Shown here: one piece after another, positions 1 to 64,000 of the stretch
How positions within the stretch are numbered: the stretch's first letter is position 1
Layout of the letters: the number at the start of each line of letters is the position of its first letter
Assembly (NCBI RefSeq): GCF_032062105.1
Contig: NW_026924258.1
Coordinates: 1 to 64,000 of the forward strand
Direction of reading: 5' to 3'
From: Saccostrea cucullata
Taxonomy: Eukaryota
Length of the DNA: 64,000 nucleotides
Notes under the pieces: generated by a model
The model's input: the letters and a program-made list of their open reading frames with translations, nothing else
Told to the model about the DNA's origin: nothing
Databases searched by the model: none
Translations under genes and position numbers: made by a program

Positions 1-37500: not shown

Positions 37501-40500
37501 GTATATGTATTCTATTGATTAACCTTGAGTCAGACGTCTTTATATGCCTTTCATTTCTATGGAAAATTAATTTTCTTTTCTCTAATTCTAATATTAAAAA
37601 AATTCCCAGTGGGCCCCTTGTTCCTGCTGGCCATTTGATACACAGTTGTCTTGATTTAGAAAGGTTAATTGTGACGTTGGAGTAGAGTCAAGCAGCTTCA
37701 TGATTACGATCTCGTATAAAATGAGGGAGAAATAAAATAAGATGGACGCAAGAAAACATAAAACGGAGTGCAGCGTCGTAGTCTCCGGACTGATCAGGGC
37801 TAATTTTAGTTTGTAATGTATAAGTGCGATGTGTAGTAAACAACCTATTAAAAAATAAAACAAAGTACTTCTTGTGTTTTAAAATTATCACGAGTGATAT
37901 TGAACGTAATGACGAGAAGATATCAGATTGTAAAGTTTATTTTTATGAAAAAAATCTTTTGCTAATGAATATTATCTCATAAATGAGTCATTGACTAAGA
38001 ATTTCTAGGTCTCTGTGTAACCAATTTGATTTCATTTTCAGTTACAATGCATTAAAATAATACAATTCTGTTAGTACTCCGTTAAATATATGAATGTTAC
38101 GTCACTTTAAGTAATATTATTGAAATTATAAAGCCAGTGGCCCCTTAACCCAAGCCAAACTACTGGTATATAATTGTTCAGTTTAAACATTTTTCAACCT
38201 TGAAGCAAACTTATCATTCTTCGTGTATTCCTTTAATCTGTGTCAATCTTCGAATTCTGCAGTCAAAAATAAAAGAAATGTGGATTAATTAAAATATGCG
38301 TTGCTACGTCGAGAATGGTGAGCTTATAAGAAACCCTGATATCAAACGTCGCCACTCATTTGAAGTGAAGTTATTGTAAACATTTTACGCAGTTGTATTA
38401 TCATCCTAGATTTCTGAACATCTGTTCAAAATTTATTATTTAATGTTTGTTAAGGCCGTGTGTCCCAAACTAAAAATAGATAATTCTATGAGGGACTTAT
38501 TATTCAGTATTTCCTTTATATTGGTTCAAATAATTTTTCGAAAAATGCTTTTCCGATTCAAAAAATCAAAGAAATTACATTTTTTTTCTTAATAAAAAAA
38601 ACACTATCCCGAATTTGTATTGATTGAATGGTTATGAATAAACTATAAATCATTAAATGAAAGCTATTTTGAAAATCTTTCGAAAGTCATTGAAATTTTT
38701 TTTTCAAAAAGAACGAGTTAGACATTTGTTCTTGCGGCCAAATCAAACTTGAGACGTTTAAGGTGATTTGTGATTTTCCCTTCGCGCTCTAAATTAGAAG
38801 CCATGTACACATACGCTAGTATCGCGAGGAGGGAGGGGGGGGGGGCACATCCATATTTTTGAAAACATAACATTTTCATTCGTTGAAAAGCTGAATGCCC
38901 CTACCCCTCCCTTTGCTGCTTAGTTAAAACATGGTATTTTATTAATATATTTCAAAATTTGTTGTTTCTAAAAGAAAGTTGTATCCTACCCTCCCCCTTA
39001 CCCCTCCAAGAAATCAACTTATAAATAAGTTTTGGTAATTGCAGTTCATTTTCATGAATTGCTATGACCGAGTTAACCCTCATGCATATGTCAAAACTAC
39101 TGACACTAATGTAATACTCTTTATCAGATGACAACTCATCAAGAGTGAAACAACAAAAGTATTTTTTTAATAATCACATTTTGAACATTCTTATGATCTT
39201 TGCATGTAAAATATTTTTTTTTACTGAATGTACACGTACCCCCCAGGTCAAGAAGTTTCTAATATTAAATAAAATTTTTATCAAATAGAAGAAAATAATC
39301 AAATTGCACACAGTTTTGATTTCAAGTTAAGTTTTAATTTTTTAATGCATTTGAACTCGGAAGTAATTTTTCAAATTTTAATTTTTGTAGGCATTTGTAC
39401 CCAGAAGAGAGCACTACCGGATCCTAAATCATTTGATGGAATGATGGCAGCCATTTCTTTACCCACAATGCAACAAGAGAACTTCCAGAAAATGTGTTTA
39501 CAAAGTATGAAATTATTCTTTTTTTCAAAGAAGTTTGAATGAGAAAAGAGTGTCACAATCAATTGTTGATTAATTTTTATTCTTCCTTTTTGCTGATATG
39601 ATAAAATAGAGTGTAAAAGGTTCTTATTTTCACGGACATGTTATATACATGTATATGTATTTTTTTAAATTAGTAACTTGTGTATACATAAAGAATTAAG
39701 GAGGCTGGGTGTGCCAACAAATTAACTATGAGTTTTAACTGATTTTTTTTTAGATATATCTTAAGCTGTCAACTCTCATTTAGGAAAGAAAAAATTCATA
39801 CATTTTATTTTTACATTTGATCATTTTTGTATATCTTTATCTGGAGCTCTTCTTCTATAAGGAGATCAATATAGTCTGAAAGTAGCCACAAACATCCAGC
39901 CCTTTTAAAAAAGTTAACTTATAAATAGATCTTCGTTGACAATGAAAACAACCTGAACAAAATTTTCAGATGATTAATATGATAAATATACATTTTCTCA
40001 TATCTTACATAGTATTCTGAAATAAAGTGATTTTTATTCAAAATAAGTGTGTACCCTATATCATTAGGCATTCCTAAATGATGAATAAAACAAAACAGTT
40101 TTTATTTTTAAGTAATTAGGGAAAACGTACAGCTTCATGGTAGGAAAAGACAAACATGTACTTATTTTGTTCAATGCTTCGCTACAAAAATCTGATAATT
40201 TATAGCCATTTTGTCAATGATTTACAGATTTTTTTTCTCCGAATCAATGTTTGTCTAAGGGCAAAACTTTTTTATATCAGGTTTCTATTATTTCGACAAG
40301 CTCTTTAGTGTAGCCGTATCTTTAATTCTGAGTTCATTTAGGATAGTATCGAAAACTCCATTTAATTGATGGAATCAGGAACAGTAAATAAATGGACAAT
40401 CGGAAAAATGAGACGCACACAAAAGCCGCCAGAGGGCGCGAGATTGAACATTGATGGGATGTCAATTTTCTCGGCTTAGCACGTGCCTTTTTGTCTATAA

Positions 40501-41404
40501 ATAGCCCCTATCTTACTTGTAACTTCTTGGCAGGGAAATTCGGATACATAAAAAAAATCTGGCAGATTTTTTTTCTTGGAGACAAGATGTTTAAAAAATC
40601 AATACAAAAGTGAAATTTTGAAAGAAACAAAAATCTGGCTAGACGATTTCTAAGGTTTGGCAAACGAATCATTATCTGATAAGAATACACATATTCAATA
40701 CAGTCATTCAGTTAGAGAGAGACTTATTTGCATTTCAAACTATTTCCGTTTTGCTCCGCGTTAGATAGTTTGTGACACCCTAATCAGGGCTTATCTTTTT
40801 GTACATTAAACACAGTGAACCTAAAAAGTGGAATAACAGATCCATAAATACCCGAGATCTCGTTCAGATCTCGCGTAATTATGTTAATTAACTTACCAAC
40901 AGATAGTTTTAAATGTGTGTAGACGATGGGATTTTCTTGTTTAATGTTCGTATCAGGCTATTTAAATATAAATTGTAAAAAATAATGCACATTACCGCAG
41001 ATTTACGAAGGTGTAAAAATAGCATATTTATACTCGGTGTGAATTACACGTAGTGCATGTGTGATATATTCATGGAGAGAAATTCATATTCCTTTTGAAA
41101 AGCGCAAGATGTGTGACAAAAAACTATTTAATAAATTGTTAAAAAATCAATTTGGCTACATGGATATGCGTAATGCTGTTGCAAGCTTTTATTTGTATTT
41201 TAAAATTATTTGTGTTAAGTTCTCTATTTAGGTATTATATATGTAGGTAACGCTTTCTAAAAAAAACAACAAATTATACATATGTTTCTTGGTAGTTTGC
41301 ATTAGCATCCCAGTATAAATGTACGTAGCGGATGTAGTAATATTGAAAGGGGGTGGGGCATTTCTGGGTCGGGGCACACATCCACATCCAAAAAAAAATT
41401 ATTA

Positions 41405-41454
<50 letters not shown>

Positions 41455-42336
41455 AAAGACCCGGGCCATCTGGGCCCCTTTTAAATCTTTCAGGGACTAC
41501 GACATGCAGCTCTCCTACCCAAGTTGAAGCGTTTTTGTATTTCAAGATTTGGCCATTAAAAGTTTTCTTTATGTTTACCGTTCGCTTGCGCATTAATTGG
41601 TTATTAACACCGAATATGAAAACTAACATAAAAATTAGGAGACCTGAAATTGATAATTGTGATCTGAATCTATGAACTTTGTCATTTTCTGTAATGATCT
41701 TATTATATAATGTAAGGTATATTTTGAGCATTTTATACCTTGATTTTGCTGAAGTATATATATCTTTCTACAAGAAAAATAAATTTATGAATTATGATAA
41801 AAATCCTTTCATTTGAATAACTTTTTTAAATGACTGTTAAGTTAGTGCCCCTCTCCCTAAATAGGTTGGTAGGTTGGTTAGTTATTGAAAGATGGGTGGA
41901 AGCTAGGCACAAAAAAAAAATTGGAAAGGTCTTTTATGGCAAAATGCAGATTTTTATCTCCAAATGATTTACATTGTACAATAATTTAGAAGTATTTTGA
42001 ATTTTTTTTCAGATATACCAACACAGGTTTTACTTCAAGAAGTTTATACTCGAATGGGAAAAGAAGATGCGTCAGTATATAATTCTCTCTTTCTCTCTCA
42101 AACTCTGTATGAACGGATCAGTTGATTTAAAATCGATTTACATCGAAAGCACACCCCATTAAGTCTCTCTCTCTCTCAATATTTTGTTCTTTATTTGTAG
42201 AATGAGTAAAACATTTCCCGAACCTGTTGATCCCATCGAACCAGAATTACAACGGACATCACATGAGGATAGTAGTATCAGGACACAAAAACGTAGGGGA
42301 AGAAATCGAATTTCCGGATTTTACAGTAATTGGTAG
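36167..42336 (+). CDS. Gene D: small secreted prepropeptide / neuropeptide-like precursor (118 aa, 4 coding exons)
   Basis: Exons 36167-36215 (MVSKLFWLLVSTLISL, G|GTAAGT), 39391-39504, 42013-42070 and 42201-42336 join in frame (357 nt): MVSKLFWLLVSTLISLGICTQKRALPDPKSFDGMMAAISLPTMQQENFQKMCLQNIPTQVLLQEVYTRMGKEDAMSKTFPEPVDPIEPELQRTSHEDSSIRTQKRRGRNRISGFYSNW*. AATAAA at 42368. Confidence 0.72.
36226..36277. repeat. (CT)n microsatellite
   Basis: Pure TC dinucleotide run just after the first donor of gene D; another lies at about 37467-37497. Confidence 0.95.
36843..37041. mobile_element. MITE
   Basis: CAGGCCCGAGGATCATGAAACA..CTTAAGTCAAA / TTTGACTTAAG..TGTTTCATAACCCTGGGGCCAG. Confidence 0.6.
41408..41452. 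repeat. (TA)n microsatellite
   Basis: Pure AT dinucleotide run. Confidence 0.95.
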
Positions 42337-44325
42337 ACAAACTTTAAAAGATTCTACCACTGAGAACAATAAAGAAATCTCTGTGTTATTAAAGTATTTA
42401 TGATGTATGCTCGTTAAATAAATGATAAATGCATAATTCTTCCTTGATTTTTTTTTCTTCATACAATGCATATGGGTAATTAAAACTTTATACAACATGT
42501 CCTTTTCATTAAAAATCTATGTTTGAAAAAAAAGATCAAACATGTACACTGTAATAAGTAGAGACTGTCGTCTTCACTCTGAATTTGAATGGGTGAACAT
42601 TAATTATTGCCTTCCTCGGAAGGACGAATACAAAATTGACCGGAGACTGTCTAATTTTGATTGGTGGAAATTACTAGATGCGAAAACTTTCAATTATTTC
42701 ATTGGTTGAAATGCTGTTCAGGCAAAGGGATATAATTTTCTGGTGATTAATGTTTTTAATCATAAAAGAATTTACAAAACGAACAGAAGAAAAGGTCAAA
42801 AAAAGAATCTAAATAATCCTTTTTTTAAATACTTTAATGTCAAGTGGTTCAATATCTTCATGGTAAATACAAATGTTTATTACTCCATCAAACCATTAAA
42901 GCGGTTTCATTGTTTTCCAAATGGATGAAAATGTCTGTAAAAAGCTATTAAAAATCCAGAGCAAAGATAAGCTTTAGGATAATATGCATAGTACAGTTTA
43001 CTTCTTATTTTTGCTAAAAACAGCAAAGCCTTTTGAAAAAGCGTTTACTTGTTCGTCTATCAAAATCCATCTGTGTATATGGCACTGAATAATGCTGTAT
43101 GCGTGTTGACCAATCGGAGAGTGTGTTATAAAAAGAAGTAAACGTATTCAGTTGTTTTATTATATTTTATTTATGACAAATCACTCATAAGTCACATTCA
43201 CTCATAGGGCCCTATCAAACAACCACATTCTTACTATTGTACAACAAAAATAATCATCTCTCATTTTATCGTCCATCAAGAACGGTCTAAAACATATCAA
43301 AAACAAAAGGGCGGATATTTCCGGAACACAAACTTCCATTGTATCACTTGTTATACAGAAAGACCTATTGCTTCGCATATCGAAATATTGTCGTACAAAT
43401 TTTTTGTCTAGTATTTTCTAAATAATAGTTGATTATAGATAAATAAATGTTATTGTGCTTACATATAATAAATAATAATAAATCAGATACATTGATATAA
43501 TGTATATCAAATTTTGCGTATCTAAATGTCTACAAATTTAATCATTAAGTGGTTGAAGTAACTGTTTACATATGAATACGTGTTTGAGAATTGTACTCAA
43601 AAAATCACAAGTGACAAAAAATCATTGGCTAAGTGATAAACTTCAGTAATTACTCCGTATTATCTATATATAGACGAATACTTTTTATATATCGATGTAA
43701 TTGATGGGCCTATTTTATGGCAGCGTTTTATTTGACGTGGTGTAAAAGGTCTCGTGCGTGACACATAACCACGATGCATCTATATCCCGGCGCCTATCAT
43801 TAGCAGTCACTTTACCTATATTGTAAGGAGAAAGACCGCAGCTATGGCAAAAATGCTGCCCACTGGACATCAAACGGTATGCAGCCATAAAATGGTTTAG
43901 ATAAACAGACTGATGTACAAAAAGTGCAGGCATTTATGTATTCGATCAAATACATTTTCTATTTAGAATACCGACGAAAAATCTTACACTTGACAGTAAA
44001 ATCGTATTTTTAAGATATCGTACCTGTGCAGCCTTCGAAAAACATACTAGTATGTTAAATAACTTGATAAATGCGAAATACACTTAAACACAATTTGAAC
44101 ATGACTTTGCGAGAACACAGCTAGAGCAATCTTGCAGAAATATTTCCCGGATTTCATTTCTATATATATTGCGCAAATTACACTAAACGTTACAATGATT
44201 TCGATTTTTTTCTTCAAACTTAAACAATTTTTTTTACTGACGACAGTTAACCAGAATAATAACTTTAAAAATTCTGTGTAACCTGATTAAAAAAATACAA
44301 TATTTCATATTGCACTGTAAAACTT

Positions 44326-47300
44326 TTAGAATCCCAAAGCCTCCACAATCGCGTGCATTACACGCCCTCTATTGGCTGGACCACCCCTTCTTCCCCCTCC
44401 GGCTCCACCTCGCGCCCCGGGACCAAGGCCTAGTTCAGCCGCTTCCGCAGGATCCATCATCATTCCAGCTAACCTTGCTAGATCTCCAAATCCTCCACCA
44501 CCGCCTCGCCTTCGGCCTCCTCCTCCTCCCCACATTCCGCCGCCCCCTCCGGCTCCCCATCCTCCACCGCCACCACCTGCTGCTTGTCCTTGCTGACCTG
44601 CAGGAACATCACCAGCTTCAGGAGCAAGACCGAGCACCTCTTGCCATTGTCTGGACATCCTTCGGCCGCCTCCTCGTCCTCCTGCCGGAGGCCCCCAAGG
44701 ATCAGGACCTGGCTGTGCCCACGGGTCTGCAGCTCCTGCTGCTCCACCGGCCCTTCCTCCTCCTGGGCCCCAAGGATCGGCTGCACCAGCACCACCTGCT
44801 CCTCCCCAGGGATCTGCACCACCACCAGCCACATTCCATGGATCTGCTGCACCCCAGCCGCCTGCCCCACCGCCGGCGCCGCCCATAGCGCCACCTCGTC
44901 TCCGGGCGCCAGCTGCTGGCGGATCTGGGGGTTCAGGAGCTAATCCTAACATCGTGATAAGCTGCTTACTCATGGCAGTTTCTACTGCTCTTTGTACCGG
45001 GTCTGGAGTTGTAGGTGGGGGTGGTGGTTGGTAATTTGATCCGGAACCACCTGACGCAGTGTTGTTGTTGTAATATGCATATTGGTCTTGTCTCTGTCGT
45101 CTTTGCTGTTCTTGACGCTTTCGAATCTGACTTCTGTATCCTTTCCCGACTATATACGGATCCCGTGGGTAGCTTCGTCGTCTTGGGAGCCGAAGGAATC
45201 TTCTCAGCTCTGGTAAAATGTTCAGGACGGCTGTACTTACGGATCCCTTGAGATGGGCAGGATTGATGTTCATGGATCTGAGGAAGTCGGCACCAGTGGC
45301 GTAAAGAAGTGTCATTATGGTTTGTTGGTTTTGTCCCATTGAGCGTATCATGCTTAACATGACGTTTCTGAAATGAAATAATGAAATTTAGATATATGTT
45401 ATTTTATACAGGAAATACAAATGAAAAATCTTTTGTTAAAATGTAACCAGTTTTCTATCAATTTGCAATCGATCGTTAAAAATGAAACACACTTGTTGAG
45501 CGCGTAAAATTAACAAATTTAACAAAATGTTTTATCAGAATTACGAAAAATACGAAGGTCATTCAAAAAGTTCGTAGACTTTTATCCTAACTTTTTTATT
45601 TAACGTCATATTATATCCAAATTTGGTACAAATATTTTAACAACGGAGCACCGTCAAAATTGAATATTTTTCTAATTTTCACTTTATAGTATTTACAGCT
45701 ATACCTCTAATAAATGAAGCTGAAACGAAATAAAATTTACATGTTTAAATAAAGTATTGTTGTATTAATTAAAATGAAATCAGGTTATGTAATATCTCGC
45801 TCCATTTAAAAGACATCAGCTTCTAAATACATAAGGACTTGATTGAAAAAGGCAAAAAGCCATGACGTTGGAGGACGTCACGGAGCAGCAAGTAGCAATA
45901 AAATTAGACTTTACATTCGGGAAACTTCTTCTACAAGCTTAAAAATCTATTTAAACCAGGATCTGTATGAAAAATAATCCGTGTGTTTGTATTAAATTAA
46001 AAATACAATTTTTGAGTGGTATCGAGTTTGAATCGGACGATGAATTGTCTGCAAAGAAACAGGTTAAAGATAAAAATATTGTCAAAAGAGTTAGGAACGT
46101 CATTGAACGTGATGTGTGCTTCAGTGTTGCAGAAATAATAGAGTTGCATAGTAATTTAAAGAATTTGAAAATAATAACATTCTTATTCAAGCTATATTTG
46201 TACAATTGTTAGCAAACTAGGTGTTAAGTGTTGTGGATATGTGTTTTATGGATAAAACTACAAACCGTGTTAGAAATAAAAAAAAATGAGTATACTTCTG
46301 ACAAACTTTCTCTGCGTCGTTGTTTACGTTACAATATTGGATAACCGTGCTCCGTGGTAACAAAACTTGTTGCTTTAAATTTTGGCTAACATGAGTTCTA
46401 TTTAATCAAATGGAATGAAACTTCTCACTTCGACAAAATAAATGTTTATGTTTACGAAAATGTATTGATCTACAATCTTGTAATAATCATATGACGATGA
46501 GAAGCATTGTCTACGTATTTTTTGAATGACCCTCGTACATCTTTACAAATCAAGCAAGAAAACCTAAATCTTCTATAGTCTTGGCTACTTTAACTTTTAT
46601 TATGCTTTATCCCCTTAACAAAGCGTTCGTAATCAAATACATGTAGTTTGCCGGGTTATTGCCATCGTAACGCTACCTCGACCGATCTTCACGTCTCTCA
46701 CCTTGATATTGGATCCACAGACTCGGGGGTCAGATCCTTAACGTCAATAATAACGGGAGGTTCTGTTGGGATCGGGGTTGTTGTAGTTGGAGCCATTGTT
46801 GTGGTAGTTGGTGGAGGTACATTAACTGGAATATCGAACCGAGAGGACCCGACTTCAAGGAAGTTATTCCATTTATTGACATTGTTTCCCATGGACTGGG
46901 TGTCAATATTTATCTGAGTGTTCATCGAGTTCATTTTATTAGCAGAGGATTCTACTCCTAGACCCCAGGCAGCCTGGCTAGATTCTGTAGGAATCGCTTG
47001 TACATTATTGGAAGATTGCATCATGTTAGATGAACTAGAAGAAAAGGATCCACGGCCGCCGCCAGATTGGAATGAATTGGTTGAGTCAAATGTGTTAAAT
47101 GAGTCTGAAACGCTTGTCTTATATGACTTTGAAGAACCCATAGTATCGAAAGAGCCAGCTGCTCCAACTGTATTAGACTTGTCGTAATTATTAACAACGG
47201 AACTGCTACTATATGACAAAGAACCACCAGTCGAAACGCCCCTGCCTTGTGAAGATGCGTCAACTCCACCTGCTCCCACTTGGAACCCAGATAGTGATTG

Positions 47301-50300
47301 AAGGTTAACGAAAGAGGCGTCCCAAGGGGTAGTGGCCTGTGTTGTTGTAGTTGGACGTCTTCTGGTAGTTGTAGGTGGTGGAGCGGCAGTCGTTAAAGGT
47401 GATGGAGCTCTTGTGGTGGGCACTGGTGGCGGGCGTGTAGGAGGCGGTTGTACAACTGGCTGTTTAACCTCTTGAACTCTAACCTCTTTTGTTAATGAAC
47501 CAGCTTTATGCATCTGTCCTCTTGAAGTTGTTTTTCCTTGGCTAGTTGAGGATGCAGATCTCGAGGATGATGAAGAAGAGGCTGAAATACTCTTTGAGGA
47601 AGAAAGGGAAGAGCTTGAAGAAGCTCCTGTATTTTCAACGGAGTAAGCTGCATCCCAAGCTCCTGCAGAATTTCCGATAGTTGACTCAATCGGCAAAGTA
47701 GGGTCTATGAAAGCAGCGTCCCATGAAGATCCAGAAGTTCCAGTCCCTATGTCCATTACAGAAGTTCCAGCACCTATGTCTATTCCACTATTTGCTGTAT
47801 TATCAAAGACGTATGTAGTGTCCCAAACATTATTAGCTGCTGTACCTAAGTTAGCAGTATCCATCATAAGATCAACGTTTCCTGTCAAAGCAGTGTTGCC
47901 CCATTCTGGCGCTATGTTACCCATTCCAATGGAATCAATCATACTGGCATCCATTGTTTGTCCATCTACAGCCATATTTCCAACACCAGTCATGTCCATA
48001 GCTGAGCCACCTGCAACGTTAAAGGAAGAGTCGACAGTTGTTGATGTTTTAGAGGATACAGTGTCAATTTTTGTTTTTTCAACTGCAGGTGCCTCTGTTT
48101 GCGGTGGTAATTGGGTTGCAGGTGCGGCTTCTTTTGTGATCTTTACTTGTGAAGAGGATTCCGAGGCAACATTTGTAGATTTATCTACTACGGTATCTCC
48201 ACGTTGCACTTCTATTTTATTTGTTGCTATTTTATCCTTTTTCACATCTCCTTGCACAACTTCACTAGCAGAAACCAAATTAGATTCTGTTTTTACCGAC
48301 GTTGACGAAGAACTTACAGATTTTTGAGTGTCAACCTTGTTTGCATTATCCAAAGTAGTAGCTGTTGGAGCTCCAGCAATTTGGTTAGTCATCTGAATCT
48401 TCATTGACTGATCTGTAGAATACGGGAATGTTTGTTTGCCGCCCATCTGAACTTTAAGCATGATATCCGTCAGAGCCTTAAACATATTGGCTAATATGGC
48501 ATTTGGATCCCGTGCTGTGTTCTTTGATTTTTCGGCCTGTGTATCAATTTTACTCTCACTTACAGTGCTAGTTTTCGTCGAAATAACAGTATTTTGATCT
48601 CCTTGAGACCTTGTCTTTGTGTTTCCACCTGTAACTGTTTGTTCCACGGATGCTGACATCAATGTTTTACTGTTTTCATTTCCACGTAATCCATCAACTT
48701 TATTTGCTGTTCTGCTTGTTTCTATAGTTGATTTTGAGTCTGTTTTTCCTTTGCTCGTAACTTCTGTATTAATTTTGCTTGTTTCTACAGCTGTCTTTCT
48801 TTCAGCTGTGGAGGAACCTTCTGTTTTTGTCACTTCAACAGTGTTGAATTGAGTATCTTTTGTCACTTCAGAGGTAGAAATTGATGAATGTGCAGATTTT
48901 CCTGTAATGCTTTGACTAGGAGCAAGCGATTGTGCTGTAACTGCTTTAAGCTGAGGGATAGGTCTGTCTCCCATATCAATTTGTTCATTAGTGGACACGA
49001 TGACTTGTTTAATTATAGGTGCTGGAGGTGGAGTTAATTTACTAGATGATTTTTCCGCAGATAATACAGTGTAAGAGGAATCCGATTGACCCGTCATTGA
49101 TTTTTCCACTTTTGAATTTGATTGAATTGAAGACGATTTCATTTCAGATAGAGATGATGATGACATAACTGAAATATCAGCGCCGTGAGTTAAGGGTTTA
49201 GATGCCTTTACCGGCTCTGTTGTAATTTCTTGTGTTGTTGGAGCTTCAGTTGTCGTAGTTGGGGCCTGTGTCGATGTTGTAGTCGTTGGTTCCTTTGTAG
49301 TTGTTGTTGAACGTCTAGTCGTCGTTGTTGGTGTTGTTGTTGGGGTTGTCGTTGGTGCTTGTGTGGTTGTTAGAACCTCTGTGGTCGTCGGTGCCATCGT
49401 AGTTGTCGTCGTAGCTTCTGTCGTTGTAGTAGATGTCGTAGTTGTGGCTTCCGTCGTAGTAGTTGGGGCGGCTGTTGTTGAAGTGGTAGGAGGAGGAGTG
49501 GTTTCTGGTAAAGAAGTTACGAATCCCATTCCAAACGTTGAGTCGTGTGCAACTTGGCCACCTGCAGAGAGAACTGGACCAACTTCTAAAGCTGTTGTAT
49601 CTGTCAATCGCAGGAGTGTATGGTCTATTCCACTAGGAATGATTCCAGCATCATAACCAGACGAAAGCGCGTGGCCACCAAAATTTGATGAAATCATGGA
49701 GCCTTGATTAACATTATCATTTGGGGAACCTTGAGAGAAACTTATATCAGCTGCTGATGATCCTGTGCCCCACTGGTCCAAACCGCTCATCATATTCGTG
49801 TCATATTGAACAAATGTACCAGTGTTTTGCATTCCTGGTGCACTATCAATCATCATATTTGGTTCCCCAGGAGGAAGGGGTATTGATTCCACTGGGCCTG
49901 CAGTCAAAAATTGTTCGCCAGCATTGCTTGCAAAAGAAGACTGAGATGTTAAAGATGAGGTTTGATCCAATAATAATGAATCCATTGTTTGGGCATTTGA
50001 TCCAGAGGTAGGTAACCAGGTATCACCTCCCATGTTTGGCTGAGGATCTGGTGGCAAATTAAAATTGAATTGATAAGGATCGTTCATGCCATACTGAAGC
50101 CCTAACCCTTGATTAAGTCCTTCTACGACCAAATTCTGATTTTGTTGTGCATTTTCTATACCATTTGAAATTCCCCATTGACTGCTACCTTGACCACCAA
50201 TGTTGATACTTCCCTTTATAAGAATTGGGTTTGAAATCAACTGATCATTGGTCTGTGCTGCTTGAGAAGTTTTCAAATTCGATCCACTGTCCGGTGGAAG

Positions 50301-53300
50301 CGTACTTGGTGGTATTTGTGGTGGAAGTGTTGTTTCAACAATCCCAGAAGTTTTGGATTTCTGAGAGGAAGAATCTTGAACAATTTTGGAATTCACTTCT
50401 AGAACAGTCGCACCGGTCGTGACTTCATTTGGCAGAATAGTGATGACTTCTAAATTTTTCATAGTACTCGATTCCACAGGTTGTTGAATATTGATATCTC
50501 CATTCAGAGTTTGACGAGTTTCTTTGGTGGTCTCTACTTTCAGGCTTCCTTGGTTAGGAATGACTTCCCATTTTCCTCCATTGGAGAACATGCTAGAACC
50601 AGACGATGCACTGTTTGATTGCGAACTTGAAGATACTGAAAAGGAGGATGATGAGGAAGAAAAGGAAGAAGACGAAACCATGGGCTTTGAAGATATCTTC
50701 CTCACCGTTGTTGTATTGACCTCAACCGACTCGGTTCTGGGAGTGTCAGGTCGAACTTGTTGCGAGTTAGATGCTAGTTTATGTGCAATTTTTCGGGAAG
50801 GATTGGGTTCTCTCTTCTCTAACAATATTTTTTCTATCGCTTCAGATTTTACATTTGGTAAAAAGTTATTAGGATTCAGAGTTTTGCTGGTATCTTTGTT
50901 TCTTTGGCCCATCAATGTGAGTTCACGTCTGGCAGAAAAAGAATTCGTAGCTTCTTTCCGTGGGGAGAAGTTTCCGCCCAGTGTGACTTCCATTCTCTGT
51001 GTTTGTGTGTTTGCAGTATTAACTCTGTTTTTACCCTCCTCTACTGTTTGGATATCTTCTTTAACTTTCACCCTTTGATTGTCTATCTGCTTTTCCTGTT
51101 GTAGAGTTACTTGTCCTGATTCTTTTGTGGATGACACTACTTCAGATCTAACCTCAGGAATAACCGGCTTCTGCATCTTTGTTTCAGCTTCCATCGACAC
51201 CTGGCCTACGTCTTGATGTCTCTGACTTGACATCTTCTGGGTCATTAAAAAGGAATTTTTGGCTTCAGTTTCAGACACTTGAGACATTTTACTGTATCCA
51301 AGATCAGCTGGGCGGCTAGAGAGTGATCCTCCGGTAATAGTAAGAGAGGGCCCCGACATTGACGAGGGAAGTACGTAATTGTTGTTATTGCTGGGAATAA
51401 CAACAGTCTGAGGATATAAAGCCTCGCTTTCGGGTTTAGATGATTTTTGATCTACAATGACTTCAGTTCTTTTAATGGAAACTGTTTTGTCTGTCTTTGT
51501 CTGTGGAGCTACTAATTCTCTTGATTTTGTTTTAGCGGAAATCACCGGCTTTGATAATACCAATTCCTTTTCTAACGTGGATCCTTTATTGATTTTGGAA
51601 GAAACATTAATTTTCGGTAATGCAGGTTGTGACAAGGCTGGCTTTGTCTCTTTGTCCATATTTGTTGTATCGATTTTAACGTTTTCAGTCTGTGTTGTCA
51701 AAACATCTGACTTTGCCTCGTTTTGAGTTTGGATTTCAGCTCCAGACATCTGGTGACCATTTGAAGATATGTGCTTTGTTATAGTTGTATTTGTGATATT
51801 TGTTGAAATTGAAGGACGATTTACGTTAGACCGGACCTGCTGATTTACGTTCACCTCTGCAGATCCACCAAGGGTTTGTATTGGCACGCCTCCAGATCCA
51901 CTAAAAGATGACATTCTATTTAAAATAGTTTTCCCGTTGAGAAAATCTCTCGCAGAGATTCTTAAGCCGCCTTGATTTCTGCTCTGGACAAAAGATGGTG
52001 TTACTCCGCGGTTCTTCTTTCTTATCTCGGTACGGATTACTTTTTTAATACCACTGGGTGTATTTGTGACTTGAACGGTTTGAATAGTCTCAGCATTTCC
52101 ACCTTGTTTCACGTGTTTTACAAGCTTTCTTAGTTTCTCTAAAGCCAAGGAAACAGCTGAATGTGGTTTTCTGTCTATTCCGCTATGGGTGTTGTTAACA
52201 ACAAAAGAGACGGTATGAACCGTTTTTGGTCCTGGGATCCCCGGAATCACCCTTGATGCCAACCCACTTCTGATTGGTACTGAACTGTCAAAGCCCGAGG
52301 AGGATTCCGATCCTGAGGTTGCTGATGACGCTGACCATTTTACAGACCTTAAAGGAGATGACTGGGACATTGAAGAAGATGAAGACGAAGTTGATGAAGA
52401 TTTAACAACCATAGAGGAAGATCCCATATTTGTCTTGATTGGTGGAAATGGAGGGGAAATAAGCCCAGTTTGTCCTTTCATTGAACCCAGAAGCCCGGAT
52501 GTGTGGCCAGTGTTCCCATTAGCATTAGATCCTGAAAAACTCAATGTGGTTTTCTTTACAGAGAAAGTTCCATGTGCCTGAGTAACTGGGTTTGGAGTCA
52601 CTAGCGTAGTTCTTTTTGAGCGAGATAAAATCTTTCCATTAAACTCTGAGGTTGACTTAAATCGATTAAGAAGGTCTGTAGGATTGATTGTTTCTTTAGC
52701 CTCTGCACCTACTTTGGCGTCGGTGGCCACTTGTTCTTCTACATTTGCCGCTCCCTCCCCGAGGTAAGGCAGCATAATGCCCTTGGGTTTCGGCACATTT
52801 CCAATTGAGACGCTTGGAAAAGCAACATCGACGTCCTTCCTCATCTGCACCTCATTATTAGCCACCTTATTCGATGTGCGAACATTTCCATTAAAATCAA
52901 AAATAGGTACAATTGGTTCGAGTTTGGCTTCGTTTTGTAAGTATCTAAATTCCGATCCCGATGTTTGTTTTTCAGTCGTAGAGGATTTGATATTTCTTTT
53001 GAGAATCGCTTCAGGTGGTAGGATGGCTATGTCTGCGCAGTTGTAATATTCCTCTTGTGGTCCACATCCGGTACGGCTGGTGCCATCCGGGCACTTTCCC
53101 CAGTTCATAGCTGCAATAAAGAACCAAAATTTATTTTGATAACATAATTATTTTGGTAACCATAGTTATTTATTTTTTTAACAAATACTGATCACAACTA
53201 CTAAACAATGATTTTGAAAGTCGTTTGGTGTATTTTTATTTACGACCTTAATATTGAGAGTGACTTAAAAGCTATACATATGTAGTAGTCCGAAGAATTA

Positions 53301-54007
53301 GGTGGTAATGAAGTCTAATGAAGTCCCACATAAAAAAAGAATGTTTCTTGTACAAAAAAATGATATTTTTAAAAGATCAAATCAGTGAGTGTTTTCTTCT
53401 GATTATGTTTTCACCTAATTTTAGGAAATACCGTAAATCTGGAAATTTTTGCTGTAGATAATTTTTTGTTTTGCATTAGCAAAAATATTTTTCTAAAAAT
53501 AAATTTAAGAAAATGTAAACAAAATACAAAATTTTGAAACGTAAAAAATATTTTCGCAAAATAAAAGGTAAAAATTCCATTTGTACATAAAATAGGGTAT
53601 TCCATGTTATAAAGAATTAATAGAAATGACCTTCGACCTCAGACCACTTTATATCGGAATGTTTACATATCTATCTCTTTTAACGAAAATAAGAGTCTTT
53701 CTTTCTTCTTTTTTTTACTGATTAGTATTCATTACTGTTGAACTTCATTCAAATCTACTCATGTTAATAAATGAAGAAAAAGAGATAAGATTTCTTCTCT
53801 CTCCTGTTTAACCAAAACCAGACTCACAGAAAATCACACGTATTTCATTTTTTGGACAGTTTATATCATGCCCACACGTCAAGTCCAAAGACCATCAAGT
53901 AAAAAAATTGAGTAGTAAGATTTGTTTTTATGACTATCATTTTATTACCTAAAGCAGCTCTCTTATTAAATTTTTTTCGCTTTTCTTCTTCTTCTTCTTC
54001 TTTTTTT

Positions 54008-54046
<39 letters not shown>

Positions 54047-57000
54047 CTAATGAATTTTTTTCAAAAACCTTTGAAATTAATATATTATAGAAAAATTGAT
54101 TATTTCATTTTCAAAAAAGATTACATTTAGGTTAAAAGAAATAAATAAAAGATTCAAATGATCTATTTACTTTTCAACTGATCTTTTTCCTTGTCTGATT
54201 TTTTTAGGGGGGAAGGTAAATGAAATTTTTCAATGCTCTTGAGGTTAACATACATTTTTTACCAAACAAAAAAATGATTTTGACATTTCGACAAAGAATA
54301 CTTTAACGTAATTAGAAATAGTAACTATTACAGGACATATTAGATTTTTTTCAATTGAAGTTTTATTGATCAATTAATTACAAAATTTATTTATTGGTAT
54401 AAAAAAATTATGAACCATATGTTTAGATTCAAAACTCTGTAATGTATAAATTAAAAAAAAAATGGAGTTAAATATTATTGTGTTTGTTTGTTTTTCGTTG
54501 TTTCTTATTTGTATAACATAGCATACCCTCGGGCATGTGCATTGACATGTGTAATCCATGACCATTTTAAGGACAATAAAAGGCTTGTTTTTCTCCCGTA
54601 CGGTTATCATTAAGTCTGCATAAAAATGTCCGAAACAATTTGCCGCCGTTTAATGTGATGGTCATACACAGGTCACGCGCGCGGTCATAATTTTGTAATT
54701 TAAAGAAACCGCTATGAAGATTAATCTGCAATGTATGGCGATTAAAGTCAGATCTATACATCTATACATATTATGGGTATTTACACAATGTACATTATAA
54801 TTTCATATGGTACAAACTCGATTTATTTAGAAATGCCTTTTGCCCTTTTAATAATTTACTAATTCATTTATTTATTTTGGGATACCTCAATAACAAAAAA
54901 TTACCATGCTGCCAAATCCCATTCACTTTTACTTGTGAATAGAATTTTGTATAAAATAAAAAGTACCCCATTTCTATCTAACTAAATTTCAGTACCCCGC
55001 AGTTCAAACTCGCATTTTCTTACTTTATTATTCATAAACATACATACTTTAACAACCAATAATTTGTTTTGATGTACTTTTTTCTTTTCAATTAAATCGT
55101 TTCAGACATCCTTCTGAGCCCTTTTTATAAACCATTCACATATTCCTCGATTTAAGTCTTAAAAGTTTTAAACGTTTGTACGGGATACAGAGACCTGAGA
55201 CTTCAAACTAAAAAGCTTGGAGGACTCCAGTTTTTTCAGGCATTATAAACTCAGTCTGAAATTTATGCATTACGTGTTTTAAAAGTGTGTCGAGACAATT
55301 ATCGATACATAAATGATTGTTACCATAACTTGGCTCGAAGATTCGAATTCTAGTTTGAACAATTCATTAGAAAACCAGATCTCTAAGCGAATTGTCTCTT
55401 GTAAAATAGATTAATGCTTCACAAAGTAATAGAGCTCAATTTTGAAGTATTGATGTTTAAACTGTCATTGAGTTATGGTAAGAATTAGTTGCGTATCTTT
55501 TACACGGAATACGTGTTTGTGGCTCTGGCCTTGAAAATCATCAATTATCTACATGTACCTGTTCGCCATTTCCACTGCAAAACACATCTTTCACATGCGA
55601 CCCCGCTCGGAAGTAGAATTCTCAGGTGGACCATACCCTCTTGCATCGGTTCAAAGCGCTTTCCGTGACCATCAATCTCCAAAGGATATCTATCCAAACA
55701 CGCCTGCGTCACCGGAACTGAATCTGATACTTCCGGACACAAACGGAATTCAAAATATCCTCTCATGTTTTTCTTCACTTCCACAATAGCGTTTATAATA
55801 GTGTCATTTGTACTGTAGTACCGGGAAATAAGTCCATTTGAAAATTTCCCGCCAACCTCGTTTGAATGAGGTGTGACGTCATGAGGGTCACCACAAACCC
55901 CACATTTCCCAGAATTCAACTGCCACTGGCGCTGCAAGTAAAAACGAAGAATTTGATACACATTCACTTTTTTTTTAAATGTATGCACTTATAATATGCA
56001 CAATTGAGCTCTTCTTTACATGGCATTCATCAATTTTTATTTCAGTGTATTGCATTTAAGTTTCAAATGATAAAAATCATGTCTAAAACTGTGTATCTAT
56101 TATAACAGCATGAGTGAGCATCCTTGTTTCTCAAGAAAGTCCTTTTAATCTTGACCTCTGTTATAATAATTTATTTATTAATTAGAGTAATTTCATAAAT
56201 CTGATTGTCTTGTGTCGATTGGTCGTGAGGCAATGCAGTCATGTATTTCGCATATATATATTATCGTTCTCTATGGATAAACATGCAAACATCAAACAAT
56301 TTTCGGCCAATGTCCTTTTTCCGCTTGGTTGCTTTTTTCTTTTACAGTTGCCACATTAATCTTTTTTATCTACTTAATAAGACAGTTTATAAATAGATAC
56401 ATTTATAGAGCCGCGTGCTCGATTAAGATTGTTTTATTGAAATTTCATGACTGTGTATTTATTATTTGACATGGAAACACGTTGAATGTGTCCCTATGTA
56501 GAATTCAGCTGTCAACATTTCTGTATCACATTTGATTGTGTTCAAAAATATCGCTGTTTTAACAGGGTATAAGGTATCAGGCGTATGAAATCTGATAGGA
56601 TAATAATTTTACATTCAGAAAAAAAAAATTGAGGCACTAAATTTTAATACATATATAACAGATGTTCTCGGCAAGCTCAGATAATTTATATCTTTATACG
56701 AGAAAAAAAAAACAATTAAAAAGGGGGATTTTAAAAACACGAATTATAGCATTGAAACTATGTGTAAGATAAATTAATATCAGATAGAAATGTTTTTCCT
56801 GAAATATGTATTTTAAATTTTTCTGTAACGACATTAACAAGAAATGGAATAATCTATATAAGACAAATTGGGAAATCTTTCTTACCCAGTATCCTCCGCA
56901 GTTCAATCCATCATCATCACGATTGATTGGACTTTTAAATCCTCGTCGCCATAGTGATGACCTTTGTGCTGGTTCTAAAAGGCGCCCTCTGGCGTTAATA

Positions 57001-58827
57001 AGTGATACTAAAGTTGAAACAAAGGCGGCAGCAAAAAATATACTGAAAGAAAAAAATACATCTCTAGCTATCTAAGATTCAAAGGTCAACTGACAACTCT
57101 AAATGTAGATGTGTGCAAGTTTTATGAAATTATATTATTCTGTCGAAAAAATCAACATTTTCAATTTATGCGAAGAATATGATTATATATATGTTGTGCA
57201 ACTTTTAAAAATCTTTCATTAGGTTTGTTGATATATTCCCCTCATAACAATGATAATATATTTTTCATCTTAGCAAAAAGTATATGTATTTAGGTATATT
57301 TTTTGTGCCACTTTGAAAAAAAATCTCATGATATCAACAGTCCATTGGCCTTTTTATATTCCAGATTATTTGAATCGTGGGAAGATGAGCTTATTTGTCA
57401 ACGGGCCATTCTATTACCCTGTCATTTGTGATTCTTTATGTCCGGAGATGTAGAATAATAAAAAAGATCATGCGTTATGCAAAGGTCAAAAGTTGAGATG
57501 AATTCACCATAGTTCTTCATAAATGTGTCTGCGTGAAGACTTAATTTCATGTTACTAGTTTCAAATGTTTTTCTCCGATTCTTATATAGAATTATTTTCT
57601 TATATCGACGATGCATTTTTTTTACTATGGTTTTATTTCAGTAGTTGGTACTTGAAATCATAGACCCACTTTACACATAGAAATGTCAGCATGGAATTCG
57701 AATTGCTTTGGCATCAAAAAGTTCTTGAAAATTTTCATGTACAATATATTATTTTATAATTTTTTTAAAAAGAAAAAGTGGGTAATTTTTGTAAGATATA
57801 CGTGTGTACAATAAGTTTGAATAATTTCTTTTAAAATCATGAGGCTGATGATTATTTCAAAAGTGACGTCATAGTCTTTATCGTTTACCTATATCTGTTT
57901 TATTTCATATAAAAAAATATCAGTTGATGACACTACTGTAAACAAAATATATTGTTCTTATACATGAACGTATACATTTTTATGTTTGAGAATACATGTT
58001 ACCAAGTGATACAGAATATTCTTCAATTATATTAAGTTTCCAGTAAATGTCGCCACCATAATTATTTTATGATCTTCGCATCTTGCCCGCTGATCTCGCG
58101 ATATCTCGGTAAATCTCGTAATGGATACAGCACTCTATTTTTGATAGGATGAACGTGTCTGCGGTTTTTTTATGTGGCGACGGCTTGCTGGGGACCAGAA
58201 CTCAATTTAGAAATGTCATTTCAAAAATAGATTTCTTCAATATAACAATAAACAAAGACTACTAGATGAAAATATTCCCATTTAAATTTTATTATCACTG
58301 CGAATGTTGTATTAATATATATTTAATTTTTTTGTCTTGTTCAAGGAGGAAGTTGTAGAAATCAAAATCAGAGCATCTCATGAATATATAAGAATTTTAA
58401 AGTTATTCTTAAAAATATTGCTAACTTCTTTTGAATATTCTTTCATTCTAGCTTTTAGTTCCTTTCACTATTTCTTGACTTTTTTAAAAGTAGATTTTTA
58501 TATTAGTAAAACATTTTGCATAAAAAAATATCGTCATGCCTATGTTTATTAAACATCTCTGCTTTGAAAAAAATATTGCAATGTAATCAATCATGATGTC
58601 AATTAGATAAAAATGAATCATATGATTAGATTAGCTATACATTAAGTACAGTAACTTCTTTTTTTCTGATAAAATTAGTAGTTTTTAAGCTATGGGTTAA
58701 CTTGATAAATCAGAAAGCAACCAAATTTTTGATTAAATTAATATTTGGTTAAAATATTTTTTTTTCTTGTAAAACTGCAAAAAAGCATGAAAATAAACAT
58801 TTACCTTTTCCTCTTAAAGCGAATCAT
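44326..58827 (-). CDS. Gene E: giant secreted AA15-type LPMO-like (chitin-binding type-4) protein lacking the histidine brace, with a Ser/Thr-rich region of about 2100 aa and a Gly/Ala/Trp-rich C-terminus (about 2667 aa)
   Basis: Exons 58827-58805 (MIRFKRK), 57042-56886 (SIFFAAAFVSTLVSLINA-RGRLLEPAQRSSLWRRGF..LNCGGYW), 55931-55559 (GKCGVCGDP..KKNMRGYFEFRLCP..CERCVLQWKWRT), 53110-46702 (NWGKCPDGTSRTGCGPQEEYYNCADIAI, then low complexity), 45367-44326. The 8004 nt join in frame with GT-AG introns. Confidence 0.88.
45553..46535 (+). mobile_element. Degenerate mariner-like transposon in the last intron of gene E
   Basis: TA|CGAAGGTCATTCAAAAAGTTCGTAGAC ... GTCTACGTATTTTTTGAATGACCCTCG|TA. The remnant KLKIQFLSGIEFESDDEL resembles the mariner transposase C-terminal LxGxxFxSDEE motif. 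Confidence 0.75.
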
Positions 58828-60903
58828 GGTCCTAAATTTATGAATCGCACACTCCCTCTTCAAAGGGAGAACAAATGTTAGCGACTTCCAAACTCGAAGT
58901 CTCTGGCGCAGCGCTCGGTCGGACCCAAATCTTGCTAATGCTTGTCCACGAAAGAAGGAAACGGATTGTGATCAGGGATATACATCAGTAGGACCGCAAT
59001 AGACAGTTTTATTTCTCCATAACTTGGACATTACCGAGGAGATTATTTTTTTCTTTATTTATGGGGTTCGGCAAGGGCACCCATTATGGGGCTATTGTTT
59101 TATAACAAGTTTTGTCCAACATTTTTATTTTTATTTATTTATTTATTTTTTTTTTTGATATCAGTAAAAAGATACATAACAAATAATAACCTAAAATTTT
59201 ATTTTGAATTTAGATATATTCCTGTGTAATCTGGACTTTTTTATATAAACGAATTTTTAAAAATATATTTGGTCTTTCTTGCGTATCAAATATTGATGAT
59301 TATGTTGGTTTCAAGTGTATTCCATCTAACTTTCTTTGAATTTTAAACAACGCTTGTACATCTTGTATCGTCTTTCAATTTTTACAATTATTTATGAATC
59401 AGCAAGGGTTTTCTTTAAAAGTTATGCGTAAATGTGTGCCCTTTCCTCACCCGTTAAGGATAGCATTGATTTTTTTTTTACTGGAATATAAAGTATTCAC
59501 AATTTAAAAAAAAAATAATTAATATTGTAAACAATTTAATTACATTTATTTAAATTACAAATGAAAAAACAAAACATTAAAATATTTAAGATTCATACTT
59601 AAGGTACCTAAATCATAAGTGACGAAAACACAATTAGTTTAATCATTAATATCACGGTAAAGTTCTATTTTACAGGGGAATAAATTTTAATTTTTTCTTT
59701 CCTTCTGGGATCCCCAGAGGTGGACACACGAACATGTAACGTCTGCTTGAAGGTGTCCTTTCGTTTTGTAATTATCCCATCGTAATTGTTGCATTAACAC
59801 ATTAAACGATGTCTTCCGAGATGTGCCTGTGTATTAAAGCCCAGGTAATTATCGCCCCTCTTTACGACTGTGCACTTGCGCTATGCACCGTATTTTATGC
59901 AGAATATGGTGCAATGATTGAAATTTAAGTATCATTGATTAATTGCTTGACACAAGGTCAAAGGGCGAGAATATCGTTGTGTTTACGAGATCTGACGCGA
60001 TAATTGAGGGGTTCCGAAGTGTTTTCGGGGTTGTTGGCGTAAAAGTCGTCACGATAATATGCGAGATGCACGTGCCATGACAAAAAACCACAGAAAACAG
60101 CATGAAAACGATATATAGAGTAAATCTGTACAGTTATACAAAATAATAGGATTTAAAGAAATGCAACAAATTACATAACAGAACTAGTACATTTATACAA
60201 ACGTAGCTATTATATCAATTTCGACAGGTCCATATTATGATACATATTTTTTTTAAAACATCAATTTGATAAAGGTTGTATTGTTAAGATGTACATGTCA
60301 TTGATTTTTTGAAATGTAGCATCACACCTCATAATTATCTTGTTAAGGTACATGTACATGTTGAATTTAATTTTTCTCTACATAACAAAAAACCAAAGAC
60401 TGTTCAATCTATTTTGACATAAATATTATGTAATGTTCTTTCTACATTTATTATTTCATCTCAGTTTTCGTTCTCTATTACAATTACATGTACCTAAAGA
60501 CTGTTTTACAAATTCCTGACAAAATATAATTATGTGAAATATCACATTTTAATTTTAAAGTCAAAAGATCACTAAAACGTTTGTTATACTGAAACAATTG
60601 TTTTCCAGTTAACATTCAAAATGCACAACTTACTCCAGGGTCGTAGAAAGCAATTTTGTTTTTGGTGGTGGTGGTTGGGGGGAGGGGTTACAGGTTACAG
60701 CGAATATTAATATTTTAGGGCGGGGGTCTTTGACAAAAAATCTTTGACAAGCAAAAAAAAAATCATTAAAAAAGAACATTAAACTTCATAACTGGGGCGG
60801 GAACAAGCATATAGTTGCTGCTAATGGTATATAATCTATACATCGGCAAAAATTTTAGGATGGAGGATGGCTCATGCTCCCGGTTTCTACGGTCATCATT
60901 ATT

Positions 60904-61237
60904 TAAGGAATAACTGTCTTATTTTTTGATTTCATGAAGTGATCAATCGATTGGCTTGCGTGATAATTTGCATAAACACCGAAGGCGTTTATGCATAAAA
61001 TTATCACGCAAGCCAATCGATTGATCATCTTCATGAAATTGAAAAATCTGACAGTTATTCCTTATATTTACATGCTTTGATTCCGCCAATCCACGTGCTC
61101 CAGGCCCTGCTTCGTCTAGCTGTTTGTTCCGCCCTACACGAGGTTTTTTTGGAACCGCACCAATACATTGATGGAGAAATAAAGTACATTTACATTTGGT
61201 AATTTTATCTCGGACAAAGACATTGGAAATGTAAATA
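60904..61237. mobile_element. Non-autonomous DNA element with a 161-bp palindrome (same architecture as 191-1123)
   Basis: Inverted repeat 60904-61064 centred on CCGAAGG (60979-60985), followed by TATTTACAT ... ATGTAAATA. Confidence 0.6.
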
Positions 61238-61261
61238 TTCTGAACATGAATGTTAGTTTCA

Positions 61262-61560
61262 TTGCATTGATTGATTGTATATTGGTAAACGTCCCTTTCG
61301 AGAATTTTTCACTGACGTCACCGTATGCCGGTGAAGGGCTGTAAAATTTAGACCTATACTTGGCATTTGTGGCAATTGTGTGAGGGTTCTTTATCCTGCC
61401 AACGTCTACTTGACACGGGACCTACGTTTTTAAGGTCATATCCGAAAGACCCGTGACTTTCACTTCAAGCGCCGAAGGCGAAGGAACAGTCACTACAGTC
61501 ACCACGAATGAGCCTCCCGATCACGAAGCGAAAACTCTACCACTAGGCTACCGTAACCGG
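61262..61560 (-). mobile_element. tRNA-derived SINE
   Basis: Homologous to 7012-7300 (ATTGATTGTAT..AACGTCCCT.TCGAGAATTTTTCACT); minus-strand head CGGTAGCCTAGTGGTAGAG. Confidence 0.7.
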
Positions 61561-62121
61561 TTTCATTAATATTGCATTGATCGTTGTACTGACGTTGTTC
61601 AAATATAGATCAGTTCTGTATACCAGAGTTAATTAGTATATTATGCAATTTTTAAAATATTCATGTTGGCAGTAGAAACAAAGGTATTTGGGTATTTGTT
61701 TAAATTCAATAATAATACTCTGGAGATGGGTAGGGTTGGTATGGAAGCACTTAAGTAAACATGTATTTGCACTGCAATGTAAACACTACACCAAGAGCAA
61801 AAAAATCCTTTGCTATTCTACGTTCTACCTGATGGGACTTTTTCTGCTTATAACCCAAGGTCCTTAAGTTTTTTTGCACTGTGAACTTGTATTGTCCCCA
61901 TTCCTGTTTTTGGTTACTTACAAACTGATGAAATAAAACTAAATTATTATTAATATCTATCTTTCTATAGATTTACATATACTTCCAACACCGTGACATA
62001 TAAAGATAAGAAGCATGTGACCCCTCAATCTCAGAATTCGTGGGTTTCACAAATTCATTCAGTAAAATTGTCCCTTATCTCTCATTTCCTCTCTTCCCTC
62101 TTAATCCGTGTGTCACAAAAA

Positions 62122-63875
62122 ATGCAGGGAGGAAATTCGGACTACACCCATGAAAAGAATAAGAAACAATGGTCTTCCTTGCTTTTGATGTGCATTCTCA
62201 TTGTTTTGTGTGTTTTCTTAGTCGTTATCGGCGTGTTTTTGTTTCTTCAATATAAGGAAATAGAGGACTTGAAATTCAGAGTTACTCTTCTTGAAAAAGA
62301 AAAGGTGATATCAAGGGTCGAGAGTTTCCATGTCAAGGTAAGCAAAGAAAATATGATTTGTTTAAATAATATGAAAATGTCATGGTCTCTGAATTCAATG
62401 ATGTTCTTTTTTATTTTAAAGAAATTACGAACTGCATGTTTATACTTCAGCTAACATGTATACCCAGGAGAAGAGGTCATTTAATATATTGGTCTAGATC
62501 TGTCAATAATTCTATCCTTAGACTAGATATGAAAACAAAATGTCGGATCAGTTTACGACATTTTATAATTTCAACAAAATTGAGTCTGATTTAATTTACA
62601 CCCACCCCTCAAAAATCTAATCAATGAAACAATAGATAAATTATAGATATAATACATTGCATATAGCTCTCTTATTAATTAAATAAACGTTTGGCATTCA
62701 GAAGCTCGTATGTTGTTTATATGTTATCCTCAATATTACAGCTTCTTGCTATCCATCCTACGTATGACACATAAACTTTATAGAAAATAAAATGACTTCA
62801 TTAATGTTGTCTTTTAATTCACAGACTGATAAGGTGATACGAGACAAGCGGCAATTAACAACGGCCCAATACAGCAGCCTTTTACAGGAAATAACACAGA
62901 GACAGGTAAAAGCACAATGACAATGGCGGATTTTTGGGGGGGTAGGCCACCTTAAAATTATAACTTTTGCTGAAAAAAAAAACTGTTTGTAATTTATATA
63001 ACGATTAATTTGAGTTCGAGTTGACTGTTGATTACAATCTAGCATTTGTGCATTAAATAGGGTTAAGGCTGTTTTTTGCCTGGTCGTAAATGAAGTTCTC
63101 AATCATGCATGCAATAACATGTAATTTATTAACCGTATTGCAGAAGCAATAACTATGACCTTCGTATACACTGAAATACATGTACATGACTGGCGCGTAG
63201 CATCGTTTTTGAAAGGGGGGGCAGCCAGAAAAATTTTTTTTTACTTACCTGAAAAAGTTGACAAGCTAAAAAAAAAAAAAAACAAAAAAAAAGCAGAAAA
63301 GGAAAAAGTTGCCCAAAGTTGAAAATCCTATTTCGTGGGGGGGGGGGGGTAAACTTTTTCTCAGTGTCAACTACTTTCAGTACCAATTCTAATGCTACAT
63401 TTTCGGTACATCACTAAAAGTGGGGGGGGGGGGGCAACCAGGCTTTCAATTAACATTTCCTATAGTAGAAGTAAGGTTGGGAAAAAAAGTGTGGGGGGGG
63501 GGGGGGCCAGCCCCCCCCCCCCCTGCCCCCCTCCCCCCTGTTGCTACGCCCCTGCATGAGTTGAAAAACTTAACCATCTTATCTATTCTAAATAAGCTAG
63601 TGATATGAACTTCCTTAATGGAGAATAAAATATATTTGTGAAGATTATGGTTGTTTTCTGTTTTTTAGCTGGATGCCTTAATGTCGAGGTGCGGAAATGC
63701 ATCTAAGATCTGCATACCAGGTACGCCGTCGAACAAACGCGTCAGCATAACATTATCTTTGTGTACATACCTGTATATATATATGCAGTGTTTAGGTCAT
63801 AAGTGCACCGATTTCACTGTTCTTATCTGATTTATGTAGGCCCAAAAGGTGACGCCGGTCTTAAAGGTGACATAG
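62122..63875 (+). CDS. Gene F (5' part): type II membrane collagen-domain protein, paralog of gene B; continues beyond the window
   Basis: Exons 62122-62337 (TM LLLMCILIVLCVFLVVIGVFLFL), 62825-62905 (furin-type RDKR), 63669-63720 (RCGNASKICIP; 52 nt as in gene B), 63840-63875 (GPKGDAGLKGDIG). Confidence 0.85.
63190..63554. mobile_element. G/C-run MITE (hAT-like termini)
   Basis: CTGGCGCGTAGCA / TGCTACGCCCCTG enclosing poly-G and poly-C tracts. Confidence 0.6.
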
Positions 63876-64000
63876 GTAAATATATACAGCATTTGTTCAA
63901 AGTGTTTTTCAGGTTAATTCAAATATCTCAACAAATACAAATAATACACACAATATATACATTATAGGAACATGAAGAAAATTTTAGGACATACGCAACG

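What the first reader, a model, noticed from the sequence alone, without database searches (positions are those of the whole stretch)
53020..57042. Animal AA15 LPMO-like domain with both histidine-brace residues replaced (His1->Arg, His2->Met)
Seen: after the predicted signal peptide (..VSLINA) the mature N-terminus reads RGRLLEPAQRSSLWRRGF (Arg codon at 56990-56988), and the second-His motif reads VEVKKNMRGYFEFRLCP (Met codon at 55766-55764). The scaffold motifs and cysteines are intact (CGG, GKCGVCGD, CxxCVLQW, NWGxCPDG, GCGPQEEYYNCADI), and the ORF stays open for about 2667 codons. Known: AA15/AA10 LPMOs start with His (HGRLxEPPxRxSMWRxGF) and carry a second His in TANHxGYFEFRLCP; the two form the copper histidine brace. 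A fungal AA9 subgroup with N-terminal Arg and no brace has been described. Inference: this is a maintained, copper-independent pseudo-enzyme that converged on the same Arg substitution in an animal. The added Arg/Lys residues may make the former active site a cationic patch that binds chitin or anions in shell or adhesive matrix.
Basis: partly seen in the sequence, partly recalled or inferred. Interest (0 to 1): 0.9.

Follow-up and report, generated by a model that had tools for sequence, protein, structure and literature searches.

The report
Copper-less AA15 head on oyster mucin
An oyster-type bivalve gene encodes a giant secreted mucin-like protein whose N-terminal domain has the fold of a copper enzyme (AA15 LPMO) but has lost both copper-binding histidines, yet is expressed, conserved across bivalves and under strong purifying selection, so it most likely works as a non-catalytic binding module.

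Summary
The Arg codon (56990-56988) aligns with His1 of the solved AA15 enzyme 5MSZ, and the Met codon (55766-55764) aligns with His91. Tyr184 and all ten cysteines are kept.

The gene has five exons on the minus strand (58827..44326). All introns are GT..AG, and the coding sequence is 8001 nt, or 2667 codons. It encodes a signal peptide, a braceless AA15-like domain, about 2100 residues of Ser/Thr-rich tail, and a conserved Gly-rich C-terminal module.

- **Expression:** a spliced RNA contig joins exons 2 and 3 exactly and carries both codons.
- **Close ortholog:** the Saccostrea echinata protein keeps Arg1 and Met91. Domain dN/dS is 0.05 at dS 0.40.
- **Wider clade:** Arg1 relatives occur in Pinctada (N-terminus absent from its model), Potamilus, Mytilus, Argopecten and Solemya. 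They form one supported clade. Position 91 varies among M, K, L, I and V.
- **Paralogs:** three further paralogs in this genome have also lost both histidines.

The core reading, a maintained copper-less pseudo-LPMO, is well supported. The cationic-patch and shell or adhesive ideas are not: the extra charges are conserved only in near orthologs, and the tissue is unknown.

I found no paper describing braceless AA15 proteins. I class this as a new variant of a known kind, the animal counterpart of fungal Arg-AA9.

The parts
58805..58827 (-). Coding part of exon 1: the ATG plus seven codons (MIRFKRK) and 2 nt, followed by the donor AG|GTAAAT. It supplies the positively charged start of the signal peptide.
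   Evidence: This was the only short in-frame ATG exon with a strong donor in the right phase (sequence). It aligns at 21 of 23 nt with the annotated CDS start of the S. echinata ortholog, whose protein begins MIRFKSKS. The X3 RNA contig has 47 further letters 5' of exon 2 that did not lie on 52700-58600. No reads were laid on this junction.
56886..57042 (-). Exon 2. It holds the hydrophobic core and c-region of the signal peptide (57042-56991, ending ..LINA) and the first 35 residues of the AA15-like domain. The Arg codon AGA at 56990-56988 stands in the place of His1.
   Evidence: The acceptor is a polypyrimidine tract plus CAG, and the donor is TGG|GTAAG. The RNA contig covers 56886-57045 and joins to 55931.
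55559..55931 (-). Exon 3, the central 124 residues of the AA15-like domain. The Met codon ATG at 55766-55764 stands in the place of His91, within KKNMRG where canonical proteins have TANH(K/R)G.
   Evidence: The RNA contig covers 55760-55931, including the Met codon, with no change there.
53022..53110 (-). Start of exon 4, the last 30 or so residues of the AA15-like domain. It includes Trp at the Tyr166 position, three cysteines and the retained axial Tyr184.
46702..53021 (-). Rest of exon 4, about 2106 residues of Ser/Thr-rich tail: S+T 27.7%, no cysteine, three Pro/Thr mucin-type blocks, pI 8.6, no transmembrane stretch and no Pfam domain. It ends at the donor AG|GTGAGA; the apparent stop at 46700-46698 is intronic.
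   Evidence: dN/dS against S. echinata is 0.17.
44326..45367 (-). Exon 5, a 346-residue C-terminal module: Gly 24%, Ala 13%, Arg 9.5%, five DPW repeats, pI 11, ending ..IVEALGF and a stop.
   Evidence: Acceptor and frame are. It is 90% identical to the C-terminus of the S. echinata protein and matches the Pinctada, Solemya and Potamilus C-termini. dN/dS is 0.048. No Pfam family matches.

Best explanation
This is a real, expressed five-exon gene of an oyster-type bivalve. It encodes a secreted protein of about 2667 residues.

After signal-peptide cleavage (..INA|RGR..) the protein starts with an AA15 LPMO-fold domain. In that domain both copper ligands are replaced (His1 to Arg, His91 to Met), and so are two neighbouring active-site residues (Ala89 to Lys, Tyr24 to Arg). 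The disulfide scaffold, Trp166 and the axial Tyr184 are kept. Without the histidine brace the domain cannot hold the catalytic copper, so it is not an oxidase.

The domain is kept under strong purifying selection as a non-catalytic module. Most likely it is a glycan-binding head (chitin is the family's substrate) that anchors a long O-glycosylated mucin-like tail and a conserved Gly-rich C-terminal module in an extracellular matrix or mucus layer.

**Shown:** the sequence facts, the splicing of exons 2-3, conservation and selection, and fold retention in a clade member.

**Inferred:** no copper binding, the signal-peptide cleavage site, glycosylation, the ligand and the tissue.
For: - **Ligand positions:** Arg and Met align to His1 and His91 of 5MSZ. 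These two columns are His in 61 of 61 canonical relatives.
- **Expression:** a 379-nt RNA contig from a separate study skips 954 nt between 56886 and 55931 with GT..AG ends and carries both codons.
- **Close ortholog:** the S. echinata protein (2642 aa) has the same N-terminus (..LINA then RGRLLEP), KKNMRG and the same C-terminus. NG86 dN/dS is 0.052 for the domain (dN 0.021, dS 0.40), 0.17 for the tail and 0.048 for exon 5.
- **Deeper orthologs:** a metagenome-borne bivalve locus has ANA then RGRMIEP, with Lys at position 91. Potamilus and Solemya have Arg1 with Leu; Pinctada has Met at position 91, with no N-terminus in its model.
- **One clade:** on the full-domain tree, with the trait columns removed, the Arg1 proteins of both subgroups form a clade with SH-aLRT 96. 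Solemya has a member of each subgroup, so the duplication predates the split of living bivalves.
- **Joint loss:** the two histidines are lost together in this genome: R/M, R/I, R/R and F/S, against H/H in all other paired copies.
- **Fold kept:** the AlphaFold model of the Solemya clade member has pLDDT 98, TM 0.95 and rmsd 1.3 A to 5MSZ.
- **Secretion:** the hydrophobic leader has small residues at -1 and -3, and no transmembrane stretch lies downstream.
Against: - No metal-binding, activity or glycan-binding measurement exists.
- Tyr24, one of two aromatic residues said to bind substrate in TdAA15A (PMC9156745), is lost here and in most braceless relatives. Chitin binding may therefore be altered or lost.
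- The window's own domain could not be folded, because a spliced model may not be joined. The fold evidence comes from a relative that is 54% identical over exon 3.
- Only the exon 2-3 junction has read support. Three oligo-dT RNA runs of the species had no reads on any exon, so the expressing tissue is unknown.
- The signal-peptide cleavage site was judged by rule, not by a predictor.
Confidence: 0.75

Rival explanations
1. The braceless domain is kept for a ligand other than chitin, for instance an anionic or sulfated glycan, a mineral face or a partner protein. Arg1 would then be a new functional residue rather than a filler.
For: Arg1 is conserved across the whole clade while position 91 drifts among M, K, L, I and V. 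Tyr24 is lost in most braceless members. The axial residue is Tyr in 7 of 8 braceless full-length relatives, against Phe in 56 of 61 canonical ones. Both Arg subgroups share a one-residue insertion in a loop. Domain dN/dS of 0.05 indicates a precise, demanding function.
Against: No ligand data exist. Trp166 and the overall flat-face scaffold are kept. The other basic residues near the site are not conserved outside oysters and pearl oysters.
Confidence: 0.3
2. The domain still binds a metal or keeps redox chemistry through other ligands: the N-terminal amine, Met91, Tyr184 or the nearby His residues of exon 3.
For: Met and Tyr can ligate copper in other proteins (my own knowledge). Tyr184 is retained. 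The two oyster sequences carry His at exon-3 positions 17 and 22.
Against: Position 91 is K, L, I or V in orthologs, and the two His residues are W/Y and R in other clade members. No alternative ligand set is conserved. Fungal LsAA9B, with the same His1-to-Arg change, is reported to have no copper site and no activity (PMC10354095, PMC6950343).
Confidence: 0.04
3. The gene is a decaying copy, or the odd codons are assembly or annotation artefacts.
For: No reads from three oligo-dT RNA runs fell on the exons. Exon 2 lacks its own ATG.
Against: There are 2667 codons with no stop and four canonical introns. A spliced RNA contig from another study shows the same codons. The orthologs carry the same residues, and dN/dS is 0.05. 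The upstream ATG exon matches the ortholog's annotated start.
Confidence: 0.02

Closest known systems
TdAA15A, the AA15 LPMO of Thermobia domestica (PDB 5MSZ; PMC5823890)
   Same: Same sequence family and fold. It is the only PDB hit for all three exon pieces. The clade member's model matches it at TM 0.95. The ten cysteines, Tyr184 and the secreted N-terminal position of residue 1 are shared.
   Different: His1 is Arg, His91 is Met, Ala89 is Lys and Tyr24 is Arg. A tail of about 2450 residues follows, whereas TdAA15A is the catalytic domain alone.
Fungal Arg-AA9 proteins such as LsAA9B of Lentinus similis (Frandsen et al. 2019, as cited in PMC6950343 and PMC10354095)
   Same: An LPMO-fold protein that naturally carries Arg in place of the N-terminal His. 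It has no copper site and no activity was found, yet it is kept as a subgroup.
   Different: A different LPMO family (AA9, not AA15) and kingdom, so the loss was independent. The fungal group is described as a recent offshoot (PMC6950343). The bivalve clade predates the split of living bivalves and is fused to a giant tail.
AA15 proteins with disordered Ser/Thr-rich C-terminal regions (PMC8615602)
   Same: The architecture of an LPMO domain followed directly by a long Ser/Thr-rich disordered extension. The paper reports this for about a third of AA15 sequences.
   Different: Those were catalogued as LPMOs. Here the head has no histidine brace, the tail is exceptionally long, and it ends in a conserved Gly-rich module.
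Saccostrea echinata 'serine-rich adhesin for platelets-like' protein (P0193, assembly GCA_033153115.1)
   Same: The ortholog. It has the same exon order, 88-95% identity in the head and in exon 5, and Arg1 and Met91.
   Different: It carries only an automatic name taken from its Ser-rich tail. I found no study of it.
Insect peritrophin-type intestinal mucins, which combine CBM14 chitin-binding domains with mucin domains (my own knowledge, not tested here)
   Same: The proposed logic is the same: a non-catalytic chitin-binding head or heads fused to O-glycosylated mucin stretches in an extracellular chitin matrix.
   Different: The binding fold is unrelated. The analogy is functional only and unproven for this protein.

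Membership tests
AA15 lytic polysaccharide monooxygenase (catalytic) | Sequence and fold homology to AA15 / Pfam LPMO_10 | tested here: met
   5MSZ is the only PDB hit, with E 7e-24, 3.3e-6 and 8.9e-9 for the three exon pieces. LPMO_10 scores 25.7 bits against a cut-off of 23 on exon 3 alone. The clade member's model matches 5MSZ at TM 0.95.
AA15 lytic polysaccharide monooxygenase (catalytic) | His as first residue of the mature protein (copper ligand 1) | tested here: not met
   Arg (AGA, 56990-56988) aligns to His1. This column is His in 61 of 61 canonical relatives. The RNA contig shows the same codon.
AA15 lytic polysaccharide monooxygenase (catalytic) | Second histidine of the brace (His91 in TdAA15A) | tested here: not met
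   Met (ATG, 55766-55764) aligns to His91. This column is His in 61 of 61 canonical relatives.
AA15 lytic polysaccharide monooxygenase (catalytic) | Axial aromatic residue (Tyr184, or Phe) and ten conserved cysteines | tested here: met
   Tyr aligns to Tyr184. The cysteines number 1 + 6 + 3 in exons 2, 3 and 4.
AA15 lytic polysaccharide monooxygenase (catalytic) | Copper binding and oxidative cleavage of chitin or cellulose | not testable with these tools
   This needs purified protein (ICP-MS or EPR, and product analysis).
Brace-less LPMO-like pseudoenzymes of the Arg-AA9 type (functional class) | LPMO fold with a natural His1-to-Arg change, maintained in a clade | tested here: met
   Arg1 occurs in the window gene and in the Saccostrea, Potamilus, Solemya, Mytilus and Argopecten proteins. 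They form a clade at SH-aLRT 96. dN/dS is 0.052.
Brace-less LPMO-like pseudoenzymes of the Arg-AA9 type (functional class) | Belongs to family AA9 | tested here: not met
   All sequence and fold matches are to AA15. AA10 and AA13 structures follow far behind, and no AA9 chain appears among the matches listed.
Secreted mucin-like glycoprotein | Signal peptide, long Pro/Thr/Ser-rich stretches, no membrane anchor | tested here: met
   The leader ends ..LINA, with a mean hydropathy of 2.05. The tail is 27.7% S+T with three P/T blocks. The highest 19-residue hydropathy in the tail is 1.03. Glycosylation itself cannot be tested here.

The most novel reading that the evidence does not exclude
Bivalves carry an ancient family of 'Arg-AA15' proteins that dates to before the split of protobranchs from other bivalves. 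In this family the former copper site of an LPMO has been rebuilt around a free N-terminal Arg, together with an axial Tyr, into a new and highly constrained binding site. That site serves as the anchoring head of giant matrix mucins. It would be an animal parallel to fungal Arg-AA9, so LPMO scaffolds would have been turned repeatedly into non-redox binding modules by the same first step.
Probability: 0.35. Interest if true: 0.7.

Novelty: new variant of a known kind. Interest (0 to 1): 0.55.

Why it matters
LPMOs are defined by the copper histidine brace. The founding AA15 paper stresses that the brace is conserved across animals (PMC5823890). The only described natural brace-less subgroup is fungal Arg-AA9, whose function is still unknown.

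This gene belongs to a second, independent and much older Arg-headed group in animals. It is under strong constraint (dN/dS 0.05) and has a clear architectural context: the head of a giant mucin-like protein with a conserved C-terminal module. That gives three things:
- a tractable system for asking what an LPMO fold does without copper;
- a warning for annotation, since these proteins are currently named 'chitin-binding type-4 domain' or, wrongly, 'serine-rich adhesin for platelets-like', and would be counted as LPMOs in CAZyme surveys;
- candidates for chitin-associated matrices of bivalves, whether shell, gill rods, gastric shield or mucus.

Tried and rejected
- **ATG at 57061 plus a poly-T slip.** I considered a start at 57061-57059 in another frame, joined to the RGR frame by a one-base poly-T assembly error. 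I rejected it for three reasons. The RNA contig leaves the genome at the CAG acceptor near 57043-57045. The distant ortholog L022 has the same phase-2 acceptor with no ATG. The S. echinata CDS start aligns to 58827.
- **First scan for the upstream exon.** A strict CAG|GT search found nothing. A relaxed scan gave 57 candidates, and only the one at 58827-58805 had a strong donor and a basic n-region.
- **AU test on the large tree.** A test that the two Arg subgroups form one clade on the 164-row exon-3 tree did not finish in three 288-s runs. I dropped it in favour of a 70-row full-domain tree.
- **Exon-3-only tree.** This tree is poorly resolved, with 76 of 161 forks open. I do not rely on its deep order.
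- **P0028.** This 87-residue hit at 66% identity looked like an odd ortholog. Forty of its 70 DNA differences are C-to-T, so it is most likely a contig from a bisulfite library of a related species. I use it only as a weak sign that KKNMRG is kept.
- **Pfam.** Scans of the tail, exon 5 and three other window ORFs found nothing above cut-off.
- **Literature.** Searches for braceless AA15, LPMO in shell matrix and the automatic protein name gave no study of this group. Only open-access papers and bioRxiv were searched.
- I reran it without that row.
- **Joined spliced protein.** The exons were searched apart, and a stored relative (P0004:99-288) was folded instead.
- **Earlier findings.** The search of earlier findings returned only this same finding.


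Full report
**1. What is in the sequence**

Exon 2 (57042-56886) reads ..FVSTLVSLINA followed by RGRLLEPAQRSS.., with the Arg codon AGA at 56990-56988. Exon 3 (55931-55559) reads ..GKCGVCGD..VEVKKNMRGYFEFRLCP..CVLQWKWRT, with ATG at 55766-55764. Exon 4 starts at 53110 with ..NWGKCPDG..GCGPQEEYYNCADI...

Searched apart against all PDB chains, each piece finds only 5MSZ, the Thermobia domestica AA15 enzyme. E-values are 3.3e-6, 7e-24 and 8.9e-9. In the printed alignments:
- Arg lies on His1 and Met on His91.
- Trp lies on Tyr166 and Tyr on Tyr184.
- Lys lies on Ala89 and Arg on Tyr24.

His1 and His91 are the copper ligands of TdAA15A. Ala89 and Tyr184 complete the site, and Tyr24 and Tyr166 flank the binding face (PMC5823890; PMC9156745). 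Exon 3 alone passes Pfam LPMO_10.

**2. Gene model**

Exon 2 has no in-frame ATG and begins right after a polypyrimidine tract and CAG. A scan for short upstream ATG exons in the right phase gave one convincing candidate. It is ATG at 58827, seven codons (MIRFKRK) plus AG, then GTAAAT.

Exon 4's apparent stop at 46700-46698 lies just after a strong donor (AG|GTGAGA). A further exon, 45367-44326, continues in frame. All four introns are GT..AG with pyrimidine tracts.

Independent support comes from the annotated Saccostrea echinata protein P0193 (2642 aa):
- It starts MIRFKSKS.., continues ..LINA then RGRLLEP.., and ends ..AIVEALGF like exon 5.
- Its CDS start aligns to window 58827-58805.

The joined protein was not sent to any tool. 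The exons were handled apart.

**3. Expression**

One lay of reads was allowed. A 379-nt contig from a metatranscriptomic RNA run (X3) covers 55760-55931 and 56886-57045 and skips the 954 nt between them. The ends read CT..AC on the plus strand, which is GT..AG on the coding strand. That is the predicted exon 2-3 junction.

The contig includes both key codons unchanged. It has four listed differences: two synonymous, one Asn-to-Asp at position -2 of the leader, and one Ile-to-Met. It runs 47 letters further 5' that do not lie on the stretch laid, which ended at 58600. That fits the exon at 58805-58827.

Three oligo-dT RNA runs of the same species label gave no reads on any exon. They hit only a repeat in intron 3. 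The gene is therefore transcribed and spliced, but the expressing tissue is unknown, and the other three junctions have no read support.

**4. Relatives**

A scan of 1.84 billion representative proteins with exon 3 gave 1470 hits at E up to 0.001. Of the best 150, 74 with a readable N-terminus are His/His. All but one of the ten nearest hits to the window gene that span the column lack His at position 91, and those with a readable N-terminus start with Arg.

Named members are all bivalves: Solemya velum, Argopecten irradians, Potamilus streckersoni and Mytilus californianus. A second search added Saccostrea echinata, Pinctada imbricata, a further Potamilus protein and Mytilus trossulus.

The orthologs of the window gene share the full architecture, including the C-terminal motif:

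| Ortholog | Residue 1 / residue 91 |
|---|---|
| Saccostrea | R / M |
| Pinctada | unknown / M |
| Bivalve locus in a metagenome assembly (L022) | R / K |
| Potamilus | R / L |
| Solemya | R / L |

For P0005, a close match to the Pinctada sequence, a 2170-residue product lies 5 kb downstream.

Other brace-less states also occur:
- Q/N, Q/G and Q/Y in Dreissena, Mya and Sinanodonta;
- Q/Q in the brachiopod Lingula;
- N/R in the snail Bulinus;
- S/E in a second Dreissena protein.

Brace loss has therefore happened several times in lophotrochozoans.

**5. One Arg clade**

The exon-3-only tree of 167 rows is weakly resolved. It clusters the non-His rows with 8 changes, against a mean of about 30 for shuffled labels. 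It places the window gene with P0001, P0005, P0004 and three Leu-type fragments at SH-aLRT 93.

On a full-domain alignment (70 rows, 188 columns, with residue 1 and residues 88-92 removed), the Arg1 proteins of both subgroups form a starred clade at SH-aLRT 96. These are Solemya P0004, Solemya P0031 and Argopecten P0064. Both subgroups also share a one-residue insertion in a loop where 93% of canonical rows have a gap.

Solemya is a protobranch and has one member of each subgroup. The His-to-Arg change and the later duplication therefore most likely predate the radiation of living bivalves.

**6. Paralogs in the same genome**

The assembly (1.17 Gb) has at least 30 AA15 exon-3 matches. I paired exon-2 and exon-3 matches by contig. 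Most copies are H/H. Four have lost both histidines:
- C6395, this gene: R/M;
- C20565: R/I;
- C13160: R/R;
- C8366: F/S.

The two ligands go together, as expected if the copper site is abandoned as a unit.

**7. Selection**

Nei-Gojobori estimates against the S. echinata locus are:

| Part | dN | dS | dN/dS |
|---|---|---|---|
| AA15-like domain (188 codons) | 0.021 | 0.40 | 0.052 |
| Signal peptide | | | 0.29 |
| Ser/Thr-rich tail | | | 0.17 |
| Exon 5 | | | 0.048 |

Against the more distant L022 ortholog, synonymous sites are saturated (pS 0.86) while dN is 0.29. The brace-less head and the C-terminal module are the most constrained parts of the protein. This excludes a decaying relic.

**8. 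Fold**

I folded the Solemya clade member (P0004:99-288, Arg1/Leu91, 54% identical to the window over exon 3) with a 70-row alignment. Mean pLDDT is 98. Foldseek places it on 5MSZ at TM 0.95 and rmsd 1.3 A, with AA10 and AA13 LPMOs far behind. The scaffold is intact in the clade. The window's own domain was not folded.

**9. The cationic-patch idea**

In this protein the former site is ringed by R1, R24, K88, K89 and R92. Canonical proteins have Y24 (51 of 61), T88 (58), A89 (48) and N90 (47), and often K or R at position 92.

Only Arg1 is conserved clade-wide. K88, K89 and K/R92 are shared just with Saccostrea and Pinctada. The other orthologs have E, T, F, N or G there. Net charge of the domain is +2, against a canonical mean of +0.7 and a range of -13 to +10. 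The patch is real in oysters but is not the conserved feature.

A more general correlate is the axial residue. It is Tyr in 7 of 8 brace-less full-length relatives and in the window gene, against Phe in 56 of 61 canonical ones. That may reflect shared ancestry.

**10. Mechanism**

Most likely (about 0.75) this is a secreted, heavily O-glycosylated matrix or mucus protein whose N-terminal LPMO-fold module has become a non-redox binding head.
- **Shown:** loss of both ligands, retained scaffold, expression, clade-wide conservation and strong constraint.
- **Inferred:** no copper, cleavage before Arg, glycosylation, the ligand and the site of action.

Chitin is the default ligand by family, but the loss of Tyr24 leaves room for another.

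For context only:
- LPMO_10-domain proteins are listed among bivalve shell-proteome domains (PMC11464482).
- Two chitin-binding type-4 proteins mark a mantle cell type together with chitin synthase in the Pacific oyster (bioRxiv 10.64898/2026.05.15.723513).

Neither paper says whether those proteins are brace-less.

**11. Comparison and novelty**

By homology and fold this belongs to the AA15 sequence family. It fails the two defining catalytic features, so it should not be filed as an LPMO.

In kind it parallels fungal Arg-AA9. LsAA9B has no copper site, and no activity was found for a characterised Arg-AA9 (PMC6950343, PMC10354095). Long Ser/Thr-rich C-terminal extensions are already known for AA15 (PMC8615602).

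In the open literature searched I found no description of brace-less AA15 proteins. Database entries carry only automatic names. I rate it a new variant of a known kind, with interest about 0.55.

Noticed in passing
window 53426-53547 (intron 3): A short repeat is covered at depth 10-20 in all three oligo-dT RNA runs and much more deeply in the X3 contigs. It shows many 'opposite strands' joints (53450 to 53547) and loose ends that lead to varied flanks. It looks like a transcribed, hairpin-forming dispersed repeat of the MITE or SINE type, and not part of this gene's mRNA.
   Followed up: no
window 44326-45367 (exon 5): The Gly/Ala/Arg-rich C-terminal module has five DPW repeats and a terminal ..IVEALGF motif. 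It has no Pfam family, yet it is as constrained as the head (dN/dS 0.048). It is recognisable in the Saccostrea, Pinctada, Potamilus and Solemya orthologs. It appears to be an unnamed conserved module.
   Followed up: partly
G000 contigs C20565 (L002/L044), C13160 (L018/L029), C8366 (L015/L048), C8784 (L019): These are further AA15-like paralogs in the same genome without the brace: R/I, R/R, F/S and unknown/I. All other paired copies are H/H.
   Followed up: partly
alignment A1, column of TdAA15A Tyr184: The axial residue is Tyr in 7 of 8 brace-less full-length relatives but Phe in 56 of 61 canonical ones. This may be co-adaptation with Arg1/Gln1, or only shared ancestry.
   Followed up: no
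L051 / L052 (Logan contigs of SRR13207064 and ERR10960510): The contigs that encode P0028 differ from the window mainly by C-to-T changes (40 of 70 differences). This looks like an assembly of bisulfite-converted reads from a related species. Its odd 'protein' is an artefact of that.
   Followed up: partly
P0100, P0148, P0202, P0096: Brace-less AA15-like proteins also occur outside this clade: Lingula anatina (Q/Q), Bulinus truncatus (N/R), Dreissena polymorpha (S/E), and one domain of a multi-domain protein of the protist Hondaea (Arg at the His91 column).
   Followed up: no
window 53973-54055 (intron 3): A simple repeat with a long G run on the plus strand. The reads tool skipped it as a repeat.
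   Followed up: no
P0197, P0198, P0199, P0200, P0201: Long canonical (H/H) AA15 proteins of gastropods and Mytilus end in a shared Cys-rich C-terminal motif. It differs from the C-terminal module of the Arg clade.
   Followed up: no
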